In this document: in pieces, positions 1 through 64,000 of the stretch | How positions within the stretch are numbered: the first letter of the stretch is position 1 | How the letters are laid out: every line of letters begins with the position of its first letter | Source of the DNA: a virus | Strand: one strand, 5' to 3' | Virus record (IMG/VR): IMGVR_UViG_3300045988_091011 | Span: 50,138 to 114,137 of that record | Length of the DNA stretch: 64,000 nucleotides | Program-made: the position numbers and the translations under genes | The notes under the pieces: generated by a model | Seen by the model: only the letters and a program-made list of their open reading frames with translations | Told to the model about the DNA's origin: nothing | Databases searched by the model: none

Positions 1-15
1 GAAAATTTCAGGCAG

Positions 16-3000
16 ATGGTTGATATGATGCCTATTTCGGAAATAGCCGAAGCTAATGGAATGTCTTTGGAAGAGGCAAAGAAATACAAGGATTCTATTA
101 TTGATAATTATAATAATCGTCTTTCTGATTTCAGATCTGCTCAAGGTTTTGCCGAAGATCTTATAGGTGATGACTCTAAGATCGAATTTAGAAAATACGT
201 GGCTCGTAATGCTTTTCTTGGTCTTCAATCGGAATCAAGAATGAAAGACATAGCTTCTGTCATAGAAACGCTTTCGGGGCAGCCTCGCGTGGCGGATGCG
301 CTAAGTACGTTTTCCCGGCTGTCGGGCAGGGCGAGGGAGCGGGCTATGGCTATTCGTGGCATACGGTCAAGGATAGAAGAGCTTGAATCCGAAATAGAAG
401 ATCTTGCTACTCGTCCTCGTAACGTAGATGGAAAAGACCCACAAGCTGAATCCATACAACGAAAAACCAAAGAATTGGAAGATCTTAGAACCAATTACAA
501 TAATTCGTTATCTGAGTTATCAACGTTAATAGGAAAAGAGTTTTCGATAGAAGAGTTGGTAAGTAAAACCGAATCTGTTTTATCATCTCCTCTTTCTCCC
601 ATAAGTTCACAAGATGTAATAGAGGCCTATGATACGCTTGTAGCTTTTGATGATTATTTCAATGTGAAATCAAGACAGGAAAAGAAGTTTACAGCCAAAG
701 ACAAAGCCATGAGATCCTTGGTAAATGAATACCGCAGGAGTTTGATGGACTATAGAAATATGAATAACTTCTTATCTAAGATGCTTGATAAAAGATTCTT
801 AGCTGAGGAAAACAGGGGATTTTCAAAAGCGCTGTCTTCTCTATGGTCTACTCCTTATAAGGGGGATGACAAGGTTCCTGATTTTGCAGAGCCTAATAAA
901 GTTGGTGAATATGACACTGATGAGGTAGTAGATCAAGCTGTGTCAGAAGGTAAGATTTCGGAAGACGAAGCTTGGACTATCAAGGCTTTTATGCATGCTC
1001 TTGATAGAGTAAGAGAAGATAGGATGAAGGAAGCGGAAGATAATATAAAAGAGTCTCCACTTACGGAATCTGTATCGGATGAAGATTATGAAGCTGCTAT
1101 GGATAATCCTATTACGGTCCCGGTCGTAAGGCAGTCTATAATTGATAAATTATATACAGGAAATACCGATCTTCTTACTGCAAGGGAAAAAGATGTGTAT
1201 GATAAATACAAACAAGATTTTGATGATTATGTATCGTCTTTAGGTGATAGTCCTGTTAATTTTATAAAATCATTATCTGAAAAGGCTGACAGGCTTACAA
1301 GTCCGAGATCAGTATATGAGGAAAATAAAGCTATTATTGATATGGCTAAGTCTAATTTGGAGCCAGATCAAAGAAAGGAGCTTGATGATGCTATTTCTTC
1401 GTATGTTGATATAATGAACAGGCGGGACAAAGGAGAGAAAGTTGACGAAGATAAACTTGCAGATTCGGTATTTACCATAGAAGATCTTGGCCAGGTTGGA
1501 AATATCACAGATCTCCTTCCTTATATTGAACAGAACAGGATTATTGATAAAGGTCGTATTTCTGAATCTACGTTAAGTAATTTCGGGGAGGATGATGCTA
1601 ATATAGATTCTCTTGTAAATGAATTAGACGAATCTGATAATACGCCTGGAGCCAATATAGATAGCGCCCAGAATCCAGAGACGTTGATGGTAAGAAGAAT
1701 CTCTAATGATGGCAATGAAAGGTATGAAATTGCGGGTCTTAGAGCCGATAAATTTATATCTTCTATAAAATCATTGGTTCCTATTCAAATAAGCTCTGAA
1801 ACGAACGCTAATGGCACTAAAAGGTATTCTCTTAACATAGGTGGGGAAACGGCTACTATAATTGAACTGCCTTATCATGCGAGATGGTCTATAGACAAAG
1901 AATCGGCTCGTGTTCTTAATCGCTACACAGACGTGTCTATTCAGGACGTGGGTAATTCCTATTCTTTGGTTTATAAGCGTCTTGATTCAGATGAATTGGT
2001 TCCGTACAGAACGGGTGTCGGATTCGGAGAGAATGAGGTAGATAAAATAGATCAGGAAGCATTATCTTCTTTGAAAAAAGGAGATAAGGTTAATCTCGAA
2101 ATAGATGTAAATGATACTTATAATCAGTCTCTTTTTGCCGAATACAATGATGCTGTTCAGTCCGGCGATAAAAAAAGAATAGAATCTGCTGAGAATAAAC
2201 TGGTGTCCAATATGGTTATCAAGGTCATGAGTGGGAACAGATTCGTTTCTGTTGTAAAAGCTGATACAGGAGGCATAGATGGTATAAGTAAAATAAGAAG
2301 AACGGCTTTTAACAAGTGGAAGAAGGACGCCGGCCGGTCGGCTACCATCGGCGTCGGCACGCATGTTGTTGCCCAGACCCTTCCCGGAAGACCGGTGTTT
2401 AACATGAAGGTGAACGGTCAAGGATATGGCCAGGTAGAAAATCTCCCCATTACCGAAAAAGGTGCTGAAAAAATATCTGATGTAGGATATGTATTAAATG
2501 GCAAAGTCGTGCTTAAGAACGGATCTAAATACACAGGCTTCCCATTTGCTTATTCTATATTAAATGACAAGGGGAATAATTACAAAAATGTAAGAGTTCC
2601 GGTAGTTGTCATCAAAGGTAAAAACGGTCTTAATTATCTTTTCCCAGTTAGCCTACGTTCTGTAGAATCAGAGGAAGGGCAGAAATGGATGTCTTTTATA
2701 GATATGCTGCTTGAATCTGGTGATTCTGAATTGCTACAGATGGGTCAAGATGATATACAAGATCTTAATGCGTATCTAACCAAGTTAGGCCTTGATCCGG
2801 CTTCGTATCAAGTATCGTATTTGAATCCTATTTCAGGGCTTAGAAAAGCTCGTGAGGCTATAGAGAAATTATCTACGGTTCCTGATGTTGTTAAGTGGGT
2901 AGAAGATGGAAGTAGGAGCGTGAAAGACATTGTGACGTCTGAAGTAGAATCTGGAATAGATTTCGAAGGTGAGATGTTTGTTGCTCCTAAGATCAGGATC

Positions 3001-4836
3001 CAGTTTGGTAAATCATCTTCCAGACCTAAGTCGCTTATAGAGGATGATCTTCCTTTCTCTGATGAGGGTAAGACCGTTACTTCTAAAGAATACGTGGAAG
3101 TTTACGAAGAGGAAATGCCAGAGGAAGGGGCTGTCCGGGAGACTCAGCCGGCGCCATTAGCTCAGCCGGCTCCTGCGGCACAAGCTGCGCAGTCTTTACC
3201 TGGCAAGAAGCGTACCTCCAGGAAAAACTTCTCTATCATGTTGAGTGAAATAGAATCTCATACAGAAAAAGAGGGATTGCCGCCTTATGCTAATATTTTT
3301 GATTTTATAGCAAGGAAGATTGTAGGAGGTGACTTGAGGTTTCTTCGTGAGAGAGGTAATCCTAAAAGTCTTAAGGAGGAAATGGGATTAGAACCTAAAG
3401 GAACAGTAGGGGATAAGATATCCACTCCTTCCAGTAAAGGTGGTAAGACCTTAGATGAATACGTTTCTTGGCTTCGTTCTCAAACAGATCAGGTGGTGGT
3501 TGATTATGTTGGGCCAAGATCTGACGAACAAATTATATCAGAGTTGAAAAACTTTTTGAAATATATTAATTTTGTTCCGAGCAAGGCTTTGAATTATTCT
3601 CTTAGAGTCAATGGCATGGATACCCTAAAAGAATATGGCACAAAAGAGGAAGTAGAAAAAATGGAATCTGATATCAATAGTTTGGTTTCTAAAGTTTTGC
3701 CTACGGTGGATAATAAAACTGTAGAAGATGTTTCTACTGCAATAAAATCAAACAACTTGCCTGCCATATGGAGGCCCGTGGAAAGCCTTGATATGACAAA
3801 CGAGGAAAAAATAGAGTTTTTGAATAACGTAGCAGATTTCCTTAGCGGCATACCAGAGTATGATGCTGTCGTGGAGTCTATAGAGTCAGAATCAGATAAT
3901 ATTTTAAATGATGGAAAAGAAGGAAGTGCAGAAGGCGGTGCAGTACGCACTGAGGAAGATGGCGATAAAAAGGGAGATGGAGAAGGCAAAGGACAATCCA
4001 GAACAAATGTCGAAGTTGAAAGAAATGTCGAATTACCTGGATCTCAAGAAGGAAGAGTAGATAACTATAGAAAGAACGGAGATAAGTTCTCTGACATTGC
4101 TGAAGTTACTTTATGGCTACTTAGAAGGGCTTCCGGCATAACCTCTATTCCGGAAGGAGAAGAGGTTTATGTAGAGGGAGATGAGGTTAATAGCATTATG
4201 ACCGATATGGAATCAAGGTATGGTATAGACACCATCAATCACTCGCATACGACTAAGGCTATAAGGGACCTTAACGGCGTATCAGGTTATAAAGTAGAAT
4301 ACGGCTTAACCTTTTTGACATACGATCCTTTTATTAGAATATCCAATCTAAGGAAAGGATCTAAGGCTGCGAAAGACGAACCTCGTATATCCGAAGAGCC
4401 GCTTACTCACATATCAAGGGTAACAACCCCTTATTTCCTGTACGGCGGTGATGAAGCATATACATCTGTTCCGGCTAAGGTAGAGCCTATACCGGAGAAG
4501 ATAATGGGTCGTAATGGTATTAAATTTGGTATGAGTGTAGTCGAGCTAACCAAATTAGGGTACAAAAAAGCTGGTGGAAACTGGATATATAAATTCTATA
4601 TGAACTCAGGTGTGTATGATTTGTATAATATCAGTACCGGTGAAGCGTTTAGGGCAAAACCGGATCTTGGAGTTAAGATAAGTTCCAGTGCATTCATCCG
4701 TTCTTTATCTCAATCTGGTAGAAAAATACAAAATATGATGAGTAACATGAGCCAGGAAGAGATAGATAGGAATAAGAATCTTGTAGAAGGTTCTGATAAT
4801 TCGGATTCGATAAATGAGTTAAACAAGGAGTGTTGA
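16..4836 (+). CDS. Very large hypothetical protein (>=1606 aa). The frame is open from window position 1, so the N-terminus probably lies upstream of the window. Contains an acidic PAPLAQPAPAAQAAQ linker.
   Basis: Uninterrupted 4.8-kb ORF with no stop between positions 1 and 16 in frame. Protein-like composition. No catalytic motif recognised. Confidence 0.8.
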   Translation: MVDMMPISEIAEANGMSLEEAKKYKDSIIDNYNNRLSDFRSAQGFAEDLIGDDSKIEFRKYVARNAFLGLQSESRMKDIASVIETLSGQPRVADALSTFSRLSGRARERAMAIRGIRSRIEELESEIEDLATRPRNVDGKDPQAESIQRKTKELEDLRTNYNNSLSELSTLIGKEFSIEELVSKTESVLSSPLSPISSQDVIEAYDTLVAFDDYFNVKSRQEKKFTAKDKAMRSLVNEYRRSLMDYRNMNNFLSKMLDKRFLAEENRGFSKALSSLWSTPYKGDDKVPDFAEPNKVGEYDTDEVVDQAVSEGKISEDEAWTIKAFMHALDRVREDRMKEAEDNIKESPLTESVSDEDYEAAMDNPITVPVVRQSIIDKLYTGNTDLLTAREKDVYDKYKQDFDDYVSSLGDSPVNFIKSLSEKADRLTSPRSVYEENKAIIDMAKSNLEPDQRKELDDAISSYVDIMNRRDKGEKVDEDKLADSVFTIEDLGQVGNITDLLPYIEQNRIIDKGRISESTLSNFGEDDANIDSLVNELDESDNTPGANIDSAQNPETLMVRRISNDGNERYEIAGLRADKFISSIKSLVPIQISSETNANGTKRYSLNIGGETATIIELPYHARWSIDKESARVLNRYTDVSIQDVGNSYSLVYKRLDSDELVPYRTGVGFGENEVDKIDQEALSSLKKGDKVNLEIDVNDTYNQSLFAEYNDAVQSGDKKRIESAENKLVSNMVIKVMSGNRFVSVVKADTGGIDGISKIRRTAFNKWKKDAGRSATIGVGTHVVAQTLPGRPVFNMKVNGQGYGQVENLPITEKGAEKISDVGYVLNGKVVLKNGSKYTGFPFAYSILNDKGNNYKNVRVPVVVIKGKNGLNYLFPVSLRSVESEEGQKWMSFIDMLLESGDSELLQMGQDDIQDLNAYLTKLGLDPASYQVSYLNPISGLRKAREAIEKLSTVPDVVKWVEDGSRSVKDIVTSEVESGIDFEGEMFVAPKIRIQFGKSSSRPKSLIEDDLPFSDEGKTVTSKEYVEVYEEEMPEEGAVRETQPAPLAQPAPAAQAAQSLPGKKRTSRKNFSIMLSEIESHTEKEGLPPYANIFDFIARKIVGGDLRFLRERGNPKSLKEEMGLEPKGTVGDKISTPSSKGGKTLDEYVSWLRSQTDQVVVDYVGPRSDEQIISELKNFLKYINFVPSKALNYSLRVNGMDTLKEYGTKEEVEKMESDINSLVSKVLPTVDNKTVEDVSTAIKSNNLPAIWRPVESLDMTNEEKIEFLNNVADFLSGIPEYDAVVESIESESDNILNDGKEGSAEGGAVRTEEDGDKKGDGEGKGQSRTNVEVERNVELPGSQEGRVDNYRKNGDKFSDIAEVTLWLLRRASGITSIPEGEEVYVEGDEVNSIMTDMESRYGIDTINHSHTTKAIRDLNGVSGYKVEYGLTFLTYDPFIRISNLRKGSKAAKDEPRISEEPLTHISRVTTPYFLYGGDEAYTSVPAKVEPIPEKIMGRNGIKFGMSVVELTKLGYKKAGGNWIYKFYMNSGVYDLYNISTGEAFRAKPDLGVKISSSAFIRSLSQSGRKIQNMMSNMSQEEIDRNKNLVEGSDNSDSINELNKEC

Positions 4837-4838
4837 GT

Positions 4839-5417
4839 ATGAGAAGGAGATACGAAGATATTTCAGGTCTTGTTCAGTACCAGTTGAAGACCAATCAGCA
4901 GGGGAATATAGAGGTTTATGTTGATGACAGGTTTGTTGGAAACGTAAGTGAAGGAGTCTGTAATTGGAAGGATATTGAATACAAGAGTAAGGTTACTATA
5001 TCTTTGAAAGGAGTCGAGGATAAGGCTAAAACTTCAAGTAAACGAGTCGGTCCCTATTGTCACATTAGTAGCATATTTGGAGGAAATGAATCTTATCATG
5101 CAGGTCCGGATAGTAATATAAAAAAGAGTCCGGTTACTACCTTTATAATGTATTGCTATAAAAATGGGGATATTACAACTACCACCACTTATACTAAAAA
5201 TTTATCTGGGATTCTTCAGATAGGTAAAACACAATTGACTATCAATTACAAACAAAGTAAAAGTCAGTCTTTTTCCGGTGGTTCTGGAGATTATGTAACA
5301 TCCGTATCTGATTTCCCTTTTGTTACTGGTCCAGGAAATGATAGCGTTGAGTTCGAAGGAGAGGGAAGATTAATAGTTGAGACAGAGGCTTCACATTATG
5401 AAATAGAAGTTTCATAA
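4839..5417 (+). CDS. Hypothetical protein (about 192 aa from ATG 4839; the track's 4830 start is a GTG).
   Basis: ORF with SD-like aaggag at 4825-4830, 8 nt upstream of ATG 4839. Follows the 1606-aa ORF stop at 4836. Confidence 0.65.
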   Translation: MRRRYEDISGLVQYQLKTNQQGNIEVYVDDRFVGNVSEGVCNWKDIEYKSKVTISLKGVEDKAKTSSKRVGPYCHISSIFGGNESYHAGPDSNIKKSPVTTFIMYCYKNGDITTTTTYTKNLSGILQIGKTQLTINYKQSKSQSFSGGSGDYVTSVSDFPFVTGPGNDSVEFEGEGRLIVETEASHYEIEVS

Positions 5418-5432
5418 TTTCTATTTTTATAA

Positions 5433-5440
5433 TATCTTTG
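5433..5440 (+). promoter_or_regulatory. Candidate Bacteroidetes-type -7 promoter element (TAtcTTTG).
   Basis: Matches TAnnTTTG. An ATG (5459) lies about 19 nt downstream. Confidence 0.3.
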
Positions 5441-5458
5441 TCTAAAATATTTATCGTT

Positions 5459-7714
5459 ATGGGATTAAAATGTCAGATAGAAAAGAAGGAAAATAAAATA
5501 GAACGGGTTGAGGCTCCTAACGGTGAGCCTTCCGTTCTTTACGAAAGTGCCTTAAAATTATTAGGAAACAGCGAGCGAGCTCTTCAAGTATGGGCTAAGG
5601 CTTACACCTCTGATTTTTTGTCGTATTATGGTCATTGGAATAACCCGGCTCCAGGGGGGATGTTTAATACCGATCCTAATGGCGAACCTCTTTTAGAAGA
5701 TGTGCTGTCGTATATGAAGCGTCAGGCTTATTTTTCCGATCCCTTAACGGCTCAGGATGTTAAGGATGTAAGAGATGTTATGATATCCAATTCCATATAT
5801 AGCATACGATCTCTTATTAATAGAGTTAGAAGCTCTTTTTATGTGGATGGTAATCTTATCCTAAATGAAGAAAATCTAAGGAGATCCGGCTTGTACAATG
5901 AGACAGAGATAAGTAGGATATTAGATAATCCTTCTGTACTTAATGAGGTCAGCTCTTTTATGAGGTTATTATTAGATTATTCCAATAACGAACACGATCT
6001 CGGGAAAGAGTCTTACTTCACGACCGTAGAAAAACCATACGGTCCTGTTGTGTATAAAAATGGCGTCTTCAATAAATTAGGAAAGAGAGCATCATACAAT
6101 CCGGCTGAAGTTTATGAGGCTATAAAAAATACAGTAGGAGGTATTAGTGTTGCTTCAGAGTTTGATTCTGCTTTCGGATCTTTATCTGATTCATATCCGG
6201 AGTTAGTTGAAAGATATCAGTCGGATAAGAGTTTTGCCTTGTCGCTGTTCAACGAATTTTCGAATATGAACATCGTTCCGGTTGTAACTTTAGAAGATAA
6301 TAATATCGTAGAAGGGAAAAGGCGGTCATTGTCAAAGTTGCAAGATTATGCTTATTACAGCCCTATTGGATCTGAGTCATTACGAGCCCGTATATCAGCC
6401 TTTCTAAACAGGGTTAATGCTGATACAGAAGAAGACCTTAGAAGTATGATATGGGACGTAGAAGAGGCTTGTATAGGTCTTGGTATAGATATCGTAGGCG
6501 TGTCTAAGGCGTATGACGGAACAGAAGAATCGCTGAATAAAATTGATAGCTTGATGTTGGATCTTGATATTTATGTAGCAAGGCACAACGATGACACTTA
6601 TGCTCCTACCTTAGCTTCTGCTATCGATGACGTTCTTGGAGATAGCCATGATCGTCGTGTCATGTTTCTGCCAGAGTATATGGATAATATGAATATCGTT
6701 TATATGGAATCTGACATAGATCCAGTATCGGCATTTGAAAATCATTCCCTGCTTTATCTTGGTGGAAACCTATATCATAAGGTAGAAAGAGATAATTTAA
6801 GTGATTTGTACGATATGGCTGCCGAGCTTGCCAAGCAGAGTCTAACTTATTTCCCGCCTGGTATCTATCCTGAATATTGTTTTAAGGATGGTGTTTTAGA
6901 TAAGCTCCTCGTGAAAAACGTAGATAGTAAGGTCCTTGCTGATTCTATTAAAAAATACGTCCTGTCTTATACCGATTCTCAGAATACGGAAGAGATGAAT
7001 GCTACCAGATTGGCATTCGGTCATCTTGTTGTTCCCGGAAGCCCGTATGTTAATGAAGAACGGGAGTTTAGCCGATACATAAACAGAAAGCAGGACAAAG
7101 AGAATCCTTTACTCTTATTCGATTTATACCAATCTTATCTTGAAAATAAGCTTCATAATACGGAAGTGTACGAAGGGGCATACAAGTATCTTGACTTTAA
7201 ACCAGATCATTTACTGGGTCTTACCATTTCAGATCCGGATACGTTAAAACAAATTGAACTATCTTTGGCAGGTAATGATCGTGAACAGTTATTTGAGTAT
7301 AGCATGAGCAGTACCGATCCTTCTTTTACAGATCTGTTCTATTTGGATTATTATGATATGTTATATGCCGGTTCTGATTTCTATCACGATCTTTTTACAA
7401 AACATCCTAATCTCTTAAATGAGGTTCGGGATCATAACATAACTAATCAGGATGATAATGTTATCGTAGAAGGGTTGTATGATAATTTTATCAGAATAGG
7501 AAACACGGTGTTCACTAAAGTCGGCGAAAGTAGTTCCGGCTCTATCTACCAAAATCTAACAGGAACCGAATCGGAGGTGAAATACGATTCTACCCAAAAG
7601 GTAAAGGCAGTAGAAACCGATTATGCTCCATACCAAAACAGATCTGGCTTGACGCAAGACATGACCGTAAGCAAGTCTGAATTAGGTGATCTTAATAAAT
7701 TGGAATGCAGGTAA
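5459..7714 (+). CDS. Large hypothetical protein (about 751 aa; the track start 5438 is a TTG, and ATG 5459 is the more likely start).
   Basis: Long ORF followed by a clean hairpin terminator. Confidence 0.75.
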   Translation: MGLKCQIEKKENKIERVEAPNGEPSVLYESALKLLGNSERALQVWAKAYTSDFLSYYGHWNNPAPGGMFNTDPNGEPLLEDVLSYMKRQAYFSDPLTAQDVKDVRDVMISNSIYSIRSLINRVRSSFYVDGNLILNEENLRRSGLYNETEISRILDNPSVLNEVSSFMRLLLDYSNNEHDLGKESYFTTVEKPYGPVVYKNGVFNKLGKRASYNPAEVYEAIKNTVGGISVASEFDSAFGSLSDSYPELVERYQSDKSFALSLFNEFSNMNIVPVVTLEDNNIVEGKRRSLSKLQDYAYYSPIGSESLRARISAFLNRVNADTEEDLRSMIWDVEEACIGLGIDIVGVSKAYDGTEESLNKIDSLMLDLDIYVARHNDDTYAPTLASAIDDVLGDSHDRRVMFLPEYMDNMNIVYMESDIDPVSAFENHSLLYLGGNLYHKVERDNLSDLYDMAAELAKQSLTYFPPGIYPEYCFKDGVLDKLLVKNVDSKVLADSIKKYVLSYTDSQNTEEMNATRLAFGHLVVPGSPYVNEEREFSRYINRKQDKENPLLLFDLYQSYLENKLHNTEVYEGAYKYLDFKPDHLLGLTISDPDTLKQIELSLAGNDREQLFEYSMSSTDPSFTDLFYLDYYDMLYAGSDFYHDLFTKHPNLLNEVRDHNITNQDDNVIVEGLYDNFIRIGNTVFTKVGESSSGSIYQNLTGTESEVKYDSTQKVKAVETDYAPYQNRSGLTQDMTVSKSELGDLNKLECR

Positions 7715-7760
7715 TTTTTGTATACATATAATATAGTTTTTTCATAATTACAATTTGGAA

Positions 7761-7791
7761 AGTGAGGCTTGTGAAAGTCTCACTTTTCTCA
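7761..7791 (+). terminator. Rho-independent terminator (AGTGAG-loop-CTCACT followed by TTTTCTC).
   Basis: 6-bp perfect stem, 12-nt loop and T-run read directly, 47 nt after the stop at 7714. Confidence 0.6.
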
Positions 7792-8208
7792 TATATGCAC
7801 GTATATCAACAACATACAAGAAAAGTTAGATTTTCATTGCTTATGGATTATTTTTATTAAGTTTGCGATATTAGTTTCAGGAAGGGATTATAGAAAATAG
7901 GGAAAAGTAAGAACCGAACGTAACTAATAACAGTAGGAAATGAGAATCAGTACCATCAAACGTAACAACAGCATTCATCTTATGTATAAAAACATTATGA
8001 ATGATTTAGGTCAATTAAGAACTGTAGTTTCAAAATCCTATATTTATAATCTGATACAAAATCAAACCGGATTAAGTATCAGAACTATATCCCATGTCTT
8101 GAATCACACAAAAGAACAGGATACAGATTCTTTGTGAAAACCATACATTTTCATACATTTGTGTGTTCTTTAGTTTTTAGATTTAAGTTTTTCATGGTAT
8201 TAGTTTAG

Positions 8209-8243
8209 AGATCAGGGCTCGCAGTGATGCGGGCTCTGGTTTG
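8209..8243 (+). repeat. Left subterminal hairpin repeat of the TnpB element.
   Basis: 35-bp sequence that recurs at 9609-9643 with about 5 mismatches. Internal palindrome cagggc...gctctg. Confidence 0.65.
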
Positions 8244-8378
8244 TTTTAAGAAGTATTAAAATATTTGCTATTTAAGATCCTGTTCCTATTTTTGTTCCAG
8301 AAACAATGAACGACGAGATGGTGTAATATTTTGCTCATCTTATTAAAAATGATTATATTCATATCATAAATCATTCAA

Positions 8379-9566
8379 ATGAGATTAGTTGAAAGACATA
8401 TAGTTAAAGACAACCGTTTTGAGGATATTTGCCTCAAATCAGGTTTGTTGTACAATTATGTTCTTTACAATATCCGTCAAGAAATATTTTCTGGTAACTA
8501 TTTAAAGGAATTTGATTTATCAAACAAACTTTGCAAAGAAAACCAATTCGATTTCAGGAATTTGCCTAATCATGTTTCACAGCAGGTGATTAAACAGGTA
8601 TTTAAAAATATAAAATCCTGGATGAGATTAAAGAAAGATTTTGAAAAGAATCCTTCAAAATATGGTAATCATCGTCCTCATCTACCTTCATACAAACGAG
8701 GTAAGAAACAAAACATGGTTGTTTTTACTAACTGTGATTGCAGGATAAAAGATGATAATCATATTCATTTTGTTAAAAACGTGATCGAATCAATCAAAAC
8801 AAATGTAAAGAAAGATGAATTAAAACAAGTTAGAATCATACCTCAAGCTACCTGTTATGTAGTAGAGGTAGTTTATGAAAGAAAGGAAGCTGATCTTGGT
8901 TTAGATAAAGACAATTTTCTTTCGATTGATTTAGGATTGAATAATTTATGTTCATGTATTAGTAATGTAGTTAATTCTTTCATTATAAACGGACGGGTTA
9001 TGAAATCAGTAAATCAGTGGTACAATAAGAAGAAAGCTAAGTTGATGTCTTTTATTGGTAATAAGGGAACTTCGAATAGGATAAGAAGAATTACTTTGTT
9101 TAGAAATTGTTGGATAGAAGACAAGTTGCATAAGATCGGTAGATATATTGTCAACTTCTGTAGATCAAACAATATAGGAACAATCATCATCGGATTAAAC
9201 AAAGAATGGAAAAACGAGATAAATATTGGTAAAAGGAATAACCAACATTTTGTTTCTATTCCTCATTCTAAGTTAATAGATAAGATTGTTTACAAAGCAA
9301 AGTTATTAGGAATTAATGTTGTTATACATGAAGAATCTTATACATCAAAGATTGATCATCTTGCTTTTGAGCCTCTAAAGAAACAAGAATCCTACTTAGG
9401 TAGAAGGAAGAAACGTGGATTGTTCCAAAGTTCTATTGGAAAGTTGATAAATGCAGATATCAATGGAGCTATAGGAATAGCAAGAAAAGTAGTCGGTGAT
9501 TCTTTCATTGGAAAGATAATCGATAGTGGGTTCGTGTTTAATCCAGTTAGATTAAATATTTTGTAA
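8379..9566 (+). CDS. tnpB: TnpB-like RuvC nuclease (OMEGA effector), 395 aa, lacking the usual CxxC...CxxC zinc finger.
   Basis: RuvC-I LSIDLGLNNL, RuvC-II VVIHEESYTSKID and RuvC-III INADINGAIGIARK read in the translation. No Cys occurs between RuvC-II and RuvC-III. Flanked by the IS hairpin repeats. Confidence 0.75.
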   Translation: MRLVERHIVKDNRFEDICLKSGLLYNYVLYNIRQEIFSGNYLKEFDLSNKLCKENQFDFRNLPNHVSQQVIKQVFKNIKSWMRLKKDFEKNPSKYGNHRPHLPSYKRGKKQNMVVFTNCDCRIKDDNHIHFVKNVIESIKTNVKKDELKQVRIIPQATCYVVEVVYERKEADLGLDKDNFLSIDLGLNNLCSCISNVVNSFIINGRVMKSVNQWYNKKKAKLMSFIGNKGTSNRIRRITLFRNCWIEDKLHKIGRYIVNFCRSNNIGTIIIGLNKEWKNEINIGKRNNQHFVSIPHSKLIDKIVYKAKLLGINVVIHEESYTSKIDHLAFEPLKKQESYLGRRKKRGLFQSSIGKLINADINGAIGIARKVVGDSFIGKIIDSGFVFNPVRLNIL

Positions 9567-9608
9567 TACAAGATTGAATCTAATGAATAATTTTAATAAC
9601 ATTAGTGT

Positions 9609-9643
9609 AGATCAGGGATAGCAGTGATGCGGGCCCTGGTTTG
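9609..9643 (+). repeat. Right subterminal hairpin repeat of the TnpB element (CAGGG-16nt-CCCTG).
   Basis: Copy of the 8209-8243 repeat, 43 nt downstream of the tnpB stop. Confidence 0.65.
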
Positions 9644-9804
9644 ATTTACAGCGCTTTACCCAAAATGGGAAAAGCGTAAGTTATTGATTGTCAAGTTTTC
9701 CCCTTAAATGGGGAAAATTACTCATTGTGTATTATTTTTCTGTCTTTTCTGAAAATACTTCTCTTCTATAGGAAATAAACACACCCATATTCCACCCTGC
9801 AATC

Positions 9805-10869
9805 ATGATCTTTGTTACGTGCTTCATGCACGTATGTTTAACAATTAAATACTATAAAATTATGGGTGGTGATAAAATCGTCCTTTTAGATGGAGCCGGG
9901 GCTAACGGTGGTGGTGCAGCCACTAACGGTCTTCTTTCAATGATTCCCGGCATGTTTGCTAATTTGATAGGTGGTAATAAAATGGATCCGAATCTGGTGG
10001 CGGCTTTGATGAACGGTCGTAACAACCAGGACGGTTTCGGTGGGGCTAACGGTTGGTGGCTCTGGATAATTGTTTTGTTCTGGCTGTGGGGTGGACGCGG
10101 CTTCGGTAACGGTTTTGGAAATGGCGGTGATTGTTGCGCCAATGGTTTGCCGGCTCAGTTGAATAACGATTACGGTCGTGAACTTTTGATGCAGGCAATT
10201 CAAGGTAATCGTAGCGCCATAGATCAGATTGCTTCTGCTTTGAACTGTTCTACTACTCAACTTCAGAACGCTATCTGCAACGTACAGGGTGCTATTGATA
10301 AAGTAGCTGGTCAGGTAGGTATGACTTCTCAGGCTGTTATCAACGCAGTTCAACAACAAGGTTGTGAAATAGGAAATCAAATCAGCTCTTGCTGCTGCAA
10401 TCTGAGTTCGTTGATCAATCAAAGCACTTGCCAGACTCAGGGAATGATTACTCAGCAAGGTTTTGATAACCAGCTTCGCACGTTGGAACAAACCAATATC
10501 TTGCAGAACGGTCTCAACCAAGGTCTGGCTAACAATCGTGAGCAAGCTACAAGCCAATTCAATATCTTGTCTGCGAAACTTGACGCCCAAACCGTTATGA
10601 TCAACGACAAATTCTGTCAGTTGGAAATGAGGGAGATGCAGAACACTATTGCTCAACTTCGTGAAGAAAAAGCGGCTTTGACAGCTTCGGCATTATCTCA
10701 GCAACAAACCCAGAATATCGTTGGTCAATTACGCCCGACGGCCGTCCCGGCCTACCCCTCTTGTTCTCCTTACCAGGCTTATACTTGGGGACAGGTATTC
10801 GGAGGAGGTTGCTGCAATAACGGATGCGGATGTAACAACGGATGTTGCAATAACAACGCTGCTGTCTGA
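9805..10869 (+). CDS. Gly/Asn/Gln-rich protein with Cys doublets and one Trp-rich TM helix (alternative start ATG 9862). C-terminus GGGCCNNGCGCNNGCCNNNAAV.
   Basis: ORF. TM segment GWWLWIIVLFWLWGG. Internal CC/CCC motifs. Long Q/N-rich coiled region. Confidence 0.65.
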   Translation: MIFVTCFMHVCLTIKYYKIMGGDKIVLLDGAGANGGGAATNGLLSMIPGMFANLIGGNKMDPNLVAALMNGRNNQDGFGGANGWWLWIIVLFWLWGGRGFGNGFGNGGDCCANGLPAQLNNDYGRELLMQAIQGNRSAIDQIASALNCSTTQLQNAICNVQGAIDKVAGQVGMTSQAVINAVQQQGCEIGNQISSCCCNLSSLINQSTCQTQGMITQQGFDNQLRTLEQTNILQNGLNQGLANNREQATSQFNILSAKLDAQTVMINDKFCQLEMREMQNTIAQLREEKAALTASALSQQQTQNIVGQLRPTAVPAYPSCSPYQAYTWGQVFGGGCCNNGCGCNNGCCNNNAAV

Positions 10870-10892
10870 TTTTATTAAGAAAGGAGGCTAAT

Positions 10893-11306
10893 ATGGCTTG
10901 TGTTTCTAAAATAGGATCGTTGTATGAGATGGTTACGAAGAATGTTATTGTCAGTACGACAAATACAGTCTTCGGTATTAACCCACGGGCTTGGATCGCC
11001 CTTCCGTGTGAGGGTCTTATCCTTCTTAAGATAAGGCAAGTAGTTCCCACAGCCGGAAGTGCTCTACCGGTACAGATTGCGGTCCCGGCAAACAGTACAG
11101 TTTCAACAGTAGGAGCCGACACCTGTTGCCCGGTTACGGGAGTGAATGTCGTGAACCCTATTAACGTAGCTGTCACGGGTGCTGCTATGGTAAATGGCAC
11201 AGAACGCCTTCTGTACTTCAATAAAGTTCGTGGCGTGTTAAGATTAATGGATTGCTGTGTTCCAGTAGCGGCAGCCCAGGCGTCTGAAGTTAAAGCAGGT
11301 AAATGA
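10893..11306 (+). CDS. Hypothetical 137-aa protein with Cys doublets (DTCCPVTG, MDCCVP).
   Basis: Strong RBS AAGGAGG 7 nt upstream of ATG 10893. Confidence 0.7.
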   Translation: MACVSKIGSLYEMVTKNVIVSTTNTVFGINPRAWIALPCEGLILLKIRQVVPTAGSALPVQIAVPANSTVSTVGADTCCPVTGVNVVNPINVAVTGAAMVNGTERLLYFNKVRGVLRLMDCCVPVAAAQASEVKAGK

Positions 11307-11356
11307 TTTCAGTAGGGTGATGAAGATCATCACCCTATTTTCACCTAACTAATATT

Positions 11357-11851
11357 TTGATCATGTTTTCAGATTTGAAGAAAGGGTTTCAGGTACATAC
11401 CCTTGATACTAATACAGTACCTAAATACGAATTGGGAAAGGTAGTAGCCGTATCCGAACCCAGGTATCTTCCTCCTCAGCCAGGTCAGTATCAGGCGATG
11501 CAGACCCGCGTGGTGGATCTGACGGTAGAGCTCACTGGCGAAACCAAGACCTATACGGTCCCGGAATCCCAGAATGTGGCTAAGGCTATGGGCATAACAT
11601 TATCTACCAGCATAGATCCGATTATGAACGAACTGAATGCTATAAAAAACACCAGTCAAGACATAATAAACAGCGTAGATGCCCATCGTGCCAAGATAGA
11701 GGCTTGTGAATCTATATTAGAGGACATCAATCCGGCATTCAAACAAACGAGAGAGCAGGATCGTAAAATAGCTGGTATAGAAAATAAGGTGAATGACCTT
11801 ACTGATTCATTCGAAGATTTAAAGAAGTTAATTGTAGAACGTTTGAAATAA
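11357..11851 (+). CDS. Hypothetical protein, 164 aa.
   Basis: ORF in a co-oriented array. TAATATTTTG motif immediately upstream. Confidence 0.6.
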   Translation: MIMFSDLKKGFQVHTLDTNTVPKYELGKVVAVSEPRYLPPQPGQYQAMQTRVVDLTVELTGETKTYTVPESQNVAKAMGITLSTSIDPIMNELNAIKNTSQDIINSVDAHRAKIEACESILEDINPAFKQTREQDRKIAGIENKVNDLTDSFEDLKKLIVERLK

Positions 11852-11858
11852 GTATAAT

Positions 11859-12227
11859 ATGATAGTATATGATTTAAATTCAGGACACAGAGAATATCCT
11901 GGATATGACGAGATAGAAGACAGACGAGGTGGAGGCAGAGGCAGAAGCCGGCGTTCTGATGGGACGTACATGGGGTACGGTGGTGGTATTTACGACCATT
12001 ACGGTATGCATGAGAAGATGAAGGAAATGGAAGAGCGAGAAAACGAGCTGGAAGAAAGGGAAAGAAGGCTTGAAGAGCGCGAACGTCGTCATGAAATGGA
12101 GGACCGGGAATACCGGAGGATGGGTTACGAATCCTACCCGACCGATTACTATGGAGACGACAGATACTACGGTGACGGACCTCAGATGCGTAGAGGTCGC
12201 GGACGTGGCAGAGGTCGTTCTTATTGA
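11859..12227 (+). CDS. Low-complexity RGG/RG-box and ER-repeat protein (RGGGRGRSRR ... EERERRLEERERRHEMEDREYRR ... RRGRGRGRGRSY).
   Basis: ORF read directly. Ends at TGA 12225-12227, which is in frame with the next ORF. Confidence 0.6.
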   Translation: MIVYDLNSGHREYPGYDEIEDRRGGGRGRSRRSDGTYMGYGGGIYDHYGMHEKMKEMEERENELEERERRLEERERRHEMEDREYRRMGYESYPTDYYGDDRYYGDGPQMRRGRGRGRGRSY

Positions 12228-12320
12228 GGAGCAGACGCAGAGGATCCAGCTTATCAGAAATATGTAGATACTTACGGCTACCATTTTTCTAATGCTCTCG
12301 CTGATGAGGCGGTAAAGAAG

Positions 12321-12614
12321 ATGGTCAACGTCGATGGATCCAAGAGGATCTGGAAGCAGCCGGAAATAAAAGATATTTTTGAAAAGTGCGGAGCGAAGAA
12401 GCCGGATAAAGCGACATGGGGCGATGTCCAATATGTCTTTGCAATGTACTATTCGGATGGTTTTCCGAAGGTCTTCAAATGTGAGAACGAGTTGGTGAAA
12501 GCTACGTTAATGTATTTGGATGATCCGGATGCTCCCGAAGGAGTAGCCTTTATAAGATGGCTTGCCGTGCAAGATTACCTCGGCGAAAAAATAAACTGGA
12601 AGGATCTGACCTGA
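12321..12614 (+). CDS. Hypothetical protein (97 aa from the ATG). The frame is open from 12228, right after the in-frame TGA of the previous gene.
   Basis: ORF. The 31 upstream codons carry no stop and no ATG/GTG/TTG, and read GADAEDPAYQKYVDTYGYHFSNALADEAVKK. Confidence 0.6.
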   Translation: MVNVDGSKRIWKQPEIKDIFEKCGAKKPDKATWGDVQYVFAMYYSDGFPKVFKCENELVKATLMYLDDPDAPEGVAFIRWLAVQDYLGEKINWKDLT

Positions 12615-12779
12615 GATCCAGATCCAGGTCCTTCCGGTGGTGCGGGAGCCATAGTAAAAAATATGATTCCCGCATTCCCGTTTTTCCCGTTTGGAAAAAA
12701 AGGAATAAAAATATTATACCGGTCGGCGGGCAATAGAATACCCGTGGCCGGTTTGTTTCACATAACTTTTTTTTTTGAC

Positions 12780-12956
12780 ATGAATATAGCACACGAATCT
12801 AAATCGAATAAAACCCCATTGTATTTAATAGGAGAGTTGATTGGCGTACCGAATACGGTTATGGACTCAGCATTGCATGAACTGAAAGATAGAATAGACA
12901 AAGACCCTAAATATAAAGATGTTAAAAATTGGCTCGAATCTTTACCCAAGATCTGA
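12780..12956 (+). CDS. Small hypothetical protein (58 aa, MNIAHESKSNK...). The track's 12663 start probably over-extends it.
   Basis: ATG at 12780 after a T-run. Followed by a terminator hairpin. Confidence 0.4.
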   Translation: MNIAHESKSNKTPLYLIGELIGVPNTVMDSALHELKDRIDKDPKYKDVKNWLESLPKI

Positions 12957-12979
12957 ACCTATTTTTTTTCAATACCAGG

Positions 12980-13014
12980 CCCGATGCGATTTTAACGTAT
13001 CGGGTTTTTATTTT
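12980..13014 (+). terminator. Rho-independent terminator (CCCGAT-loop-ATCGGG followed by TTTTTATTTT).
   Basis: Read directly. Confidence 0.6.
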
Positions 13015-13084
13015 AATTCATATTGTTTTATTTTAAATCTAATTAATTTATGAATGTCGTACATTTGTTGAAAAACTATTCTAT

Positions 13085-13312
13085 ATGGAAAATAAGGAAG
13101 ATTACGTTGGTTACGAAGATCAAGAACTGTGCAACCGGTATTATAAAGAGGCTGAAGCCATGAGGCAAAAGCAGGACTGGTCTCGGCTTAGGGCTGTCCC
13201 TGCTCCGGCTAAGGGAACGCCATCGCCCGGATGGGGTCAGCTTGGACGTGGAAATGATGTCCGTGTTAAGTATGTTAGCATCAATTCAGGATTAGGAGGG
13301 GATAGGTTATGA
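13085..13312 (+). CDS. Hypothetical protein, 75 aa.
   Basis: ORF in a co-oriented array. No motif recognised. Confidence 0.45.
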   Translation: MENKEDYVGYEDQELCNRYYKEAEAMRQKQDWSRLRAVPAPAKGTPSPGWGQLGRGNDVRVKYVSINSGLGGDRL

Positions 13313-13524
13313 CTGTAGAAGAATTGGCTAATAAAAGATACGGTGGCGAATTTGTTTTCATGTTTGGTCATCTTGAAGGTAGAACAAGATTCGTTTTTGA
13401 ATGCTTTGATCCCAGACCTGATCACGAAGGTAAAAACACTTATATAGTTTCTTATTTTGATAAGGAACTTCGTAGAAGAGATGTGGTAGATGTGCCATGT
13501 TATATGAATATTTTGCCAAAATAA
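13309..13524 (+). CDS. Hypothetical protein, 71 aa.
   Basis: Strong RBS AGGAGGGG upstream of ATG 13309. Start overlaps the previous stop (ATGA). Confidence 0.6.
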   Translation: MTVEELANKRYGGEFVFMFGHLEGRTRFVFECFDPRPDHEGKNTYIVSYFDKELRRRDVVDVPCYMNILPK

Positions 13525-13727
13525 TGGAAACATTAATCTTAGATGTACCTGTATTTTCCGGTAAGATTATTTCTCCTATCTGGATTAAAGCCGTAAGAGA
13601 TTTTCAATCCAAATCGAAGACAGAAAGAGACTCGTATTGTTTGATTTGTGGATGTACAGGAGGGTGTAACTTGTGCGATGATATAAGTAAATATAGGATT
13701 TCAGAACAATTAAAATATTACAAATAA
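13497..13727 (+). CDS. Hypothetical protein, 76 aa, Cys-containing (CLICGCTGGCNLCDD).
   Basis: ORF in the array. Confidence 0.45.
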   Translation: MLYEYFAKIMETLILDVPVFSGKIISPIWIKAVRDFQSKSKTERDSYCLICGCTGGCNLCDDISKYRISEQLKYYK

Positions 13728-13850
13728 TGGAATTAAAAGATTCAGTCAGGGTAATGACTAAAGAAGAGTTCGAATCAGCAATCAACGAAGATATTAAATT
13801 CGTTGAAGGAATTAAGCATTTTTTTTAAACATGATGATGCTACGAGGGTA

Positions 13851-14492
13851 ATGGAACACGTAAAGTCCGTGTTAGAGGCATCAGTAGACTACCACTACCC
13901 GAATCATCCTGAACCTGAAGCAGAACCTGGAGACATGGGAGAGGTTTCTGATGGATACCATACTTTCAATGAATTGTATCGGTACCGCATGTTGTATAAC
14001 GCCGCCTTCTTTAATCTATTAGCCAGAAACGGACAGGTTGAAGTTTGCAAATCAAGAAAGCACAGTGACGGAGAAAAATGCTTCGGTTCTGATGATTGGT
14101 TTATTGTGATGGCGATCCTACCTACCGGTCAGGTATCTAATCACTATGAAAGCAAATACTGGGATTTGTTTGATGTTCCTGAAAGAGAAACCGCTTTCGA
14201 ATACGATGGCCATACACCAAATGAAGCTGCCGACAGACTTGAACAGTATCTTAATCAAAAGAAGTCAGGTTTAACATTTGAAGAAGCTTTTAAATTCCTG
14301 AAAGGTGGTAATATGATCAAAAGACGTGGATGGAAAAATGAACATCTTGATGCTTTTAGAAGAAGTGGTGTTAGCTCAATTCATATGGAAAAGTCATTGA
14401 TCATAATTATAAATGAAGAAACACGGAGGCTGACATCGTGGAACCCAAGTATAGAAGATATATCGTCGAATGATTGGGAGATTACGAAATGA
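13851..14492 (+). CDS. Hypothetical protein (about 213 aa from ATG 13851; the track's 13803 start is a TTG).
   Basis: ORF. A short 34-aa ORF (13727-13828) lies just upstream. Confidence 0.55.
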   Translation: MEHVKSVLEASVDYHYPNHPEPEAEPGDMGEVSDGYHTFNELYRYRMLYNAAFFNLLARNGQVEVCKSRKHSDGEKCFGSDDWFIVMAILPTGQVSNHYESKYWDLFDVPERETAFEYDGHTPNEAADRLEQYLNQKKSGLTFEEAFKFLKGGNMIKRRGWKNEHLDAFRRSGVSSIHMEKSLIIIINEETRRLTSWNPSIEDISSNDWEITK

Positions 14493-14764
14493 GTTTGTTT
14501 GTATGTTCAAAGTGTGGCTGTATAGATAATACAGCCACATCATATTACTGGGCTCTTATAAGACCTTGTAAGAATCGTATTTACGATAAGTCGCTAAAGG
14601 GATATGAAGGCAAGCCTCTTTGTTCTGAATGTGCCGCTATTGAATATAGTAAGGGGGACGAATTGGTGGTAGTTCCTGGAACGTGGCATGGTAAATTCAA
14701 GAAAGAATGGCCTACTGAAGAAGAAAAGAAACATATTGGTAAAAACGGAATATTAAATTTATAG
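14474..14764 (+). CDS. Small zinc-ribbon protein (CSKCGC...CSEC).
   Basis: Two CxxC pairs. gggag RBS-like sequence upstream. Confidence 0.55.
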   Translation: MGDYEMSLFVCSKCGCIDNTATSYYWALIRPCKNRIYDKSLKGYEGKPLCSECAAIEYSKGDELVVVPGTWHGKFKKEWPTEEEKKHIGKNGILNL

Positions 14765-14766
14765 TC

Positions 14767-15072
14767 ATGTGTAATAAAGAAATCGTGATATGCGCCGCCA
14801 TCTGGGTACAGGACGACAAGAAACGTCCCTATCAGCCCACCAATATACCATCCGGCACCGTGTTCTGTGGATTGAGACACCCCTCTATACTATCTCAACT
14901 TGCGGCATACGGAATAGCTCATAAAAACCGCAGTGTTCAAGGATTTTTGACAAGCAAGAACCGGTTTTTAACAAGAGAGGAGGCATCTGAACTTGTTAAG
15001 AGCAATAATCAGGAAATGATAGTAGATAGGAATGCCGTTAGAGAACAATTGTATTCAGAAGATCTATATTAA
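14767..15072 (+). CDS. Hypothetical protein, 101 aa.
   Basis: ORF in the array. Confidence 0.5.
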   Translation: MCNKEIVICAAIWVQDDKKRPYQPTNIPSGTVFCGLRHPSILSQLAAYGIAHKNRSVQGFLTSKNRFLTREEASELVKSNNQEMIVDRNAVREQLYSEDLY

Positions 15073-15089
15073 CTAAAAAACAAAACAAC

Positions 15090-15443
15090 ATGGGGTTTAA
15101 AATCAAAAAGTCAATCACTTATGATATGATGAACAGTAGTCGGGTAGAGTACGAATTTGATAATACCAATGATTTAAATCATATCATATTTAAAGGTAAT
15201 TGTAGAGAACCTTTTTCATTTAGCAGAGTACTTGTTGAAGAATTGATTAAGACATTTGAAACCATACAGGATAGATACTCTGATAATTATGAACTTAAGG
15301 TCTATCTTTACAATTGCATAATTCAACTGAGCGTAAATCCAAAGGATCCCAGTGAATCCTTTTTTGGCGTATATGATAGAGATGAGATGAAATTGATATA
15401 TAGTATAAAAAATAGTATCTTGAAAGGAATGTTTGGCATATGA
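15090..15443 (+). CDS. Hypothetical protein, 117 aa.
   Basis: ORF in the array. Confidence 0.5.
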   Translation: MGFKIKKSITYDMMNSSRVEYEFDNTNDLNHIIFKGNCREPFSFSRVLVEELIKTFETIQDRYSDNYELKVYLYNCIIQLSVNPKDPSESFFGVYDRDEMKLIYSIKNSILKGMFGI

Positions 15444-15757
15444 TTACTAAACAAGATATACAAGCAGCAGCATCGTATGTTTTCCGAAGCAGTTTTGTCT
15501 CGGAGGACCGGGCAAGGAAAGCGATGGTAAGAGCCGGCAATAACGCTACCAAGATCCTCATCAAGACCTTTAGAGGTAAGTTGTTCAAGAAAGCTTTTGA
15601 AAGAGCCCGTAGAGGAAAGGATATCAGTTCTTTTGAAAGACAGGAAAAAGAAAGTGGTTTCAATTTTCTACACAATCATAATAATGGTCGTATGCGAAGC
15701 GGTCATATTGTAATAAACGGAATTGGTATGTTTAAACAAATAATTCATGAAAGGTAA
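15440..15757 (+). CDS. Hypothetical basic protein, 105 aa.
   Basis: ORF. ATGA start/stop overlap with the previous gene. Confidence 0.5.
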   Translation: MITKQDIQAAASYVFRSSFVSEDRARKAMVRAGNNATKILIKTFRGKLFKKAFERARRGKDISSFERQEKESGFNFLHNHNNGRMRSGHIVINGIGMFKQIIHER

Positions 15758-15920
15758 AAAAGTTGATATTCGTTTAGGCAGAGGTCTGGCGAATCAGATT
15801 AAGATAAACAAAACCATCCCAGTGTCTCATAAACCAAAAGAAGAACGTCGAATGATGTTTATTTGTGGTGATGATATTGCTTCTCTTATAAAGCGGTTTG
15901 AAAACGAATCAAAGTAATAT
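15747..15920 (+). CDS. Unlisted small ORF (57 aa, MKGKKVDIRLGRGLANQIKINK...).
   Basis: ATG 15747 overlaps the previous stop. Ends just before a terminator hairpin. Confidence 0.3.
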
Positions 15921-15923
15921 AAA

Positions 15924-15953
15924 GTCGGACATGTGTCTTGTCCGATTTTTTTT
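15924..15953 (+). terminator. Rho-independent terminator (TCGGACA-tgtgtct-TGTCCGA followed by T9).
   Basis: Read directly. Confidence 0.65.
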
Positions 15954-15967
15954 TATATATTTGTGGC

Positions 15968-16291
15968 ATGGCAAGAGGTTATTATTGGATACCACAAACA
16001 GATGAAACGTTAAATGGCAGAAGCTATTACGTGGCTAAGATAGTAGGAGATATCACGTTTGATACTAAACGAAAAAGAATCGTATTTCAAGCTGATAGGT
16101 ATTTCCCTGTAGGATCTGTTTTCCATTTTACGCACAATTGCTTCAATTATATCATAACTTGCCGACTTCGCAAGCCGGGGCTTTGGTTTGAAGCCAGGAG
16201 AGAGGATTCGGGCCCTATTTGCCCTGAAGATATTGAGCGCTTTGAATCGGGAAGGTTTATTCACCGAGATGGGTACATGCATTACATATAA
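15968..16291 (+). CDS. Hypothetical protein (about 107 aa from ATG 15968).
   Basis: ORF. The track start lies inside the terminator, so ATG 15968 is preferred. Confidence 0.45.
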   Translation: MARGYYWIPQTDETLNGRSYYVAKIVGDITFDTKRKRIVFQADRYFPVGSVFHFTHNCFNYIITCRLRKPGLWFEARREDSGPICPEDIERFESGRFIHRDGYMHYI

Positions 16292-16344
16292 GCTGAACTT
16301 GACGATTTTTCGTCAGATTATAATTTTTTTTCATATTATTTTTA

Positions 16345-16380
16345 AGCCATCAGACTGAGAAGTTAGATGGCTTTGTTTTA
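16345..16380 (+). terminator. Hairpin terminator (AGCCATC-14nt-GATGGCT followed by TTGTTTTA).
   Basis: Read directly. Confidence 0.5.
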
Positions 16381-16400
16381 TCATATGCTTGATTTTTAAC

Positions 16401-16408
16401 TACCTTTG
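16401..16408 (+). promoter_or_regulatory. Candidate Bacteroidetes-type -7 element (TAccTTTG), 23 nt upstream of ATG 16432.
   Basis: TAnnTTTG match. Confidence 0.3.
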
Positions 16409-16431
16409 TCTCATAACAAAAATGTTTTATC

Positions 16432-19400
16432 ATGGTATCAGCGTGTATTATTAAAAGAGATAATAAAAAGAAAGTTGTTTCTGTCTCTACCAGATCAGGG
16501 GACAGGTCTATGTTATTTGATAAAATAGCATCTATTCCTCTTATGGAGAACAGGGAACGGGCTACTACTGTTTTTAAAACCGTATTTTCCAACAAGTTCT
16601 TAAAGGCTTTTGGTGACTGGAGAAGGAATGTGCCTATCAACAAACAGGCTTACAATAAGGTAAAATCTAACATCGGCCTTATTCCAGAGACCTATAGAGA
16701 AAGGGTGCTGGATAAGGCTTCTAAGATGAGCAACCCTATTCTTGTGTCGAAATCAGATGCACCTTATGGGATTCAAGAATCAGGCTTTGGATTTTATAGC
16801 CAAGATCTGGGTGATAATATTATGTTGGTAGATGCTATGGTCCCGTCAAGTATTTCCGTACCGGAAGGACCTGGAATAGACGCCGGGCAGTATCTACAAG
16901 ATGCTATATCTTCGGACTTTACTCCCGTATCTATGGTACAGGATAAGGGTGTTAATTATATGGTTATAAAAGACGGTCTTAAGATATTTAGTCCAGAAGA
17001 GCTACCAGAAACAGATTCTAATCCTGTGGGTGTAACGTATCAGACTGGAGAACCTCGTTTGTTTTTTATGAATGATCGTAATCAATTATTTGAAGATTAC
17101 GGAGAAGCTCTTCGCTCTGGCGGGAATGATATCAGAATAGGATTCTTATCAGGCATCGTTCAAGAATCTACCGTGGATGGAGTGGCAGACATTACTTACA
17201 AGGCTGGAAAGTATGTTCTTAATAATCCCAAGTCTTTTATACCGGTCATGACCGCTTCTGCTTCTACTTCTTTATCAACAAAAGGCGGGATAATTAACTA
17301 CCTTATAAAGAAAGGTCTTTTATCAGGATCTAAGATATTCGATTCTGAAACAAGAAGCTATTATCTTACAGGAGAAGGTTATACAGGACAAATTAGACTT
17401 TTCAATTCAGCCTTATCATACACCGAGCTCCGTAATCATTTTGGTTCCGATGTTTCCATGAACGACCAAGGTATGATAACCATAAGCTCGTTGGATAATA
17501 GTAAGGTAACTATGAGACTCGCCACCGGAGGAACGGAAAGGGTTAGTAGGGAACAGATAAAGAACGATCTTAAGTCTGGAAGATACAATGAATTGGACGC
17601 CAAGTACGATCATTTTGATGCGCTTGTAGTTTCATTCATATTAGAAGATAACGATCTTTATGCTGATACTAAAGCTAAGATCGTATCAGATTATAGCAGG
17701 CAGGAACGTGATCAACGAAATTCTATTGTCGAGATACTGAAAACTCTTGGCGTTAGTGTCATAGGTATGACCGACTATATAGAGAAATACCAAACCAAAT
17801 ACGGGCACGAACCTTCTGCTAAGGCATTGGCGGATATTGCCAATAACGTAATAGCAGTTGGTGAAGATGCTACTTTATCTGATTTAGTAGAAGAAACAGC
17901 CCACTTCCTTGTAGAGGCATACAGAGATCAGAATGCTGTTGAGGCTGTTCTGGAAGATGTGGAAGGTACGGAAGAGTGGAACCAGTATGCAGGTCAGTAT
18001 TATAATACATACGGTAAGGTATATGAAGGAGCTGAGCTTGATAATGCGGTTAGGAGAGAAATTCTTGGAAAGATCCTCGCCAGGGAGATGCAGACCGGCA
18101 CAGCACAGGCTCCGGTAGAGCCCACCTCCTTCCTGGGGCGCGTCCGGCAGCTTCTCTCTGGAATAGTAAGCTGGCTTAAATCAGCTTTATCTACTCAAAG
18201 ACAAGATTTGAATAACGTTATTAAAAACATTCGTGATCTTGCCATTACTGACATAGATAAAGGATTTGATACCTCTCTGTTAAAGGATAATGACTTTACA
18301 TTATATTCTCTTTCTTCTATGAACAAGAACAAGTTTCTTGAGTCTAAGATCCTGGCATTGAGAAAAACCTTAAGAGACTTACGTCAGATAAGCTCTGATA
18401 GGGCTGTAACTACGTCTATGACCCTTGCTCAGCTTAAGACCATAGAAGATAAGATAAATAAGGTAGAGACCGAAATAGACAAGAATGAGATGGCGGCTGC
18501 CATGAACAGCATGATCTCTACAGCCGAAGCTCAGGTCAGATACTTAAGTAATGTGGTGAACACCATCCTTCATGGTGATACCAAAGACGGCAAGCTTCAC
18601 TTCAATACCAATGATCGAAAGAACGTAGATATTATCAACAATCAGGTTCTTCCGATCATGAACGATCTTCGAGGATATATCCGTAACAGAAGTACCGAAT
18701 TTGATGAACGTGAAAAGCAGGATTATACAAATAGGATCAATACCGTCATTGCCGACATCAATGGTATTCAGTCTGATATTAAATCAGTACAAGACCTTGA
18801 TGAAAGTACGTTGCTTGATAAATTAATGAACGAACTTCATGTGCCGGCAGATAAGGTAAAGAGAGTAAAAGAATTTTTTGACAAGGTTCAACACGATGTT
18901 TCTTGGATAAGTAGGTGGTTCGGTATATTAGAGCATTCTTCCAGTCCGTTCAATAACGCTCTTGGAGCTATGATTGCCAAAGACAATTACAATGCGATGG
19001 TGAATGCCCAGCCCGCCATATCCGACTTCCTGGCATATGCTAAAAAGCATGGTTTTAACAAATCTGAATTTGAAAAACTGCTTCAGAAAGTAGACGGCAA
19101 AACTTCTAATTACCTTCGTAGTGCTCTTGATATGGCTAAATACGATCGTAATAAGAAGTTGGCGCAGATGCGAGCGTTTGCGACTGCCATGAACATAGAA
19201 ATATCAGAAGAAGAAATTGGTGATGTGGTTGACAATAATCGTAATTACGTATTTAAAAGAGAAGTAGTTGACAAGGACGGAAATACGGTTACTGAAAACG
19301 CTAAATTCAAACCATCGTCTGATAGAGTTAATACCGATATTTTTACCATCGAGCAGGAAAAGGTCTATACGGAGCAGATGGAAAAGTGGGATGCTGAAAA

Positions 19401-22400
19401 TTCGGAACTGGAATTTAGTGAAAGTTATGCCACAAGAATGGAATCCATATACAAAAAGGCCGAAGAAGAATTAGGGCATCCAGTTTCTCAAACAACCAAA
19501 GAATACCTTAATGCTCTATCCAGGCAAAAACGGATACTGAGGCAGCCTTTTATTGATAGCGGTGGTAATTTTGATGAGGTTGCTTACTATAAGAGTAGTA
19601 ACTACGAAGAAGAAGGACTGCTTCGTAAACAACGTAAGGAAGCAGCTTCGGAATACATATATGTTGGTACCAGACGTGTTGAAAAAACCGGCGACCAGCT
19701 TAAGATGGCTAAAGAAATACAAGCCATAAATGAAGTTTGGAGAAAAGAATCAAATAATGTTACCAATGCCGTATCAGAATCGTTTTTGCAAAAATTAAGA
19801 ACGATTCAGCGTGAGTCAGGAGGGGAAGCTGCGCTGAAGACACTTATGTTGGGAGGTCACCTGTCATTTAATGATCGGTTTTGGAATGACGTAGAATCAG
19901 AACAGTCGGCACGTACCGAATCAAATAACAAGGCTTCGTATCTTAAAATGGCGCATGATATCATTAGTTCTACGACAAGTGATAGAGATGCGACTGACGT
20001 GGATTCGATTGTAAAAGATATAGAAAAAAATAAGGCCATTATCAAGGAAATAATCGGAAACAATCGCGATGTGGCCGATATCGGAGAAATTAACGAAGCG
20101 ACATTTACCTCATCCGAAAGAGATGCTTTTAGGGCTGCATCTGAAGCTATTGAAGCCGATTATGCTATTTTGATAGATTATGCTAAGATGGTGGGTCTTG
20201 AAGATATTGATAAGTACCTTACTAAAAGCAGTAAGGCTGAAAACGAAGTAAATCAGTCTTATTTAAATGCTCTTGCTGACTCCAAGGAAGTGGAATGGAA
20301 GTTCGTACAACGTCATACTACGGCGAAGAAAGCAAAAAGGATTCAGGCTTTAAGGGATAAGCTGTTTAAGGCTGCTGATAACCGATATTTGTTTACCGTA
20401 TCTGAAACCAACTACCTGTCAGAAAAGCTTGGAATAAGCAAAGAATTAGATGGTAGAGATTTTAGGAATGCTGTTAATGCTAAGATGGCCAGCTTGTTTT
20501 TAAATAATACAAGGGAAGAGGGTATAGAAGAAGCCAATGCTATTGTTAATGAATTTGCCAGGAGCCAGGTCTTTTCGTACTATAAACGCATGGCGCCTAC
20601 CGGATATGCGGCCATGATAGACAAAATCGGTCGAGGTGAGATAGATGTGGCGCAGATGGTTAAGGACGTACAGAATGGGACTTCCACCCAAGATTATGGC
20701 ATGGACATATCGTACCTGTCTTTCGATCCTGCGAGGGCATGGGTGGCTGAATCTGAAGCCGAAAATAGCGGTCGTAACCCTGATTATGTAAAAGACCACG
20801 GGTATGGTCGTCGTATGCCCAAGAAGAGCCTGTATCGTGATGAATCATATTTCAACGACTTCGGCATTAAGTATGATGCTGATGGTAATGAGGTCGCTAC
20901 TAAAAACGTAGAGCAGTGGAATATGATTCAAAAACTCAAGGAAATAAAAAGACAATCCCTTGATCTATATAAAGAGCAGAGCCCTAATCTGTATGCTATT
21001 CCACAGATATCCAAACAAGATATAGAACGTATAGAAGGGTTAGGTGTCAGCCTTAAAAGTACGGTCAGGAACTTCGTATCCGACTTATGTCTTGACCGAG
21101 TAGATGACTCCCTGTATGGTAAAACACGCCAGGGTGAGGTCTATGACCCGGAAGATAGGGTTCGGTCCATACCTAAATACTACATATATGAATTAGAGAA
21201 CCAAGATGACGTATCTCACGATTTTGGCTACTCTTATTCGATGCTTATGATGCAGTCATCGTTATACAACGAAAAGCAGAAGTCTATAGAGCTCGCTCAA
21301 GGACTGGAGCAGATGTTGCTGAATAAACAATTTGAAGGCGGTAAAAAAGCTGAAGCAACCCAAGCATATCAGATGTTCAGGGACTTCTTCAACGATCATT
21401 ATTATGGCATTAGGATGAACACCAAAAAACTGACGGTAAACATCGGTGGATACACAGTAGACCTTACCAGGATAATGATGGCCGTTGAAAGATTTATGTC
21501 GGTCATGAACCTGGCTCTGTCCCCGTTTGTGGCAGCTACCGGCGCCCTGACAGGTCATATCAACCTCATCATGGAATCTGCCGTAGGACAGTATATAAGC
21601 AAAGACTCCCTTAAATACGCATCGGCTGAATTTTCACGCCTTGCTCCATCTTGTATAGCAGAAACCGGAGACATAGATAGGAAAAGCAAATTATATGTCA
21701 TAGGTGAGAGAATGGGGATATTCAATATCCGAAATCGTATGTATGGTGCCGGATATAATAGAGTGGCCAGGACCTTAATGCGTTCGCCTATGTATGCTTT
21801 TATGGAAATCCTGAACTACCCTCTTGATCCGCAGGTTATGATTGCTACTATGGACAATGTTCGTTATTACAAAGGCCGGTTCTACACGTTCCAAGATTTC
21901 AAGATGGAAAAAGAACGTAATAAAGAACAGAGTACCATAAAAAGAGAATGGAATGCATTAAAAGATCGTACTTTATGGAGTATGGTAGACGTCGTGGATG
22001 GGAAGGTGGTTGTAAAGCCAGGATCGGGTGTTACTGTTGAGGAAGTTGAAACCCAGATGGCTATAACCAGAAATCAAGTTCGTAGCTTGTCGCAGATATG
22101 TAACGGATCTTTGAATGAAGAAAACCGAACTGCCGCATCGCGCAACTGGATAGCCAGGTTCATGACCGCCCACCGAGGATGGTTGGTGCTGGCGGCTCAA
22201 CGTCTGTGGAAAAGACGTGGCTTCAATTTCCAGACAATGCAAGAAGAGGAAGGGTTGTCAATTACGTTAAAGAATATGATAGCCAAAACATTTAGCTTAG
22301 CTTCCGAGTCTGGTATGAAAAACATCATAGATGCCTGGAACGAAAATAAAGACAATATGAATGAGGTAGAGAAAACCAATCTCAAACGTCTCAGTGTCTA

Positions 22401-22854
22401 TGCCGGCACGTTTCTTATCATGCAAGCCGTATCTATGCTTCTTGCCGGATGGCGTGATGATGATGAAAACGAAGAAAGTTGGCTTACTCAATTCGGATCC
22501 TATGTAGGATTCAGAACCATAAACGAAATAGCTTCACAGATGCCGTTTATTATGGAGCTTAACGTTGTAGATATCATTAACGACCCGTTTGTTATGGGAC
22601 GGAAGCTGAAGGATCTTACCGATCTTAGGAACTACTCACTTGATAAAGTAACATCCGGCACATACAAGGGAGATTCTAAGTTATTTAGGCAACTCGCCAA
22701 ACAGACGTTTATCAAACAATGGTATAACATCAAGACGCCGGAAGACATAGCGCGCGCCTATAATTGGTGGCAGCAGACGAACAACAAGTCAATGATGTTC
22801 TTCATCGGCGCCACTCCTGATTCGGAAGGGGACGATGATGTTAGCTACAAGTAG
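16432..22854 (+). CDS. Giant hypothetical protein, 2140 aa (candidate virion or injected protein).
   Basis: 6.4-kb uninterrupted ORF, followed by a strong terminator. Confidence 0.85.
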   Translation: MVSACIIKRDNKKKVVSVSTRSGDRSMLFDKIASIPLMENRERATTVFKTVFSNKFLKAFGDWRRNVPINKQAYNKVKSNIGLIPETYRERVLDKASKMSNPILVSKSDAPYGIQESGFGFYSQDLGDNIMLVDAMVPSSISVPEGPGIDAGQYLQDAISSDFTPVSMVQDKGVNYMVIKDGLKIFSPEELPETDSNPVGVTYQTGEPRLFFMNDRNQLFEDYGEALRSGGNDIRIGFLSGIVQESTVDGVADITYKAGKYVLNNPKSFIPVMTASASTSLSTKGGIINYLIKKGLLSGSKIFDSETRSYYLTGEGYTGQIRLFNSALSYTELRNHFGSDVSMNDQGMITISSLDNSKVTMRLATGGTERVSREQIKNDLKSGRYNELDAKYDHFDALVVSFILEDNDLYADTKAKIVSDYSRQERDQRNSIVEILKTLGVSVIGMTDYIEKYQTKYGHEPSAKALADIANNVIAVGEDATLSDLVEETAHFLVEAYRDQNAVEAVLEDVEGTEEWNQYAGQYYNTYGKVYEGAELDNAVRREILGKILAREMQTGTAQAPVEPTSFLGRVRQLLSGIVSWLKSALSTQRQDLNNVIKNIRDLAITDIDKGFDTSLLKDNDFTLYSLSSMNKNKFLESKILALRKTLRDLRQISSDRAVTTSMTLAQLKTIEDKINKVETEIDKNEMAAAMNSMISTAEAQVRYLSNVVNTILHGDTKDGKLHFNTNDRKNVDIINNQVLPIMNDLRGYIRNRSTEFDEREKQDYTNRINTVIADINGIQSDIKSVQDLDESTLLDKLMNELHVPADKVKRVKEFFDKVQHDVSWISRWFGILEHSSSPFNNALGAMIAKDNYNAMVNAQPAISDFLAYAKKHGFNKSEFEKLLQKVDGKTSNYLRSALDMAKYDRNKKLAQMRAFATAMNIEISEEEIGDVVDNNRNYVFKREVVDKDGNTVTENAKFKPSSDRVNTDIFTIEQEKVYTEQMEKWDAENSELEFSESYATRMESIYKKAEEELGHPVSQTTKEYLNALSRQKRILRQPFIDSGGNFDEVAYYKSSNYEEEGLLRKQRKEAASEYIYVGTRRVEKTGDQLKMAKEIQAINEVWRKESNNVTNAVSESFLQKLRTIQRESGGEAALKTLMLGGHLSFNDRFWNDVESEQSARTESNNKASYLKMAHDIISSTTSDRDATDVDSIVKDIEKNKAIIKEIIGNNRDVADIGEINEATFTSSERDAFRAASEAIEADYAILIDYAKMVGLEDIDKYLTKSSKAENEVNQSYLNALADSKEVEWKFVQRHTTAKKAKRIQALRDKLFKAADNRYLFTVSETNYLSEKLGISKELDGRDFRNAVNAKMASLFLNNTREEGIEEANAIVNEFARSQVFSYYKRMAPTGYAAMIDKIGRGEIDVAQMVKDVQNGTSTQDYGMDISYLSFDPARAWVAESEAENSGRNPDYVKDHGYGRRMPKKSLYRDESYFNDFGIKYDADGNEVATKNVEQWNMIQKLKEIKRQSLDLYKEQSPNLYAIPQISKQDIERIEGLGVSLKSTVRNFVSDLCLDRVDDSLYGKTRQGEVYDPEDRVRSIPKYYIYELENQDDVSHDFGYSYSMLMMQSSLYNEKQKSIELAQGLEQMLLNKQFEGGKKAEATQAYQMFRDFFNDHYYGIRMNTKKLTVNIGGYTVDLTRIMMAVERFMSVMNLALSPFVAATGALTGHINLIMESAVGQYISKDSLKYASAEFSRLAPSCIAETGDIDRKSKLYVIGERMGIFNIRNRMYGAGYNRVARTLMRSPMYAFMEILNYPLDPQVMIATMDNVRYYKGRFYTFQDFKMEKERNKEQSTIKREWNALKDRTLWSMVDVVDGKVVVKPGSGVTVEEVETQMAITRNQVRSLSQICNGSLNEENRTAASRNWIARFMTAHRGWLVLAAQRLWKRRGFNFQTMQEEEGLSITLKNMIAKTFSLASESGMKNIIDAWNENKDNMNEVEKTNLKRLSVYAGTFLIMQAVSMLLAGWRDDDENEESWLTQFGSYVGFRTINEIASQMPFIMELNVVDIINDPFVMGRKLKDLTDLRNYSLDKVTSGTYKGDSKLFRQLAKQTFIKQWYNIKTPEDIARAYNWWQQTNNKSMMFFIGATPDSEGDDDVSYK

Positions 22855-22990
22855 ACGAAGAATATCGGACTTGCATTGTTTTTGTATGATTCCAATATGT
22901 TATATTAGCATCGTCAAAGAGTAGATTGTACGTTTTTTGTTCTTACTTGAAAGATTATGTAGGTTTAATTTTTTCTGAAATTGTTTTCTT

Positions 22991-23033
22991 ACCGGTTCTC
23001 AGTCAGAGATGATAGAGAACCGGTTTCTTTTAT
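22991..23033 (+). terminator. Rho-independent terminator (ACCGGTTCTC-14nt-GAGAACCGGT followed by TTCTTTTAT).
   Basis: 10-bp perfect stem plus T-run, 137 nt after the stop. Confidence 0.7.
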
Positions 23034-23168
23034 GTTGTCAATTATTGCTATCTTGCAAACAAAAATCATGAGACGAAGATTTCAAATAGGGATGGGGGTA
23101 AATCCCTCGCTTATAATCAATAAAGGCATATACATCCAACATGTAGATGTAAGAACGTTTTTAAGAAT

Positions 23169-24038
23169 GTGAACTCTGTTAAGTTTGATTTTAAAAACAA
23201 CAGAGTTAAGATTCCTATCATTGGTTGGGTAAAGTTTTTTGCCAATCGGTCTTTTGAAGGAAAGATTGGTACGATAACAATATCCAAATCATCAACCGGT
23301 AAGTTCTATGCAAGCATTATAGTAGATGACGGAATCCCCAATCCTGACAAATTTGCTATCAATTCCGATACAACAGTAGGAATCGATGTGGGAATTAAGG
23401 ATTTCTCCGTCCTTTCCAACGGCCAGGTTTTTAGTAATCCGAAGTATTTTGAATCTGCGCAGAAAAGATTAGGGTGCTTGCAAAGAAGAATGTCTCGTAG
23501 AAAAAAAGGAAGCAACCGATACAAGAAGGCAAAGCATGATGTTGCCGTATGTCACGAACGGATTCGAAACCGTAGACAGGATTTTTTACATAAGGTTAGC
23601 AAGAGGATAGTAAGTGAGAACCAAACTATTATCATCGAAGATCTTAATGTAGGAGGCATGTTAAAAAATCATTGCCTTGCTAAGAGAATTGCTTCTGCAT
23701 CATGGAGCGAGTTCTTTAGGATGCTGCAATATAAATCAGATTGGCGCGGTGTTAATTTAATTCGGATCGGAAGATTCGAGCCAAGTTCTAAGATGTGCGG
23801 ATGTGGGTATATTCATCGTGATCTTAAATTATCGGATCGTATTTGGACTTGTCCTGAATGTGGCGCCGTCAATGATCGTGATTTACTTGCAGCGAATAAC
23901 ATTAAAAGATTTGGGTTAGAAAAACAGAATCTTCTAACCCAAGAAAATATTAACAAGACACCGGTGGTGAACCGGGAAGGGGACGTGGAGTTGCCTACGT
24001 TGGTAGGAACGGTGAAGCGTCAAAATGTACTGGTGTAA
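23169..24038 (+). pseudogene. tnpB: 5'-truncated ISDra2-like tnpB remnant (289 aa from a GTG; about 115 N-terminal residues missing).
   Basis: Retains RuvC-I GIDVGIKDF, a block (NPKYFESAQKRL...RRKKGSNRYKKAKH...RRQDFLHK) that I recall as characteristic of ISDra2 TnpB, RuvC-II IIIEDLN, the zinc finger CGCGY...CPECG and RuvC-III NDRDLLAANNI. An in-frame stop at 23121 means no WED/REC N-terminus is present. Confidence 0.7.
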
Positions 24039-24062
24039 ATTGGTATATAATCACCTAAGTTT

Positions 24063-24551
24063 CTAAGCATTAACTTCATGATCTCCCCTATCTGTGAAAA
24101 CTAAACCAATACCTTCTATGATATGTCCTACTACAGGAGCTTTGTCAAATTCCTCCTTCGTAGCCCAAGTAGCATTATCAGGCATCAGATCCTTGAATGC
24201 GTCCGAAACATCACCTTGGCACCAGCAGTTATTTGATACAACAATGCCTTTTCCTTCGATATTGACATACATTTTTCTTCCGCCACATCCAAGGCTATTC
24301 CATCCTCTTGGTACGTTTTCTACCATAGGCTTAAGCACCCAGCTTTCACCGTCTATCCTAACCCATCCTGGATCGTCTTTGTGCTTGTCGTACATATTTT
24401 GCCAAAAAGAGCATTCGTAGCACCATCCCCTGTCTTTCATGACAGTTCTTATCTCACTCCTTTCAAATCCATCTGCATCCATCGTGTGCGGAGAATGAGG
24501 CTGGTGAGGGGTGCCACATTTTGGACATACAGGTTTTAAATTCTTTTCCAT
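24063..24551 (-). CDS. Hypothetical protein, 162 aa, with an N-terminal zinc ribbon (CPKCG).
   Basis: ORF. Last gene of the (-)-strand array. Confidence 0.55.
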   Translation of the reverse strand: MEKNLKPVCPKCGTPHQPHSPHTMDADGFERSEIRTVMKDRGWCYECSFWQNMYDKHKDDPGWVRIDGESWVLKPMVENVPRGWNSLGCGGRKMYVNIEGKGIVVSNNCWCQGDVSDAFKDLMPDNATWATKEEFDKAPVVGHIIEGIGLVFTDRGDHEVNA

Positions 24552-24552
24552 A

Positions 24553-24789
24553 TTATTTTACTTTTACGATTTTAATAGAATCTCCTATATTGTATTCCCC
24601 TTGGTATCCAACGAATTTTATAAGCCTATTATTATAAAATATTGAAATTCCTTCGTCTTCACCATAATACATTATACATCCATCTTCTAAAGGACGTAGA
24701 TCATATATAACCCATCCGTTATTAACCCGACTATCATCATGCGAACATGATGATAACACAAGTGCCATCAATAAAACAAAATACTTCAT
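24553..24789 (-). CDS. Small putative lipoprotein, 78 aa (lipobox LSSC).
   Basis: Signal sequence MKYFVLLMALVLSSC. Confidence 0.5.
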   Translation of the reverse strand: MKYFVLLMALVLSSCSHDDSRVNNGWVIYDLRPLEDGCIMYYGEDEGISIFYNNRLIKFVGYQGEYNIGDSIKIVKVK

Positions 24790-24796
24790 ATTATTT

Positions 24797-24988
24797 TCAA
24801 CATAAAAATTTGTAACCTGGTTTTACTGCCTCTGCTTCTTCTCTCGTATCAAACATTAAGGTAGTGACAGCTCCTATGCCTTCGCAAATGTAAGACACTT
24901 TCACCCACCACCTAAAAATACCAGAACCGTAATCATCATAGTACGGCTCGGAAAGAATCTCTTCTACATACCCATCCAAATAATTCAC
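24797..24988 (-). CDS. Hypothetical protein, 63 aa.
   Basis: Tightly packed co-oriented ORF. Confidence 0.45.
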   Translation of the reverse strand: MNYLDGYVEEILSEPYYDDYGSGIFRWWVKVSYICEGIGAVTTLMFDTREEAEAVKPGYKFLC

Positions 24989-25698
24989 GATCGCTCCTCC
25001 TTATTTTTAGATTCTGCCTCTTCGAGTATGCTGATCACCTTGTCAACAATATCCGAATCAGACATTTTCTCAATAAAAACATCCATTGCCTTAGTTATGT
25101 CATTGGCTTCTTTTTCCTCAAGAGCTATTTCTCCACCGGTAATAGCATCAGATAATGATGTAGATAAGTGTCTTATCTTATCAATGCTCATAAACGTAAA
25201 TGGATTACCACCTTGACCCCCACCCATTTCTTTCATGATCTGATATCCACCTGAGATAAGTCTGCCTGATGTCGTGGCCAAGGAGGATACGATTAGGGAC
25301 AGTACCGCCGCTTCCGTCCGCTCCTCGGACAGGCCCTTCGACCACACGGCTGCCCTTATAGCGCCGGCCAGATCGTCTATGTATGGCATGAGGCAATCTT
25401 CCATCGCTTGTGTTATATCAGCAATAACCTCACTACGCTCTTTATTTATGTAGTAGATAGAAGCATTGTACCTCTTTATCTCTTTGTCCATATCATTCAA
25501 AAATCGTTTGACATTATGTTTGTACATAGGACCACCCTTAATCACTTCCTTCAGCTTAAGAATGTAATTATAAGCCTGGTCGTTTACGAACAACGTCATG
25601 GTTTCAACCGTCGAATGAAGCGTGTTGAGGCTGTTAAGAATCTTATCGAAATTGTTTATCAAATAAGCTTTTCTGGCTTTTGCCGCGTAGTTAATCAT
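24985..25698 (-). CDS. Hypothetical protein, 237 aa.
   Basis: Tightly packed co-oriented ORF. Confidence 0.6.
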   Translation of the reverse strand: MINYAAKARKAYLINNFDKILNSLNTLHSTVETMTLFVNDQAYNYILKLKEVIKGGPMYKHNVKRFLNDMDKEIKRYNASIYYINKERSEVIADITQAMEDCLMPYIDDLAGAIRAAVWSKGLSEERTEAAVLSLIVSSLATTSGRLISGGYQIMKEMGGGQGGNPFTFMSIDKIRHLSTSLSDAITGGEIALEEKEANDITKAMDVFIEKMSDSDIVDKVISILEEAESKNKEERS

Positions 25699-26221
25699 CG
25701 CATTTAAATTTTAGATTTTCAAGTTCATTCAATTGTTTCTTAGTCAATTCGATCAGGTACGTTCTCCGTTTCTCTGCATGTTTTAAAGCTTCTTCTTTGC
25801 TCTCAAAAGCATCCCTTCCTATTTCATAAGGAGTGATCCTATCAGGAATGTCGGCTAACAAAAGACCACCATACTCTTCTATTTTAGCTTTTACTTTTCT
25901 TATTACACCGTCTCTCATGCACGCATCTGTAATCCATATAAACCTATCACATTCTTCTAATTCCCTTTCGTACAATTCATACCATTCTGGTTTAGGAAAT
26001 CTTAATGTGAATCTAATCTCGGTATCTTTTTCTAAGACATTAATATCATACGCCTCCGGCCACAGTTCTTTTATGCTGTCTTCATCTTCAGCATACGCCA
26101 CCAATACAAATGAATTACTGGATTCTGCACTACACCAATATGGATATTTTATAGGCCATTTGACTGGACGGTAATCATTGTCACAGTCATCCTTTCTAAT
26201 GTAAAATCTTGCTCTAATCAT
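25691..26221 (-). CDS. Hypothetical protein, 176 aa.
   Basis: Tightly packed co-oriented ORF. Confidence 0.6.
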   Translation of the reverse strand: MIRARFYIRKDDCDNDYRPVKWPIKYPYWCSAESSNSFVLVAYAEDEDSIKELWPEAYDINVLEKDTEIRFTLRFPKPEWYELYERELEECDRFIWITDACMRDGVIRKVKAKIEEYGGLLLADIPDRITPYEIGRDAFESKEEALKHAEKRRTYLIELTKKQLNELENLKFKCDD

Positions 26222-26222
26222 G

Positions 26223-26531
26223 TTATTCTACTTTTTTGATTTCGCTCAAATCGTCTTCATACACCAAATAAGATCCTCTTCCAGGTCTTCCTTCTTTATT
26301 AGCTTTCTGGATTGTAAATATAACTGTTCCAGTATTTGTGATTTGCACGTTCTTAAAGAAATCAACAAGAGGCTCTTTCGAACGTTTGTAAAGAACACTC
26401 ACTTTATCTCCATTCTTTAACCCATAAACAGAATCGAAATATTCCTTTTTAATTCTTTCAATATTACTTCTATGTTTGTTTATTGCATCAAGCTCGTCGT
26501 CTAACAGTTGAATCATTTGTTTTTTTGTCAT
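26223..26531 (-). CDS. Hypothetical protein, 102 aa.
   Basis: Tightly packed co-oriented ORF. Confidence 0.55.
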   Translation of the reverse strand: MTKKQMIQLLDDELDAINKHRSNIERIKKEYFDSVYGLKNGDKVSVLYKRSKEPLVDFFKNVQITNTGTVIFTIQKANKEGRPGRGSYLVYEDDLSEIKKVE

Positions 26532-27094
26532 TTCTTTTCCTCCTTATTTAATGGTATTAATCCTTTTCCGTGTTTATCATACCACAACATAGTTATCACA
26601 TTCCATGCAGCCGCAGCTAAATGGTGCACGTTCGTCTCTTTATCCGTTCTCTCTCCTTTCAGGTATGCCATTATATGCCTGGCAGCCGCCGCACGATACC
26701 GTTCAAAGCCATTGTCAAGATTCTGCCAATTATTAGGCCCATATTTCTTGGCTCCGGCATGATAGACTTTTACAATGTCCTCAATCTCTTCCATCGGAAG
26801 CAAATCCCATCGTAGTTTGTCGTCAATGATGTCATTTTTCACTGATTTTATTGAAGTACTTTTTTCTGGATCTCCTACAAGAACAAGTTCCATAATATCT
26901 GTTTCTATAATAATTGTGTTTCCATTGTAACAAACTTCAGCAAACTTGTCATTTTCTTTTATATTTGTTACTGCAACTACTATAGATCCTTTGTACATTA
27001 TAGTACTTTTATCTATTTTATCATCTTTCAATGTACGAAAAATAGATCCTTTTGGATAAAGGATGTTTTTAGTATTATTGTCCATCTTTTCCAT
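26528..27094 (-). CDS. Putative phage nucleotide pyrophosphohydrolase-like protein (all-alpha NTP-PPase / MazG-like C-terminal domain).
   Basis: RWDLLP...GAKKYGPNNW...ERYRAAAARH...GE.TDKET..HLAAAAWN resembles the phage dATP/dGTP pyrophosphohydrolase-type domain. This call is from memory only. Confidence 0.35.
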   Translation of the reverse strand: MEKMDNNTKNILYPKGSIFRTLKDDKIDKSTIMYKGSIVVAVTNIKENDKFAEVCYNGNTIIIETDIMELVLVGDPEKSTSIKSVKNDIIDDKLRWDLLPMEEIEDIVKVYHAGAKKYGPNNWQNLDNGFERYRAAAARHIMAYLKGERTDKETNVHHLAAAAWNVITMLWYDKHGKGLIPLNKEEKK

Positions 27095-27143
27095 CGTTTT
27101 ATCGTTGTTTTAATCAATTAGTATAATAATATAGCCCATTATT

Positions 27144-27509
27144 TTATTCTTCGCCTATAAAGCGATCAAATTCTTCTCCGCTCATAACAATGCGGTTAAT
27201 GATGATTGTGCCGTTATTGCTATAATCGTCATTTTTAACTCCCACATCATCAAGCTCCCTCTTTAAGTCTTCAAATGTAGGACCGGTCTTGCTTTTAAAA
27301 AATAAAGTAGCATATACAACCTTTCCGTTGTTTAGTTTTACTCTCACGGTATAGACATATCCTTTTTCCTCTTCATCCTTTTTGTTGATACCATCAAGGA
27401 TGCTATTTATCATATCCTTGTCCTCACGTGATAGGTTGGATATAGCTATTCTGCCCTTTAATCTAAATACTTCGTTTTCGTTCATGACTTTCTGTTTTAT
27501 TGTTTTCAA
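27144..27509 (-). CDS. Hypothetical protein, 121 aa.
   Basis: Co-oriented ORF. Confidence 0.5.
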   Translation of the reverse strand: MKTIKQKVMNENEVFRLKGRIAISNLSREDKDMINSILDGINKKDEEEKGYVYTVRVKLNNGKVVYATLFFKSKTGPTFEDLKRELDDVGVKNDDYSNNGTIIINRIVMSGEEFDRFIGEE

Positions 27510-27768
27510 AATATTGTCTTACGGCTTCTATGGCTTTATCGTCATCAAAAGCTTCTTCAAACTCCGTGTAGAACCTATCTCGCTCCATGCAGAATGTGTT
27601 TTTCCCTTCCGGTATAGAACGGAACACAACCACCCTCTCTTTGTCGTGATTGGTTCCTATTATGTTATTATCTAAGATAATAGAATACCTTCTTGAACTC
27701 TTGTTGATAACAACATCATGTTGAAGACCATACAATTTAAGTATTTCCCTTAATTCATTTGTTTCCAT
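27463..27768 (-). CDS. Hypothetical protein, 101 aa.
   Basis: Co-oriented ORF. Confidence 0.5.
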   Translation of the reverse strand: METNELREILKLYGLQHDVVINKSSRRYSIILDNNIIGTNHDKERVVVFRSIPEGKNTFCMERDRFYTEFEEAFDDDKAIEAVRQYFENNKTESHERKRSI

Positions 27769-28125
27769 TTATATTATTCCTTCCAAATTTACTTTAATAG
27801 AACCATTTATAGTTTTAATGCTCCCATCTATGGTTGAAATCACATCATCTAAATCATTTATAATACCTTCCATGTCATCAACCACCTCCTCCATATCAGT
27901 TACAGCCTGATCTGATTCCCAATATCTTTCTGAGTCTTGTAACGATTCCGGTATATTATCTCTCGCCTCAGTCTCTTCGTCTAAAATCATATCAACATCA
28001 TCCTTGGCTGAATTTATATTGTCCTTCAACTCCGATAACTTTGATTTGATGTATTCAAAATCTGTTTTATACTTATTTACATTGTTAATAACATCTGATA
28101 TTTTCTTTCTTCTCTTGTTGTTCAT
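27769..28125 (-). CDS. Hypothetical acidic protein, 118 aa.
   Basis: Co-oriented ORF. Confidence 0.5.
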   Translation of the reverse strand: MNNKRRKKISDVINNVNKYKTDFEYIKSKLSELKDNINSAKDDVDMILDEETEARDNIPESLQDSERYWESDQAVTDMEEVVDDMEGIINDLDDVISTIDGSIKTINGSIKVNLEGII

Positions 28126-29546
28126 GCTTTTATCCTATTATAATATTCTACAATCTTTTCTTTCCTATCTCCCGGTTTTACCGCCATATTCTCAGCCAAA
28201 AACCTAAAATACGACACTGGTATGTCCTTGAATCTAATTCCTTCATATTTTCCAAACCACATTATTATACTGTCAAGATCGTCTTCTCTCCTACCATCTC
28301 CGTTCACAGATTTAAGCGAGGCTGCCCGGCGAAGGATCTCGTCTTTGGTAATAATATCACCCATCCTTATATTGGACAGAAGTTGATCTCCGGCAAACAT
28401 ACACCAGCCCTTAGAAGGGAATTGCTCGATTGTCAAGTCTTCTATCCGACCGAAACGCCTCATGTTGTCGCAGCAATCAACTATCAGTGCCTCTTTCTTG
28501 TCAGGATGGATGCGGACGGCGCGGCCTAATATTTGGTAATACGTTGAATATGAGAAAGTCGGTCGACCAAACATCACACAATCAAGTTCAGGAAAATCAA
28601 ATCCGGTAGCAAGCGTTGAATAATTAAAAACCACCTTCAACTTACCTTCTTTGAAATCTGATATAATTTGTTCTCTTTTCTTTTTGGTTGTTAGCGATGT
28701 TACGACACCGGTTATGGCTCCCATCTTGGCATTCATAAACTCTGATATTCTATTACATGATTCGATAGAATCCATGCAAACCAAAATGGCTTTACGTTCG
28801 TTCATAAGTTGAAGAAGGCGCTTGTAGATAGAGTTGTTTAAGCCATTTCTTACAATACTTTCTTTAATAGATTCGTTGGTGTATTCAGCTCCGGTACTGT
28901 TTAACATCAGAGCCGATTCATCAAACGACCATCGTTCGTACTTAAGTGGACACCAAAACCCTTGAGAGGTTAGTTCTTGTATTTGAGTCACATGAACTAT
29001 TTTCTTGAAGAAATTATGCTCGTCTTTCGTCAGCATATTGAGCTTGCTATAGTTTCCTTCCAGCATGGAACTGTAGGTTCGGAGGCGGCAGGGGGTGGCG
29101 GTGAAGCCCAGCACCTTCGCCTCTGGAAACTCGCTCATAAACTCCATAAATTCAGAACCTTCCTCAGGAGAATATCCTGAATGACATTCGTCTATCAATA
29201 AGGTATCTATCCCTATATCCTTCAACCTCGCTACATCTTTCTTTATGCTCTTTAATGTTGCATAAGTCATAGCCGACAGCTCCTTTATACCACATGAAGC
29301 AGAATATATAGTAGGTTTAGAACCGAATGATACGGCTTTTGCATAATTCTGCTCCAGAATCTCTTTTGAGGGCTGTAATACTAATGTCGGTCTATTTATT
29401 TCATGTGCTATCTTGGATATCAGAAGGCTCTTTCCACATCCGCATGGAGCTACGATTATGCCAGGCTTCTTAGATCTTCCTGTAAGAAACTTAAGCCCGG
29501 CATCTACTGCCTCTTTCTGGTAAGGTCTAAGTTCAAAGCCCATCAC
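28122..29546 (-). CDS. Superfamily-2 DEAD/DEAH-box (ResIII-like) DNA helicase.
   Basis: Q motif RPYQ, motif I APCGCGKS, motif II LLIDECH, motif III GFTATP, motif VI QILGRAVR. Confidence 0.85.
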   Translation of the reverse strand: MMGFELRPYQKEAVDAGLKFLTGRSKKPGIIVAPCGCGKSLLISKIAHEINRPTLVLQPSKEILEQNYAKAVSFGSKPTIYSASCGIKELSAMTYATLKSIKKDVARLKDIGIDTLLIDECHSGYSPEEGSEFMEFMSEFPEAKVLGFTATPCRLRTYSSMLEGNYSKLNMLTKDEHNFFKKIVHVTQIQELTSQGFWCPLKYERWSFDESALMLNSTGAEYTNESIKESIVRNGLNNSIYKRLLQLMNERKAILVCMDSIESCNRISEFMNAKMGAITGVVTSLTTKKKREQIISDFKEGKLKVVFNYSTLATGFDFPELDCVMFGRPTFSYSTYYQILGRAVRIHPDKKEALIVDCCDNMRRFGRIEDLTIEQFPSKGWCMFAGDQLLSNIRMGDIITKDEILRRAASLKSVNGDGRREDDLDSIIMWFGKYEGIRFKDIPVSYFRFLAENMAVKPGDRKEKIVEYYNRIKA

Positions 29547-29919
29547 AATCTATTATATTATTTTTTGAAAGTTCTATTATCGCCTCCTTTAACATCTCTC
29601 TTGCTTTATTCTCATTATCTTCAAACAGGCATACACTGCATGTAGCACCTTTGGATGGGTAGTCTCTGTAGGCTTCTGCTCTTTCTACAACGTACTCACA
29701 ACAATAGTCGTGACTCATGTCTTTTGCTATACTTATAAAATGATCTTCTCCATCCATCAACACGCAATATTCAGCATCGTTTTCGCATGCAATAACACCT
29801 TTGTTTTTTAAAATGGATAGCACTTTATTTCCAAAAAGTCCAATATAGACCCATATACCTTTTCCTGCATTTTTGTAAAAAATACCCATCCCTTCTTTGA
29901 TTGTGACTTTCTTTTCCAT
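29533..29919 (-). CDS. Hypothetical protein, 128 aa.
   Basis: Co-oriented ORF. Confidence 0.5.
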   Translation of the reverse strand: MEKKVTIKEGMGIFYKNAGKGIWVYIGLFGNKVLSILKNKGVIACENDAEYCVLMDGEDHFISIAKDMSHDYCCEYVVERAEAYRDYPSKGATCSVCLFEDNENKAREMLKEAIIELSKNNIIDCDGL

Positions 29920-29925
29920 AACCCC

Positions 29926-30249
29926 TTATTCTATATCAGTAATTAAAATATATTTTTTAACAATATCTTCAAGACTCTCAGAAGAACGTATATATAGTTT
30001 TTCTTCGTACTCATATAGAGCGTACCCTTCTTTTATGATTAATATCTTAATCACATGCTTGCCTCTTTCAAATGGATCCTTAAAGTAGTTCTTATATTTG
30101 TATCTTTGACCTACTTTGATTTTGTCAGTTTTCTTCTTCATCTTATAACGATCTACTGCTTCACCTGTTTTTATGAAAATTGTCGTAAGCAAGTATAATA
30201 AAACTAAATACAAAAGGATCGCTACTCCACATATTAGATCTTCTTTCAT
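29926..30249 (-). CDS. Small membrane protein, 107 aa (N-terminal TM helix).
   Basis: Hydrophobic segment AILLYLVLLYLLTTIFI. Confidence 0.5.
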   Translation of the reverse strand: MKEDLICGVAILLYLVLLYLLTTIFIKTGEAVDRYKMKKKTDKIKVGQRYKYKNYFKDPFERGKHVIKILIIKEGYALYEYEEKLYIRSSESLEDIVKKYILITDIE

Positions 30250-30415
30250 TGGACTCCCTTTAAGTAGTTAAACCATATATTCTCCAGTCTTTCCTGAAGC
30301 TCAAATGCTTTCTTAAAATTCCCGCATCGTACAGCAACGTCTCTCATGTATGTCAAGTTTATAACTTCCGGATCTTGCCGGTATTTTGTTCTTAACTTTT
30401 GAACGTCCTCGTATT

Positions 30416-31435
30416 TCATCGCTTTATCTTTTTAGACGGATCCCAATCCGAAGAGAAAGGGCATTCGTTTTTGTTATGTAATCCAAAGTCACAATAATAA
30501 CACAGTGCCGACGGGCAGGGTAGCTTGTTTTGCGGAACAGGCTGGCTTAGAGTGGCACGCCGCTTGCTATACCTGGCTCCTTCTACTCCCTGGATGTATG
30601 CCTGAAATGTTTTTACACTATTATCTTCAAAATCATACATTTTGGATAAAGTGTTATTTAGCATCTCTATAGATTTTGTTTTACGATCTTCATCTACTTT
30701 AACCTTTTGGTACTGCCTGGTCCTGGTAAAGAAATAGATGTTCATATCTGGTAGAACTCCACCATATTTTCTATAGATGTAAAATGAATATATAGGATGC
30801 TGTAAATTTGTCTCCAGTTTCTTAGAATCAAAAACCTTATTCCCTGATTTCCAATCTATGACATAATGGTGAACTACGTTCTTGCTCTTTATAGCCAGAT
30901 GAAGGTCTACCGATCCTACTATGTACACATGAGTATGAATTACTCCATTTATGTTAACAGGCTTAGGAAGACGGTACGGCAGCACAAAATCTTCTTCGAC
31001 TCCAACTATAGCGCCGTGTCTGATAAGTTTCTCGCAGGGATTAAGATCACTATCAGCTATCATAAACCTATTGCCGTCTTTTTTGAACAGATCCACAATC
31101 CAAGCAAGAAGCTCCCCAGATTGCTTCATGGCTATCATCATATTTTCCGGTGATTGCCAAGGTATGTCTTCTTGGTAAGCATAGTAACTTATAGCTTCCC
31201 CCAGGTCTTTGCCAGAAGGCTGTCTTCCGTTCTTAAAGAAGTATTCCAGTGTCTTATGGATAACCGTACCATAAGACGTAGCTTCTTGTTTTTCCGTAGA
31301 CCTTTTGCCCTCCACGTAAGTCTTATACCATTTCATTGGACAAGTAAGAAACGTATCTATCTGGGAATAAGATATGGCAAGACGTTTCACGCCATTAAAC
31401 TCCTTATATAGCAAATGCGTTTCCGGGACCATCAT
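30416..31435 (-). CDS. Cas4/RecB-like PD-(D/E)XK exonuclease with a C-terminal Cys cluster.
   Basis: YSQIDTFLTCP N-terminal motif, VGSVDLHL, VIDWKSG (the D/E-x-K motif), and a four-Cys cluster CPSALCYYC...NECPF. Confidence 0.7.
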   Translation of the reverse strand: MMVPETHLLYKEFNGVKRLAISYSQIDTFLTCPMKWYKTYVEGKRSTEKQEATSYGTVIHKTLEYFFKNGRQPSGKDLGEAISYYAYQEDIPWQSPENMMIAMKQSGELLAWIVDLFKKDGNRFMIADSDLNPCEKLIRHGAIVGVEEDFVLPYRLPKPVNINGVIHTHVYIVGSVDLHLAIKSKNVVHHYVIDWKSGNKVFDSKKLETNLQHPIYSFYIYRKYGGVLPDMNIYFFTRTRQYQKVKVDEDRKTKSIEMLNNTLSKMYDFEDNSVKTFQAYIQGVEGARYSKRRATLSQPVPQNKLPCPSALCYYCDFGLHNKNECPFSSDWDPSKKIKR

Positions 31436-31779
31436 AAGTCATTGTCTTTAAATCCTTCCGGGTAATATACGACATACTTCTTACCGTCTTCTGGTGTCAT
31501 GGCAAACTGCATGTAGTTATTACGATTACGATGTTTACCATCCAATCCTCGTTTCCAATACAGTATCCCGTCTATATCCACATAAGATCGGCCCCGTTCG
31601 GCTCTAACTACGTCCGTGTGTAGCAGATACCCGTCGGAAGACACGATCCATACTTTATCACCTTTGTTTAAATAAGATATTCTTTTTCTTACAACAACCT
31701 TTTTCTTATTATCCAATACAAATTCCTCGTCAGTCATACTCTTCATCCTCCTCTTCTTCTGTTTCAAAATCAATTCCAT
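31432..31779 (-). CDS. Hypothetical protein, 115 aa.
   Basis: Co-oriented ORF with ATGA overlap to the nuclease gene. Confidence 0.5.
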   Translation of the reverse strand: MELILKQKKRRMKSMTDEEFVLDNKKKVVVRKRISYLNKGDKVWIVSSDGYLLHTDVVRAERGRSYVDIDGILYWKRGLDGKHRNRNNYMQFAMTPEDGKKYVVYYPEGFKDNDL

Positions 31780-31902
31780 ATCCCATATTCTATTAAATAT
31801 ATTTAAAGCTATTCGTATGTTTTAATACATCCCCTCGGAGACCTTTCGGTCTCCTTGGTAGATGTAAATCCCGTTAGGGATAAGTCAGGATTTCTCCTGT
31901 AA

Positions 31903-32090
31903 GTACCCATCGCCAATGTTATTTGAGGTTTTGAATAAGCAACACTGTTCCTGAATACCAGAACTGTTTAATCACTTACCTTAGAGCTACAGACTTGGGC
32001 AAACATCCGTAGGTAACTATCTATTCTTAAATAACGTAGCCTTTGTTTCAAGGCTTAGGCTAATAACCCGATCTCTTAAAGAGATGTATT
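31903..32090 (-). ncRNA. Partner-less second copy of the IscB-associated omegaRNA-like scaffold (about 164-nt conserved core plus a divergent terminal hairpin).
   Basis: About 93% identical to 43678-43843. The stem AGCCTT/AAGGCT here is replaced by AGTGTT/AACACT in the other copy, a compensatory change. Lies in a 520-bp non-coding gap. Strand inferred from iscB orientation. Confidence 0.35.
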
Positions 32091-32302
32091 AAACTTTTAT
32101 AATAGAATTATATTGGTTTAATACTATTTGGGGTTATAACACTGATCATAATGATTGGTCAGTTCTTCTGGTTCTAAATCTTGTCCAAAATCCATGTTAA
32201 AAATATCGTAATTAGTAAAGCACTGTTCCTGCCGGCAGGAAATCTATGAATGCTGCTTTTGCTTCTTCAATTAGGCCCAAGTGTAACCTTGGGCCATTGT
32301 AT

Positions 32303-34003
32303 TTATTTTTTGTCATCTCCTTTTAGCTTCTTTAAAGTATCTGCAATCGGAAGCTGATCAATGACTCCCAATGCCGGAGCGACGGTCTTAACAACATTGT
32401 TAAGGAAATTACCGGTACTGTTCTGACCGCCGTCAAATACCGTGATATTTCCGAGGTTAATGTGCTCAAATGCCTTAACCTGTTCTCCAGCAATTTCTTT
32501 CCACTGATTAACCATCTTGTACTGGATGGCTATCTGAGGATTGGATTCTGCCGCTTCCACCATAGCCTTAAATCCGTCGGCTTCTGCCATTAACGACTTT
32601 TTCTTACCTTCGGCTTCTGCCTCCAGCTTCATCTGAATAGCTTTTGCCTCTGCCTCAGCTTTTGCCAAATGTGCTGCTGCCTCTGCCTCAGCCCGGCGTT
32701 TGATCTTCTCTGCCTCAGCATCAGCTTGCAAGATAGCCTCTTCCTTCTGGGTTTCAGCCGGCACAATCTTTTCAGCCTTAAGCGCAGCCTGAACTTTCTT
32801 AGCCTTAGCTTCTTCCACTTCTTTATCAGCAAGTTCTTTTGCCGTTTTTACAGCCGCTTCCGATTTAACTTTTTCTTCTCCGGCCTTCTTCTCTGATTGA
32901 GCTTTGATGATCTGTAATTCTGATACCGATACAGCAACCTCCTTCTGGGCATTGTTGTATCCTATAGACGCATTTTTCTCAGCCTCAGCCTTCTTAATCT
33001 GAGCTTCAGAGTCTTGTATTGCTATAGCTGCTTCCTTGTCAGCTTCAGCCTTATTTTTTCCGACTTCTTCCATCCTTTCAGCCTCGGCTTTATTTACTTC
33101 AAGTTCTGCCTTAGATCTTACAATCGCCGATTCCTTGTCGGTTAAAGTTTTTGCGATAACCGCAGCCCTGTCTCTATCTGCTTGAGCTACGCCGATCTGT
33201 TTCTCTTTATCGGTTAAAGCCAAGGCTATTTCTTTTTCTTTCTTCGTTTCAGCTACTATCGTTTCCTTTTCTTTTTCAGTACAAGCAATTTGAATCTCTT
33301 GTTCTTTTTTGGTATTAGCTACAGCCGTTTCTTTCTCCTTCTGCTGTACAGCAATCTTAATAGCACCCAGTTTCTCCTGTTCTTCGATATTAGCCTGTGC
33401 TTCGTTCAGAGCCCTACTTTCAGCCTCCTTACCAAGGTTCATAATATAACCGGCTTCGTCTCTGATGTCACTGATGTTGATGTTCAGGAGGTAAAGACCT
33501 AACTTGTTAAGTTCGTTATCAATGTTCTTTCTTGCCTTATCCAAAAACTCATCCCTGTCAGAATTAAGTTTTTCGATTGTCATTTCAGCAATAATCAAAC
33601 GCATCTGACCGTAAACGATGTCCGTAATAAGATTTTCAGTAGATTCGGTATCCATCCCCAAAAGTCTTTCTGCCGCATTTTGCATGATTTCTGGATTTGT
33701 ACTGATAGCTACTGTAATAGTCGTAGGTACATCTACTCTAATATTCTGAGATGACAAAGCACCGGTAAGCTTGCAATCTATTTGCATAGGCTCCATTGAC
33801 AAAACATCATAGCTTTGAATAATAGGCAAGACAAATGCCGCTCCACCATGATATAATTTTGCCGACTTCTTTTCCCCACCTGTCTTACCGTAAACGACCA
33901 AGACCTGATTAGGCTTACATCTACGATACCTTGATAAGACTCCGATGATTGTCAAAATAATCACTACAGCTAAGATAGCTGACACGTACATGATTGTTGT
34001 CAC
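32303..34003 (-). CDS. Flotillin-like SPFH/band-7 protein (N-terminal TM, SPFH domain, long Ala/Glu/Lys-rich coiled coil).
   Basis: TM MYVSAILAVVIILTIIGVL. SPFH signature VVYGKTGG..., IDCKLTG, IRVDV, AAERLLGMD, GLYLLNINISDIRDEAGYI..LGKEAESRA. About 300 aa of EAEAK-type coiled coil. Confidence 0.85.
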   Translation of the reverse strand: MTTIMYVSAILAVVIILTIIGVLSRYRRCKPNQVLVVYGKTGGEKKSAKLYHGGAAFVLPIIQSYDVLSMEPMQIDCKLTGALSSQNIRVDVPTTITVAISTNPEIMQNAAERLLGMDTESTENLITDIVYGQMRLIIAEMTIEKLNSDRDEFLDKARKNIDNELNKLGLYLLNINISDIRDEAGYIMNLGKEAESRALNEAQANIEEQEKLGAIKIAVQQKEKETAVANTKKEQEIQIACTEKEKETIVAETKKEKEIALALTDKEKQIGVAQADRDRAAVIAKTLTDKESAIVRSKAELEVNKAEAERMEEVGKNKAEADKEAAIAIQDSEAQIKKAEAEKNASIGYNNAQKEVAVSVSELQIIKAQSEKKAGEEKVKSEAAVKTAKELADKEVEEAKAKKVQAALKAEKIVPAETQKEEAILQADAEAEKIKRRAEAEAAAHLAKAEAEAKAIQMKLEAEAEGKKKSLMAEADGFKAMVEAAESNPQIAIQYKMVNQWKEIAGEQVKAFEHINLGNITVFDGGQNSTGNFLNNVVKTVAPALGVIDQLPIADTLKKLKGDDKK

Positions 34004-34035
34004 AACTTTTAAAATTTAATTGTTGATAAAAAAAA

Positions 34036-34530
34036 TTAGATACTTAATTCTCCTTCTTCATATTTTATATTCGCCTTGTCGCCGTTTTTGTAGGTTTTTC
34101 CAGACAAGCATCTTACTCTCATTTGCTCTTGTCTTCCATTTTTCGAAATATTTACCATATAATGATTCTTCCCTGATCTAAACACTATCTCCACTTCTCT
34201 GCCATTTAAATCTTCCGGACATTCGTACACCATTTCTTGCTTTAACTTAAGAAGTAACTTATATACGTAAAACAAAACGATAAAGAAAAACGACCCTATC
34301 ACAACCCCTACTAAATGGGAACCCGAAAAGTAGGTAGTCCAGCTATATCCAAGAATAAAATGTGTTATGCCCTTGAATGATATGATGTCCGACAAAGACA
34401 TGCTTAAATCAGAAGCACTGTCAATGTCAATATCCGTATCCAGATCAGATCCTAATATCGACAACAAAAACTGTATAACAAAAGCAAATGACGCTATTAA
34501 AGCCATGCATAAAATTATATCACTTCCCAT
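34036..34530 (-). CDS. NfeD-like membrane protein (N-terminal TM helices plus a C-terminal beta-barrel), the usual flotillin operon partner.
   Basis: Three hydrophobic helices, then GREVEIVFRSGKNHYMVNISKNGRQEQMRVRCLSG. Located immediately 5' of the flotillin gene. Confidence 0.55.
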   Translation of the reverse strand: MGSDIILCMALIASFAFVIQFLLSILGSDLDTDIDIDSASDLSMSLSDIISFKGITHFILGYSWTTYFSGSHLVGVVIGSFFFIVLFYVYKLLLKLKQEMVYECPEDLNGREVEIVFRSGKNHYMVNISKNGRQEQMRVRCLSGKTYKNGDKANIKYEEGELSI

Positions 34531-34771
34531 ACCCTTCTGTTATTATTTTGTAAACAAGATCAGTCATATCTTTGATGGTCTCCATATCATAATCAATAAT
34601 AACAATATTGAATTTTTGTTCCACCATCACATCAAGCTCAATTCGATCAACAGAATCTAATCCAAGTTCTTTAAACGTCACATCTTCTTTATGAACTATA
34701 TCTATTTCCGAATTAAGAAACTGAGTAATAATTATATCCTCTATTATCTTTCTGATTCTTACTTTTTCCAT
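34520..34771 (-). CDS. Acyl-carrier-protein-like protein (83 aa).
   Basis: FKELGLDSVDRIELDVMVEQKF matches the ACP DLGxDSLDxVELVM motif around the phosphopantetheine-attachment serine. Length is ACP-like. Confidence 0.7.
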   Translation of the reverse strand: MEKVRIRKIIEDIIITQFLNSEIDIVHKEDVTFKELGLDSVDRIELDVMVEQKFNIVIIDYDMETIKDMTDLVYKIITEGYGK

Positions 34772-35472
34772 TGCTTTCTAATTTTGTTAAATAAATACGT
34801 TTTTATGTTTTTCAATCGCTCTTTGTCTGTTTCAGAACTTCCGGTAAACAAATAATCCGGATTGCCTTTAGCCGGCGGCGTAGGCAATTTAGATACGGCA
34901 AACAACCAATCCATTTCCTTATTCTTCTTAGACTCCAAATAAGGCTCGGTAGCGATCTTAAATTTTTCAGCTATTAAGTTAAAGAGCTTTGAATTTTTAA
35001 GGTTCATATGGACTGAAAAAGCCTGAGAAGGCGGTTTCCATATGAAGTTACATAAGCTCATTGTATAATCTCCTGACTCTGCTATATAAGATTCCGTTAC
35101 CTGAAGTATGACCTCTTTCTTGAATGAGGTGTTACCCATAAACCAACACAATCTGGATTCCGCTTCTTTTCTGCTGACACCTATGTCTTTTGAATATGAT
35201 TCGTACATTCCTATCATAATCTTCAACGTTTCCAGAACCTCGTCCGTCATTTCCGGTGTCTCTATATAATTCACAAAAGACGTTCCTTTGTTGGTTAATC
35301 TCATCACGCCTGATTTTAATTTCTCAACCAGGCCAAGCTCTATATACCTCCCAGCATCTTCTTCCGGCATGGCTTCGATCATAACCGTATCCTTCTGTCT
35401 TATGGCAAGAAGATTAGCAAGATCATTAGGAGTCATGTCTGATGCTGCAAGTTGTCTGAAATTGATGTACAT
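34759..35472 (-). CDS. Hypothetical protein, 237 aa.
   Basis: Co-oriented ORF immediately upstream of the ACP-like gene. Confidence 0.6.
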   Translation of the reverse strand: MYINFRQLAASDMTPNDLANLLAIRQKDTVMIEAMPEEDAGRYIELGLVEKLKSGVMRLTNKGTSFVNYIETPEMTDEVLETLKIMIGMYESYSKDIGVSRKEAESRLCWFMGNTSFKKEVILQVTESYIAESGDYTMSLCNFIWKPPSQAFSVHMNLKNSKLFNLIAEKFKIATEPYLESKKNKEMDWLFAVSKLPTPPAKGNPDYLFTGSSETDKERLKNIKTYLFNKIRKQWKK

Positions 35473-35474
35473 AC

Positions 35475-35672
35475 CTAATCAGCTTTAATAAAAATAACAT
35501 TCTTGTTATCTTGTCTATCAGCATGTCCACATGGACCAACAATTATGTCTGTACATGAACAAGAATCGTAATCTTCGAATATACACCTATCGCATATATC
35601 ACCTTCCACACATTTTAATCTTACAAGTCCGGCATCAAATACTTCTCCTACTTTAAATTCCTTCTTTTCCAT
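35475..35672 (-). CDS. Small Cys-rich metal-binding-like protein, 65 aa.
   Basis: CVEGDICDRC...CSCTD...GPCGH. Confidence 0.45.
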   Translation of the reverse strand: MEKKEFKVGEVFDAGLVRLKCVEGDICDRCIFEDYDSCSCTDIIVGPCGHADRQDNKNVIFIKAD

Positions 35673-35687
35673 ATTCCCTCCTTGTTT

Positions 35688-36290
35688 TTAACTGTTGTAC
35701 CCTTCTTTAATAATCGAATTTCTACCGGTAGATACCGACTGGCGAAGATCGTCATGTACAGAATCTACCGTAGAATACTTGTTTCTGGTTGTAAAAATTA
35801 CTTCCAGCATCTCCTTGTAATCACCTAAAGCTACTTCGTATCTCGGATCTACTTTGGCTTTTCTTTCAGCCTCGGCATTACTTTTAGCCAGTTCCCGATC
35901 AAGAAGATCTTCTTTTATTCGGTCAGCAATCATATCAAGTTCTTTTTTAATAACTTCTCCTGCTGCCCGAAGTTGACCTTCTACGTCACCAAGCTGGTCT
36001 TGGACGGTTCCTATTTCTTTCTTTAGACGATCGTATTCGTTAATCATACCCATATCACCTGCATAACCAGAAAAGTCCTTGATTATTCTGGTTCCTTCTT
36101 TAAGGAGCTCAATAACTCGTCTTTTACGTTCTCTGCTTATTAAAGACGGAAGACGATAATTCATATCCGCCACCGCCTTATCATGTATGGAGTTGATTAA
36201 AAACATCTCTCTTTCATCCCCTGCAAACTCAGTAAGAACCAAAAGGAACTTACTTATCAGGTATTCGTTTTCTTCTACTGTTAGTCTCAT
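35688..36290 (-). CDS. Coiled-coil protein, 200 aa.
   Basis: Heptad-rich sequence. ORF in the array. Confidence 0.55.
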   Translation of the reverse strand: MRLTVEENEYLISKFLLVLTEFAGDEREMFLINSIHDKAVADMNYRLPSLISRERKRRVIELLKEGTRIIKDFSGYAGDMGMINEYDRLKKEIGTVQDQLGDVEGQLRAAGEVIKKELDMIADRIKEDLLDRELAKSNAEAERKAKVDPRYEVALGDYKEMLEVIFTTRNKYSTVDSVHDDLRQSVSTGRNSIIKEGYNS

Positions 36291-36305
36291 GGTTCTTATT
36301 TTTTT

Positions 36306-37439
36306 TTAATACAATGACTGTTCTTCCTTTGTCTCTTGTTCTTGTTCCTGATTGTCTGTAACGTCTTCCACAGTATAGAGCTTGGGCGGAGTCGGCGGCT
36401 GGTTGGGGTTCACGAACTTCGTCCCGCCCTCCCCGTACATCCATCCATGCCCTGGCAGGATCTCCGGGTGGATTGTATTAGTAAGCTCTTCCATACTAAC
36501 TTGCCTTACCTTCAGTATATGATGAAACACCAGTCCGGCTGTCCTGAATGATGTTTTGTTTTCAGTTTTAAACCTATCAAGAGTCTGATACCAATCTTTC
36601 CCAAATATCATATACTTATCCAGCCCGTACCTACGAGGATTGTGCAAACCTATCATTAACGTACATAACTGACCCAGCGTATCAGACTGGTAAAAATCAG
36701 AAAGACGCGGAGGCTGCTCTTGTGGGCTTTTTATCCTTCCTTCTATCTCTCTGTTGAATTGGGATATGATGAGGAAAAATATGTTTTTATATACTAATTT
36801 AGCTTCGTTCATAACCGCCACCAAATCATCTATAGCCGACTTAGGATCTAACCCCATTCTTTTTATCAAAGCAATATGATCGACTTTAAATATTATAAGA
36901 CGTTTGTCTTTATGTTTGGTAGCTATATGATACACAGCCGCCTCAAACTCTTTTACCGTACACGGAGCATCGATGTATATTATATTATTCCTGATTTCAC
37001 CTTGAAGGATTTCAAACATCCTCATCTCTTCTACTGTATTAGAATCTTGCCTTCTTAATATTTCAGGAGCCCGCTTTTTCATATCCTGGCTCATTCTACG
37101 AAGAAGAAGATCTTGAGGATTCATTTCGAACTCGCAATTAACAAGAAAATAATCTTCTGCTTGCGGGTTGATCATCGGATTCATCACATTTTCCAATATC
37201 TTTTGGGCCACATACGATTTACCTACAGATGGCCGGGCTCCTATGGCAATAGCATGCTGAGGGAAAATACCTCCAAGCAAAGCCTCATCAATATAATCGT
37301 ATCCGGTTTTAGCGGGGATAAGCTCTCCCCGCCTGTATTTCAAGATATTCTCATACGCCTCTTCCATAACTTGTTTAGAGGTCTTGAATATCCTTCTTAT
37401 ATCTATCCTATTTGCTATCTCCTCTTGCATTTTTGTCAC
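36306..37439 (-). CDS. DnaB-like replicative helicase (RecA-like C-terminal domain).
   Basis: TGYDYIDEALLGGIFPQHAIAIGARPSVGKS (Walker A, the DnaB H1 motif) and IISQFNRE (DnaB LSQLNR-like). Confidence 0.75.
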   Translation of the reverse strand: MTKMQEEIANRIDIRRIFKTSKQVMEEAYENILKYRRGELIPAKTGYDYIDEALLGGIFPQHAIAIGARPSVGKSYVAQKILENVMNPMINPQAEDYFLVNCEFEMNPQDLLLRRMSQDMKKRAPEILRRQDSNTVEEMRMFEILQGEIRNNIIYIDAPCTVKEFEAAVYHIATKHKDKRLIIFKVDHIALIKRMGLDPKSAIDDLVAVMNEAKLVYKNIFFLIISQFNREIEGRIKSPQEQPPRLSDFYQSDTLGQLCTLMIGLHNPRRYGLDKYMIFGKDWYQTLDRFKTENKTSFRTAGLVFHHILKVRQVSMEELTNTIHPEILPGHGWMYGEGGTKFVNPNQPPTPPKLYTVEDVTDNQEQEQETKEEQSLY

Positions 37440-37686
37440 CTTTCGTATCCGACTTGGATCCCCTATTAGCTTTTACTGATTTATACCTAAGACCGTTCTT
37501 GGTATGAGAACAATCCTTGCCTTTCCTCCAGCCCTTGCCCTTCTTCTTGTCCGTTTCGTAGTTTTTACGACCAAGCTCCCGGCGTTTGGCTTTCTGTTCC
37601 GGTCTGGCATTTATCTCCTTGTCTTTTTTAGCCTTTTTCTTCCTGGCTTCGGGATGAGTCCTGTAGTACTCTGTTGATCTGCCCAT
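37408..37686 (-). CDS. Small highly basic Lys/Arg-rich protein, 92 aa (possible DNA-binding or histone-like).
   Basis: Composition read directly. Confidence 0.45.
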   Translation of the reverse strand: MGRSTEYYRTHPEARKKKAKKDKEINARPEQKAKRRELGRKNYETDKKKGKGWRKGKDCSHTKNGLRYKSVKANRGSKSDTKGDKNARGDSK

Positions 37687-37738
37687 CTTCTTACATTTTT
37701 TTTGATTGATAATAGCACAAAGATAGGCAATTCTCGCC

Positions 37739-38305
37739 CTATTTCAACCTGCCGTAACTCATATCAGGATCACACCAGACATACCCGTCTTTCTCATCAT
37801 GGAGATACTCAGGACATCCTCTACATGCGCTACTTCCTGACACTATTTGATTGTTTTTATTAGGGCACTTATCTCCAGGTTTATGCCATTCTATTCTCGA
37901 ACCTGATCGCTCTTTGTTTACATGACAGAATTGAAATACTTTTCCCATCGTCTTCTCGCCAAACATACCTATATGTGTGTATTCTTCCGGTATAGAGAGA
38001 AATTCAGATAAATCTTTATACATCCTTTCCCGTTCCTCCGGCGTAGACCATAGTCTGTCAAGTTCGGCATGGACTCTTATCTTAAGAGATCTCAGTGATG
38101 GCCCCGCAAGCCGGCCTTTAGCTTTTCCCTTATTCGGCCCTGATTCATGAACACCGACATAAGCGTTGCATGGTTTACACATCATAACCATCCCTAAGCC
38201 TTTTCTGCTATATATTTTATCGGCATTTACCAGCTCAGTCTCTCTTCCGCAATAAGGACAAATTTCGCCTCTTAAAACCCGTTGTTGGCGCTCATTAAGT
38301 TCCAT
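37739..38305 (-). CDS. Zinc-ribbon protein, 188 aa.
   Basis: CPYCG...CKPC and CRGCPEY. Confidence 0.55.
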   Translation of the reverse strand: MELNERQQRVLRGEICPYCGRETELVNADKIYSRKGLGMVMMCKPCNAYVGVHESGPNKGKAKGRLAGPSLRSLKIRVHAELDRLWSTPEERERMYKDLSEFLSIPEEYTHIGMFGEKTMGKVFQFCHVNKERSGSRIEWHKPGDKCPNKNNQIVSGSSACRGCPEYLHDEKDGYVWCDPDMSYGRLK

Positions 38306-38550
38306 ACCCTATTCTTTTGTTTTTCTTTAAACTTTTCATACAAACTGTTTTCAGTTTCCATTTCCGAGATCTCTACCTCTACGTCCTCTCTTTTGAAAAT
38401 TACTTTCTTGGCTGTCGGATACGCACATTTAGAGATACGAATAGCATTACGAATAGCGTAAACAAAATACGTTTCTGGTGACGATTCGATCACCACTACC
38501 TCATTTAAAGTATTTTTATAATTTTCCATGTTGTTATCTACTTGCTTCAA
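38272..38550 (-). CDS. Hypothetical protein, 92 aa.
   Basis: Co-oriented ORF. Confidence 0.45.
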   Translation of the reverse strand: MKQVDNNMENYKNTLNEVVVIESSPETYFVYAIRNAIRISKCAYPTAKKVIFKREDVEVEISEMETENSLYEKFKEKQKNRVWNLMSANNGF

Positions 38551-38887
38551 TTATATAACCCGGATGATCTTCACACGCCTCTTTGTATTTGATAAGAAAC
38601 TTAAGAAATGAATCATAAGACCCCCATCCATTTTCTGGCTCGTATTTCAAAAGACTTTTTCTCTTGGAGATCATAATACATATACCTTTTGTAAGTACAT
38701 TCTTCATCTCATCGGTATCTATTTCCCTACCCAATTCTTCTGGTCTCCAAATATAATCGTACAGCGTTTCTTTATTTTCTGATACAAATATTCTTTGTGC
38801 CATCTTGTTCATGTTGTGGGTGATGTTTGCAACCCATTCACGATCCTCTTCTTTCTTCTTACTTTTAATATAAACGTCCAGGCTCAT
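38534..38887 (-). CDS. Hypothetical protein, 117 aa.
   Basis: Co-oriented ORF. Confidence 0.5.
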   Translation of the reverse strand: MSLDVYIKSKKKEEDREWVANITHNMNKMAQRIFVSENKETLYDYIWRPEELGREIDTDEMKNVLTKGICIMISKRKSLLKYEPENGWGSYDSFLKFLIKYKEACEDHPGYIIEASR

Positions 38888-39878
38888 ACTGTTTTTCTTT
38901 TACCTTGTTATTGATTATCAAATCTGCCACATCATCTCCGTCTCCTACATTTTCAACATTTTGAAGATAGTCCGATACTTTTATCCTTGACTTCATCATC
39001 ATCCCATCTATCTTTTTACTCCATGTCTCAAATGCTTGTCCTTTGTCCGGAAAAGCTACAGTCTTTCTATCTTTTAAGACATCTATCACTTCCGGCCTTA
39101 GATTCTGCAACCCACCGGTAGCTACAAATAACTCATCCGGTTTATTCACAGCGCATATAATAGCCGTCTTTTCTGATTCCACTAAATTAACCACCTTATC
39201 CGGATACTGGCTTAGAAGATGTTCTCCAAACAGGCATTGTCTAAACAAGAAGTCTCTTGCATGCAACGAGTGATAAAACATGACATGAGGTCGCTCATTG
39301 TCACCGTCTTTTTCCTTCACTCTTTTTACATCAATCTCATTCCCCTGGCTGTCGGTCTTTATATAAAAATCCATAATCTTGCCGGTTCTGCATACAAAGT
39401 CCTTATCTATCTGCCAGAATATACAACACCCTTTCCATCCCCATAAGTCCATTGTTCCAACATGATACCTTCTAAATACGTCAGATACCCTTTCTTTTCC
39501 CCATAGAGACGATAAAAATCTAAATACGGTGTTTCTATCGTCTGGAACTACAGTCCTCTCAAACTCGCTAAAAGGTATGTAATTTACAACGTCAGGATTT
39601 ACAGGAGGACGATAAGCTCTTATGCACTTATTTCCCGAAATCCAAAGATCTTTGTCACCTACATCCTTGCCGGTAGGTCGTTTATCATAACCGCAAGTTC
39701 GTTCATGATCGCATCTTCCAAACTCATTGCCAACGACCTGACCGGTCGCCACATCAATATAAGGGGTAAGGCACCGGCTTTTCCCGCAAGCCGGGCAGGT
39801 TAGCTTCAGTCGGCCCCTTCCGGGCCTGCGGTCAAGTTGAAACCGAGGTACGTTTTCGTATTTTCTAAAATCAAGCAT
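38865..39878 (-). CDS. Putative DNA primase (N-terminal zinc ribbon plus a Toprim-like region).
   Basis: CPACGKS...CDHERTC zinc ribbon. VNLVESEKTAIICAV...ATGGLQN...VAFPDKG resembles a Toprim core. Sits in the replication module next to the helicases. Confidence 0.4.
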   Translation of the reverse strand: MLDFRKYENVPRFQLDRRPGRGRLKLTCPACGKSRCLTPYIDVATGQVVGNEFGRCDHERTCGYDKRPTGKDVGDKDLWISGNKCIRAYRPPVNPDVVNYIPFSEFERTVVPDDRNTVFRFLSSLWGKERVSDVFRRYHVGTMDLWGWKGCCIFWQIDKDFVCRTGKIMDFYIKTDSQGNEIDVKRVKEKDGDNERPHVMFYHSLHARDFLFRQCLFGEHLLSQYPDKVVNLVESEKTAIICAVNKPDELFVATGGLQNLRPEVIDVLKDRKTVAFPDKGQAFETWSKKIDGMMMKSRIKVSDYLQNVENVGDGDDVADLIINNKVKEKQYEPGRLY

Positions 39879-39900
39879 CCTTAGCTCCTCTCATTGCTTT

Positions 39901-41229
39901 TTATATCATGAATCTTTTAGACATTTCCTCTGCAATATCATATACAACCGTATGATCTTCTTCATTGTACGGCTTATTGATATTCAACACTCCTTTTCTC
40001 ACTTTAAACTTCTTATCTTTTCTAAGGTGATTCAACATACCTTGTTGGAACACACAGTCCGCCTTTTCAAGTGCTACACTGTCTTCTGTCCATTCTTTCA
40101 GCGTATATCCTTTACTGCTCGTGCTTTTTGGAGAAAAGTTCATAATACGTGCATCAATGCCATACCATGCTTTAACCATTCTTCTTTCAGCTTCCAATTG
40201 GAATGCATATGATTCCCATATTCCTCCCGATTTAAAGTCAAGAATGACCACTTCTTCTTTTTCCACTTCTCTTACTTCCTTCTTCGGATCACCTTTTTTG
40301 AACTGTCCGGTAGCCCTTTGATACACGGCTCCAAAATAACCTTCTTCTTTGTATTTGAATGTCATTTTAACCATCGCATCAATAGGTGTTGCTACAAGGT
40401 AATCCTCTAAAGAAAGGATTCTTTCTATCATCATCGGTTTCACCTTGTAATCAGAACAGAATTTGGCAAACTTCATGACCCTGACAATCATATCGTCAAG
40501 ATCATCTATGCTATTAAAGAACCGATCAAGATTTTTCTTAGATATCTTCAGCTTGCCTTCTTGCACTGTCTTAACCACAAAGCTTCGATTTAAGACCATA
40601 TCTCTACCTGTTAGGTACAATCCGTATAAGTAGTGCATGATCGTTCCCTTATCGGCTTCATACTGCGCTACCTCTTCTGGATTGCGACCAAGCATCTTTA
40701 TCTCTTGCTTCCATTCCTGAAGTGCTGTCTTATCATCTACATACCCATCTTTGATTAAAGTTGTTACCGAAGCATATATCTTAGCCGTCCCATCATCCAT
40801 CTTTCTTACATAAAAACGATTATCGTCTAATGTCAATCTTACGAATTTGGGGGTCTCAATCTTCTTTAACTCATCACAGATATAAAACGGCTCTAATGTT
40901 TCCTGATTTTCTGTAAACGGATTCGAATCTTCTTCTCCAGGGTTAGGAGCGGCTTCCTCTGCCGGAGCTTCCGGTTCTTCTCCCTGGGCCTGCTCTGGCT
41001 CAGGCGCCGGCTCTTCAACTACTGGAACCTGTCCGCCTCTTTCTGCTATGTCTTTGTTTTTTATTAAAGACATAACTTCCTTTCTCAATTGCTCCGGTGT
41101 TTGATTAGGATCTGACACCGACATCACAACATCGTTCATTCTAAACAACGTATTTTCTACTCCTTCCACCATAGGGACAAACCCTAAATCTGTTAATATT
41201 TTAATCTTTTCTTCTATCATACCTGTCAA
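39901..41229 (-). CDS. Hypothetical protein, 442 aa, with an acidic Pro/Glu-rich linker. Possible PD-(D/E)XK motif (PIDAMV ... VVILDFKSG).
   Basis: ORF. The motif resemblance is weak. Confidence 0.55.
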   Translation of the reverse strand: MTGMIEEKIKILTDLGFVPMVEGVENTLFRMNDVVMSVSDPNQTPEQLRKEVMSLIKNKDIAERGGQVPVVEEPAPEPEQAQGEEPEAPAEEAAPNPGEEDSNPFTENQETLEPFYICDELKKIETPKFVRLTLDDNRFYVRKMDDGTAKIYASVTTLIKDGYVDDKTALQEWKQEIKMLGRNPEEVAQYEADKGTIMHYLYGLYLTGRDMVLNRSFVVKTVQEGKLKISKKNLDRFFNSIDDLDDMIVRVMKFAKFCSDYKVKPMMIERILSLEDYLVATPIDAMVKMTFKYKEEGYFGAVYQRATGQFKKGDPKKEVREVEKEEVVILDFKSGGIWESYAFQLEAERRMVKAWYGIDARIMNFSPKSTSSKGYTLKEWTEDSVALEKADCVFQQGMLNHLRKDKKFKVRKGVLNINKPYNEEDHTVVYDIAEEMSKRFMI

Positions 41230-41728
41230 TTATTTCAATAATCAACCTACCTCTTTCTTTGATCATTCCCCTGCTTTCCATATCCAGTACCTTCTTTACC
41301 GCATACTTCCACACAAAAGGAAATTCTGTTTCAAGTTTATCAAATTCCATCCGGTCAAGATACATGTCGAATACCGTATGCTCCGATTCATGTAGAAAAA
41401 CTATATTATCTCTGCAAGTGGCAACCGACTTATATATCCTTTTTGGAAGTATGTGACATACGTTACATACTGTAGGAAAATGAATAGCCCTACCAGTCAT
41501 AGACATCCGAATACTATTCAGCTCTTCCAGCATAAGACGAAAAAACCCGGATAAATCCGGGTTCTCTAACTTTTTCTTCTTGCTGCTGTTTTTAATGGAT
41601 GTAATTCTGTTTTTTTTCTTCGGAGTCAACTCTTTGCTCCTGCAAGCCTGGCATAAGCCATGACTTCTTATCATCACTTTTCGTCCGCATCGTTCGCAGA
41701 CGTATAGCTTCTTTTCCTTGCTTTCCAT
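41201..41728 (-). CDS. Zinc-ribbon protein with a possible compact HNH-like motif.
   Basis: CERCGRK...CQAC at the N-terminus. CNVCHILPKR...CRDN...LHESEH resembles H-N-H spacing. Confidence 0.4.
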   Translation of the reverse strand: MESKEKKLYVCERCGRKVMIRSHGLCQACRSKELTPKKKNRITSIKNSSKKKKLENPDLSGFFRLMLEELNSIRMSMTGRAIHFPTVCNVCHILPKRIYKSVATCRDNIVFLHESEHTVFDMYLDRMEFDKLETEFPFVWKYAVKKVLDMESRGMIKERGRLIIEIIDRYDRRKD

Positions 41729-41913
41729 TCGAATAATAATGATATTATTGAAAAGAACAATCCCGCTGAAGCCAGTAGATAAGGTACGTTCATTAATAAT
41801 TTAGATACCTCGTCTGTCTTAATCACTATCAGAAGGAAAGCGCCTGCTGAAAGCAATGATATTATCGCCACAACAAGCGCTATGTTGGAAACTACATCAG
41901 CCTTACTCTTCAC
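41674..41913 (-). CDS. Small membrane protein, 79 aa (two TM helices).
   Basis: Hydrophobic segments. Overlaps the end of the previous ORF. Confidence 0.4.
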   Translation of the reverse strand: MKSKADVVSNIALVVAIISLLSAGAFLLIVIKTDEVSKLLMNVPYLLASAGLFFSIISLLFEWKARKRSYTSANDADEK

Positions 41914-42373
41914 TCTTCTTCTCGCCTAATTTTTCAGCTCCCTTCTGAAGATCATATTTGAATACGTCAATGATCTTCGTTTCAGCAATAGCTTCGCAAT
42001 TCCAGTCGCCCAACGTACCCTGCATGCCTTTAGTCAACACAGCTTCGGCATCCTTGGGATTGCCGGCCTGGACATACATATAGCATGGTGTTTTCTTTTC
42101 TTTACCTTTCTTTTCATCCAGTGTAATGTAATTCACCTTACACTTATACCAGTACTCAGCTTCTCCGTTGAAGAAGATTTCCGACACTTTAATAGGATTA
42201 ATTTTTACAACCTCGAAAGAATTGTACAAATCCTTAAAGATCTCCAACGATCTTGATTCTGCCTCTGTGTAAGACAAGGCATCTACCAAATACTTTTCAG
42301 TTACTTTCTTTTTTTTGCCGTTCTCGATATTATCAATCTCGGCTTTTACTGTGATTTCAAACCAACGATTCAT
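41903..42373 (-). CDS. Hypothetical protein (about 156 aa from ATG 42373; the track start 42400 is a TTG).
   Basis: ORF immediately downstream of iscB. Confidence 0.5.
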   Translation of the reverse strand: MNRWFEITVKAEIDNIENGKKKKVTEKYLVDALSYTEAESRSLEIFKDLYNSFEVVKINPIKVSEIFFNGEAEYWYKCKVNYITLDEKKGKEKKTPCYMYVQAGNPKDAEAVLTKGMQGTLGDWNCEAIAETKIIDVFKYDLQKGAEKLGEKKSEE

Positions 42374-42396
42374 GTCTATATTTTTATTCAAATTAA

Positions 42397-43623
42397 TCAA
42401 TCCATTTCCTTTTGTACCATAAAGCGTTTACACCTTGATAATTTCAATTTCTTGTATGTAATATCTCTTTGGTTTTTACCATCAATATCTCGAATATTAA
42501 AACTACCGGTTTTACGCCTTGCGAATATAAAATAATAACTGTTTTCAAACATAACCCTATCAAACAATCGGAAACCAAAAACTTCAAAAGGAGATTGATT
42601 TGGTCTTTTTATCCCTCCTTTTGGAATCTTTTGTTTATGGATCTGACGATTATGTCTTCTTACTAATCTTACTTTATAATAATATCCTAACCTTATAGCA
42701 TCAAAGTTTTTAGAAATAACAAATGCATCGAAAACATGAGATTTTTCAATACCATGTTTAATCCTATTGTATTTTGTAACATAACCGAAAGTCATAGAAA
42801 CTCTGTTGTATTTAGACCTTAGTTCTTCATACAATCTCCATTTCATTATTCCCATTACGGCTGCGTCGCGAAGCGACGATCCCCGTTTGATCTTTAAATC
42901 TATATTACCTTTATGGTATTCTTTATGACAAGTTTCACATAAGGTAATAAGATTAGATGGGGAATCTCCACCTGTCTTTCGTGATTCAATATGATGAACA
43001 TTCAATACTGGGTCTTTTGACTTTCCCTTACAATGCTGGCATTTATGTCCATCTCTTGCTAAAACATATTCCCTAACGTTCCAAAATCCAAGTTGATCAC
43101 CCTCCTGATATTCTTTACCTGATATATTAGGATTGTTAATCTTTTGAGTATCAAATTGAGCTACTTCGATAACAATACGAGATATTGGTAATATAGAACA
43201 TACATTGTCAATAACACGAATATGGGCGTCTACTTTGTATTTCACCGAAGGTGCTACCCATCCCGGACGCTTACTTTTTATTCTATTATCAAAACGAGGT
43301 TTTCTATATCTCAATCTATTTCGTCTTGTTTTCCGTAGCTCCCTTCTGGTAGACAAAAGATCTACGATATCATTTCTAAGAATAACTTCACTGCTGTAAA
43401 GTTCTTTGCTTTTCGTCGTTGCTGATAGACCAACGTGTTTAGTTCCAGCATCAACGCCTAACACAATTTCTTGTTTGTAATCAGATGTTACGTACGTTAA
43501 TTTGATGGTAAACGGACATAGGTTTACAACGACTGCCTTTTTGTCTTTAAGCAATCGCCTAACCTTTCCATGCCTTGTTGTAGGCATCAAAGGTTTACCA
43601 TTTATGTCTTGTACGTACACCAT
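42397..43623 (-). CDS. iscB: IscB OMEGA nuclease (PLMP, split RuvC and HNH domains), 408 aa, catalytic motifs intact.
   Basis: PLMP motif GKPLMPTTRHGKVRRLL. RuvC-I VLGVDAGTKHVGLS. Arg-rich bridge helix RRELRKTRRNRLRYRKPRF. RuvC-II IVIEVAQFD. HNH CQHCKGK...NVHHIESRKTGGDSPSNLITLCETCH. RuvC-III HVFDAFVISKNF. Confidence 0.85.
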   Translation of the reverse strand: MVYVQDINGKPLMPTTRHGKVRRLLKDKKAVVVNLCPFTIKLTYVTSDYKQEIVLGVDAGTKHVGLSATTKSKELYSSEVILRNDIVDLLSTRRELRKTRRNRLRYRKPRFDNRIKSKRPGWVAPSVKYKVDAHIRVIDNVCSILPISRIVIEVAQFDTQKINNPNISGKEYQEGDQLGFWNVREYVLARDGHKCQHCKGKSKDPVLNVHHIESRKTGGDSPSNLITLCETCHKEYHKGNIDLKIKRGSSLRDAAVMGIMKWRLYEELRSKYNRVSMTFGYVTKYNRIKHGIEKSHVFDAFVISKNFDAIRLGYYYKVRLVRRHNRQIHKQKIPKGGIKRPNQSPFEVFGFRLFDRVMFENSYYFIFARRKTGSFNIRDIDGKNQRDITYKKLKLSRCKRFMVQKEMD

Positions 43624-43639
43624 ATCTACAAACGTTTTT

Positions 43640-43880
43640 AATGTTTATTCAACATAAGTCAGAGTGAAACTCTGTTAGTACCCATCGCCAATGTTATTTA
43701 AGGTTTTTTTTGTAAGCAACACTGTTCCTGAATACCAGAACTGTTTAATCACTTACCTTAGAGCTACGAACTTGGGCAAACATCCGTAGGTAACTATCTA
43801 TTCTTAAATAACGTAGTGTTTGTTTCAACACTTAGGCTAATAATCGGAATAGCTTTTGGCTATTATGCATAATACAATAC
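43640..43880 (-). ncRNA. Candidate omegaRNA (HEARO-like) scaffold of the IscB.
   Basis: Located 5' of iscB on the same strand. Its 166-nt core 43678-43843 is conserved at a second locus, with compensatory stem changes. Multiple hairpins. Confidence 0.45.
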
Positions 43881-44081
43881 AAATTGTTTATGATTTGTAT
43901 GGGTTATGCATTATTCTCGATTATTTACTATCGTAGCCACGAAATACTTACACCCCTCTAAGTGCGTCAGGGCTTCAATCATAGCATTCTTTATCTCTTT
44001 TTCTTCCATTCTGTTTGTTTTTTGGACAAAGATATGTCTTTTGATAATAAAAAAGATTCAAAATGATTTAATTTAGCTTAA

Positions 44082-44750
44082 TTACTGCTCTTTTGATTCG
44101 CCCGGTATAGGCATGTCAAACTTTTTTCTGATAAACGACTCTGTTTCTTCATTGAACGGATAAGCCTCCTTAATAAAATTCATAGCTACTTCCATGTCAC
44201 CGTCTGCTATATCTTTATACCTTTCAAAGATACCAACCAGGTCATTGTTGTATGAACGCTCTTGTTTTATGTTGTACACGTATTTCAACACCCTATCTTT
44301 GATTTCATTGGCTTTTTTCACAGTATCATTGAAAGAATTTATACTTTCCAATTCTGGATCTTTGTTTTCCTTGTTTACCTTATCAAACTCTTCCTTACTA
44401 TATACTGCTGCTCCTTCAATGGCTGGGCAAACGTTTTCCTTTATAACCCAAAATGACTCATACGAGCCTGTCATATACTTCAATTCTGTTTTAAATGCAT
44501 CATACTTAACAAGCAAATTAGCCACCTCAGTTGCACCTTCTATGGTTCTAAAACCGATGCCGATATCTTTTAATACGAATACCGGAACTCCCATTCTTGG
44601 ATACACGACTTCTTTTTTGTTCTTTATATTCCAATTTTTAGCTTCAATTGGAATACCTTTACCAGCAAGCTCTTTGTCTATATACAGATATATCTCTTTG
44701 CATGTCAATGACACAATCTCATCTCTGCTTAAATCAAAAACTGTTTTCAT
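44082..44750 (-). CDS. Hypothetical protein, 222 aa.
   Basis: Co-oriented ORF. Confidence 0.6.
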   Translation of the reverse strand: MKTVFDLSRDEIVSLTCKEIYLYIDKELAGKGIPIEAKNWNIKNKKEVVYPRMGVPVFVLKDIGIGFRTIEGATEVANLLVKYDAFKTELKYMTGSYESFWVIKENVCPAIEGAAVYSKEEFDKVNKENKDPELESINSFNDTVKKANEIKDRVLKYVYNIKQERSYNNDLVGIFERYKDIADGDMEVAMNFIKEAYPFNEETESFIRKKFDMPIPGESKEQ

Positions 44751-44950
44751 TTCTTTTTATTTATTAAATTAAACAATCTACCTCTTTGTTCAGGCTCCGT
44801 ATATTCTACCCATATATCGGCTGCCACATTTCTAAGAAATTCCATAAAGTCTTGATGATCCCTGTATTCAGCAGAATCAACTTTTCTCACAAAACTTAGA
44901 ATTTCCTTTAGCATTTTATTGTTTTCTTCAAGAAACTCTCTGTCGGTCAT
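44747..44950 (-). CDS. Hypothetical protein, 67 aa.
   Basis: Co-oriented ORF. Confidence 0.45.
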   Translation of the reverse strand: MTDREFLEENNKMLKEILSFVRKVDSAEYRDHQDFMEFLRNVAADIWVEYTEPEQRGRLFNLINKKK

Positions 44951-44971
44951 GATCTCGTGAAAATATATTAT

Positions 44972-45307
44972 TCAACATGTAATAGGCAGTAAATTTTCGA
45001 TGTAGGCCCATCTTACGATATGGAAAATTCTAACAGCTATTTTCCAATTAGAGTTATTTGGCCCACAGACAATAGGAGTTCCATCTTGTTTAATAGCAAT
45101 CAACATTCCACTGTGTTGTGGTGTTTCGCTTGCATCATGCCACGCGCTGCTGATGCTCCATTCTGCACCTGCCATGAAGTCTTCATAGCAATTATCCTTG
45201 CGTAAAACATAATCGTCTGCATCCACTTCTTTGAGAACGTTTCGCCGAAAATGTGTTTTACCTATGGTATAATCTTTTGCTGCTTTTTCAATATCTTCTC
45301 GTTTCAT
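44972..45307 (-). CDS. Hypothetical protein, 111 aa.
   Basis: Co-oriented ORF. Confidence 0.5.
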   Translation of the reverse strand: MKREDIEKAAKDYTIGKTHFRRNVLKEVDADDYVLRKDNCYEDFMAGAEWSISSAWHDASETPQHSGMLIAIKQDGTPIVCGPNNSNWKIAVRIFHIVRWAYIENLLPITC

Positions 45308-45359
45308 TTCTTTTTAGTTATTCGTTAAATACAATTTGTTCGATATGTGTATTCATCAA

Positions 45360-45584
45360 TCATATCATTACCGATAATCTCAGGTAGCTCAAAAATCTTG
45401 TAACCGGACAAACATGTGCTTCAATCTCCACACAAAGACCGTCACCCGGTATATAGGCACAACCTACGTTATTATTCCAGTTTATATGCTTTTGGGCTGC
45501 TTTAGCTACTTTATCGCAAGCTGATAAGTATTCAGTATATTTACTGTTAGCTCTTTTTATTTTCCTGAATAGTATATCGTTCAT
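45360..45584 (-). CDS. Hypothetical protein, 74 aa.
   Basis: Co-oriented ORF. Confidence 0.45.
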   Translation of the reverse strand: MNDILFRKIKRANSKYTEYLSACDKVAKAAQKHINWNNNVGCAYIPGDGLCVEIEAHVCPVTRFLSYLRLSVMI

Positions 45585-45598
45585 TTCTTTTTATATTA

Positions 45599-45862
45599 TT
45601 ACCAATCTCCGCCATCATTCGGTATTCCATCAATGATGGTTATACTATTTTCAATGTTACTGCCTCCATATTGCGTAAATTCCGGTGTGGGATTATAGTT
45701 TGTATCTCCATGCATCATTACATGTAATGTTCCGCTTGCTGAATATATCCATAATCGTTTCCCATCTTTCTTCCATTTTTTGGCAAGCCTCTTAAATGAA
45801 TCAATTAGCTTGCATTCTTCTTCCGTGCATTCTATTCCGGCTTCTGTTCTGTATTTGCTCAT
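45599..45862 (-). CDS. Hypothetical protein, 87 aa.
   Basis: Co-oriented ORF. Confidence 0.5.
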   Translation of the reverse strand: MSKYRTEAGIECTEEECKLIDSFKRLAKKWKKDGKRLWIYSASGTLHVMMHGDTNYNPTPEFTQYGGSNIENSITIIDGIPNDGGDW

Positions 45863-46015
45863 ATCTTTTTAAAGTTTATCTATTATTTTGTCACCCATTT
45901 CCTGCCATTCATCACTCACGCTTATAACCAATCCCATGACAGTGAATGATAATAACAACGTAAAAATAAGCCATAACAGAAAGCAGATAAAAACACATAC
46001 ATACCTCATGATTTT

Positions 46016-46762
46016 TTAGTTGTTAGATAAAAGCAAAATCGGTTCATTTGACTCCGCAATTGCTTTTATTTGTTCTGGATTGATAAAACTCTTAATTTGT
46101 TCGCTTGTCTTACAAATAGACTTGATTATATCAACGAATAATTTCGAGGTACATTCGTTACATTCCACTTCCATTACCGGTTGATGCCGATTGTATGATG
46201 TGCATGCTACACAATTCAGCCAGTGCGCATAAGTTCCTTTTTCTGTACTTAATCTATCGTATTCTACTTTTGTCTCTCCATTTCCATATTCAATTACTCT
46301 TTTTAGAAATGGTTTTGCATAAACACTAAAACCGAAAGGTCGGGCATTTAAAGCATGTAAACGAGAAGTTCCATATCTCCATTCTCCGTTTTCATCACCT
46401 CCTGTCCATTCTTTAGAGGTATTAGGGGCAATGTCTCCGTTTTTGTCATAAGAAAACATACATGTTGTTTCCAATTGGTACTTAATAATAGATACTTCTT
46501 CTACTATTTTACAACTCAAACATCTCTTCAGAACTTCCCTGATTTGACTTTCCAAATCGGAAAGTGCTATACTATTGAAATATCCTTCGTTGCCCAATCT
46601 GTTTGTAGGTAATTTGATCCCATAAGAATGAATCTTATCCACATCTTCTTTTGACAAGGTAGTGGTAAACACTCCTTCTTTGGTGACATTCACTTTAACA
46701 GTTACAGACAAACTGTTATTAGCGTTCTTTTCCGTTATATTTAGTGTTGTTAATGCTGCCAT
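46016..46762 (-). CDS. Hypothetical protein, 248 aa, with Cys pairs (CLSCK, CVAC, CNEC).
   Basis: Co-oriented ORF. Confidence 0.6.
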   Translation of the reverse strand: MAALTTLNITEKNANNSLSVTVKVNVTKEGVFTTTLSKEDVDKIHSYGIKLPTNRLGNEGYFNSIALSDLESQIREVLKRCLSCKIVEEVSIIKYQLETTCMFSYDKNGDIAPNTSKEWTGGDENGEWRYGTSRLHALNARPFGFSVYAKPFLKRVIEYGNGETKVEYDRLSTEKGTYAHWLNCVACTSYNRHQPVMEVECNECTSKLFVDIIKSICKTSEQIKSFINPEQIKAIAESNEPILLLSNN

Positions 46763-46780
46763 AATCAGATCTTTTTTAAA

Positions 46781-47032
46781 TCAATTTGAATAAATATAAT
46801 GCATTCCTGCTTCATATACCTTATGTACATCAGGGTCATTCTTGTCTTCCGGTTCCAATTCACTCTCTTCACAAGTATAATCCCATTCAGTATTATAGTA
46901 CAAATCCTCGTCTGTTTTCTCCAAGGAACAATCTTTCATTAGATTCATATTTTCTCCCCAGACTGCAACTTCTTTCTGTTGCTCTTCTTCTGTCATAAGG
47001 GATATTTTGTCTTTCAATTCTTTCCAGGTCAT
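46781..47032 (-). CDS. Hypothetical acidic protein, 83 aa.
   Basis: Co-oriented ORF. Confidence 0.5.
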   Translation of the reverse strand: MTWKELKDKISLMTEEEQQKEVAVWGENMNLMKDCSLEKTDEDLYYNTEWDYTCEESELEPEDKNDPDVHKVYEAGMHYIYSN

Positions 47033-47056
47033 GATTTCTAAAATATGATCAATAAT

Positions 47057-47440
47057 TCATTCTACATCAAAAAGTTGATCTAACACCAATAATTCGGCAT
47101 CCATATCTTCATCTTTCGGGAAACGAACTTTTATGTTTCCGAACTTAGATGTCTTAAACAAGATGTAGGGGTTCATGTCTTCGGCAGTCACCGGCTTATA
47201 TTCCTTAACTTCCGACATCTTGAGATACCAGTCGCCTATTTTTACAAATCCGGAGAAGACAGGACACAGATGCGCTTTTACAGACTGTATCTCCTTTTTA
47301 TCTTTGAAAGGTATAATTTCGTCCTTTCCCCTTATCCTGATTGACAGAAAAGGACGAATGTTATCTGTTTCATTTTGGAACTTGAAGCCTGTTATAGCTT
47401 GCTTGGGGATTCTTCTTCCCATTAATATGAAATAAGCCAT
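47057..47440 (-). CDS. Hypothetical protein, 127 aa.
   Basis: Co-oriented ORF. Confidence 0.5.
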   Translation of the reverse strand: MAYFILMGRRIPKQAITGFKFQNETDNIRPFLSIRIRGKDEIIPFKDKKEIQSVKAHLCPVFSGFVKIGDWYLKMSEVKEYKPVTAEDMNPYILFKTSKFGNIKVRFPKDEDMDAELLVLDQLFDVE

Positions 47441-47481
47441 TGTGATAAGTTTATAAAAAAAATGGTATATAATTACTTCAA

Positions 47482-48279
47482 TTAATTAGATGCAAATATG
47501 CGAATTTTGTTTAGATATCCTTCTGTCATCTCTATGAAATTCACACAATCTAATTTGCTTAACTTGTAAATCAATGCCGGATTGTGTATTATGGCTATAA
47601 TTTGTGTTTGTGGTTTATGGAATGACAATACATTATAAATTTGCATTATGTTATCAATATCAAGATTCCTGTCTGGCTCATCCATGAGAACCGTGTATTC
47701 AAAACTGCTTTTTGTTAATGCTATGCGGTTTCTTTTATAATACTTCAACAGGTTATCAATTCTTTTAATCCAAAACGCATTTGATTTTTTCTTGTATTCT
47801 ACAAGATCTTGTATTGGAAATGTATAATCCTTTTGACCGAACATTAAATTGAAAAGTGATTCCAATGATAACACCACTTTCTCTCCATAAGATCTTTGAA
47901 TATTATTCACATACAAATCTAAGTTGCTGATGTTTTTCAATACGCTATCTCGATTCATCTCCGCCGATGGCAATAAACGGAATACTTTCCCTGCATAATC
48001 GGATGATATGTCAATCCCATCAAAAACCTTATCATCGTCATCAAATATAGGTGGAAAATCCAGTGCCTCGGTCGGCATTTCAGAGCACATGGATTTCTCG
48101 CATAACGCATACATTGATATGATGTTAAGCAAGGTTGATTTTCCGCTACCGTTTTTACCTATAATTACATTCACTCCTGGCTTGAAAATAAATTCTCTGC
48201 CATTTTCAAATGCTTCTATATCCGAAACATATTCAAATGGAGTTTTTGTATTGTCTTTTATTTTTACTGATGTTATCAT
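47482..48279 (-). CDS. ABC/AAA_21-type P-loop ATPase, 265 aa.
   Basis: Walker A GKNGSGKSTLLN. Walker B VLMDEPDRNLD. H-loop-like IIAIIHNP. Confidence 0.7.
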   Translation of the reverse strand: MITSVKIKDNTKTPFEYVSDIEAFENGREFIFKPGVNVIIGKNGSGKSTLLNIISMYALCEKSMCSEMPTEALDFPPIFDDDDKVFDGIDISSDYAGKVFRLLPSAEMNRDSVLKNISNLDLYVNNIQRSYGEKVVLSLESLFNLMFGQKDYTFPIQDLVEYKKKSNAFWIKRIDNLLKYYKRNRIALTKSSFEYTVLMDEPDRNLDIDNIMQIYNVLSFHKPQTQIIAIIHNPALIYKLSKLDCVNFIEMTEGYLNKIRIFASN

Positions 48280-48290
48280 TGTAATCCTTT

Positions 48291-49127
48291 TTAAAAATCA
48301 ATTACCGTCCGAACCATGTCTCCGATGTGCTTGTTGCCGGTGCCCGTGAGGCCACTGGAGAAGACCACGTACCACGCGACGGCCTGGCTGCTCTCAGTAC
48401 TGGACCAATACCACGTCGAGGAGAGGGGAGATGCCGAAACATAAGTGAATGCTTTGTTTAGTTCGTCCATATAATGGGCCATTAAATTTAATTGACCAAG
48501 AGATGGTATATACTCGCCATCTTCCAGCAGATTTCTCAATTTTGGATTTCTGGCTACAAGGCGTTCCGTATTGCCGCGTCCGTCAATGTCAAACAGCGCA
48601 TCACATTCACGTTCGTAATATGTCCCACTTCCGGATTCTTCACGGCTATCATCGTCAAGCAATTGTACGATATCATGCTCCGTCAGTGAGATTGCAAATG
48701 ACATGTATCTGTGCTTCAACCCAATGTATCGTACACAATCTTTGGAGTTATCGCCGGTAAACGGCTCAGCGTGTCCATTTCCGTAGATTAGATACAAACC
48801 ATCTTTTCTTGATGGTACTCTATTTTCACATACGCATCTTTCATTTTTGGGACTTACAATTATGTTCAACCCATTCAACACATGATCTTTTATAACCTCC
48901 TTACATATTCTTCTTACAAAATCATAATCTCTTTGTTTAAGCTCATCTGCTACCATACATCTGATCCAGTTTTCTATCTGATTGTTTCCTCCGTATGTAT
49001 TAAGCATACACTGTTTTACGAGTTTTTCCAATAATGGCTCTATGTTTTTTATTATATCTTCTTTGGTAAGGTGAAGTTCATTCAATATACAGTTCCTTAC
49101 TGCCTTGTATTCTTTACTTGTGCTCAT
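48291..49127 (-). CDS. Hypothetical protein, 278 aa, encoded immediately 5' of the ATPase gene (same strand, 12-nt gap).
   Basis: ORF. No motif recognised. Confidence 0.6.
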   Translation of the reverse strand: MSTSKEYKAVRNCILNELHLTKEDIIKNIEPLLEKLVKQCMLNTYGGNNQIENWIRCMVADELKQRDYDFVRRICKEVIKDHVLNGLNIIVSPKNERCVCENRVPSRKDGLYLIYGNGHAEPFTGDNSKDCVRYIGLKHRYMSFAISLTEHDIVQLLDDDSREESGSGTYYERECDALFDIDGRGNTERLVARNPKLRNLLEDGEYIPSLGQLNLMAHYMDELNKAFTYVSASPLSSTWYWSSTESSQAVAWYVVFSSGLTGTGNKHIGDMVRTVIDF

Positions 49128-49138
49128 AATATACCGAT

Positions 49139-49606
49139 TTAATATTGTGAATCATATTTTCTTTCTCTCCCACTGTCTTCCCCTATCGGATTGTCCCATC
49201 CATATTTTACAGCCGTAGCTTTAAATAGAGGGAGTCCATAAAATGCATAATCATCCTCACCCCAGCCTTCAAGACCTTCTTCCAGAATGTAGTTCCACAT
49301 CATCACACATTCAAACATCAAACTGGCTGATATTCCTCTCTGATTTAATGCCTTTTCAAAACCGAATCTCACGTCTTCTTCAAGCTGTTTCAGGACATTT
49401 TCTCTGGTAAATTCAACTACAGTACTGTTCCACTTTTCCTCGTTATCATATTCTTCATTCGGCTCCATACCGAAATCCTTTATCATGTTATATGGGATAA
49501 ATTTAGCCAGTCTGTTAAAATCTCTACCGTCTAAACATTTTGATGCTAATCCTTTAAGTTGTTCTAATGTTTTCATAAGCAATTTTGTTTTATAGGTTAA
49601 TCCCAT
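49139..49606 (-). CDS. Hypothetical protein, 155 aa.
   Basis: Co-oriented ORF. Confidence 0.55.
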   Translation of the reverse strand: MGLTYKTKLLMKTLEQLKGLASKCLDGRDFNRLAKFIPYNMIKDFGMEPNEEYDNEEKWNSTVVEFTRENVLKQLEEDVRFGFEKALNQRGISASLMFECVMMWNYILEEGLEGWGEDDYAFYGLPLFKATAVKYGWDNPIGEDSGRERKYDSQY

Positions 49607-50268
49607 CCTCCAGTAGTGTACAAAGATACATCTTCCTCCTCTACGTTTACACCTTTAATAGCCTGTAGAAGTTTTTTCTTTGTCTCCCGGCACATATTGT
49701 AACCATATCCTTTATACCGATATGAGCGCTCCCATGTGCTTACTGGAAAAGGAATATTTTCATCAATGACCAGCCTCTTCATATGAAGATGTTCAAAGAA
49801 TTTCTCATGGTAGAGTAGTTTGTACTCGTATGCTACTATACTTGCAGATGAGAATGGAAAATAATCATCTTCCTCTTCTTCGTATTTAGGCTCCTTGTAG
49901 TAAGCCATTTTTGCCACAGTAAAGTCGAAGCTCCTGAGAATCTCTTCAGGCTTTCCGAACTCTGACTCTATGAACTCTACCCATACCTTTTCTCCCTCTT
50001 TCTGGAATGCGCATACCTTCTCATTCCTGTACTTAAATTTCCATCCTTCTTTCTGATGTTTTTTATCATTGAACAAATCAACAGCTTCCTGAAAATCGTC
50101 TTCGCTTTCAAAGAAAATATCAATATCTTTTACTCTTTCTCCGGAAAGGATATTCTTAAAACATCCACCAGCTATGAACCCCTTGTGACCTTCCATATAT
50201 TTGTCAAGCCATCTTATTTGCCAGAAATTATCTGGAGTATCTATTATAAAATTGTTCATATCATTCAT
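49597..50268 (-). CDS. Pol-beta-superfamily nucleotidyltransferase-like protein, 223 aa.
   Basis: GGCFKNILSGERVKDIDIFF fits the hG[GS]x9-13DhD pattern. A downstream acidic FDFT follows. Confidence 0.5.
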   Translation of the reverse strand: MNDMNNFIIDTPDNFWQIRWLDKYMEGHKGFIAGGCFKNILSGERVKDIDIFFESEDDFQEAVDLFNDKKHQKEGWKFKYRNEKVCAFQKEGEKVWVEFIESEFGKPEEILRSFDFTVAKMAYYKEPKYEEEEDDYFPFSSASIVAYEYKLLYHEKFFEHLHMKRLVIDENIPFPVSTWERSYRYKGYGYNMCRETKKKLLQAIKGVNVEEEDVSLYTTGGWD

Positions 50269-50277
50269 ATTTTACTT

Positions 50278-50532
50278 TCACCATGCGAGATAAAAATTCC
50301 GCTTTACTATAACACAGTGGGTATAGTTATCCAGATCAACCCCATTTTCTTTGAATGTATCCAGAACCCTCTTTTCCACATATTTCAATTTTACTATTAT
50401 TCCCTTCCTAAACTCTTCTATTAACTTCCCGTTACATTCAATAGGCCCAATAAAACAGTACCTATTTGAAGAACTGTCACATATGCAATATGTATCACAC
50501 CCAAACATATTGCTTAAAATATCCTCGTTCAT
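50278..50532 (-). CDS. Hypothetical protein, 84 aa.
   Basis: Co-oriented ORF. Confidence 0.45.
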   Translation of the reverse strand: MNEDILSNMFGCDTYCICDSSSNRYCFIGPIECNGKLIEEFRKGIIVKLKYVEKRVLDTFKENGVDLDNYTHCVIVKRNFYLAW

Positions 50533-50621
50533 AATTTCTCTATTGTTTTAATAATGATACTCTTTATTATATTTCTTCTTCACACCATTCATCCTCCCCT
50601 ATCAATTGTTTATAATATTCG

Positions 50622-51014
50622 CTATGCTCTATCGCCAAAACATCTTGAGACAAATATTCTTGTAGCTCCAATTTGCGCATTAGTGCTTGTTAATACATCT
50701 CCTTTCTTAAAATACGCTCCAGCCTCTACTTTCAATTCCAGAGTGGTGCCGCCAATAGTACAACCTTCCGTGTTGGCATATATAGCACTTATCCCATATC
50801 CATCTTTTTTTACAAAAAGCAAATTATAAGGACCTGCACAGTCTTTCGACTCATATACAAATTCTATTTCAATATTATCAATTAATACCGAACCTTCTAT
50901 TTCTCCGCTTTTAATTTTTCTCGCCGTATTTAAATCAAACGGAACAATAATTGGATTTTCCATATTTTTCTTGTTTTTAGTTGTTATAAAATAAGATGGG
51001 TTACTTAAACCCAT
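50622..51014 (-). CDS. Hypothetical protein, 130 aa.
   Basis: Co-oriented ORF. Confidence 0.5.
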   Translation of the reverse strand: MGLSNPSYFITTKNKKNMENPIIVPFDLNTARKIKSGEIEGSVLIDNIEIEFVYESKDCAGPYNLLFVKKDGYGISAIYANTEGCTIGGTTLELKVEAGAYFKKGDVLTSTNAQIGATRIFVSRCFGDRA

Positions 51015-52066
51015 CCCAGTTGTTTTGCTATTCTCTCCATTTCGTTATATGCTATCCTATGACATCCAGCGGTTAGCAAATCGTTTTCGTACCGATTTAG
51101 ACTCCACTGGTGACCGGTGATGTCCTCCACCAGACCGTGCCGAAACTCGGCGCCCCGGTGCATTGCCGACACAGCCCGCCACAGTTTTCTGGCTTCTGCT
51201 ACTCCAATCTTTATCTGTTTACTTGTCTCAATAATATTTCCTTTTATACGGATCCAGGCGTTAGGTTTTTCACCAGGAATATAGAAAGGTGTATTCAAGA
51301 AATTGATTTCTCCTGACTTCCACTCTTCCAGTTTTTCATCAAAATCCTTGTAACGGGCTTCTTCTTCCTTTCTTAATCTCTCTAATTTTATTCTTTCTCT
51401 TTCTTCCTCACCCTTTCTCCATCTTTCAGATCTTTCTGAATACTTAATCCATGTACCTTCCCCGCAAACTTCATCAACAATCACATTTACGGTCCCTAAC
51501 ACTTTTAATCCTTGATGATCCAATAAAATTTGAAAGATGCGTTTTAATTCATGTACGTGCTTACGCTTGATACTATCTTCGCTCTTGGATAATTCATGAT
51601 TGGTTCCAAGCCAATCATTAGCACTCTTTTCAAGGATACTCTTAGCAGTTCCCATGTTAAAGAACTGAATGTAATCCATCATATTCCCAAAAGCGCCCCA
51701 AATATCTGTATAAGATAATTCTGTTTTAGCTCTTTTGTATTTTTCAATAGACTTCTTAATTGATTCCAGTTTGCTGGCAACAAACCTCATATTACCAGTA
51801 TCCGATATATTATCCCCTACACTGAAAACCATTGCCCAAGTTGGTATCGCATTACGAACATAGCATTGATGTTTGCTCGTGGTAGCAGAATAATAATCTT
51901 CATTTATCAGGTATGCTTTCTTCCCTTGTTTGTTTTTTACTATTCTCCCGACTTCAAAGTGATGCCCATAAGAATAAATACTTGTACCTTCAAAGAAGAA
52001 ATTGCTCCCTGATGCTGATTCTTCTTGTTCATGAGCCCACAAGTGAGCGACCATTGAATTGTTCAT
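51005..52066 (-). CDS. Hypothetical protein, 353 aa, with a charged ER-rich helix.
   Basis: Co-oriented ORF. Confidence 0.6.
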   Translation of the reverse strand: MNNSMVAHLWAHEQEESASGSNFFFEGTSIYSYGHHFEVGRIVKNKQGKKAYLINEDYYSATTSKHQCYVRNAIPTWAMVFSVGDNISDTGNMRFVASKLESIKKSIEKYKRAKTELSYTDIWGAFGNMMDYIQFFNMGTAKSILEKSANDWLGTNHELSKSEDSIKRKHVHELKRIFQILLDHQGLKVLGTVNVIVDEVCGEGTWIKYSERSERWRKGEEERERIKLERLRKEEEARYKDFDEKLEEWKSGEINFLNTPFYIPGEKPNAWIRIKGNIIETSKQIKIGVAEARKLWRAVSAMHRGAEFRHGLVEDITGHQWSLNRYENDLLTAGCHRIAYNEMERIAKQLGWV

Positions 52067-52078
52067 ATAAATATCTTT

Positions 52079-52393
52079 TTAATTGTTTAACTTACCTTTA
52101 TCATATGACATTCTCTTTTCGTATTTTTCAATACGTTCGGTTATCATATCGCAGAAGACTTGCCCCTCTTTTTCGGAACCTCTGAAGTAACCAACCATCT
52201 TCAGGATATTTCCGTCAAATTCATGGACAAACTTGTTATAATAATGTTCACCCATTACCCGTCCGTATTTTTCTACGAACAAATCCTTGTCCAATGATTC
52301 ATCCTTAAAGCAACGGTTGTAATCCCATCTTACGATACGAAACAATGTTTCAAAATTCAATCTTTCCATATCTTGTATTTTATTTAAGTTCAA
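52079..52393 (-). CDS. Hypothetical protein, 104 aa.
   Basis: Co-oriented ORF. Confidence 0.5.
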   Translation of the reverse strand: MNLNKIQDMERLNFETLFRIVRWDYNRCFKDESLDKDLFVEKYGRVMGEHYYNKFVHEFDGNILKMVGYFRGSEKEGQVFCDMITERIEKYEKRMSYDKGKLNN

Positions 52394-52409
52394 ACTTGAT
52401 TATTTCAAT

Positions 52410-52643
52410 TTAATCATTACACTTATGAAAAATAAAATCTGCACATTCTCCAGGAAGTGTTCCTGCGTCATTACAACGGTAAAACCCCTGCGTTCCCCAG
52501 TCTACATCTACCGGATAACCTTCTGCTGCTTCCAAGAAGCGTTGGATTTCCTCACATTCTTCATCCGTTAATCCAGTGTAATCATCATTGATTAACGGGC
52601 AAGCCCAATAAGAGGGCAGTCTGTATCTTATTACTTCTATCAT
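52410..52643 (-). CDS. Hypothetical protein, 77 aa.
   Basis: Co-oriented ORF. Confidence 0.45.
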   Translation of the reverse strand: MIEVIRYRLPSYWACPLINDDYTGLTDEECEEIQRFLEAAEGYPVDVDWGTQGFYRCNDAGTLPGECADFIFHKCND

Positions 52644-53032
52644 GGCTTTATCAGTTTACAAATTGCATCTTCAAATACCGGAATCATCCCTTTTTCTCTA
52701 AAATAAGCGGTAGCCACTTTGAAAGCATACAAAGGATTTACCTTCTTAATTTCATGCAACGATTTATAAAAATCAAGTGGCTGACATACATAGAAGTTTT
52801 CATTGCCAAGACATCCGAAAACTCTATTCATAGTTATTTCATTGCAATTACTACCGCCTAATATTATTAAGTCACATCCGGTTTTTCTGGTTCCCAGAAT
52901 AAATATCTTATCCTTGTTTCCCGGTTGCATAAATATTTCCTTGTCAATCCTAAACCAGTCGCTCTGGCAGTCCTCTACATCCCGGCGAACAATTTCGTCA
53001 ATTTCAAGTGCGTATTCTTCTTGTGTTTTCAT
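52640..53032 (-). CDS. Hypothetical protein, 130 aa.
   Basis: Co-oriented ORF. Confidence 0.5.
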   Translation of the reverse strand: MKTQEEYALEIDEIVRRDVEDCQSDWFRIDKEIFMQPGNKDKIFILGTRKTGCDLIILGGSNCNEITMNRVFGCLGNENFYVCQPLDFYKSLHEIKKVNPLYAFKVATAYFREKGMIPVFEDAICKLIKP

Positions 53033-53040
53033 AAAATATG

Positions 53041-53559
53041 TTATAAAAAATGATAAATGAATATTCCTCTTATTTTAATGATGGTTCCAGGCTTTAAACC
53101 TTGAACCCATTCTATTAGTGTTATTGGATCTTTTACAACATATCCCGGATATGAATCAATGCAAATACGATACGCGTATCTGCAAATCCCATATTTTATT
53201 ACATAAATAAGATTATGCCCATTCATATCTTTGTTAACATTCATTTTATCTACCCCATTTTGTATAGCACGCATCCATTCCTCTTTTACATCTTCTATAT
53301 TACCATTATATATAATTTCATCATCAACTTCCCCCTTTTCAAATATTTTACCAAGACAAGGGTCATTTAATAAATCCTTGATCTCACTCTTTCTGTCACA
53401 TTCTCGTATTTCTTTCGTGTAATCTATAGATGTGTTATTATAGGAGATTTCCCCATCCATGTATCTCCCTGTATATTTCGACTTTTCTTCTAATTCAAAT
53501 ATTATTCCATTCATAAAGCATTTTTTAAATGTAGTTATATAACTTCTGAATAAAATCAC
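53041..53559 (-). CDS. Hypothetical protein, 172 aa.
   Basis: Co-oriented ORF. Confidence 0.55.
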   Translation of the reverse strand: MILFRSYITTFKKCFMNGIIFELEEKSKYTGRYMDGEISYNNTSIDYTKEIRECDRKSEIKDLLNDPCLGKIFEKGEVDDEIIYNGNIEDVKEEWMRAIQNGVDKMNVNKDMNGHNLIYVIKYGICRYAYRICIDSYPGYVVKDPITLIEWVQGLKPGTIIKIRGIFIYHFL

Positions 53560-53890
53560 TCATGGTATTGGCATGTTCTCTAAGATCATACCAGTCCATT
53601 TCTTCAATATCCCAAGGTCTATTCTCCTTTATATGTGGATAGAATACGTTTGTGTCCCCTATCTCCAAATTAATCAATTCATCTATTATCGATTCCGGTT
53701 TGCCAACAATGAAATACCAATGCGTCGAAATCTCTTCTTTATCAAATTCTTCCCATTCATTATTCCAAAACTCTTTTGATGTCATGGATGGGCACTCACT
53801 CATTAACTTCTCCCAAGCCTTCTTATCTTTGTTTCTAGAACAATAGACTTTTTTAGTCTGCTCTGTAATAGGAATTTTTATTATTTTCAT
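53525..53890 (-). CDS. Hypothetical protein, 121 aa.
   Basis: Co-oriented ORF. Confidence 0.5.
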   Translation of the reverse strand: MKIIKIPITEQTKKVYCSRNKDKKAWEKLMSECPSMTSKEFWNNEWEEFDKEEISTHWYFIVGKPESIIDELINLEIGDTNVFYPHIKENRPWDIEEMDWYDLREHANTMSDFIQKLYNYI

Positions 53891-53903
53891 ATCTATATAG
53901 GTT

Positions 53904-54317
53904 TTAAAAGAAACTCCAACAAAATGTTACGATAAATTCTCCCATTCCGTATTCAGCAAGTTGCTTAAACGATTCTATTCCATTACAATAATAAAAAACA
54001 TCATCATTATCATCATCGTTGATACTCAGCGATAGTTTGATTGTCGTTCTTTTATCGTCTCCTGTCTCTTTCCATACAATCTGACATTCTACGTATTCAG
54101 GTTCCTTACCTGTTTTTTCTACAAATTCATGAAATCTTAAATCAATTTCATGTTTGACTGCTTCAACGTTAGATATTATTACCTCGTTTTCACAATCCCC
54201 GCAAATAGCATGCGCGAAAGATCCATCAAAATAATCTATTATTTTTCCGGTATTCGGATTTACTATGGCTTCACAGGCAACATTTGTTCCACCACATCTT
54301 GTACATATATATTCCAT
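53904..54317 (-). CDS. Zinc-ribbon protein, 137 aa (CTRCGG...CGDC).
   Basis: Two CxxC pairs at the N-terminus. Confidence 0.55.
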   Translation of the reverse strand: MEYICTRCGGTNVACEAIVNPNTGKIIDYFDGSFAHAICGDCENEVIISNVEAVKHEIDLRFHEFVEKTGKEPEYVECQIVWKETGDDKRTTIKLSLSINDDDNDDVFYYCNGIESFKQLAEYGMGEFIVTFCWSFF

Positions 54318-54532
54318 AATTATCTTCTTTTAAAATGTTCAATAATTTCATCTACTGTAACCTTACGCCATGTGATGCAGCCCGCGTCTCCCCTGAACCG
54401 GAGCTCTTCGCACTTTACCCCACCTGTCTCCTGTGGCGTCCGTCACTATCAGCCGTTGACCTGAATCAGTATTATTTGTAATTCTTTGGTGTTCTTTCTG
54501 ATAATACACCCTCATGATCCCCCCCCATCTCC

Positions 54533-55333
54533 TTATTCTTTCAGATTATGTTCTTTCATTATTTCTTCTATCAATTCGTCTGTTTCCATATAATAACCCC
54601 AACAGGAATCAACCTCTTCCCATTCTTCTCCCTCTTCATCCTCCCTGGATTTATCTTTGTATTTCTTGACAAATTTCACTTTCTTTTCAAGCACGTACCC
54701 CTTTACATCTCCCCACATCCACATACCTATGGATTTCACTTCATCATCAATCAATTTGTCAATTTGGGTTTTCCAATCGGAAGTATTATTACTAACCATT
54801 TTTGTGTACCTCTCCTTTGTACAGAAAGCTATACCTTTAACATAATCCCCTTGACTGTATCCTGTTGTGGACCATTCTTTGACAAATATATCCTTGCCTA
54901 AGTCTGAAAGAATCTGAATCAATTCTTCACATCCTAAGTCTTCTATAAATTCATACGTATAATCATACGTGTAAAGATCTGATGGAGAAATGCTAAAAAT
55001 TTCTTTATAATACCACATTTTATCATGGTTATCATATCTCAGTCGACAACCGTCAATCTTGCCTTTCTTAAAATAATTCAGCAAGTCTTTCCATTCAACA
55101 TATTCACTAATAAGTTTATGTAGCGCATCTATAAGCGAGTGTCGACTATCTCCGTATTTACCAAATACTTCTCTCCAATCGCACACATATTGCAGTCGGG
55201 ATGAATCGCTATATTCCCATAAGAAACATGCTGCCATATCCCAACTTTCGCAAGGACATACGCTGTCGGTATCGTAGTATATTTTTATACGATAATTCCC
55301 TACTTCTTTTGTTGTAATAAGTCTGTCTTCCAT
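54533..55333 (-). CDS. Hypothetical protein, 266 aa.
   Basis: Co-oriented ORF. Confidence 0.6.
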   Translation of the reverse strand: MEDRLITTKEVGNYRIKIYYDTDSVCPCESWDMAACFLWEYSDSSRLQYVCDWREVFGKYGDSRHSLIDALHKLISEYVEWKDLLNYFKKGKIDGCRLRYDNHDKMWYYKEIFSISPSDLYTYDYTYEFIEDLGCEELIQILSDLGKDIFVKEWSTTGYSQGDYVKGIAFCTKERYTKMVSNNTSDWKTQIDKLIDDEVKSIGMWMWGDVKGYVLEKKVKFVKKYKDKSREDEEGEEWEEVDSCWGYYMETDELIEEIMKEHNLKE

Positions 55334-55344
55334 GTCTTTGTATT

Positions 55345-55803
55345 TTAAATAGTTTTTAACTTCTCATCAATAAATGCATCTATTACATCATAGTATGAAC
55401 CATTAAAATCATAATTTTCATATTTTTCCGTAAACTCTTTAGCCCACTCTTGAATGATGGCAAATGCCTCTTCCCTGCTACATTCTTTTAATCCCATTAG
55501 ATCATCCACGGCTATCACCGACATCTCTTGCAGATTTCGTAAATAATTCAAATCTATGCTATATGGTAGCTTACCTACCTCTATACATACATAATGACCC
55601 TGTTTAAAGGCATCCTGCAAGTCTTCAAGACTCTCTATCAATGACTCGGATTCATCATCTACTCTCACCTTGTATAACTCAAAATCTTCATTTTCTGCCG
55701 ACACCCATATCTTATAGGCTTTTTCGTTGGACAATCTTTTCCAAACAAATCCGTCGCTGAATATTATCAAGTTATCTGTTACAATCGTGTTTTTCATAAT
55801 CAC
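55345..55803 (-). CDS. Hypothetical protein, 152 aa.
   Basis: Co-oriented ORF. Confidence 0.55.
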   Translation of the reverse strand: MIMKNTIVTDNLIIFSDGFVWKRLSNEKAYKIWVSAENEDFELYKVRVDDESESLIESLEDLQDAFKQGHYVCIEVGKLPYSIDLNYLRNLQEMSVIAVDDLMGLKECSREEAFAIIQEWAKEFTEKYENYDFNGSYYDVIDAFIDEKLKTI

Positions 55804-55806
55804 TTT

Positions 55807-56121
55807 CTAATCTGTTACTCTGTAATAATAATCAAGCTCTTCTCCCTTAAAGTTGCTCATAGCGTACTCGTCGGCTTCCCGCCACAACCGGTCATACAAT
55901 GCAGCCAGTTCACGATTGCTTTCATAATGCTGCCAGATTTTATGATTCAATACCAGCGTCAATTCTGTAAAGAACTTATAATCGTCTTTCCATTCGCTAA
56001 ACGCACGTTTGTAGGTATCTTTGACACCTGCTATACCATACTTGTCGGCTATGCTGAAATCTTCCCAAAAGGTAGTTATCGGGTCATAGCCTACTTCTTT
56101 CATAAATTCTTTGAATGTCAT
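55807..56121 (-). CDS. Hypothetical protein, 104 aa.
   Basis: Co-oriented ORF. Confidence 0.5.
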   Translation of the reverse strand: MTFKEFMKEVGYDPITTFWEDFSIADKYGIAGVKDTYKRAFSEWKDDYKFFTELTLVLNHKIWQHYESNRELAALYDRLWREADEYAMSNFKGEELDYYYRVTD

Positions 56122-56152
56122 AAACTATTATTTTAGGTATATAATTACCTCA

Positions 56153-56443
56153 TTAAATTTTTGAATTGTCATATAATTCCCCTGAATATGGACTGTATAT
56201 TGTTCCGGCTTCCACCGCTCCAGATTCTACCGCCATCAGTCCTACACCTACTTCATAATACAGTTCAAGATCTATTGGCTCCATCGCCATCCTCTCAGCT
56301 TCTTTCTTGCTAAGACCTGAAAGCATTAAACATTTCACCTTATTTGCGTACGCAATAGGATACTCTTTTGGAGTTAATCTTATTAAGATTACTTCTGCTT
56401 CTTCTGCGCTGTTAAGTTTTAATTCGTTTCCCATTTTATACAT
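56153..56443 (-). CDS. Hypothetical protein, 96 aa.
   Basis: Co-oriented ORF. Confidence 0.5.
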   Translation of the reverse strand: MYKMGNELKLNSAEEAEVILIRLTPKEYPIAYANKVKCLMLSGLSKKEAERMAMEPIDLELYYEVGVGLMAVESGAVEAGTIYSPYSGELYDNSKI

Positions 56444-56526
56444 TGTTTTCGTTGTTCACTATCTGATTAATGTATAATCCATGCCACGAACAGCCAGTCT
56501 GGCCTCATGGCATGGCAGGCTCCGCC

Positions 56527-56715
56527 TTACTCTGGCTGCCCCGTCCACTCCCTGTACCCTACATTAAAACCAATAGGATCATACCTTTTGATCATAGTGC
56601 CATAATTCTCTCTACCGCAATATCTGTTCCTTCCTCCAATAATCCATGCTTCATCGTCTCTATCTGGAGATATGGAGTTAAGATACTTCTCATAATCTTT
56701 TCTACTCTTTCCCAT
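56527..56715 (-). CDS. Hypothetical protein, 62 aa.
   Basis: Fills the gap between flanking co-oriented ORFs. Confidence 0.4.
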   Translation of the reverse strand: MGKSRKDYEKYLNSISPDRDDEAWIIGGRNRYCGRENYGTMIKRYDPIGFNVGYREWTGQPE

Positions 56716-57070
56716 CTTTGTCTTGATTTAAGCAATAGTTAATAAAATAAGCAACCTGTTCATTTTCCCCTGTATTATCATAATCACCTAAAGTCATATC
56801 ATCATAATCCAGCAGAACTATACGAAAATCGTTTTTTTTGACATACACTTCCGTTAAATACATAGGAATCCCAGCAATTTCTATTATCACCGGAAACTGA
56901 TCGTCAAAGTCAAATACATCATTAGTTTCTTTAAATTCTTTAAACTCTTTAAATTTTAGCTTTATAATTCCATTGTTTTCTGCTAATGCTTCTTTGATGT
57001 ACTTTAATCTTTTTGCATTCAGATCAACCTCCGCTTTTTCTATTTCTTTGTACAATTCATTCAGATCCAT
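56702..57070 (-). CDS. Hypothetical protein, 122 aa.
   Basis: Co-oriented ORF. Confidence 0.5.
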   Translation of the reverse strand: MDLNELYKEIEKAEVDLNAKRLKYIKEALAENNGIIKLKFKEFKEFKETNDVFDFDDQFPVIIEIAGIPMYLTEVYVKKNDFRIVLLDYDDMTLGDYDNTGENEQVAYFINYCLNQDKDGKE

Positions 57071-57572
57071 ATTCCACTATATTTATGTTGTCAAATTTTT
57101 CTTTTATAACATCCAAGGCGCCACACTCGTTTGTTACCATAGCATACTTTCCTGGCTTCATTCTCCACAGATTGAAATACCTTGTCACATTTATAATGTT
57201 GTTAAATAATGATATTTCGTATCTTGTATTCCCATTTACATCATGTCCAGCTTTTTTAAAATAACATAGGGTCGGCTTGTATTTGAAATAATTAAAAAGC
57301 CTATACCATCCCTTTCCGTTACATGTTTCACGATTCCATATTCCAGTAAGCTTCCTATATCCCCTTACCGGTATTTTCTCTATTTCTTTTGGTACAATCT
57401 TGACATACTCTCCTTCTCCGATTGGTATAGTCATATTACCTGCCTCTTCCGTGCAAAAGTATTCTATTTCAGATGCCATTCCTTTATACACATAGAACCG
57501 GTATGGGTTCCCGTCAGGGTCTACCCGATCCATATAGTATAATATCACTTTGTCTACTTTTATCTTTTTCAT
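57057..57572 (-). CDS. Hypothetical protein, 171 aa.
   Basis: Co-oriented ORF. RBS GGAG..AGGA upstream. Confidence 0.55.
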   Translation of the reverse strand: MKKIKVDKVILYYMDRVDPDGNPYRFYVYKGMASEIEYFCTEEAGNMTIPIGEGEYVKIVPKEIEKIPVRGYRKLTGIWNRETCNGKGWYRLFNYFKYKPTLCYFKKAGHDVNGNTRYEISLFNNIINVTRYFNLWRMKPGKYAMVTNECGALDVIKEKFDNINIVEYGSE

Positions 57573-57820
57573 TCCTTTATTCTCCTTATCTTTAAATCGT
57601 TATTCCCACAGTATTCCTTCAACCAACTATCCGTTAGATAACGATTAACTCTATCGTATTTCTTTTTCGGACCCTTGCTCCAGAATTTCCATTCGTTTGT
57701 GATATTGTACCCATATTTATCAAACCAATGGATATAATACACTACGTTACCGTACAAATCCACTCTTTTTCTTTCCTGTATGACTACCTCGTAAGGCATC
57801 TTCTTGCCTCTTTTCTCCAT
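57569..57820 (-). CDS. Hypothetical protein, 83 aa.
   Basis: Strong RBS AAAGGAGG upstream of the start. Confidence 0.55.
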   Translation of the reverse strand: MEKRGKKMPYEVVIQERKRVDLYGNVVYYIHWFDKYGYNITNEWKFWSKGPKKKYDRVNRYLTDSWLKEYCGNNDLKIRRIKE

Positions 57821-57898
57821 CTTTGTCCTCCTTTCTTGAATAAAAAAAACGGCACCTATCTTCGCAGACCAGTGCCGGTAACTAACTTACATGGAAAA

Positions 57899-58309
57899 CT
57901 ATTTTACTTCAACTAATTCTACAGAGCTGTAGAATTTAGTGAAGCTACCAACAAATTCTCTTATATTTTTATATTCTTCTGGTCGTTTTCTGTTACCGTC
58001 TTTTATATAATTTACCCACAGTCTATCTTCTATGCTCTTAATCGCATTTTCTATAGTAAATTCGTCGCTGACACACATTAAACACGAAGATCCGGTTTTC
58101 TTATGTGGTTTATACACCCTTGAAAAAGACCACATTTTTATCCTGTCGTATATATATCCGTTGTTTGGATAAACGAATCCTATCCGGCTGTCACCTTCTT
58201 TGGCATAAAATACACCTGGCTCCTTCCCGCCCTTTCTATATACTACGAATCCTTTTTCTTTTAGGATCTTAACCACTTTGTCTAATTTATTTTCCACGTT
58301 CATTTTCAT
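57899..58309 (-). CDS. Hypothetical protein, 136 aa.
   Basis: Co-oriented ORF. Confidence 0.5.
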   Translation of the reverse strand: MKMNVENKLDKVVKILKEKGFVVYRKGGKEPGVFYAKEGDSRIGFVYPNNGYIYDRIKMWSFSRVYKPHKKTGSSCLMCVSDEFTIENAIKSIEDRLWVNYIKDGNRKRPEEYKNIREFVGSFTKFYSSVELVEVK

Positions 58310-58760
58310 GCAAAAATTTAAAAACGACCTTCATTACATTTCCAAAGTTCTCCACCTTAACCCACTCGTGAGCTACTGCTCTAAGTACGGATGTTTCGTA
58401 TGTCGGAATATCGTCTTCTTCAACCACCTTACAAGAAGCCAGAACTCCTTCAGTCGGCTTTAGTCCGAGGTCATGCAGCTCGCAGAGACCGCCCGGCTGG
58501 CGGAATGCGCACCACCCGTCTTTCTCTGTTGGCTGGATCATCGCTATTGGTTTTTCTTTCACTGCAAGATACCCTACCATCCACATTGTTTCTTTTAACC
58601 TGTCAGCGTATCCGGCATCTATGATAGCCTCTATGTCTTTTGGCGTACCAATACAAGGAACTTTACACATGTTTTTACATTTATCACATGTACAAGGTTG
58701 CTCCCATCTGTTATGATCTATGCCTACCAACTTCTTTATCCGTTCTACTTCTTCTTTCAT
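58287..58760 (-). CDS. YkgJ/UPF0153-like Cys-cluster protein, 157 aa (putative Fe-S or zinc chelating).
   Basis: CTCDKCKNMCKVPC and downstream GWCAFRQPGGLCELH. The family name is recalled from memory. Confidence 0.4.
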   Translation of the reverse strand: MKEEVERIKKLVGIDHNRWEQPCTCDKCKNMCKVPCIGTPKDIEAIIDAGYADRLKETMWMVGYLAVKEKPIAMIQPTEKDGWCAFRQPGGLCELHDLGLKPTEGVLASCKVVEEDDIPTYETSVLRAVAHEWVKVENFGNVMKVVFKFLHENERGK

Positions 58761-58761
58761 A

Positions 58762-59046
58762 TTATACTATCTCTGTTAGTTTTTCATAATACAACTTCAT
58801 TTCCGGTGAAGCATATTCCATGAATGCTTCGAATAAGTAGGGTACCTCTATTATCATATTCACATTACAACCTTCTGCCTGTGAAAGAGATTCAAGATCA
58901 TTGCTGTATGAACACGTTACATGAGCTCCTACATTAAACACATGTAAATCTAATCTTACATATTCCATACATAAATCTAACGCTTTAAACAAGTTTTCTA
59001 CCTCAATCTCCTGAAATAGGTTTATAAACATCCTTAAATCCATCAT
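58762..59046 (-). CDS. Hypothetical protein, 94 aa.
   Basis: Co-oriented ORF. Confidence 0.5.
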   Translation of the reverse strand: MMDLRMFINLFQEIEVENLFKALDLCMEYVRLDLHVFNVGAHVTCSYSNDLESLSQAEGCNVNMIIEVPYLFEAFMEYASPEMKLYYEKLTEIV

Positions 59047-59426
59047 TTTACTACCCTTTCTATGTGTTTAATTAATACTACCGCCATTCCATTGCCGGTT
59101 TTTATCGCACATTCCGATCCTTTTATCCATTCTACACATCCTACATACTTTTCTGTAGAATGAAAACCTGGATTGTATTTTCCAGATGTACTGAACTCTA
59201 CCGTATTCCCCACCTTCAGATCATCAAAAGCAATAGACCATGTGGTCCAAATTCTATCATGTCTCCCAGGCTGAATAGCTCCGATTACGCCTTTTTTATG
59301 ACCGTTTTTTATCGCCCTTAGTATTATCTTTCTATCACCTTCGATAAGGCTGCAAAAGCGCCCGTAAAAGGTCAAATCAACCTGTTTTCCTCCTATTTCT
59401 TCTCTTATTTTTGTTATTCTGTTCAT
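59043..59426 (-). CDS. Hypothetical protein, 127 aa.
   Basis: Co-oriented ORF. Confidence 0.5.
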   Translation of the reverse strand: MNRITKIREEIGGKQVDLTFYGRFCSLIEGDRKIILRAIKNGHKKGVIGAIQPGRHDRIWTTWSIAFDDLKVGNTVEFSTSGKYNPGFHSTEKYVGCVEWIKGSECAIKTGNGMAVVLIKHIERVVK

Positions 59427-59670
59427 TTTCTGATTTTGTTTTATTTTTTTCCTTGTTTTTTCTATCTTCTATAGAAGATGATAATAACATTATCTTTTCT
59501 ATGTTACTTTTTGACTGTAAAAAAGAATCGCATTTCATTACTACTACCACCTTCTTAAGTTCCCCATTATCGTATAGCGATACACGCATCATGTTTTGCG
59601 CCTCGTCCACTATCAGACCTGGAGTAGTCTTAGCCATTTTACGTAGCTTGTTATACTCTGGTCTTTCCAT
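59377..59670 (-). CDS. Hypothetical protein, 97 aa, with a basic Lys/Asn/Arg-rich C-tail.
   Basis: Co-oriented ORF. The 3' end overlaps the next gene by 50 nt. Confidence 0.45.
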   Translation of the reverse strand: MERPEYNKLRKMAKTTPGLIVDEAQNMMRVSLYDNGELKKVVVVMKCDSFLQSKSNIEKIMLLSSSIEDRKNKEKNKTKSENEQNNKNKRRNRRKTG

Positions 59671-59935
59671 TTCCTCTGTTTATTACTCTATAGTATTTAT
59701 CCTTATCCCCTTCTTCTAACTTCTCCAGATAGAAAATTCCATCATGCAAATGAGACAAACAAAACCTGTATCCGTATTTCTGTACTCTTCTTACATGATC
59801 CCGCAGTCTTATCTCTTCACTTTTGTCTTGTACTTTGATCTTAATACTGTCTCCTTCTTTGATTGTGTATAAAATAGTTTGAATCTCTTCTTTTTTCATC
59901 TTATAAAATATTTTAACGGCAGCACCTATACTCAC
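59651..59935 (-). CDS. Hypothetical protein, 94 aa.
   Basis: Co-oriented ORF. Confidence 0.5.
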   Translation of the reverse strand: MSIGAAVKIFYKMKKEEIQTILYTIKEGDSIKIKVQDKSEEIRLRDHVRRVQKYGYRFCLSHLHDGIFYLEKLEEGDKDKYYRVINRGNGKTRV

Positions 59936-59962
59936 GCACCACTACTGCCTTATGTTTAACAA

Positions 59963-60772
59963 TTAAATACTTAACTCTTCAATGGTCAAGCCTTTTTCTT
60001 TTGCCCACTTTAGCATTGCGCATAATTCTGTTTCTGACTTATATTTCGGATCACGCCACGCCCATCCGAATTTATCCAGGACATGATGATATAATTCGTC
60101 GGCCTTTGCCGTGTAAATGTCTTTGAATAAATGCTCCGAACCTTCCGGTATAAGCATCTCTGTTGTTGCAAAATCGGAATACGATAAACATCCGTAAGCA
60201 TATTCTGTTATTTCACTCCATGCTTCTCCGGCTTTAAATCCAAATTCTTTTACAAAAGCCAAAGTTAGATACATATTTAATAATATTGTTACATCATATC
60301 CGGAATCCGACTTTCTTTCTATTATTTCCTTTTCAAATTCCTTTAAATCTTCAGGCCCTAAAAAGATGTATCCTGATACCGACCGGTAATTAGTCTCCGC
60401 ATACTTCTTGCATTTATCATCATTGACAATCTTACTAATGTTAGATAACATCTTTTGCCTCCATTCATCACAAAACTCTACCTCTACCTCCATCCAATCA
60501 GTATCATAGTTATACTCTCTTGGGTGTCCGACTGATATCACCTTTATATCCTTTACACCATATACTAAAAGACGTTCTTTAACCTCGTCCGCCCATTTTT
60601 GCACATAAGGTATGAACGCATTACAATAAGAATCAAAATCAAAATTTGATTCTTCTTCATATTCCGGCATCTCATCATATTCCTGTGAAAAGAAATGACG
60701 CGGGTCTGCTACTGTTTCATAAAAACTTACGTTAATGAAACAAAATTCGTTGGTTGTTGTTTTTAATATCAT
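59963..60772 (-). CDS. Hypothetical protein, 269 aa.
   Basis: Co-oriented ORF. Confidence 0.6.
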   Translation of the reverse strand: MILKTTTNEFCFINVSFYETVADPRHFFSQEYDEMPEYEEESNFDFDSYCNAFIPYVQKWADEVKERLLVYGVKDIKVISVGHPREYNYDTDWMEVEVEFCDEWRQKMLSNISKIVNDDKCKKYAETNYRSVSGYIFLGPEDLKEFEKEIIERKSDSGYDVTILLNMYLTLAFVKEFGFKAGEAWSEITEYAYGCLSYSDFATTEMLIPEGSEHLFKDIYTAKADELYHHVLDKFGWAWRDPKYKSETELCAMLKWAKEKGLTIEELSI

Positions 60773-60788
60773 AGGATAATTATATATT

Positions 60789-61103
60789 TTACACTAAACG
60801 TATGTTATAAAACATACGGATGTTATTTAATTTCATATTTTTCTTTTCTAACTTTGTTTCACTCAATCGAATCACATAGTCCCTCGTTTCGGACAAGACG
60901 GTTGGGTAAAAGAGGTCTTTGATATAAGGTTTTACCCTAAAAATATTCGTTGGGTAAGTAAAATCAAAAACGTTTCGTTTAGTAAAAGAATCCGGCGATC
61001 TCACTTTTGAGCAACCGGTAGAGGGTATTGGTGATACCCAGTATGAAGTTTCGTACAAATGTATATCATTTTTCATCTTTGATGTAAAATGGTGTATAAT
61101 CAC
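60789..61103 (-). CDS. Hypothetical protein, 104 aa.
   Basis: Co-oriented ORF. Confidence 0.5.
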   Translation of the reverse strand: MIIHHFTSKMKNDIHLYETSYWVSPIPSTGCSKVRSPDSFTKRNVFDFTYPTNIFRVKPYIKDLFYPTVLSETRDYVIRLSETKLEKKNMKLNNIRMFYNIRLV

Positions 61104-61106
61104 CTA

Positions 61107-61361
61107 TCATAGCTTTTTGTATTTACGTACATTTTTCTTGCCATAGAATCTACACATGGCACGAATCTGACTATAAAATACTTTTGTCCTCCTGGCCTCA
61201 AAGTATTTAAACATTTCTTCATTCTTTGTTTCCCAAACGTAATCCGTTTGGGAACTCATGCGATCTTTCTCCTTGCGTGAATAATGGTAATATGATACCA
61301 CAACACGTTTCATACCATTCTTTACAGGTACGATATTTACGTCTATACTATTCTCTGTCAT
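61107..61361 (-). CDS. Hypothetical protein, 84 aa.
   Basis: Co-oriented ORF. Confidence 0.5.
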   Translation of the reverse strand: MTENSIDVNIVPVKNGMKRVVVSYYHYSRKEKDRMSSQTDYVWETKNEEMFKYFEARRTKVFYSQIRAMCRFYGKKNVRKYKKL

Positions 61362-61696
61362 ATTATTATTGTTTTATGTTATTTAATGGTAATACTGATC
61401 CCATTTATGTGTCAGATGATAATTAAACATTATATTTGCCCTGTCTTGCGACCTCGGAAGGGCATTTCCGAGTTGGAAAGTACGGGTGATTCCAACGATT
61501 GTAAAACCGGGGGTTCCGTACGTTTGTATCCAAGAATCCCGTTTGCTTTAGCGATGGGAGTATGTCAAGCATTATACAAATACAAAGAGCGCATACCTTC
61601 ACAGGCCGGCGCTCCTTTCAATAAAAATGAAAAAACTAATATTATATAAACATATTGTTTTCTACTCTTTATTACAATACTTTTGTTCCGCAATTA

Positions 61697-61906
61697 TTAT
61701 ATCTTCCGTACTCTTTTTTTCGTATCATTCAAGATTTCAAAAACCATCTTCTTGTGATCTTCGTTTGGTAACCTATCCTTAACAGCCGATATTACGCCCG
61801 CTATAGACGTAAAGCCTGAATCTGTTATTGAACACAGCAACACGCCTCTGTCGGCTCCGGTGCTTATTGCTGACGCCTTTATAATATCATTCTTATATAT
61901 TCTCAT
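61697..61906 (-). CDS. Hypothetical protein, 69 aa.
   Basis: Co-oriented ORF. Confidence 0.45.
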   Translation of the reverse strand: MRIYKNDIIKASAISTGADRGVLLCSITDSGFTSIAGVISAVKDRLPNEDHKKMVFEILNDTKKRVRKI

Positions 61907-61914
61907 AACTTTTT

Positions 61915-62005
61915 TGTTTTATTGTTTGTGAGATGCCCAGAATCGAACCAGGACCGGCACATACACACCGGCACGCCGCGTCATCCCCTCTATGATGCAG
62001 AAATA
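61915..62005 (-). other. tRNA-like element. T-arm (GGTTCGATTC) and acceptor-like 3' half are recognisable, but the cloverleaf is not completable by eye.
   Basis: The (+) strand reads ...cccagaatcgaaccagg.... The reverse complement is CCTGG-TTCGATT-CTGGG followed by CATCTCAC. Homologous to a second copy at 63176-63262. Confidence 0.2.
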
Positions 62006-62081
62006 GGCATGCCTATCCTCACGAACCGACATGCCAAAACCCAAAACTTAATTTGATGAATAAAATAGATTAACAAAAATA

Positions 62082-62396
62082 CTATTCTAATTCTTTTATA
62101 ATATCTTTCACAATATTCAGCCTTACCTCCTTCGTTTCTGGACTAAGACAACCAAACCACCCATAAAACGTTCTTGTTTCCTCTGGTTCTGTGGCCATAC
62201 TTATCTTCTCCTCCAATTCCGGGAAATATATTCTCACCATTTCGTCTGAACGAAACTCATAGATATTTTTATGTGTTTTGAAATACATAAACACTACATT
62301 TCTTAACGCAACACATATGTATTCCCCATCCTCTAACCTATCAATCATCTCATATACCTTTTTCCATATGAATAATCGCTCTTCTTTTGTAAACAT
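62082..62396 (-). CDS. Hypothetical protein, 104 aa.
   Basis: Co-oriented ORF. Confidence 0.5.
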   Translation of the reverse strand: MFTKEERLFIWKKVYEMIDRLEDGEYICVALRNVVFMYFKTHKNIYEFRSDEMVRIYFPELEEKISMATEPEETRTFYGWFGCLSPETKEVRLNIVKDIIKELE

Positions 62397-62410
62397 ATCC
62401 TTCTTTATTT

Positions 62411-62752
62411 TTATGGTATTATTTGACTGTATGCAGACTTTTCCATGTACACAATATTATGCTCCTGTCCAAATATCTTCTTTGCCACCTCTTTCTTTAT
62501 CGCACAATATCTTCCTGTACGATACGGATTCTTTTGATCTGATCCATCCTCAACTTCGATAATAAAACAACCTCCGTCATCTATTATCTTTTTGCAGTTG
62601 TCACATATTTCTCCCGTGCATATATGATGCGGCGCCTGCCCTTTGATGTTATTCCCTAATAAAGCAATCCCCATCTCTTCACCGCATACTATGCATAGTT
62701 CTATGGATGGATTCAACCCATGCTCTGGATGCAATACAATACCGTCTTTCAT
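62411..62752 (-). CDS. Zinc-binding protein, 113 aa (CIVCGEE...CTGEICDNC).
   Basis: Cys pairs. Strong RBS AAGGAGG upstream of the start. Confidence 0.6.
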   Translation of the reverse strand: MKDGIVLHPEHGLNPSIELCIVCGEEMGIALLGNNIKGQAPHHICTGEICDNCKKIIDDGGCFIIEVEDGSDQKNPYRTGRYCAIKKEVAKKIFGQEHNIVYMEKSAYSQIIP

Positions 62753-63153
62753 TTTCTATCCTCCTTTATTAATTCTATTATAAACTTTTTATCTTGTTCC
62801 CACAATGGCAGCCCTTCTTTTACTGTGTATGCCACTGTTTCCCTCTCTCCTATTAATCGCACGGCAATCTCTCTTGCTTTCAAGTCATCCTCCTCATGCG
62901 ATTTGTTTATTAAATCATAGGCACATGATTCCACCTTTTGCCTTTCGATTATTATCGAACCCATTAACTCGCTTATATGCGATCCTAAAAACGATAAGAC
63001 ATTAATAGCTTTCCCAATATCATTTGAAATAGCACTTGCTAAATACATCTTATCCATATACTCCGGCAAAGCCTCGTATGCCGTTTCTATGTTTTTATAC
63101 TGATTTTCGTTTACCTCCCTTTTAATCAGTTCTTCAAATTCTTCTTTTAACAT
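62749..63153 (-). CDS. Hypothetical protein, 134 aa. First gene of the (-)-strand array.
   Basis: ORF. Weak GGGAAG RBS. Confidence 0.55.
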   Translation of the reverse strand: MLKEEFEELIKREVNENQYKNIETAYEALPEYMDKMYLASAISNDIGKAINVLSFLGSHISELMGSIIIERQKVESCAYDLINKSHEEDDLKAREIAVRLIGERETVAYTVKEGLPLWEQDKKFIIELIKEDRK

Positions 63154-63175
63154 GTTCTTCCCTATTTTAATGTTG

Positions 63176-63262
63176 TGTGAGATCGCCGGAATCGAACCAG
63201 CCTACCGCACCATGAATCCCATAAAGCAAATGCTCCGATCTTCGCAGACGGGAGCATTCTGT
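63176..63262 (-). other. Second tRNA-like acceptor/T-arm minihelix element.
   Basis: Reverse complement TGGGATT-CA-TGGTGCGGTAG-GCTGG-TTCGATT-CCGGC-GATCTCA-C. The acceptor-like 7-bp stem includes two G-U pairs. Preceded, in RNA sense, by an 8-bp hairpin AATGCTCC...GGAGCATT. Confidence 0.2.
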
Positions 63263-63814
63263 CTAAAGCATAAGAAAATTAATGAAGAAATTTTTCTCAC
63301 TTACGCCATAGCATCTAAAATAGCTATCAGCACTATTTCTATGACAAACATAATAGAAAATATCTTAAATGCCTTTTTCATATCGCTATCTCCTCCTTTT
63401 TATTTTTTTAGTTCCACAATAAACTGTTCCGGCTCTGCTCCGAACTACGTTCCACCTACAACCGCAGGCCTTAGCCCAAGGCGCCGCCTACTCCCCCTCT
63501 ATGGCAGCCTGTTCGTACCTACAACACCAGTCTCCATCTATACAACTATCACTACGCGATAACAAACATTTATCCTTATAATAATCATAAAAAAATACAC
63601 CTCTCACAACTGTAATCCCTAATTTCTACACAGCTAACTACCTTAGCATATACTATTCCATCACTGCCTTCTATTCCTTTCACCCCAAAAATAGAACCTT
63701 CTCCCTCCTTACTCAAATCTAAGTCAGGCGCAAAGTCATATACGTTCATGTTGTTTATGTTTTAATTGTTATACATTCCGATTACTACTAATCTATAGAA
63801 TATAGTTTTCAACT

Positions 63815-64000
63815 CTCAACCTATTGAATTTTGTAGAATAAACTCACATTTTGCTGTTTTAAAGCACTGTAATCCTTAATTTTGTTGGAAAACCCTACAT
63901 AATGTTGTTTTAAAACGCTTATCTATTGAATTTTGTGGGAAAACCCTACATAATGTTGTTTTAAAACGCTTATCTATTGAATTTTGTGGGAAAACCCTAC
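63815..64000. repeat. 51-bp tandem direct repeats, at least 3.5 copies and running off the window end. Candidate iterons/origin or genome terminal repeat.
   Basis: gggaaaaccctacataatgttgttttaaaacgcttatctattgaattttgt repeats at 63887/63938/63989 with period 51, plus a degenerate copy from about 63815. No spacers between copies. Confidence 0.75.

Follow-up and report, generated by a model that had tools for sequence, protein, structure and literature searches.

At one locus of an epsilon crAss-like gut phage, a gene for a TnpB-like protein lies between two similar hairpin repeats. The arrangement raises the question of whether these repeats are the ends of a mobile element and, if they are not, where that element begins and ends, by which transposase it is moved and what its nuclease would do. 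The DNA that we analyzed, referred to here as the window, is a stretch of 64,000 nucleotides from the IMG/VR virus record IMGVR_UViG_3300045988_091011. An initial annotation had taken the repeats for the ends of an IS605-like element. We put at roughly 80% the probability that the mobile unit is 8320-9602, a non-autonomous tnpB-only derivative of an IS607-like element, and that the repeats are a native hairpin of the phage. The gene at the center of the locus is the following.

8379-9566, plus strand: tnpB, 395 aa, with the RuvC residues D184, E319 and D360, the RuvC-III motif NADIN and a TNB domain without cysteines.

The protein scored above the curated cut-offs of NCBIfam guided_TnpB (NF040570; 144.9 bits, cut-off 100), Pfam OrfB_IS605 (PF01385; 62.3 bits, cut-off 30.5) and, over residues 296-367, Cas12f1-like_TNB (PF07282; 32.3 bits, cut-off 26.3). 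RuvC-I, RuvC-II and RuvC-III had been recognized in this order in the 395-aa reading frame, and the profile alignment proposed as a check upheld them: D184 (IDLG), E319 (HEESYTSK, in which the second E is the invariant residue) and D360 (NADING) are invariant across the TnpB alignment of 56 sequences. The AlphaFold2 model has a pLDDT of 91.3, and its closest folds are AsCas12f, ISFba1 TnpB and ISDra2 TnpB. Matches among PDB sequences required a profile search, as phmmer run with one protein lacked sensitivity. The gene is intact in 80 of the 82 phage copies, with dN/dS of 0.03-0.15. It is a real and intact tnpB, and its zinc-finger-less product is by family an RNA-guided nuclease, for which cleavage is predicted. 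TldRs, the nuclease-dead TnpB-like repressors, are also phage-borne TnpB homologues with a guide RNA; the protein studied here is read as a mobile nuclease and not as a TldR because its triad is invariant, its gene is under purifying selection and the element occupies many insertion contexts.

A C4 zinc finger is typical of TnpB proteins, but not universal. The cysteines of this TnpB are residues 18, 52, 119, 121, 159, 191, 193, 244 and 261, and none lies between RuvC-II and RuvC-III (residues 319-360). In the profile alignment the CxxC...CxxC positions of Cas12f fall on non-cysteine residues, and the TNB beta-structure is kept in the model (pLDDT about 88-94). Thus, the missing finger pointed out initially is genuine, but it is not peculiar to the phage copy: among 125 clade representatives, the stretch from RuvC-II to RuvC-III has no cysteine in 31, one in 75, two in 18 and three in 1, so that 106/125 have at most one. 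Loss of the finger is, as judged from these alignments, common to the whole clade, and earlier work describes large TnpB branches in which the C4 finger is lost or mutated (Altae-Tran et al. 2023, PMC10691335). The protein does not belong to the RIIIr-4 branch described in the same study, in which the RuvC-III aspartate is replaced by histidine, since D360 is intact. It has the NADIN motif in common with the 'derived' (NADXN) TnpB clade and with Cas12f, and AsCas12f (PDB 8J12) is its best sequence-profile and fold match among solved natural proteins. However, Cas12f keeps CxxC...CxxC and is CRISPR-associated, whereas every finger cysteine is replaced here.

The phage DNA around tnpB comprises the following features.

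7940-8137, plus strand: a 65-aa phage ORF of the backbone, with no Pfam match, conserved in crAssE-Sib and in IMG/VR relatives.
8209-8248, plus strand: left hairpin copy (R_L), the 'short' allele, followed by UUUGUUUU; terminator-like and outside the element.
8249-8319, plus strand: segment B, phage intergenic DNA with TTTG at 8264-8267, a 19-nt spacer and TATTTTTG at 8287-8294, ending in GAT at 8317-8319.
9609-9648, plus strand: right hairpin copy (R_R), from the 'long' allele, which keeps the preceding TAGTGT(AG); outside the element.
9649-9736, plus strand: segment C, phage intergenic DNA with two hairpins at 9651-9677 and 9694-9719.
9805-10869, plus strand: gene D, a downstream phage gene of the backbone, 354 aa, rich in Cys, Gly and Asn.

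The two repeats are present as first described, spaced 1400 bp apart and able to fold, and they extend to 40 nt (8209-8248 vs 9609-9648) with 36/40 positions identical. No further copy exists in the window, and 100 shuffles produced none; R_R carries two private substitutions in its 5' arm (9618 and 9620). Folding energies are -23.8 kcal/mol (z -6.4) for the left copy and -18.2 kcal/mol (z -4.1) for the right one. That strongly folding repeats flank tnpB, and that the element inserts behind a short motif containing AT and duplicates no target sequence, in an IS605-like manner, would fit an IS200/IS605 element of about 8209-9643 with the hairpins as its ends, a Y1 TnpA acting in trans and an omegaRNA at 9651-9719. 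Related genomes make such a model hardly tenable. The hairpin is single-copy at the matching position in 119 IMG/VR loci, with tnpB adjacent in almost none and the element nearby in only 2. The 115 loci that could be typed comprise the haplotypes long+B (65, and another 2 that have the element upstream), short+C (22), short+B (14) and long+C (11); the short form of the hairpin occurs in 36 loci, and segment B in L001 and 81 IMG/VR loci. In crAssE-Sib, whose gene D is ~98% identical, the hairpin and segment B precede an antirepressor gene (Bro-N and ANT domains) in place of tnpB. In relatives that lack the antirepressor, the hairpin naturally continues into segment C, and the order hairpin, segment C, downstream gene recurs in 33 IMG/VR loci without the element at that site. 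Moreover, at least 12 other insertion contexts share 8320-9602 only, with no such hairpin, and the true left end has no hairpin either (z 0.11).

Comparison with related genomes, proposed at the outset as a check on the repeats, therefore shows them to be copies of an ordinary intergenic hairpin that is native to the phage, terminator-like and unlinked to tnpB; they lie outside the element and are not its ends. The 1400-bp spacing is the arithmetic sum of 111 nt (left repeat and segment B), 1283 nt and 6 nt (TAGTGT), and has no functional meaning. The two hairpins beyond the right repeat are indeed strong (-28.5 kcal/mol together, z -5.2), but they are not the omegaRNA for which they had been considered, as they follow the hairpin in the 33 element-free loci. 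A terminator scan did not list the R_L hairpin despite its stem and U-tract, so its action as a terminator stays putative. The Rfam search of 7500-10500 gave for the left repeat only FopS, at 27 bits against a gathering score of 56 (E 0.28); we rejected this sub-threshold identity and treat it as chance or a shared terminator shape. Also rejected was the idea that the 8-nt difference between the left repeat and crAssE-Sib is a private scar of TnpB, because both forms, short and long, are widespread as alleles among phages that have no element there. The consensus of Bacteroidetes-type promoters is established (Bacteroides), and segment B probably carries a promoter of this type.

The ends of the element proper could be read from its other copies.

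8320-9602, plus strand: the mobile element, 1283 bp, a tnpB-only IS607-like derivative, placed by homology limits among copies and by an empty site.
8320-8378, plus strand: left end, 59 nt, with a promoter-like TTTG at 8330-8333, a 20-nt spacer and TATATTCA at 8354-8361; no significant hairpin.

Of 156 relatives of the element found in IMG/VR, 80 loci were kept, in at least 12 other flank contexts. Homology between these 80 copies and the window stops at about 8317-8320 on the left and at 9602 on the right, which narrows the initially proposed span of 8196-9720 to 8320-9602 and leaves both repeats outside. The GC content is 0.29 in the element vs 0.35-0.46 around it. The right end reads ...TTTTAATAAC[A/G]T across copies, and distant relatives end in ...TAACTAT. 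An empty site in related phages had been suggested as the means of fixing the exact ends, and one was found: in L005 and L058 the same element sits at tttttagAT|ttaag, which corresponds to 8182|8183 of the window, and this site is unoccupied in the window, in crAssE-Sib and in >100 loci. Comparison of the precise empty site with the two occupied ones gives no target duplication beyond a shared AT; because AT occurs at both junctions, the ends may equally be written 8318-9600. No second empty site was matched for the commonest insertion (L006 type; 0 matches).

In 12 contexts the left flank has [G/T]AT as its last three letters, and GAT at 8317-8319 is the left-flank motif and a candidate TAM, [G/T]AT being the candidate for the subfamily. 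In the subfamily of the window, AT would fit as the crossover: the junctions read flank-AT|element...AAC-AT|flank, and the empty site contains AT once. In the ...AACGT subfamily the left junction shows AT and the right one GT(G), and no single crossover dinucleotide fits the junctions of both subfamilies. The element thus inserts 3' of a short motif, [G/T]AT, with a precise empty site and no target duplication. This is a feature that IS607 elements share with IS200/IS605.

Which transposase serves such an element is indicated by its relatives. A co-oriented ORF of ~200 aa with Resolvase and HTH domains lies upstream of tnpB in 23/68 bacterial or archaeal relatives. In the phage copy L061, whose TnpB is about 77% identical to that of the window, tnpA (2417-3001) overlaps tnpB at 3001, and L002 keeps a 20-aa remnant of tnpA. 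The left end 8320-8378 can be aligned to its counterparts in 11 other tnpB-only copies; the DNA preceding tnpA in L061, a full-length element, aligns with it too. Conversely, no recurrent Y1-like ORF was found beside the 68 relatives, no Y1/HUH TnpA upstream of the 80 phage copies and, by a crude regex, no Y1 motif in the window. We therefore assign the lineage to the IS607 type and not the IS605 type, as its relatives adjoin a serine recombinase and a Y1 TnpA partner was not found. A tblastn search of the window with serine recombinases gave no match; the window holds no tnpA, and mobilization in trans is thus assumed. Of the original description as a TnpB-only IS605-like element, the tnpB-only mobile element in a phage is retained, but the family is changed.

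It is fair to ask whether this copy is nevertheless an IS1341-type member of IS200/IS605 moved by a Y1 (HUH) transposase, the serine recombinase of the relatives being irrelevant to the phage subclade. IS607 elements usually end in or insert at GG (PMC13565253, PMC10711439), and this lineage does not: its ends are AAC[A/G]T and its target [G/T]AT, so that junctions of the form [G/T]AT | ... AAC[A/G]T look AT-type rather than canonical IS607 GG (PMC13565253). TnpB clades have switched repeatedly between Y1 and serine partners (PMC10691335), and some 18 nt separate the right end from a hairpin at 9546-9584. We regard this alternative as unlikely, since the serine recombinase gene of L061 overlaps a tnpB with a closely similar product and a left end that aligns with that of the window, L002 retains its tnpA remnant, and Y1-like ORFs are lacking beside the relatives, as is the motif in the window by the crude test. 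Nor are there subterminal hairpins at both ends as in IS200/IS605: the left end folds at only -3.8 kcal/mol (z 0.11), with no significant hairpin, and the right-end hairpin is part of a covarying omegaRNA. The earlier proposal of a Y1 TnpA acting in trans is accordingly improbable on the same left-end, serine recombinase and neighbor evidence.

The IS607-type assignment agrees with several known systems in part. IS607 and ISXfa1 (serine recombinase TnpA plus TnpB) have the same overlapping, co-oriented HTH and Resolvase tnpA as the relatives studied here; the family likewise lacks terminal inverted repeats and target duplication and places its guide RNA at the right end. Unlike that family, the window copy has lost tnpA and ends in ...AACAT after [G/T]AT and not in GG. 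The TAM of ISDra2 is TTGAT. IS1341-type elements of IS200/IS605 and ISDra2 resemble the present element in having tnpB as sole gene, an omegaRNA that overlaps the 3' end of the ORF and a right-flank guide; the ISDra2 TnpB matches in its RuvC fold (8H1J, 8EXA), and insertion likewise follows a short motif ending in GAT. In contrast to these, the lineage described here has a serine recombinase partner in relatives instead of Y1, no left-end hairpin, NADxN instead of DRDxN at RuvC-III, and no C4 zinc finger. ISFba1 TnpB (RAGATH-18 IS607; PDB 8IAZ; PMC11061315), with 387 aa vs 395 aa, is of similar size and shares the IS607 context, abundance in the human gut and the fold (Foldseek E 8.7e-14), but its sequence similarity is marginal only (profile E 9e-4). 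Its TAM is AGGAG vs the [G/T]AT flank here, and its RAGATH-18 scaffold lies wholly downstream of the ORF, whereas the scaffold predicted here overlaps the 3' end of the ORF.

About 9422-9602, plus strand: predicted omegaRNA scaffold, overlapping the 3' end of tnpB; 9490-9602 is best supported.
Helices 1 to 4 of the scaffold: 9422-9426/9474-9478, 9430-9434/9465-9469, 9493-9497/9519-9523 and 9501-9506/9511-9516.
Last three helices: 9527-9532/9540-9545, 9546-9551/9579-9584 and 9560-9564/9568-9572.
9603-9622, plus strand: predicted guide, TAGTGTAGATCAGGGATAGC, the first 20 nt of the right flank, overlapping the 5' arm of R_R.

RNAalifold gave 38 pairs on the scaffold, with 97.4% pairing vs 34-50% when partners were slid. 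A covariance model found the same module at the tnpB 3' end in 34/80 bacterial or archaeal relatives, among which 26/28 pairs show compensatory changes, in an omegaRNA alignment (A5) that was fitted to the model and so favors the structure. The covariance check proposed for a reRNA thus yielded a module inside the element, at about 9422-9602. Rfam showed no TnpB omegaRNA or RAGATH-18 match in 7500-10500 at E<=10. Conservation among copies ends exactly at 9602. From how TnpB works, 9603-9622 would be the guide, and the TAM, the guide length and the omegaRNA 5' end are likewise put forward as predictions. The guide has no second match within the window, and GAT followed by TAGTGTAGATCAGGG occurs in the 'long' allele of relatives.

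With the IS607-like element so delimited, a mechanism can be proposed. Transcription of tnpB and its 3' region would start at the left-end promoter, at the phage promoter of segment B or at both, and the transcript would be processed to an omegaRNA whose scaffold ends at 9602 and whose guide is the adjoining flank TAGTGTAGATCAGGG.... The RNP would cut DNA that carries TAGTGTAGATCAGGG... beside [G/T]AT, i.e., element-free alleles, and homologous repair would copy the element back. New insertions would depend on full-length copies, such as L061 in a related phage, that provide a serine recombinase TnpA in trans; the excised circle of 8320-9602 would be expected to have the junction ...AAC-AT-GGTGTAAT.

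The hairpin is present twice because the window joins 'short hairpin + B' on the left of the element to 'long hairpin + C' on its right. The left repeat with B matches short+B loci best (96.7%) and the right repeat with C matches C-type loci best (about 97%), and flank identities by haplotype singled out no parental lineages. Recombination through or at the element is the likeliest cause of the joined alleles. The junction of the element with the hairpin of a plain long allele had 0 matches (IMG/VR, JGI metagenomes), as had an element|antirepressor junction (IMG/VR), and the B|element junction was seen in one IMG/VR contig only, L202, followed by a 3.1-kb jump. The arrangement of the window is identical in 8 contigs from 8 samples.

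This uniformity could suggest that the phage has co-opted TnpB, with a guide on the hairpin region that cuts or excludes co-infecting siblings of the 'long' allele and with selfish upkeep only secondary. The guide TAGTGTAGATCAGGG stands beside GAT in 78/115 related loci (long alleles), a target that is missing from the left copy in the window, which is of the short allele. The unit from left repeat through B, element and right repeat to C has 100% identity across 8 samples, 7 of which diverge by 22-32% in the upstream gene. We nonetheless judge co-option decidedly unlikely. A match to the empty allele is built into every TnpB guide and is therefore not evidence of co-option; the same family occupies at least 12 other sites and is therefore mobile and not fixed; the 8 loci were chosen for an identical protein, which biases their identity; and in this phage group the upstream gene is in any case hypervariable (77.5% to crAssE-Sib).

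A related possibility, which we consider clearly less likely than not, is that the left repeat, B and the element (8209-9602) together form an RNA-guided homing cassette among co-infecting epsilon crAss-like phages. In the short allele, which the phage itself carries upstream of the element, the T of GAT and target nucleotides 1-7 are missing, so that self-cutting would be avoided; a rival would be cut and repaired from the window genome, and the whole 1.4-kb unit copied in. Such homing would account for the second copy of the hairpin, and also for a unit that is 100% identical across samples although the neighboring genes diverge. If it occurs, a serine-recombinase-associated TnpB clade would work with AT-type and not GG-type ends. 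The guide 9603-9622 with GAT matches the 'long' allele, that of about two thirds of the sibling phages.

The preferred reading, a tnpB-only IS607-like derivative beside a native hairpin, describes an ordinary mobile element and is conceptually nothing new, as tnpB in crAssE-Sib relatives, finger loss and TnpB homing have all been published. It does illustrate that repeats bracketing a transposase-like gene are not necessarily its ends; here the ends moved inward by about 100 bp and 40 bp. For this subfamily, exact ends, a candidate [G/T]AT TAM, a covariation-supported omegaRNA and a full-length serine recombinase parent are now defined. The compact 395-aa TnpB, zinc-independent by its predicted architecture and provided with a defined scaffold, could serve as a candidate genome editor. 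Its tnpB-only family is very abundant in human-gut epsilon crAss-like phages, with 156 IMG/VR copies and the exact protein in 43 index blocks of the assembly collection, and its omegaRNA module is conserved from phages to cyanobacteria and Asgard archaea.

The 395-aa ORF highlighted in the initial annotation lies at 8379-9566 (+) and matches the NCBIfam model guided_TnpB at 144.9 bits (cut-off 100), Pfam OrfB_IS605, and Cas12f1-like_TNB over the whole length of the model. The claimed RuvC triad (D184, E319, and D360) is invariant in an alignment with 56 relatives of identity down to 35%, and none of the nine cysteines of the protein falls between RuvC-II and RuvC-III, as claimed. Among 125 full-length proteins, each representing a cluster at 50% identity, the stretch from the RuvC-II glutamate to the RuvC-III aspartate contains no cysteine in 31, one in 75, two in 18, and three in 1, and a CxxC...CxxC arrangement between RuvC-II and RuvC-III occurs in 0 of the 125. 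In a profile alignment, the finger cysteines of AsCas12f pair with non-cysteine residues of the window TnpB clade, and AlphaFold2 nevertheless models the finger region with confidence as short beta-strands (pLDDT 91.3 overall, 88-94 at residues 321-360). The closest folds to this model are AsCas12f (E 1e-17), ISFba1 TnpB, ISDra2 TnpB, and Fanzor2. By its NADIN motif, the protein belongs to the NADXN clade that Altae-Tran et al. 2023 (PMC10691335) call 'derived'. The zinc-finger loss is thus real and clade-wide, and it has been reported before. The ORF is intact in 80 of 82 phage tnpB copies, whose dN/dS relative to the window gene is 0.03-0.15. Whereas the reading as a TnpB-only element with a zinc-finger-less nuclease stands, the ends, the RNA assignment, and the IS605/Y1 mechanism proposed with it do not.

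Other genes and elements of the window are as follows.

42397-43866 (-), complete IscB element: HEARO RNA and IscB ORF
31899-32137 (-), second HEARO RNA (111 bits), with no IscB ORF downstream
5438-7714 (+), hypervariable 758-aa gene upstream of the tnpB element
9805-10869 (+), gene D, 354 aa, Gly-/Asn-rich with a Cys-rich C-terminus (...GGGCCNNGCGCNNGCCNNN)

The first HEARO RNA (Rfam RF02033, 113 bits; 43674-43866) immediately precedes a 408-aa ORF (42397-43623) that has an RRXRR and an HNH domain, so that the window phage carries both TnpB-type and IscB-type RNA-guided nucleases. The second is an orphan or decayed omegaRNA; the next ORF after it encodes a PD-(D/E)XK nuclease (30416-31435). 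Across 8 phages that agree at 97-100% over the next 2.4 kb, the 758-aa gene has 68-78% identity in 7, and it is about 77% identical to that of the relative crAssE-Sib, which suggests a mosaic or diversifying gene, possibly related to host range. The product of gene D has no Pfam match, and its crAssE-Sib counterpart is annotated as 'spike protein/glycoprotein'. Three related loci (L285, L287, and L288) have a NUMOD4/HNH_3 homing-endonuclease-like gene just past gene D (~5015-5750, -), which is absent from the window.

Of 156 IMG/VR relatives of the TnpB, 80 loci (71-94% amino-acid identity) were kept, and these occupy at least 12 unrelated flank contexts. In all contexts, nucleotide homology to the window begins at ~8317-8320, right after a flank ending in [G/T]AT, and reaches as far as 9602, the end of a ...TTTTAATAAC[A/G]T that all copies share. 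In L005 and L058, two close relatives of the window phage, the element sits at another site, after window position 8182 (between tttttagAT and ttaagttttt), which is uninterrupted in the window, crAssE-Sib, and >100 other loci. This empty site is precise, with no target duplication beyond the shared AT. The homology limits and the empty site place the element at 8320-9602 (1283 bp), or at 8318-9600 given the AT ambiguity; its GC content is 0.29 compared with 0.35-0.46 in the surroundings.

The direct repeat that had been taken for the element ends is genuine (40 nt, 8209-8248 and 9609-9648, 36/40 identical; these two copies only in the window, 0 in 100 shuffles), but both copies lie outside 8320-9602, and their 1400-bp spacing is the plain sum 111 + 1283 + 6. 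They fold into hairpins as described (-23.8 and -18.2 kcal/mol, left and right). Two A substitutions in the 5' arm of the right copy (9618 and 9620) weaken its stem; they occur together in 0/119 IMG/VR copies but in 8/8 loci with the window arrangement. The nearest deposited phage, the epsilon crAss-like crAssE-Sib (OR575929; PMC11054128), has a single hairpin, next to it a 71-nt segment B shared with the window (8249-8319), and a Bro-N/ANT antirepressor gene in place of tnpB. A pattern search found the hairpin once per contig in at least 119 IMG/VR contigs. Its 5' side has two natural forms, 'long' (attagtttag-attagtgtag-atcaggg) and 'short' (attagtttagagatcaggg), and its 3' side is either B with the antirepressor or segment C, which holds two hairpins (9651-9719) and leads directly into gene D. 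The four haplotypes number 65 for long+B (plus 2 with the element upstream), 22 for short+C, 14 for short+B, and 11 for long+C. The hairpin with UUUGUUUU looks like a terminator of the upstream 65-aa ORF, and segment B may hold a canonical Bacteroidetes promoter (TTTG, a 19-nt spacer, and TATTTTTG; 8264-8294); we infer both, as they draw on sequence and established consensus, and the output of a terminator scan does not include the hairpin. The left hairpin is covered by a subthreshold match to the Bacteroidetes FopS sRNA of Rfam (8185-8250, +; 27 bits, gathering score 56, E 0.28), which probably reflects a shared terminator shape; alternatively, this hairpin may form the 3' end of a small RNA made by the phage.

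The hairpins downstream of the right repeat do fold strongly (9651-9677 and 9694-9719), but as part of segment C they follow the hairpin in relatives too, and they are not the omegaRNA. An alignment of the final 240 nt from 23 distinct phage copies gives seven RNAalifold helices within 9422-9584, with 97.4% of cells paired (34-50% with the partners slid), covariation of 0.284 (0.055-0.086), and compensatory changes in six pairs. Common G-U pairs point to an RNA on the sense strand. A covariance model built from the last 122 nt finds the module at the 3' end of tnpB, on the sense strand, in 34 of 80 bacterial and archaeal relatives, including Hallella, Kapaibacterium, cyanobacteria, Thermoanaerobacter, Helicobacter, and Asgard archaea. 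Here 92.6% of cells pair (33-49% slid), compensatory changes occur in 26 of 28 pairs, and covariation reaches 0.558 versus a maximum of 0.108; fitting this alignment to the model biases it toward the structure, but the margin is large. The module, for which the Rfam search gave no family and no RAGATH-18 match, is the predicted omegaRNA scaffold. It spans the 3' end and stop codon of the ORF and stops at the element boundary, so that the guide would be 9603-9622 (TAGTGTAGATCAGGGATAGC), extending into the 5' arm of the right repeat; the window contains no second match to it. A weak match to the model at 60989-61079 (+; 25.7 bits, E 0.036), with no TnpB-like ORF near, is probably due to chance.

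A genome scan recovered at least 579 TnpB relatives of 35-49% identity in many phyla. Of 68 loci whose upstream sequence was long enough, 23 have an ORF of ~200 aa with Resolvase and HTH_17 domains just before tnpB and in its orientation, and the 68 loci show no other recurrent neighbour family and no Y1-like one, which speaks against an IS605/Y1 TnpA mechanism. In a related gut phage, L061 (IMGVR_UViG_3300045988_093114), a 194-aa Resolvase+HTH gene (2417-3001) overlaps a tnpB (3001-4185) whose product is ~77% identical to the window TnpB, and ~60 nt upstream of this tnpA align with the left ends of tnpB-only copies, including that of the window. L002 keeps a 20-aa tnpA remnant. The serine recombinase partners, L061, and this remnant identify an IS607-type lineage, of which the window copy is a tnpA-deleted derivative. 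The L061 element (2351-4236) is a full-length IS607-like element with the end types of the window element; 1.6 kb further downstream is another copy, which has tnpB only (5848-7035). Two diverged tnpB copies occur in several phage contigs; in the window, tnpB is single and a serine recombinase gene is absent.

In one defining feature the lineage is unlike canonical IS607: its ends and targets are not GG (PMC13565253, PMC10711439) but AAC[A/G]T after [G/T]AT. Distant relatives end in ...TAGTAACTAT. In the window subfamily, each junction has an AT and the empty site a single one, which agrees with the crossover dinucleotide of a serine recombinase; the ...AACGT subfamily, with AT on the left and GT plus an invariant G on the right, does not agree with it. 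The first right-flank base is G in every independent context of the latter and variable in the ...AACAT subfamily of the window (right ends compared: L029, L032, L050, L053, L060, L061b, L062, L064, L065, L070, L073, and L082). Otherwise near-identical left ends begin with GGT, GAT, or AGT.

The window order is short hairpin and B, element, then TAGTGTAG, hairpin, C, and D. The left side is thus a short+B allele and the right side the tail of a long+C allele, with the element linking the two. Insertion between tttagAT and TAGTGTAGATCAGGG of a long allele would yield precisely the right junction, and insertion after ...cgacgagAT, past B, would yield the left one. The simplest origin would be recombination, through or at the element, of genomes that carry it at one or the other of these sites, which we infer, as both parent arrangements were searched for and neither was found. 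The assembly collection lists an identical TnpB in 43 index blocks, and the analysis covered 24 contigs with this protein; the two junctions and the two hairpin copies are present in all 8 fetched loci (8 samples), which rules out an assembly artefact. Elsewhere in IMG/VR, the junction of B with the element was found in one contig only, L202 (IMGVR_UViG_3300045988_107203), in which tnpB breaks off at the equivalent of window 9025 and the sequence resumes at that of window 12151, through either a 3.1-kb deletion or chimeric assembly. In L286 (logan:SRR30169308_152, 3713-3740), otherwise identical in arrangement, 10 nt (TAGTGTAGAT) are missing between element and hairpin, so that the element abuts the second GAT site (...taGAT before CAGGG) and the predicted guide differs.

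In 78 of 115 related loci the long allele presents, next to GAT, a target that agrees with the guide at 18/20 positions, and the mismatches are distant from the TAM. A TnpB guide matches its own empty allele by construction. Since the left repeat copy of the window is a short allele, in which the T of the TAM and the initial 7 nt of the target are missing, the window phage would not cut itself and could cut many siblings. The unit of left repeat, B, and element is 100% identical in 8 loci, chosen for an identical TnpB protein, whereas identity in the upstream 758-aa gene drops to 68-78% for 7 of them, a contrast weakened by the hypervariability of this gene across the phage group. Non-restorative homing into co-infecting phages has already been discussed (PMC13565253); here, repair from a window-type genome would copy the whole left repeat-B-element unit into the cut sibling.

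Follow-up and report, generated by a model that had tools for sequence, protein, structure and literature searches.

The window, i.e. the whole 64-kb stretch of viral DNA that was analyzed, carries two omegaRNA-like scaffolds on its (-) strand. When it was scanned completely with Rfam, exactly two matches exceeded the threshold and both belong to HEARO (RF02033), the family of IscB omegaRNAs with a gathering score of 83. Copy A (31899-32137, (-) strand) reached 111.0 bits and covers model positions 1-211 in full, copy B reached 113.1 bits, and the full-length matches have E values of about 1e-22. The second scaffold that had been noticed in the first-pass annotation is hereby confirmed. The similarity of about 93% given there for the cores was reproduced with the same coordinates (154 of 166 positions identical, 92.8%), and a local alignment of 32066 down to 31880 with 43843 down to 43654 yielded 172 identical positions out of 192.

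Copy B belongs to a full IscB element consisting of omegaRNA and iscB (42374-43924, (-) strand). Its scaffold (43674-43924, (-) strand) comprises the Rfam match at 43674-43866 and the helix P1, which starts at 43924 and pairs AUAAUCG with CGAUUAU. The iscB gene (42397-43623, (-) strand) is intact and codes for a protein of 408 aa with Pfam matches to RRXRR (204 bits) and HNH. This protein aligns with the solved IscB structures 7utn and 7xht at E = 1e-43 to 1e-45, and the RuvC D/E/H..D and HNH motifs are kept in the alignment. The element boundaries were taken from the comparison of insertion sites. B-type flanks diverge exactly before |ATAATCG, which defines the 5' edge at 43924; a scaffold start at 43907 (AUAACCC, as in copy A) was rejected on these grounds. 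The 3' edge, ...TATAGAC|ATGAATCG, is good to about +/-6 nt and lies just before the start codon of the DUF4494 gene. An end at 42407|42408, in the last iscB codons, was also considered and rejected, because the comparison of many sites pointed to 42374. With the scaffold start set by flank divergence, the inferred guide of copy B reads 5'-GUGGCUACGAUAGUAA-3' (43925-43940, (-) strand).

Copy A lies 10 kb away from the intact IscB gene in an element of only 358 bp (31780-32137, (-) strand) that contains neither an effector nor a transposase gene. The longest stop-free stretch in this element amounts to 52 aa, none of the listed open reading frames of at least 40 aa falls into it, and a search for an iscB remnant within copy A found none. 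Downstream of the scaffold follows a tail of 119 nt and then an ORF of 115 aa without Pfam match (31432-31779); the other neighbour is a nuclease of the PD-(D/E)XK type. Thus, as had been noted before, no iscB adjoins this copy, and the canonical arrangement with the scaffold directly upstream of a co-oriented iscB is found at copy B and not at copy A.

The extent of the element became clear from the comparison with crAssE-Sib (OR575929, 151 kb), an epsilon crAss-like phage from the human gut and the only close relative among deposited phages. It carries neither of the two elements; the corresponding paper mentions two TnpB 'transposases' and not IscB. At locus A, crAssE-Sib reads CAAAATCAATTCCAT|AACACTGATCATAATG, and the window has 358 additional bases at this position. 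Relative to the empty site CAAAATCAATTCCAT|AACACTGATC, the junctions show a 3-nt ambiguity. Apart from this ambiguity no target duplication exists (TTCCAT|element|AACACTG), and the element represents a precise insertion. Its upstream edge (32137|32138) falls exactly where the scaffold begins (AUAACCC..., 32137), which implies that the flanking DNA beyond the element supplies the guide.

Fold and covariation of the orphan scaffold

The 5' domain of scaffold A (32063-32137, (-) strand), as obtained from folding and coordinates, is closed by P1, in which AUAACCC (32131-32137) pairs with GGGUUAU (32063-32069). P1 encloses two hairpins found by folding, hairpin A at 32086-32124 and hairpin B (AUCUCU-UUA-AGAGAU) at 32071-32085. 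The scaffold reaches 32137 and thus extends beyond both the core end at 32066 and the end of the feature at 32095 as first annotated. The two stable hairpins that had been placed just outside the cores, ATCTC..GAGAT in copy A and AATAGC..GCTATT in copy B, do form upon folding, but they represent the second internal hairpin of the respective 5' domain and lie inside the scaffold. In its sequence, the 5' domain of scaffold A is unrelated to that of the omegaRNA linked to the resident IscB. The same domain architecture occurs at L135, an IscB-linked relative, where P1 shows compensatory changes (AUAUCCG/CGGAUAU).

The stem for which two covarying base pairs had been claimed is located at 32038-32055 in copy A (AGCCU-UGAAACAA-AGGCU) and at 43815-43832 in copy B (AGUGU-UGAAACAA-ACACU), both on the (-) strand. 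The two adjacent compensatory changes, C-G to U-A and C-G to G-C, are real and the helix is part of the HEARO consensus. The next helix (GUCUG versus GUUCG) differs by two structure-neutral G-U/G-C swaps, and the hairpin directly 3' of the Rfam model (CAGGA-GAAA-UCCUG versus CAGAG-UUUCA-CUCUG) adds two further compensatory pairs. In the long outer helix, copy A has one A.C mismatch, where its closest relatives have A-U.

The covariation of this stem had been taken as the signature of selection on the RNA structure, a conclusion that cannot be drawn for copy A from the stem alone. Both stem variants are found on IscB-linked omegaRNAs, and the same C-terminal type of IscB occurs with either of them (10 versus 8 loci). 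The omegaRNA at L135 is nearly identical to copy A in its 5' domain and core, stem variant included, and the IscB associated with it is about 83% identical to that of the window. Since both variants are IscB-linked and copy A is nearly identical to the L135 omegaRNA, the stem differences between A and B were inherited from two functional scaffold lineages and did not originate at this locus. Moreover, IscBs that are 93.6% identical are found with A-type or B-type omegaRNAs, the B-type being carried at L160. As these sequences show, closely related IscBs naturally occur with either type of scaffold. Despite the unrelated 5' domains of the two omegaRNAs, the resident IscB could thus use scaffold A, the sole evidence for this in our data being the natural mosaics.

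Better evidence for the structural integrity of orphan scaffolds, i.e. those without an adjacent iscB, comes from a set of 52 distinct orphan sequences. Standard base pairs make up 90.2% of the cells in their alignment and double changes occur in 28 of 79 pairs, with the structure projected from one of the 52 aligned sequences, which are related to each other and recombining. The covariation score of 0.158 compares with 0.078 after shuffling (reached in 0 of 500 trials) and with 0.02-0.04 when the pairing partners were slid by 1-3 columns; in the slid controls only 33-47% of the cells were paired. In the stem discussed above, the orphans contain the pair types CG:38/UA:14 and CG:38/GC:14. Orphans with a core identity down to 76% keep the fold with many double changes. 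The alignment also showed that helices are shuffled as modules between scaffold copies. Hence, the orphan structure could be maintained by recombination with IscB-linked copies and not by selection on the orphans themselves.

Orphan copies and filled and empty alleles in related phages

In the place of iscB, the mini-element carries an orphan-specific tail (31780-31899, (-) strand; from coordinates and folding). It folds into three hairpins, hp1 (CAGGA-GAAA-UCCUG, 31886-31899), hp2 (AUCCC-UAAC-GGGAU, 31868-31881) and the long hp3 (31827-31865), followed by an AT-rich end (31780-31826), all on the (-) strand. The GGAGACC-GAAA-GGUCUCC hairpin described before is present at 31837-31854 and forms the core of hp3. 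Orphan tails fall into three families with different sequences and the identical three-hairpin fold, each family having been folded separately, whereas IscB-linked copies retain hp1 only. RNAalifold applied to a MAFFT alignment of all tails revealed almost no covariation, which is explained by the misalignment of the divergent families.

A search with the tail pattern retrieved 57 stretches from viral contigs that represent at least nine distinct sites, some contigs having two copies. The orphan elements at other sites have identical ends (ATAACCCC...GGGAT), and the upstream flank differs at each site, implying a different guide each time. The element is directly followed by ATG at all sites but one; at loci A and B of the window, the next gene starts with this ATG. 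Near 41238, the window contains the empty version of another orphan site. A sample that was drawn by scaffold core and thus independently of the tail comprised 114 copies among the matches listed, with 84 linked to IscB, 27 orphans and 3 at contig ends, so that orphans account for about one quarter of the scaffold copies among these matches. HEARO scores of orphans at other sites are 87-107 bits compared with 100-104 bits for linked copies in the same loci. Below the Rfam threshold are one orphan of tail family 2 and a copy of 203 bp. Decayed orphans are represented by L039 (the 203-bp copy, internally deleted) and L057 (near-total deletion). Only two close relatives were detected in a species-representative genome collection, the other matches there being mostly unrelated HEARO or chance matches. 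Hence, the orphan family is essentially phage-borne within the collections searched.

The comparison of related phages at locus A was based on 80 orthologous viral-contig loci, which were gathered via the 115-aa ORF. The insertion is absent from 55 of them, and 16 have clean insertions of 357-369 bp with the same ends. Furthermore, there are the internally deleted 203-bp copy, a deletion that extends over most of the element and the flotillin gene, three loci that have the element with a different upstream flank, and five contigs that terminate inside the element. When mapped onto a neighbour-joining tree built from the downstream 2.9 kb, presence and absence require a minimum of 12 changes, compared with 13-19 for random labels, which indicates that the insertion state is almost unlinked to its surroundings. 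Near-identical epsilon crAss-like phages thus differ in whether they carry copy A, and a full IscB element in its place was found in none of the 80 related loci.

Collectively, 31780-32137 is best read as a non-autonomous, protein-less derivative of an IscB element (ISC, IS200-IS605-type) that carries a stand-alone omegaRNA. That it has been mobilized as a unit is very likely, given the filled and empty alleles and the identical element with exact ends at no fewer than nine sites. The view of copy A as a relic of a lost element's left end finds no support. It arrived as a mini-element: a full IscB element is missing at this site from all 80 related loci, and at least nine other sites hold this ORF-less element, complete with its tail. 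An origin by internal deletion from the window's own IscB element was also rejected; the tail has only CTGACTTAT in common with it and no iscB remnant is left. Copy A instead resembles another IscB subfamily, namely the L135 type, in its 5' domain, its core and its last ~35 nt.

Guide, target and possible use of IscB in trans

In the published model, the end of the transposon is formed by the scaffold, the flank outside it supplies the guide, and transcription has to come in from upstream (10.1101/2023.03.14.532601). The arrangement of copy A is the one described for IscB elements. Assuming a guide length of 16 nt by analogy with characterized IscBs, the inferred guide of the orphan omegaRNA is 5'-CAUUAUGAUCAGUGUU-3' (32138-32153, (-) strand) in the flank outside the element. 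The divergent stretches at 32090-32110 and 43870-43900, which had been suggested as the regions matching different targets, belong to the scaffolds, and the guides are to be placed at 32138-32153 and 43925-43940. In the empty sites of crAssE-Sib and most of the 55 empty contigs, the 16-mer of guide A is directly followed by ATGGAA; one empty contig has a single mismatch to the 16-mer. Within the window, no other target of guide A or B with up to two mismatches was found, and the sole match of guide A is its own flank. The predicted target of guide A is therefore CATTATGATCAGTGTT followed by ATGGAA, and its natural target would be the uninserted allele of related phages. Many filled alleles carry the guide variant GAUCGGUGUU, for which none of the 55 empty sites has an exact match.

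At locus A, the TAM-like or transposase-target flank ATGGAA is located at 31774-31779 on the (-) strand and its ATG starts the 115-aa ORF. Among about 20 distinct sites of IscB and orphan elements, the 3' flank starts with ATG(G/A/T), with ACG as the only exception. N|ATGA has been reported as target of ISC transposons (PMC4810608), and the TAM of the nuclease equals the target of TnpA (10.1101/2023.03.14.532601). The flanks observed here fit both the ISC target and this rule.

The best overall explanation is probably that copy A is a non-autonomous element consisting of an omegaRNA only, which uses IscB in trans on empty alleles and is thereby spread by homing or retained. The balance of the sequence evidence tips slightly towards the RNA of copy A being expressed and used by IscB in trans, and the resident IscB is its likely partner. 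A scan for sigma-70 promoters and for terminators was uninformative and gave no more promoter-like sites than expected by chance; with no promoter signal above chance, the RNA would depend on read-through. Transcription coming from the co-oriented upstream genes (flotillin operon) would produce an RNA in which the guide CAUUAUGAUCAGUGUU is fused to the scaffold, and the IscB encoded at 42397-43623 would load this orphan RNA in trans. The complex may then cut copies of the locus that lack the insertion, either in a co-infecting relative or in a genome after excision, and recombinational repair from the filled allele would copy the mini-element in (homing or retention). Colonizing further NCAT|/|ATGN sites would require a Y1 TnpA, which is encoded by some relatives and absent from the window. 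In this regard, the trans-acting second guide RNA for the single IscB is the best supported of the three options that the first-pass annotation had offered. The notion that it 'retargets' the nuclease is misleading, because the guide is the flank of the insertion.

It might alternatively be that copy A is an inert hitch-hiker, i.e. a dead or tolerated derivative that has been spread by recombination or a transposase and whose omegaRNA is either not produced or not put to use by IscB. The intact appearance of copy A would then be due to youth and to gene conversion by IscB-linked copies. We regard this as unlikely, though several observations speak for it: the shuffling of modules between orphan and linked scaffolds, the A.C mismatch in the window copy, the occurrence of deleted or sub-threshold orphans, the guide variant of many filled alleles that matches no empty site exactly, and the promoter signal not above chance. 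However, an inert derivative does not readily account for a fold that is kept at 76% core identity with many double changes, for one architecture across three tail families, or for orphans making up about a quarter of the copies among the matches listed and occupying at least nine sites. In addition, at least 19 of 53 orphan-bearing contigs appear in the list of IscB matches (best 80 of 306), and two further ones have an IscB-linked scaffold among the matches listed. The use of a stand-alone omegaRNA in trans has also been demonstrated experimentally in another system (PMC10691335).

Another reading, which we consider improbable as the full explanation, is that the element belongs to the PATEs and is moved by a Y1 transposase alone, which would recognize the end hairpins as single-stranded DNA. 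The omegaRNA would then be merely a conserved transposon end and the tail hairpin a transposase site. PATEs are a known class (PMC4810608), and the precise insertion beside NCAT without target duplication as well as the hairpins near both ends of copy A, which are also part of the RNA fold or the tail, agree with such a transposition. A 132-aa Y1 TnpA was indeed found in 17 related contigs within an IS605-like element of 1650 bp, next to a divergent ORF judged TnpB-like by eye. This element is inserted after GTCAT|, equivalent to 37921|37922 of the window, and by sequence GTCAT| falls into the same NCAT| target class as the IscB and orphan elements. However, this TnpA/TnpB element has ends unlike those of IscB or orphan elements, and no Y1 TnpA was detected in the 64-kb window, neither with general TnpA sequences nor with the TnpA from relatives. 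Furthermore, transposase binding does not explain why the entire 240-nt fold, with helices far removed from the ends, is conserved and covaries. A role of TnpA would complement our preferred explanation, the use of IscB in trans by an omegaRNA-only element, more than exclude it.

There is very little to suggest that the element has been co-opted as a leader, with the stable hairpin and AT-rich end of the tail serving as 5' untranslated region of the 115-aa gene in expression control. The tail architecture is conserved and supplies the upstream context, since all insertions but one abut an ATG start codon. This placement is nevertheless explained by the target/TAM specificity together with selection against intragenic insertions; moreover, the downstream genes vary by site and 55 of 80 relatives get along well although they lack the insertion. 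Finally, a conserved promoter or leader repeat without covariation, the scenario named beforehand as refuting an omegaRNA, or a chance similarity without RNA-structure content found no support and is refuted by the full-length Rfam matches (E about 1e-22), the covariation among orphans and the insertion polymorphism.

If the omegaRNA-only elements indeed use IscB in trans, one may speculate, with considerable reservation, that they act as extra guides for one IscB. Each of them would add a site at which co-infecting rivals without the insertion are cut, resulting in a natural multi-guide system for homing or competition. The elements would then drive themselves and their flanks through the population, which could be a step towards a guide array. 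The three-hairpin module of the orphans might in this case be an adaptation to the lack of iscB, either for 3' end formation or for transposase recognition, and nested deletions beside scaffold 5' ends might be the scars of leaky self-cleavage that continually creates guides.

Relation to known systems

Stand-alone omegaRNAs are known from Ktedonobacter racemifer (Altae-Tran et al. 2021, Science, as summarized in PMC10691335). According to this summary, they act in trans with compatible effectors and their biological role is unknown. As far as they are described there, they resemble copy A in having no adjacent effector or transposase, in being evidently mobilized and in taking the guide from the flank. 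In both cases an effector locus with a compatible scaffold exists in the same genome, the compatibility being predicted from sequence for the phage. Several differences from the case as summarized are apparent. The host of the stand-alone omegaRNAs is a bacterium there and a lytic-type gut phage of roughly 150 kb (epsilon crAss-like) here. Across a natural phage population, copy A is present in some genomes and absent from others, which have matching empty sites, and the phage orphans carry a conserved three-hairpin module instead of iscB. The activity in trans, reported for the bacterial system, is for copy A proposed by analogy and from sequence. Since stand-alone, trans-acting omegaRNAs have already been published, copy A is a well-documented phage example of them. 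What goes beyond the published descriptions consulted is the phage setting, the filled/empty polymorphism with matching targets, the share of orphans of about one quarter among the matches listed, the shared three-hairpin module and the near-invariable placement just before start codons.

In comparison with the canonical IscB-omegaRNA, as known for OgeuIscB (7utn, 7xht), copy A belongs to the same RNA family (111 bits), shares the helices and the pseudoknot, and has the guide 5' of the scaffold and a TAM-like motif 3' of the target. It differs in not being followed by iscB. The resident IscB (408 aa) is smaller than OgeuIscB (~496 aa), and their alignment stops before the C-terminal region. 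Copy A is also similar to the PATEs, ORF-less derivatives of IS200/IS605 (10.1101/2023.03.14.532601, PMC4810608), which are likewise short and protein-less, insert precisely at a short target without duplication, have hairpins near their ends and rely on proteins provided from elsewhere. Some PATEs are reported to encode omegaRNAs that require TnpB in trans (10.1101/2023.03.14.532601). In contrast, copy A has an RNA of the IscB type (HEARO) at the end facing incoming transcription, and no cognate TnpA was found in the window.

The free-standing homing endonuclease genes of T-even phages and their 'intronless homing' (PMC13565253) offer another parallel, because the predicted super-Mendelian spread of copy A would also involve cutting the insertion-less allele of co-infecting phages. 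In the present case, recognition would be by RNA, the mobile unit is guide-only and the nuclease is encoded elsewhere in the genome.

Phages and plasmids can carry CRISPR mini-arrays or solitary repeat units whose effector is encoded at another place. Copy A would similarly be a guide-only module using a nuclease encoded elsewhere; it is without repeats and spacers, and its guide is set by the insertion site.

The locus is a clear and useful natural example, if unsurprising to specialists. The lineage represents a natural test bed of hundreds of near-identical genomes, which either have or lack the same mini-element at precisely defined positions. Empty alleles reveal the predicted target (guide match plus ATG) and the nuclease lies elsewhere, making the model of guide-only homing directly testable. 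For the compact IscB of 408 aa, two natural types of scaffold are available, and its inferred TAM, ATG(N), is short. The findings are also relevant for genome annotation, because the repeats formed by the mini-elements break assemblies, and because mini-elements immediately precede start codons and are associated with deletions of neighbouring genes.

Deletions and sequence variants in the guide-encoding flanks

The guide-encoding flank is affected by nested deletions, each of which has one endpoint exactly where the omegaRNA scaffold begins, at its first base. Such deletions were found at the IscB locus, which carries the full IscB element (42374-43924, -), over window positions 43925-44000 (related contigs L087-L091, L096, L098 and L099), and also at locus A, the site of the orphan omegaRNA-only mini-element (31780-32137, -), over positions 32138-32230 (L188, L175/L041 and L057). 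Between 6 and about 76 nt are gone, or entire neighbour genes, for example flotillin, while the 3' junction is unchanged, and each deletion makes a new guide. Leaky self-cleavage is a possible cause, with the scaffold starting with ATAA and the target motif reading ATGN. Recombination between scaffold copies is another possible cause, as is adjacent deletion of the transposase type.

The guide flank just upstream of the mini-element at locus A also varies in sequence. It reads GATCGGTGTT in many filled alleles (L012, L033, L037, L042, L047, L059, L060 and others), whereas the same position holds GATCAGTGTT or GATCAGTATT in all 55 empty alleles. A guide of the GATCGGTGTT type is thus mismatched, 7 nt away from the target motif, to each of the empty sites observed. 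Furthermore, an 8-bp inverted repeat, ACTGATCA-TAATGAT-TGGTCAGT, is located at 32141-32163 and is also found in empty alleles. Because this repeat overlaps the guide-encoding flank, the guide of the orphan omegaRNA could be partly sequestered in the RNA.

Bacterial relatives and an IS605-like element

In the bacterial genome collection, close relatives were found only in two entries, each with IscB plus scaffold: a 20-kb contig of Vibrio olivae CECT 8064 (L339, IscB 79% identical) and a Phocaeicola faecipullorum MAG (L341, 70% identical). The Vibrio contig is an unexpected setting for an element of gut phages and may represent contamination.

Related contigs (L364, L367 and L370) carry a 1650-bp IS605-like element, which encodes a 132-aa Y1 TnpA and a divergent ORF, TnpB-like by eye. 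It is inserted after ..TTCTGTCAT, at a site matching window 37921/37922, where the window itself has an empty site with TCA/TGTAAAC uninterrupted. A stretch of 115 nt at 61454-61568 (-) shows 84% identity to the left end of this element (TTGACATACTCCCA..GGGATTCTTGGATAC). No TnpB-like ORF was found beside it among ORFs of at least 150 aa. Possible readings of the stretch are a solo end, a PATE (an ORF-less IS200/IS605 derivative) or a gene that is interrupted when read with genetic code 11.

Further orphan insertion sites and contig ends

The window also contains an empty copy of a further orphan insertion site at about 41215-41240 (-), where TTGAAATAATTGACAGGT/ATGATAGAAG matches the guide, i.e. 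the upstream flank, of the mini-elements in L200, L213 and L219. Some orphan insertions adjoin clusters of 4-5 phage tRNA genes (L209, 3014-3374; L199, 3609-3970; L322, 6839-7890). Finally, the mini-element interior is a frequent end of IMG/VR contigs (L006, L007, L043, L051, L079, L165 and L205); metagenome assemblies of these phages are broken by the mini-element repeat.

Follow-up and report, generated by a model that had tools for sequence, protein, structure and literature searches.

We found that a string of minus-strand genes in the replication module of a gut phage is best explained as a composite of a captured host flotillin operon, an independent accessory gene for an acyl carrier protein (ACP)-like protein and the core phage gene p237. 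According to this explanation, to which we assign a probability of roughly 60%, the captured pair would give the phage a membrane scaffold of its own making. The window (the whole 64,000-nucleotide stretch of DNA analyzed here) comes from a strain of crAssE-Sib (OR575929), an epsilon crAss-like phage of the human gut. A sequence-only reading had described an ACP, an NfeD-like and a flotillin gene on the minus strand, set in the replication module between DnaB and primase genes and a Cas4-like nuclease. The three open reading frames (ORFs) are all real and lie where they had been drawn, with DnaB (36306-37439) and primase (38865-39878) on one flank and the PD-(D/E)XK (Cas4-like) nuclease, a core gene (30416-31435, minus strand; PF12705, 7.8e-21), on the other. 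The same reading had kept in mind that the contig might be a segment of a bacterial chromosome. It is a phage: it matches OR575929, whose 151 kb include genes for terminase, portal, capsid and muzzle, as well as 165 viral contigs of IMG/VR.

Two of the genes already carry GenBank labels in OR575929, namely 'flotillin family protein' and 'acyl carrier protein'. The crAssE-Sib genome paper mentions none of flotillin, ACP, NfeD and SPFH, and our searches of the literature turned up no paper that connects crAss-like phages to flotillin. The phage Perkons paper was considered as a precedent and set aside, as its subject is integration into the host floA gene and it involves no phage-encoded flotillin.

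The flotillin and its NfeD-like partner

The 566-aa protein (32303-34003, minus strand) is a true flotillin, belonging to the flotillin subfamily of the SPFH superfamily. Profile searches, which the sequence-only reading had proposed, bore out its assignment: an SPFH/Band_7 domain was matched at residues 30-211 (PF01145, E = 7.6e-26, 91.7 bits against a cutoff of 23.6) and a C-terminal Flot domain at residues 450-559 (PF15975, E = 2.1e-9, 38 bits against a cutoff of 27). An N-terminal hydrophobic anchor precedes the first domain, and an EA-rich coiled coil (approximately residues 212-449) joins the two. Tandem Repeats Finder detected no tandem repeat in the DNA that encodes the coiled coil, so the EA-rich region is not a recent DNA repeat array. 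Among solved structures, the best matches were human flotillin-2 and flotillin-1 (9BQ2 and 9L3G, E = 7e-23). Against the NCBIfam equivalog model for FloT (NF058507) the protein scored 144.5 bits with a cutoff of 700, which makes it a member of the family and not a FloT equivalog. The impression that the pair is not standard phage cargo was well founded for the flotillin, since only 11 of 50,697 phage records gave any tblastn match to it.

The adjoining gene (34036-34530, minus strand) encodes a protein of 164 aa. It is predicted to have a single membrane helix followed by an acidic, disordered linker, then two further helices and, at the C-terminus, a beta-barrel of OB type. This predicted architecture appears to match that of short NfeD proteins such as YuaF. 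Within the family, PF01957 matched just one of 80 members, at 6e-5. A profile built from four NfeD-like sequences retrieved only transmembrane noise from the PDB, and YuaF (2k14) surfaced with the family profile of 80 sequences, as a weak match (E = 0.17). A homologue of the 164-aa protein is encoded beside an SPFH-family gene in 79 of 80 Bacteroidales loci as well as in distant pairs. The label 'NfeD-like' is upheld in part: synteny, the predicted fold and the weak YuaF match speak for it indirectly, whereas the protein itself has no match in Pfam (PF01957 included), NCBIfam or PHROG.

Capture of a host operon at a cargo hotspot

The 80 loci in Bacteroidales genomes encode flotillins with 62-67% identity to that of the phage. 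A homologue of the NfeD-like gene, of about 165 aa, lies directly upstream in 79 of them, and the one exception is cut by the contig end. The same pairing was also found on bacterial metagenome contigs among housekeeping neighbors, and a further pair was found at 36% and 39% identity. The match to this two-gene operon, which essentially every Bacteroidales genome sampled has, supports the cellular origin suggested by the sequence-only reading. Both gene order and domain architecture are shared between the phage pair and the Bacteroidales operon, in which the membrane protein is followed by a flotillin of approximately 540-550 aa. The spacer between the two genes is 32 nt in the phage and mostly 35-45 nt in the hosts, and the NfeD-like partners are 30-41% identical. 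Unlike the Bacteroidales chromosomal copies, that of the phage lies within a replication module, and its branch is long and separate. A further difference from the chromosomal operon is that the coiled coil of the phage flotillin varies in length through deletions of 85, 99 and 118 aa, all of them in frame and all retaining both terminal domains.

The phage flotillins are monophyletic and 65-69% identical to every host genus, while the flotillin of B. thetaiotaomicron is 87-89% identical to those of Parabacteroides or Prevotella. A single long phage branch beside such similar host proteins indicates that the capture is old. A second epsilon crAss-like lineage also has the pair, with a flotillin 82% and an NfeD-like protein 62% identical to those of the window. 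We conclude that the pair is a Bacteroidales host operon that was captured as a unit and has long been resident in the phage. Presumably, an ancestor of the two lineages took up the operon whole, with its spacer of approximately 30-40 nt preserved; the pair would then have landed between the core genes p237 and PD-(D/E)XK nuclease and been retained there under selection.

In epsilon crAss-like genomes, the junction between p237 (left border) and the nuclease (right border) is a hotspot for cargo genes. In one relative (L179) the slot is empty and the p237 homologue (p236) directly adjoins the nuclease. Three others (L177, L173 and L175) hold one or two small ORFs there. L171, L172 and L178 hold an ACP-like gene, a Dcm methylase, two small ORFs and two radical-SAM genes, and L084 and L085 hold the ACP, NfeD-like and flotillin genes.

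The NfeD-like/flotillin pair is under strong purifying selection. The pN/pS ratios of the flotillin were 0.021 for the SPFH segment, 0.068 for the coiled coil and 0.014 for the C-terminus; that of the NfeD-like gene was 0.063. These values are comparable to that of DnaB (0.053). In the metagenomic clusters, the flotillin had 2433 member sequences and the NfeD-like protein 2357. Two flotillin clusters are apparently truncated at the C-terminus (P0112, 425 aa, 348 members; P0080, 507 aa, 172 members), which, if real, would make the flotillin dispensable in part of the population. Such truncated variants, few in number, and the host type of the genes would fit non-functional passenger DNA, or a stretch from a bacterium or from beside a prophage that had been mistaken for phage. 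We consider this explanation extremely improbable, in view of the strong purifying selection, the sharing of the pair by two lineages whose flotillins have diverged to 82% identity, and its flanking by phage core genes on viral genomes of approximately 150 kb with terminase, portal and capsid.

The ACP-like gene, p237 and flanking elements

Upstream of the pair lies the ACP-like gene (34520-34771, minus strand; 83 aa, with a GLDSVD motif), which overlaps p237 by 13 nt at one end and the NfeD-like gene by 11 nt at the other. Its assignment holds at the level of ACP-like: besides carrying the motif, the protein matched the PP-binding family PF00550 (E = 1e-5, 26.1 bits against a cutoff of 20.8) and phrog_5934, 'acyl carrier protein' (9.7e-9). 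The match to TIGR00517 (8.7e-7) was below cutoff, and all NCBIfam ACP equivalog cutoffs were missed (for example, 28.7 against 70.45). The GLDS motif of the phage aligns with the DSL motif of E. coli AcpP. The carrier Ser in GLDS[V/I/L/A]D was kept by every ORF variant spanning the motif, and 14 of 83 ORFs had a length other than 83 aa. In tblastn searches of GenBank phages, the ACP-like protein and p237 each matched OR575929 alone.

The sequence-only reading had taken the three genes as one module, and a single lipid- or membrane-modifying system in which ACP works with the NfeD-like protein and flotillin, possibly joined by p237 and p65, would explain why the genes adjoin with overlapping ends, why their order is kept in both flotillin-bearing lineages and why the carrier Ser is retained in both. 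Nevertheless, no homologue of ACP, p237, p65 or p200 was found within 5 kb of the host flotillin in any of the 80 Bacteroidales genomes. The ACP-like gene also occurs in a phage lineage lacking flotillin, beside the methylase and the two radical-SAM genes, and in that lineage (L171) the Ser is replaced by Asp. Its pN/pS of 0.355 is about six-fold above that of its neighbors, and its length is variable. A phosphopantetheinyl transferase elsewhere in the genome, which had been suggested as a check, was absent from the annotation of OR575929 at positions below 100 kb and above 108 kb, and the ACPS family had no match among 59 unannotated ORFs of 100-290 aa. The idea of a single module is thus largely refuted, and we regard it as very unlikely. 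The ACP-like gene is a separate, independent accessory gene at the same hotspot, outside the host operon and less constrained than the pair. A functional link with the pair may nevertheless exist, since the ACP-like gene neighbors the pair in each of the two flotillin-bearing lineages and its end overlaps the start of the NfeD-like gene.

The two ORFs beyond the ACP-like gene had been described together as Cys-rich and as possible modifying enzymes of the module. The description is right for p65 (65 aa; 35475-35672, minus strand) and wrong for p237 (237 aa; 34759-35472, minus strand). The latter is a core protein of the replication module, probably DNA-binding, whose N-domain is a MarR-like winged helix. 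Its homologues are present in relatives lacking all of the ACP, NfeD-like and flotillin genes, which speaks against a role as modifying enzyme and against p237 as part of a single module. The possibility that p237 is a phosphopantetheinyl transferase or acyl-transfer enzyme was considered and rejected on the grounds of its winged-helix fold and this distribution. Membership of p65 is contradicted as well. Its pN/pS of 1.03 (from 17 ungapped sequences only) indicates no purifying selection, and its alleles form two classes, 62-72% and 85-98% identical to the copy in the window, with no match in L084 or L085. As a gene p65 is doubtful or unconstrained; its profile matched phrog_33085 alone, a family of unknown function.

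Downstream of the flotillin, a solo HEARO (IscB-type omega) RNA (31899-32137, minus strand; RF02033, 111 bits against a gathering score of 83) lies 165 nt past the stop codon, within an insertion of approximately 360 nt that is present in L017 and absent from OR575929. The IscB encoded in the window has an omega RNA nearly identical to this one, and the insertion is a strain-specific mobile element outside the operon. An 8-bp GC-rich palindromic hairpin (32274-32295), a possible transcript-end structure, lies 8 nt past the flotillin stop. Its sequence is conserved in OR575929 and L017 and has no U-tract on the coding strand. The terminator scan that reported it gave 7 sites, no clear excess over shuffled sequence (5.0 ± 2.1). 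A promoter scan, which does not cover Bacteroidales promoters, gave 26 sites, no clear excess over 22.2 ± 4.3 in shuffled sequence. As the pair has neither an intergenic gap nor a promoter region of its own, it is probably co-transcribed with the replication genes.

A putative membrane scaffold and its relation to known systems

If expressed, the phage flotillin would be anchored in the inner membrane through its N-terminal hydrophobic segment, as cellular flotillins are. The SPFH domain and the coiled coil would drive oligomerization into a cage or a scaffold for microdomains, and the NfeD-like protein would serve as its membrane partner. The flotillin could act alone or mixed with the host flotillin, to which it is approximately 66% identical. 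The probable benefit would be an infected-cell membrane kept organized and intact, or re-organized, over a long productive infection. What cellular flotillin and the short NfeD proteins do physiologically is unsettled, so 'membrane scaffold' denotes a class of function and the benefit is putative. To our knowledge, no epsilon crAss-like phage has been cultured.

The main rival of the membrane scaffold is superinfection exclusion or defense, in which the phage scaffold alters the inner membrane and blocks DNA injection or infection by competitors, as a moron guarding the infected or carrier cell. Variable phage cargo slots typically hold conflict genes, and the slot considered here is variable, holding a methylase and two radical-SAM genes in a sister lineage. 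Both proteins of the pair are membrane proteins, and the far divergence of the phage flotillin from a host protein that is itself very conserved would be in keeping with a new role. However, none of the seven proteins matched any PADLOC defense model, we know of no exclusion system that includes flotillin, and evolution within the population is marked by strong purifying selection and shows no arms-race signature. We consider exclusion unlikely.

Control of a protease or of the lysis-lysogeny decision appeared still less probable to us. It draws on HflK/C, whose SPFH cages enclose and regulate FtsH. By analogy, the phage cage would regulate a membrane protease of the host, or the timing of the holin, and thereby tune a repressor/antirepressor switch or lysis. 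Antirepressors are annotated in OR575929, and the abstract of the crAssE-Sib genome paper reports both repressor and antirepressor genes. On the other hand, the Flot domain and the best structural matches place the phage protein with flotillins and not with HflK/C, and its 164-aa partner consists of helices and a barrel only, lacking the ClpP-type protease domain of long NfeD proteins.

Beyond a scaffold of the host kind, we entertain with considerable reserve that the pair has specialized away from the host version. The phage pair has diverged by approximately 33% while host copies barely differ between families, and the in-frame length variants of the coiled coil would fit cages of tunable height. 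The phage might build cages of its own as a platform for replication or assembly at the inner membrane, or poison or replace the host flotillin network and so exclude rivals. If true, this would be the first case of a functional role in bacteria for a flotillin encoded by a virus. Host-gene capture is in itself an ordinary type of event, and two of the genes were labeled before this work. Still, bacterial flotillins and their NfeD partners are widespread and their role is poorly understood, and an abundant gut phage lineage with its own diverged operon under selection offers a natural handle on the use of this operon in the infected cell. The p237/nuclease junction is also a useful place to seek further accessory or conflict genes.

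Among the closest cellular systems are yuaF-floT of B. subtilis, which joins the NfeD-family protein YuaF with the flotillin FloT, and yqiJ-yqiK of E. coli. The phage pair differs from them: its flotillin scored far below the FloT equivalog cutoff, its partner does not reach the Pfam NfeD model, and none of the 15 Pfam families matched by the 80 relatives of the NfeD-like protein is of the YqiJ type. Human flotillin-1/2 is a distant eukaryotic homologue; the match covers the SPFH domain and runs into the first part of the coiled coil, and on the strength of it an oligomeric membrane cage would be expected for the phage flotillin. SPFH-superfamily membrane proteins of unknown role have been described in other phages, as SPFH/Band 7 ORFs of the T4-like RB43, 44RR and Aeh1 and of Vi01-like phages (PMC1524935; PMC10892097). 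In Vi01-like phages an ACP is listed as well, and Vibrio phage KIT04 has a 'flotillin family protein' with an 82-aa ORF upstream. The SPFH proteins of all these phages are 24-31% identical to the flotillin described here or belong to other SPFH subfamilies, and some earlier phage SPFH proteins are lipoproteins (phrog_200). None of these proteins is known to have an NfeD-like partner, and none of KIT04, the T4-like and the Vi01-like phages holds a near-complete copy of the host operon.

Gene order and phage origin

The flotillin (566 aa, 32303-34003) is preceded on the minus strand by a 164-aa membrane protein (34036-34530), an ACP-like protein (83 aa, GLDSVD, 34520-34771), p237 (237 aa, 34759-35472) and the Cys-rich p65 (65 aa, 35475-35672), with positions and strand exactly as the sequence-only reading had them. 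Beyond p65, also on the minus strand, lies p200, a 200-aa coiled-coil protein (35688-36290) next to DnaB. The flotillin matched Pfam Band_7 (7.6e-26) and Flot (2.1e-9), and the ACP-like protein matched PP-binding (1e-5, above the gathering score); PHROGs and NCBIfam agreed on both, confirming the proposed SPFH and ACP identities. None of the three collections gave an informative match for the 164-aa, 237-aa and 65-aa proteins. DnaB (36306-37439) and the primase (38865-39878) share the flank of p200, and the PD-(D/E)XK/Cas4-like nuclease (30416-31435) occupies the opposite flank with the 115-aa ORF p115. Pfam matches to DnaB_C and PDDEXK_1 bear out the placement of the string between DnaB/primase and this nuclease.

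A tblastn search with the flotillin identified phage csAssE-Sib/crAssE-Sib (OR575929), whose copy is 99.8% identical. This 151-kb epsilon crAss-like genome from the human gut carries terminase, portal, capsid and muzzle genes, and IMG/VR holds 165 close relatives, most of 75-155 kb. Therefore, the refuting alternative, that the contig is a segment of bacterial chromosome, falls away. GenBank already labels the genes of OR575929 as 'acyl carrier protein', 'transmembrane protein' and 'flotillin family protein'. The text of the crAssE-Sib genome paper (PMC11054128) mentions none of flotillin, ACP, NfeD or SPFH, and no paper in the literature searched links crAss-like phages with flotillin.

Several features lie beside these genes. 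The 50-aa CDS WOZ57344, which in GenBank overlaps the flotillin stop, is broken in the window (32164-32316, minus strand) by a 10-nt deletion that brings two stop codons into frame, so that a real gene is improbable here; it contains a GC-rich hairpin of 8 bp (32274-32295). An insertion of ~360 nt directly after TTAT (about 31795-32155), starting 165 nt past the flotillin stop codon, is missing from OR575929 and shared with the contig locus L017, and p115 offsets suggest it in about 15 of 80 IMG/VR loci. It holds a full-length solo HEARO RNA (IscB-type omega RNA, RF02033; 31899-32137, minus strand, 111 bits) with no IscB beside it, and looks like a non-autonomous IS200/605-type element. Elsewhere in the window, an intact IscB (408 aa; RRXRR 1.9e-60, HNH 4e-9; 42397-43866, minus strand) has a 5' HEARO omega RNA (43674-43866, 113 bits). 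The scaffold of this RNA and that of the solo copy at the flotillin are near-identical, one stem differing by compensatory changes. The matching part of OR575929 has no annotated ORF of IscB size.

Host counterpart of the flotillin pair

The flotillin and its NfeD-like partner represent a captured host operon. Among the more distant flotillin matches, the protein clusters P0120 (62%) and P0110 (49%) come from bacterial contigs, where housekeeping genes surround them. Both flotillins follow a 165-aa gene without a Pfam match, whose product is 41-42% identical to the phage 164-aa protein. A host scan with one genome per species gave 80 flotillin loci, 62-67% identical to the phage copy, in Bacteroides, Parabacteroides, Phocaeicola, Prevotella and relatives. 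A homologue of the 164-aa protein (30-41% identity) lies upstream in 79 of them, the remaining locus being cut by a contig end. The distance between the two genes is 35-172 nt, mostly 35-45 nt, and the phage spacer is 32 nt. Even a distant pair is kept together: its partner gene product is 36% identical, and 13 nt further on lies a 39%-identical flotillin. In the metagenomic flotillins of P0110 (L082:8001-9980) and P0120 (L083:8001-9869), the coiled-coil start and part of the SPFH domain are duplicated internally, which may be a mis-assembly or real.

The case for the partner as NfeD came from synteny and from its predicted architecture, not from sequence. For the 164-aa protein there was no Pfam match, and only 1 of 80 of its relatives matched PF01957 (6e-5); such relatives, ~160-180 aa long, made up 414 representative clusters in an exhaustive profile search. 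With the family profile, the best non-transmembrane match in the PDB was the NfeD protein YuaF (2k14), which spans the whole C-domain at an E-value of 0.17. Sequence thus weakly supports NfeD membership, and we call the protein an NfeD-like, YuaF-type flotillin partner.

Slot contents in related phages

The ACP-like gene and p237 are not part of the flotillin operon. Within 5 kb of the flotillin, none of the 80 host loci encodes a counterpart of p200, p65, p237 or the ACP-like protein. Proteins related to p237, some with as little as 35% identity, are encoded on other epsilon-type contigs (~110-157 kb), where the slot between p237 and the nuclease varies. It is empty in L179, where p236 overlaps the nuclease by 4 nt, and holds one 101-aa ORF in L177, ORFs of 105 and 176 aa in L173/L174, and ORFs of 101 and 51 aa in L175. 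The ACP-like, NfeD-like and flotillin genes fill it in L084/L085 and the window's group. In the sister epsilon lineage L171, L172 and L178, it contains an ACP-like gene (L171:7675-7938), a Dcm methylase, two small ORFs and two radical-SAM genes, which may form a DNA-modification cassette. The idea of the trio as one module is therefore contradicted both by host operons without ACP and by ACP-like genes without flotillin, and that of p237 as a further member by its empty or differently filled neighbouring slots.

The ACP-like proteins of the sister lineage matched PF00550 at 33.9 bits, above threshold, with the carrier Ser replaced by Asp (GFDDLD); the E. coli AcpP sequence in this motif comparison was entered by hand. 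In the window's group, all ORF variants spanning the motif retain the Ser, 14 of 83 ORFs differ from 83 aa (truncated, extended or frameshifted), and the neighbouring genes are full-length in every locus. A search for a phosphopantetheinyl transferase elsewhere in the genome found none in the OR575929 annotation outside positions 100-108 kb, nor in a set of 59 unannotated ORFs (100-290 aa). The ResIII/Helicase_C helicase 3' of the nuclease has Hom_end_hint/LAGLIDADG matches in L172 (13288-14711), L173 (10014-11837) and L174 (5389-7212), which suggests an intein or homing-endonuclease insertion in some lineages.

Constraint, age and possible role

Simple pairwise Nei-Gojobori pN/pS ratios were computed over about 80 closely related loci; diversity is under-sampled because the 80 IMG/VR loci were the best flotillin matches. 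The ratios were 0.014 for the flotillin C-terminus, 0.021 for its SPFH domain and 0.068 for its coiled coil, alongside 0.063 for the NfeD-like gene, 0.053 for DnaB, 0.055 for p237, 0.058 for the nuclease and 0.355 for the ACP-like gene. The most constrained gene of the region is p200 (0.006): across the 79 IMG/VR loci that cover it, its protein sequence is always 99-100% identical, despite a synonymous diversity of 0.13. For p65, the ratio was 1.03 from only 17 ungapped sequences. Its alleles fall into two classes, sharing 62-72% and 85-98% identity with the window copy, and L084/L085 have no match; either it is under diversifying or relaxed selection, or it is not a real gene.

In a neighbour-joining tree, which is a sketch only, the phage flotillins form one monophyletic group, set apart by a long branch. 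Their identity to each host genus compared is 65-69%, whereas the B. thetaiotaomicron flotillin shares 87-89% identity with its Parabacteroides and Prevotella counterparts. The capture is therefore old, with a phage copy that has diverged yet is still constrained. In-frame deletions of 85, 99 and 118 aa fall in the coiled coil between EA-rich stretches, and both terminal domains are kept. Flotillin length varies across clusters P0099, P0104, P0107, P0112 and P0080; the early ends of the large clusters P0112 (425 aa, 348 members) and P0080 (507 aa, 172 members) could be premature stops or contig-end artefacts.

The pair is probably transcribed with the replication genes, because there is no separate upstream intergenic region and neighbouring ORFs overlap. 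Human flotillin-1/2 cage subunits of solved structure are homologues of the phage flotillin (E 7e-23). By homology to flotillins, the phage protein would be anchored in the inner membrane, where its oligomers, together with the NfeD-like partner, would form a scaffold. Read most economically, the pair would serve membrane maintenance or re-organisation favouring phage production. Rival roles are protease or lysis control and superinfection exclusion; against a defence-type role, no PADLOC model matches.

SPFH genes are listed in T4-like (PMC1524935) and Vi01-like phages (PMC10892097), and Vibrio phage KIT04 has its own annotated flotillin of 473 aa. The finding is a host-gene capture by a phage, an SPFH-family moron and not a new system.

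Follow-up and report, generated by a model that had tools for sequence, protein, structure and literature searches.

What is an RNA-guided nuclease doing in the genome of a phage? The question is raised by a 64,000-nucleotide stretch of viral DNA (the window; positions 50,138 to 114,137 of IMG/VR record IMGVR_UViG_3300045988_091011), in which an initial annotation, read from the letters alone, had noticed an IscB gene with an omegaRNA-like sequence upstream of it and had suggested a recently acquired nuclease that serves in conflict between phages or against the host. Our analysis identifies the locus as a canonical OMEGA element in a phage, a known kind of selfish element. Specifically, we favor the reading that it is a non-autonomous OMEGA element of the IS200/IS605 superfamily (ISC-type), which resides in a lineage of ~150-kb human-gut phages and likely homes between co-infecting phages.

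The element is embedded in a phage DNA-replication module, as had been noted from its surroundings, with genes for a DNA helicase, an exonuclease, a DnaB-like helicase, a primase-like protein, NinG and a DUF4494 protein around it. The closest record is the human-gut phage csAssE-Sib, with a genome of 151 kb. The phage also encodes a Tad2-like protein, another conflict gene.

An intact IscB nuclease

The iscB coding sequence (42397..43623, - strand) runs from an ATG start through its stop codon and encodes 408 amino acids. Its product matches the NCBIfam equivalog guided_IscB (NF040563) over residues 2-303 with 362.4 bits, at a cut-off of 175, and the Pfam domains RRXRR (204 bits) and HNH (37 bits, residues 195-238); the profile comparison thereby places it with IscB (362 bits) rather than with generic HNH proteins. 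OgeuIscB aligns to residues 1-335 with E~1e-47, and OgeuIscB together with the other solved IscBs spans E = 1e-44 to 1e-49 over the same residues. By translation and by alignment to OgeuIscB, the PLMP motif occupies residues 11-14 and the arginine-rich bridge helix residues ~93-110, while the RuvC residues D58 (I), E153 (II), and H296 and D299 (III) align to its catalytic positions. The HNH signature CxxC...HH...N...CxxCH is formed by C195/C198, H210-H211, N224 and C229/C232/H233, and the ORF has the HNH domain inserted in RuvC, the feature that separates IscB from IsrB. All of these motif residues except D58 are invariant in 28 homologues, with D58 kept in at least 90%, and dN/dS is 0.05-0.12 against 11 orthologues, which are copies at different sites. 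The encoded IscB thus has both its RuvC and its HNH center intact and is under strong purifying selection, and every hallmark initially read from its translation is present.

The profile search alignment to solved IscBs ends at residue 335, and the C-terminal 73 residues (336-408) gave no alignment, by sequence or profile, to the TAM-interacting domain of any solved IscB; a phmmer search with the C-terminus alone found no match. Of the expected RuvC-III and TI domains, the former is present and the latter is not demonstrable by sequence. An AF2 model, which was built from a shallow alignment (79-96% identity), reached an overall pLDDT of 45. Within this otherwise poor model, residues 350-398 form a small beta domain (pLDDT 72-79) whose structural matches are Tudor/SH3-like folds, and a fold search with the model recovered IscB structures only at meaningless TM-scores.

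The omegaRNA scaffold and the limits of the element

Immediately upstream of the ORF and on the predicted strand, the Rfam HEARO model (RF02033) matches 43674-43866(-) with 113.1 bits (E = 1.5e-22), above its gathering score of 83. The match stops 50 nt short of the iscB start and, like the second HEARO match in the window, covers the full-length model (1-211). The whole scaffold comprises 301 nt (43624..43924, -), that is, the HEARO match with a 5' and a 3' extension. In the 5' extension, a stem termed P1 is formed by ATAATCG (43924-43918), which pairs with CGATTAT just before TAGCC, and two hairpins are enclosed within; the 3' extension adds two further conserved hairpins, to about 43641. 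Both the IscB element and an RNA-only mini-element begin with P1, whose paired strands change together across three types of scaffold (ATAATCG/CGATTAT, ATAACCC/GGGTTAT and TATCCG/CGGATA). Across 25 related sequences, compensatory double changes occur in 11 of 60 predicted omegaRNA pairs, a test of modest statistical power because the sequences are closely related. By blastn, an omegaRNA match lies upstream of iscB in 77 of 80 related loci.

The limits of the element were set by conservation over at least 13 independent insertion contexts, with ~300 related viral contigs compared. They delimit a 1551-bp element (42374..43924, -) that consists of the scaffold, iscB and a 23-nt 3' tail (TTAATTTGAATAAAAATATAGAC; 42374..42396, -), which is conserved past the stop codon in all contexts and now stands directly upstream of the downstream gene's start codon. 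The limits also derive from precise pairs of occupied and empty sites elsewhere (L022 vs L030, L025 vs L051, L053 vs L046 and L057 vs L050), and the junctions of the IscB element keep a 2-nt 'AT' ambiguity. Two other placements were considered and rejected. A start at ATAACCC (43907) would make TAATCGAGAATAATGC the guide; this 16-mer is conserved over at least 12 unrelated insertion contexts and is therefore scaffold, not flank. BLAST homology to csAssE-Sib extends to 42413, inside the end of iscB; the many-context comparison puts the right end at 42374, so that the overlap is a chance AT-rich similarity.

The gap upstream of the gene (43624-44081, 458 bp), initially described as a 460-bp non-coding segment, indeed has no ORF of at least 40 aa on that strand, but it does hold a 32-codon gene remnant, next to the omegaRNA scaffold, the guide and the conserved upstream sequence of the truncated gene. 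Likewise, the element (30-37% GC) is more AT-rich, as had been claimed, than the flank at 38-42 kb (38-43% GC), but not than that at 44-48 kb (33-35% GC).

These observations speak to whether the locus might be an inactive relic, a dead insertion merely carried along. Such a relic would fit with the lack of a transposase nearby, with the flanking deletion that goes with the element, and with internally deleted copies elsewhere (L159). However, the ORF is full-length with all catalytic residues, the low dN/dS of 0.05-0.12 holds across copies at different sites, the RNA shows compensatory changes and the recent insertion sites are many, all of which makes a relic very improbable.

Predicted guide and target motif

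The flank diverges between insertion contexts exactly from the first base of P1, and an ATG directly follows the element in every context examined, including the at least 13 independent ones. Since the scaffold is conserved to 43924 and the elements are always followed by ATG, the guide is predicted to be the stretch of phage DNA that adjoins the scaffold on its 5' side (GTGGCTACGATAGTAA; 43925..43940, -). The ATG directly 3' of the element (42371..42373, -), with which the DUF4494 gene starts, probably serves as TAM and as the motif for insertion. The stretch near 43870-43900, where the guide had originally been expected, lies within the scaffold. A guide length of 16 nt is assumed by analogy with other IscBs, and we infer guide length and TAM from the junctions only.

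The enrichment of ATG could come partly from selection that favors insertions ahead of genes. An insertion upstream of a tRNA-like sequence speaks against selection as the only cause, but its junction is off by 1-2 nt. At the window locus, left junctions vary, and those of L007 (ACG), L010 (TAG) and L008 do not abut ATG in the empty alleles. Deletion between two ATG sites would explain several of the left-junction variants; as a rule for all of them it was rejected, because it fails for L007, L008 and L010.

The window guide occurs exactly in 44 of 97 empty alleles of sibling phages, 41 of which continue with ATG, and ACG stands in place of ATG, a synonymous change, in 19 of the 97. Inside the window, both guide sequences precede ATA rather than ATG, so that the genome would not be cut by its own guides. 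These matches to sibling phages support the inter-phage conflict suggested at the outset. The proposed anti-host role fared differently: in a collection of one genome per species (185,579 species), guide plus ATG had its sole match in an unrelated marine Alteromonadaceae MAG. As we estimate about 4 chance matches for a 19-mer in 596 Gb, this is roughly chance level and gives no support for host targeting.

The same data allow us to weigh whether IscB and its two guides are a domesticated weapon that destroys sibling phages (exclusion) or cuts the host chromosome, with copying being incidental. The guides do match alleles of competitor phages, both roles are known for free-standing phage homing endonucleases (PMC13565253), and the phage has other conflict genes, for example that of the Tad2-like protein. 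Yet the guides are mere insertion flanks, as in any mobile IscB, and not selected essential-gene targets; the targeted 86-aa gene is dispensable, since it is truncated in carriers; the search of 185,579 species found no host match beyond the one at chance level; and the element is polymorphic and mobile, with decaying copies (L159). We consider a weapon of this kind improbable.

An RNA-only mini-element

A second HEARO match at 31899-32137(-) (111.0 bits, E = 4.9e-22; gathering score 83) belongs to a 358-bp mini-element (31780..32137, -), which sits 11.8 kb from the IscB element and consists of an omegaRNA scaffold and a 119-nt tail, without iscB. A conserved block of 166 nt had already been reported; it is real and slightly longer, with 92-94% identity between 43672-43848 and 31897-32071 over ~177 nt (143 + 36 nt). 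Relative to csAssE-Sib, the mini-element is a precise insertion with a 3-nt ambiguity, and the same mini-element occurs at another site in L116. Its predicted guide is CATTATGATCAGTGTT (32138..32153, -), with the empty site in csAssE-Sib reading ...CATTATGATCAGTGTT|ATGGAATTG, and the ATG directly 3' of it (31777..31779, -) is the likely TAM as well as the start codon of a 115-aa gene. This guide followed by ATG forms an exact empty target in 111 viral contigs, while 14 carry the occupied junction. The original OMEGA paper (Science 2021) reportedly described stand-alone, trans-acting omegaRNAs. Compared by eye only, the 3' tails of the two elements look alike.

Occupied and empty alleles

Most sibling phages lack the element: at its site, the gene is uninterrupted in ~97 of 121 related contigs, which supports the recent acquisition initially proposed. 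This gene of 86/87 aa is intact in csAssE-Sib and in about 97 IMG/VR contigs; in the window, a remnant of 32 codons (43911..44009, -) runs into a stop inside the element, and the 3' two-thirds of the gene (~180 bp) are missing. IMG/VR contains 306 relatives and the protein database at least 8000, with 3063 members in one 99%-identity cluster. Some contigs carry two copies, the same element is found on widely differing backbones whose nearest relatives lack it, and one copy (L159) is internally deleted and decaying.

Flanks were compared over short distances because the region is too mosaic for long segments. The 630-bp upstream flank of the window is identical to one empty-allele contig, with the nearest other occupied contig 6.8% away. 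On the right, a SNP at +9 is shared by 12 of 13 occupied and 1 of 90 empty alleles, and SNPs at +21/+24 by 10 of 13 and 0 of 90, respectively. Linkage to the element thus falls off along the flank, as in homing accompanied by co-conversion; such patterns could also come from common descent and ordinary recombination.

Probable homing between co-infecting phages

As judged from these genome comparisons, the element most likely homes and thus probably spreads between co-infecting phages, in keeping with the non-restorative homing into co-infecting phages or plasmids that has been proposed (PMC13565253). In the first step of such a mechanism, read-in transcription from the truncated upstream phage gene would yield an omegaRNA that carries ~16 nt of flanking phage sequence (43925-43940) as its 5' guide; the IscB guide is known to lie outside the transposon end and to need read-in transcription (PMC10055086). 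The IscB-omegaRNA complex would then recognize guide-matching sequence when the TAM ATG comes next, an arrangement expected only in phage genomes without the element or after its excision, and IscB would cut both strands at such an empty site. During co-infection, the broken genome would be repaired by recombination from the element-bearing genome, thereby copying the element in, which at the window locus would replace ~180 bp of a small dispensable gene. The solo omegaRNA could use the same IscB in trans for the same process at its own site. With ATG as the presumed target motif and an AT-rich leader at the end of the element, surviving insertions would lie exactly before start codons and leave the downstream gene translatable. 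Jumps to new sites, in turn, would need a Y1 transposase supplied from elsewhere. TnpA and IscB share their TAM, which is TTCAT for GstIscB (PMC10055086); by our reading, its reverse complement, ATGAA, resembles the ATG found in the phage element.

Among the points against the homing model, the element in the window replaces ~180 bp and is not a clean insertion, and no transposase was found in the window to account for new insertions. Specifically, a search of the 64-kb window that covered 61 ORFs with lengths of 95-280 aa gave no match to the Y1 transposase family (PF01797). As tnpA lies nearby in only about 1.5% of iscB genes (PMC10055086), its absence here is typical for the family. The four precise occupied/empty pairs and the solo element point to insertion next to a fixed ATG without target duplication; given the 2-3-nt junction ambiguity, a 2-bp 'AT' duplication is still compatible with the junctions.

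Alternatively, IscB might do no more than maintain the transposon. Excision and re-insertion of the element would be the work of a Y1 TnpA, encoded in the host or elsewhere in the phage genome, and IscB would cut the vacated donor joint in a sister genome and so restore the copy there (restorative homing), with no spread between phages. In Geobacillus, IscB/TnpB have been shown to play this role (PMC10055086). Furthermore, a transposase must at some time have acted to produce the at least 13 distinct sites of precise insertion, and if the element left the window precisely, ...GATAGTAA would be joined to ATGAATCG, a joint that is itself a target of guide plus ATG. On the other hand, the 61 ORFs include no Y1 transposase, dozens of sibling genomes have standing alleles that were never occupied and that the guides match, and the same element sits on very different backbones with empty closest relatives. 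Maintenance as the sole role is therefore rather unlikely to us; it and homing between phages are not mutually exclusive.

We more tentatively raise the possibility that the IscB/omegaRNA family of this gut-phage lineage acts as a set of RNA-guided gene drives between co-infecting viruses. In such a drive, the start codon ATG as TAM would permit landing before any gene without silencing it, and a single nuclease would gain additional trans guides from RNA-only mini-elements, which would make for a natural multi-guide system in a virus. The target would be re-programmed by recurrent guide-side deletions, and the ATG-to-ACG empty alleles (19/97) would be escape mutations.

Comparison with known systems

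OgeuIscB, from a human-gut metagenome (PDB 7XHT, 7UTN, 8CSZ), shares with the phage IscB its domain order (PLMP, RuvC-I, bridge helix, RuvC-II, HNH, RuvC-III) and its catalytic residues, and in both, a HEARO-type omegaRNA with its guide at the 5' end precedes the gene on the same strand. The phage protein differs in being 88 residues shorter (408 vs 496 aa), in lacking an insertion of ~35 residues after the bridge helix, and in its unalignable C-terminal 73 residues. Its inferred TAM is ATG, not the NWRRNA given for OgeuIscB in PMC12660989, and the element here is resident in a phage.

The IscB of the Geobacillus stearothermophilus ISGst elements (Meers et al., PMC10055086) likewise belongs to a non-autonomous IS605-type element, with a scaffold from the transposon end, a guide from the flank and a need for read-in transcription. 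Its TAM is also the insertion-site motif (wild-type TTCAT, hence guide-strand ATGAA by our reading), and its catalytic numbering is near-identical (D58 and H209/H210 in GstIscB). Whereas ISGst elements reside in a bacterial chromosome with TnpA in the same genome, the phage element resides in a viral replicon with no TnpA in the window, and, unlike those of ISGst, its targets are standing alleles in sibling viruses.

The free-standing Seg/Mob homing endonucleases of T4 offer a further parallel, in that a nuclease gene between conserved phage genes cuts the allele without it in co-infection and co-converts nearby markers, with which the SNP gradient of the right flank may be compared (intronless homing; concept in PMC13565253). 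In contrast to Seg/Mob, the phage IscB would recognize its target by an RNA guide and a 3-nt motif instead of by protein, would tell self from non-self by presence or absence of the element instead of by sequence polymorphism, and could be extended by a trans guide, the solo omegaRNA, to a second locus.

Implications

The element provides a natural test case for the role of tnpA-less IscB genes in nature, as the targets of both guides are standing alleles in dozens of sibling phage genomes. Its features of interest include abundance, small size, a simple TAM, a natural trans guide and a location directly ahead of start codons. Specifically, human-gut metagenomes contain this compact IscB (408 aa) in great abundance, and, if the reading of the junctions is right, a 3-nt TAM suffices, which would be of interest for compact genome editors.

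IscB-like genes and HEARO RNAs have already been seen in sequenced phages, namely in Silviavirus (PMC13346280) and in the PHROG family phrog_119; these are annotations only, and the sources give no boundaries, guides, TAM or population analysis. The family phrog_119, labeled 'HNH endonuclease', matches the window IscB at 8e-67, a warning that phage families annotated in this way can hide RNA-guided nucleases.

Phage-borne IscB and its genomic setting

The iscB ORF (42397-43623, minus strand, ATG start) encodes 408 residues and carries every IscB hallmark that the initial annotation had listed: PLMP at 11-14, D58, the Arg-rich helix at ~93-110, E153, C195/C198, H210/H211, N224, C229/C232/H233, H296 and D299, all invariant across 28 homologues with the exception of D58, which is kept in at least 90%. 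The protein scores 362 bits against the NCBI IscB equivalog model (cut-off 175) and 204 bits against Pfam RRXRR; Pfam HNH is also matched, as is a PHROG family labelled 'HNH endonuclease' (8e-67). Alignments to solved IscB structures (OgeuIscB 7XHT/7UTN/8CSZ and others; E = 1e-44 to 1e-49) cover residues 1-335, and the C-terminal 73 residues showed no tie to a known domain contacting the target-adjacent motif (TAM). Compared with 11 orthologues from other contexts, dN/dS is 0.05-0.12. By everything tested, the element belongs to the IscB/OMEGA family, and its mode of action, judged from sequence, is presumably that known or proposed for this family.

A protein search returned at least 8000 matches, among them one cluster, at 99% identity, that comprises 3063 sequences. 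IMG/VR holds 306 relatives, the best 80 of which are 81-99% identical and lie mainly on 80-158-kb contigs, some with two IscB copies. Such pairs occupy different sites on single phage contigs (3300045988_121141, L028+L037; _116941, L014+L042; _147128, L029+L051), and the L029+L051 pair differs in omegaRNA 5' architecture.

Among public records, phage csAssE-Sib (OR575929; 151 kb, from human gut) comes closest, at 85-97% identity. The proposed placement within a replication module is borne out by the neighbouring genes, which encode a DNA helicase, an exonuclease, a DnaB-like helicase, a primase-like Zn-ribbon/DUF6371 protein, NinG and DUF4494. The element is more AT-rich than its downstream flank, as had been suggested, but not than its upstream flank.

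Scaffold, boundaries and guide

The 458-bp gap upstream of iscB (43624-44081) has no same-strand ORF of 40 aa or more and contains the expected omegaRNA-like scaffold, a full-length match to Rfam RF02033 (HEARO) at 43674-43866 on the minus strand (113 bits; gathering score 83). The block noted as recurring in the window is a second full-length HEARO copy (31899-32137, minus strand, 111 bits), 92-94% identical over ~177 nt. Across 25 sequences, RNAalifold indicates compensatory changes in 11 omegaRNA pairs and two extra conserved hairpins in the stretch that separates the Rfam match from the start of iscB, in agreement with a comment by Meers et al. that the 3' elements are missing from RF02033 (PMC10055086).

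Aligned loci place the whole element at 42374-43924 (minus strand). It starts with ATAATCG (ATTCTCG in a sister clade) and ends ~23 nt past the iscB stop, with ATG always the next three bases. Four occupied/empty pairs from genomic contexts other than this one show it inserted exactly, in the order flank, AT...element, ATG-flank. The first seven bases of the element pair with seven bases before a conserved TAGCC, forming a P1 stem that covaries between scaffold types (ATAATCG/CGATTAT, ATAACCC/GGGTTAT, TATCCG/CGGATA); the scaffold therefore starts at the element's first base and the adjoining upstream flank is the guide. The predicted guide is thus 43925-43940 (minus strand) rather than near 43870-43900, which falls within the scaffold. 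A start at ATAACCC, with the preceding 16 nt as guide, was ruled out, since those 16 nt are conserved in unrelated contexts and hence belong to the element. In L014 and L017, the first 12-14 nt are tandemly duplicated or extra bases are present at the left, guide-side junction (TAATCGAGGATAT then TAATCGAGGATAAT).

A candidate ATG motif and its targets

In previously described systems, the IscB scaffold comes from a transposon end, the guide lies outside it and requires read-in transcription, and TnpA and IscB use the same adjacent motif, TTCAT for GstIscB (PMC10055086), which we take to be ATGAA on the guide strand. Here, the element is invariably followed by ATG, and in nearly all contexts this ATG initiates the gene downstream; one insertion lies upstream of a tRNA-like sequence, its junction irregular by 1-2 nt. 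ATG is accordingly placed as a candidate TAM.

A 20-nt conserved upstream sequence retrieved 121 related contigs, with the gene at the IscB site, an 86-aa phage gene, uninterrupted in ~97 and the element present in 12. The window's 16-nt guide is exact in 44 of the 97 empty alleles, followed by ATG in 41 of those, even at 19 nt; a further 17 match with one mismatch. The sequence after the guide site is ATGAAG in 78/97 and ACGAAG in 19/97. In these 19, csAssE-Sib included, GTAAACGAAG replaces GTAAATGAAG at the position matching window 43925/43924, a synonymous variant that abolishes the ATG beside the guide-matching sequence and may reflect either cleavage escape or chance. For the RNA-only mini-element (31780-32137, minus strand), the target (guide tail + ATGGA) is exact and empty in 111 contigs, with an occupied junction in 14. 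Within the window, each guide sequence is present once, followed by ATA rather than ATG, so the genome is not targeted by its own guides. The guide target search of a bacterial genome collection gave a single match, in an unrelated marine MAG, about the chance level that we estimate for a 19-mer.

Spread, decay and copy variants

csAssE-Sib has neither element. Compared with this phage, the window carries the 358-bp RNA-only element as a clean insertion (3-nt ambiguity), and at the IscB site csAssE-Sib has an intact 86-aa gene. The window and every other carrier at this locus have ~180-280 bp of that gene replaced, and the intact site is not kept; the right junction is fixed and the left variable. 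Several left junctions immediately precede an ATG that the intact gene contains, which suggests either that recombination between copies joined two target sites or that retargeting occurred; three junctions do not fit. A scan of 61 mid-sized ORFs in the window found no Y1 transposase, which is typical, since iscB is linked to tnpA in only ~1.5% of cases (PMC10055086).

The 630-bp upstream flank is as diverse in carriers as in non-carriers (~17%); here the window matches one non-carrier exactly and differs by 6.8% from the closest other carrier. Immediately downstream of the site, SNPs are linked to the element along a gradient with distance (+9, 12/13 carriers vs 1/90 non-carriers; +21/+24, 10/13 vs 0/90). 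Homing with co-conversion would produce this flank pattern, and ordinary descent plus recombination could also have done so.

Decay products are also found. Locus L159 (IMG/VR 3300045988_109117), at the window element's site, has a ~520-bp internal iscB deletion and has the appearance of a stage on the way from the full element to RNA-only derivatives. In L116 (IMG/VR 3300045988_118385), the mini-element sits inside the 86-aa gene, directly before another ATG (...AATGAG then ATAACCCC...GGGAT then ATGGATG); its presence at this different site indicates that the RNA-only element is itself mobile.

HEARO/IscB has already been listed in phages (PMC13346280), and a review has proposed that OMEGA elements home into phages that co-infect the same cell (PMC13565253). 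For any phage IscB, our full-text literature search found no resolved boundaries with guides and a candidate ATG TAM, no report of placement just before start codons, no natural trans guide and no population-level evidence of spread.

Other features of the window

A full-length, 395-aa TnpB-family gene (8379-9566, plus strand; Pfam OrfB_IS605, Cas12f1-like TNB domain, phrog_506 'transposase') gives the phage a second kind of OMEGA nuclease and is flanked by a 40-nt direct repeat (8209-8248 and 9609-9648, 90% identity). A second such ORF (23169-24038, plus strand, 289 aa, GTG start) has strong OrfB_IS605 and TNB matches and a short N-terminus, and may be truncated or frameshifted. The 213-aa protein at 13851-14489 (plus strand) combines a WDGH domain with a Thoeris anti-defence Tad2-like domain (Pfam 5e-37 and 7e-11). 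Finally, a 37-nt motif including ...GACATATCTTTGTCC... occurs at 44008-44044 and 35157-35193 (73% identity); the former copy contains, at 44027-44034, TATCTTTG, a sequence similar to the -7 promoter motif of Bacteroidota (TAnnTTTG), and lies a short way upstream of the truncated gene, from which transcription would run on into the omegaRNA.
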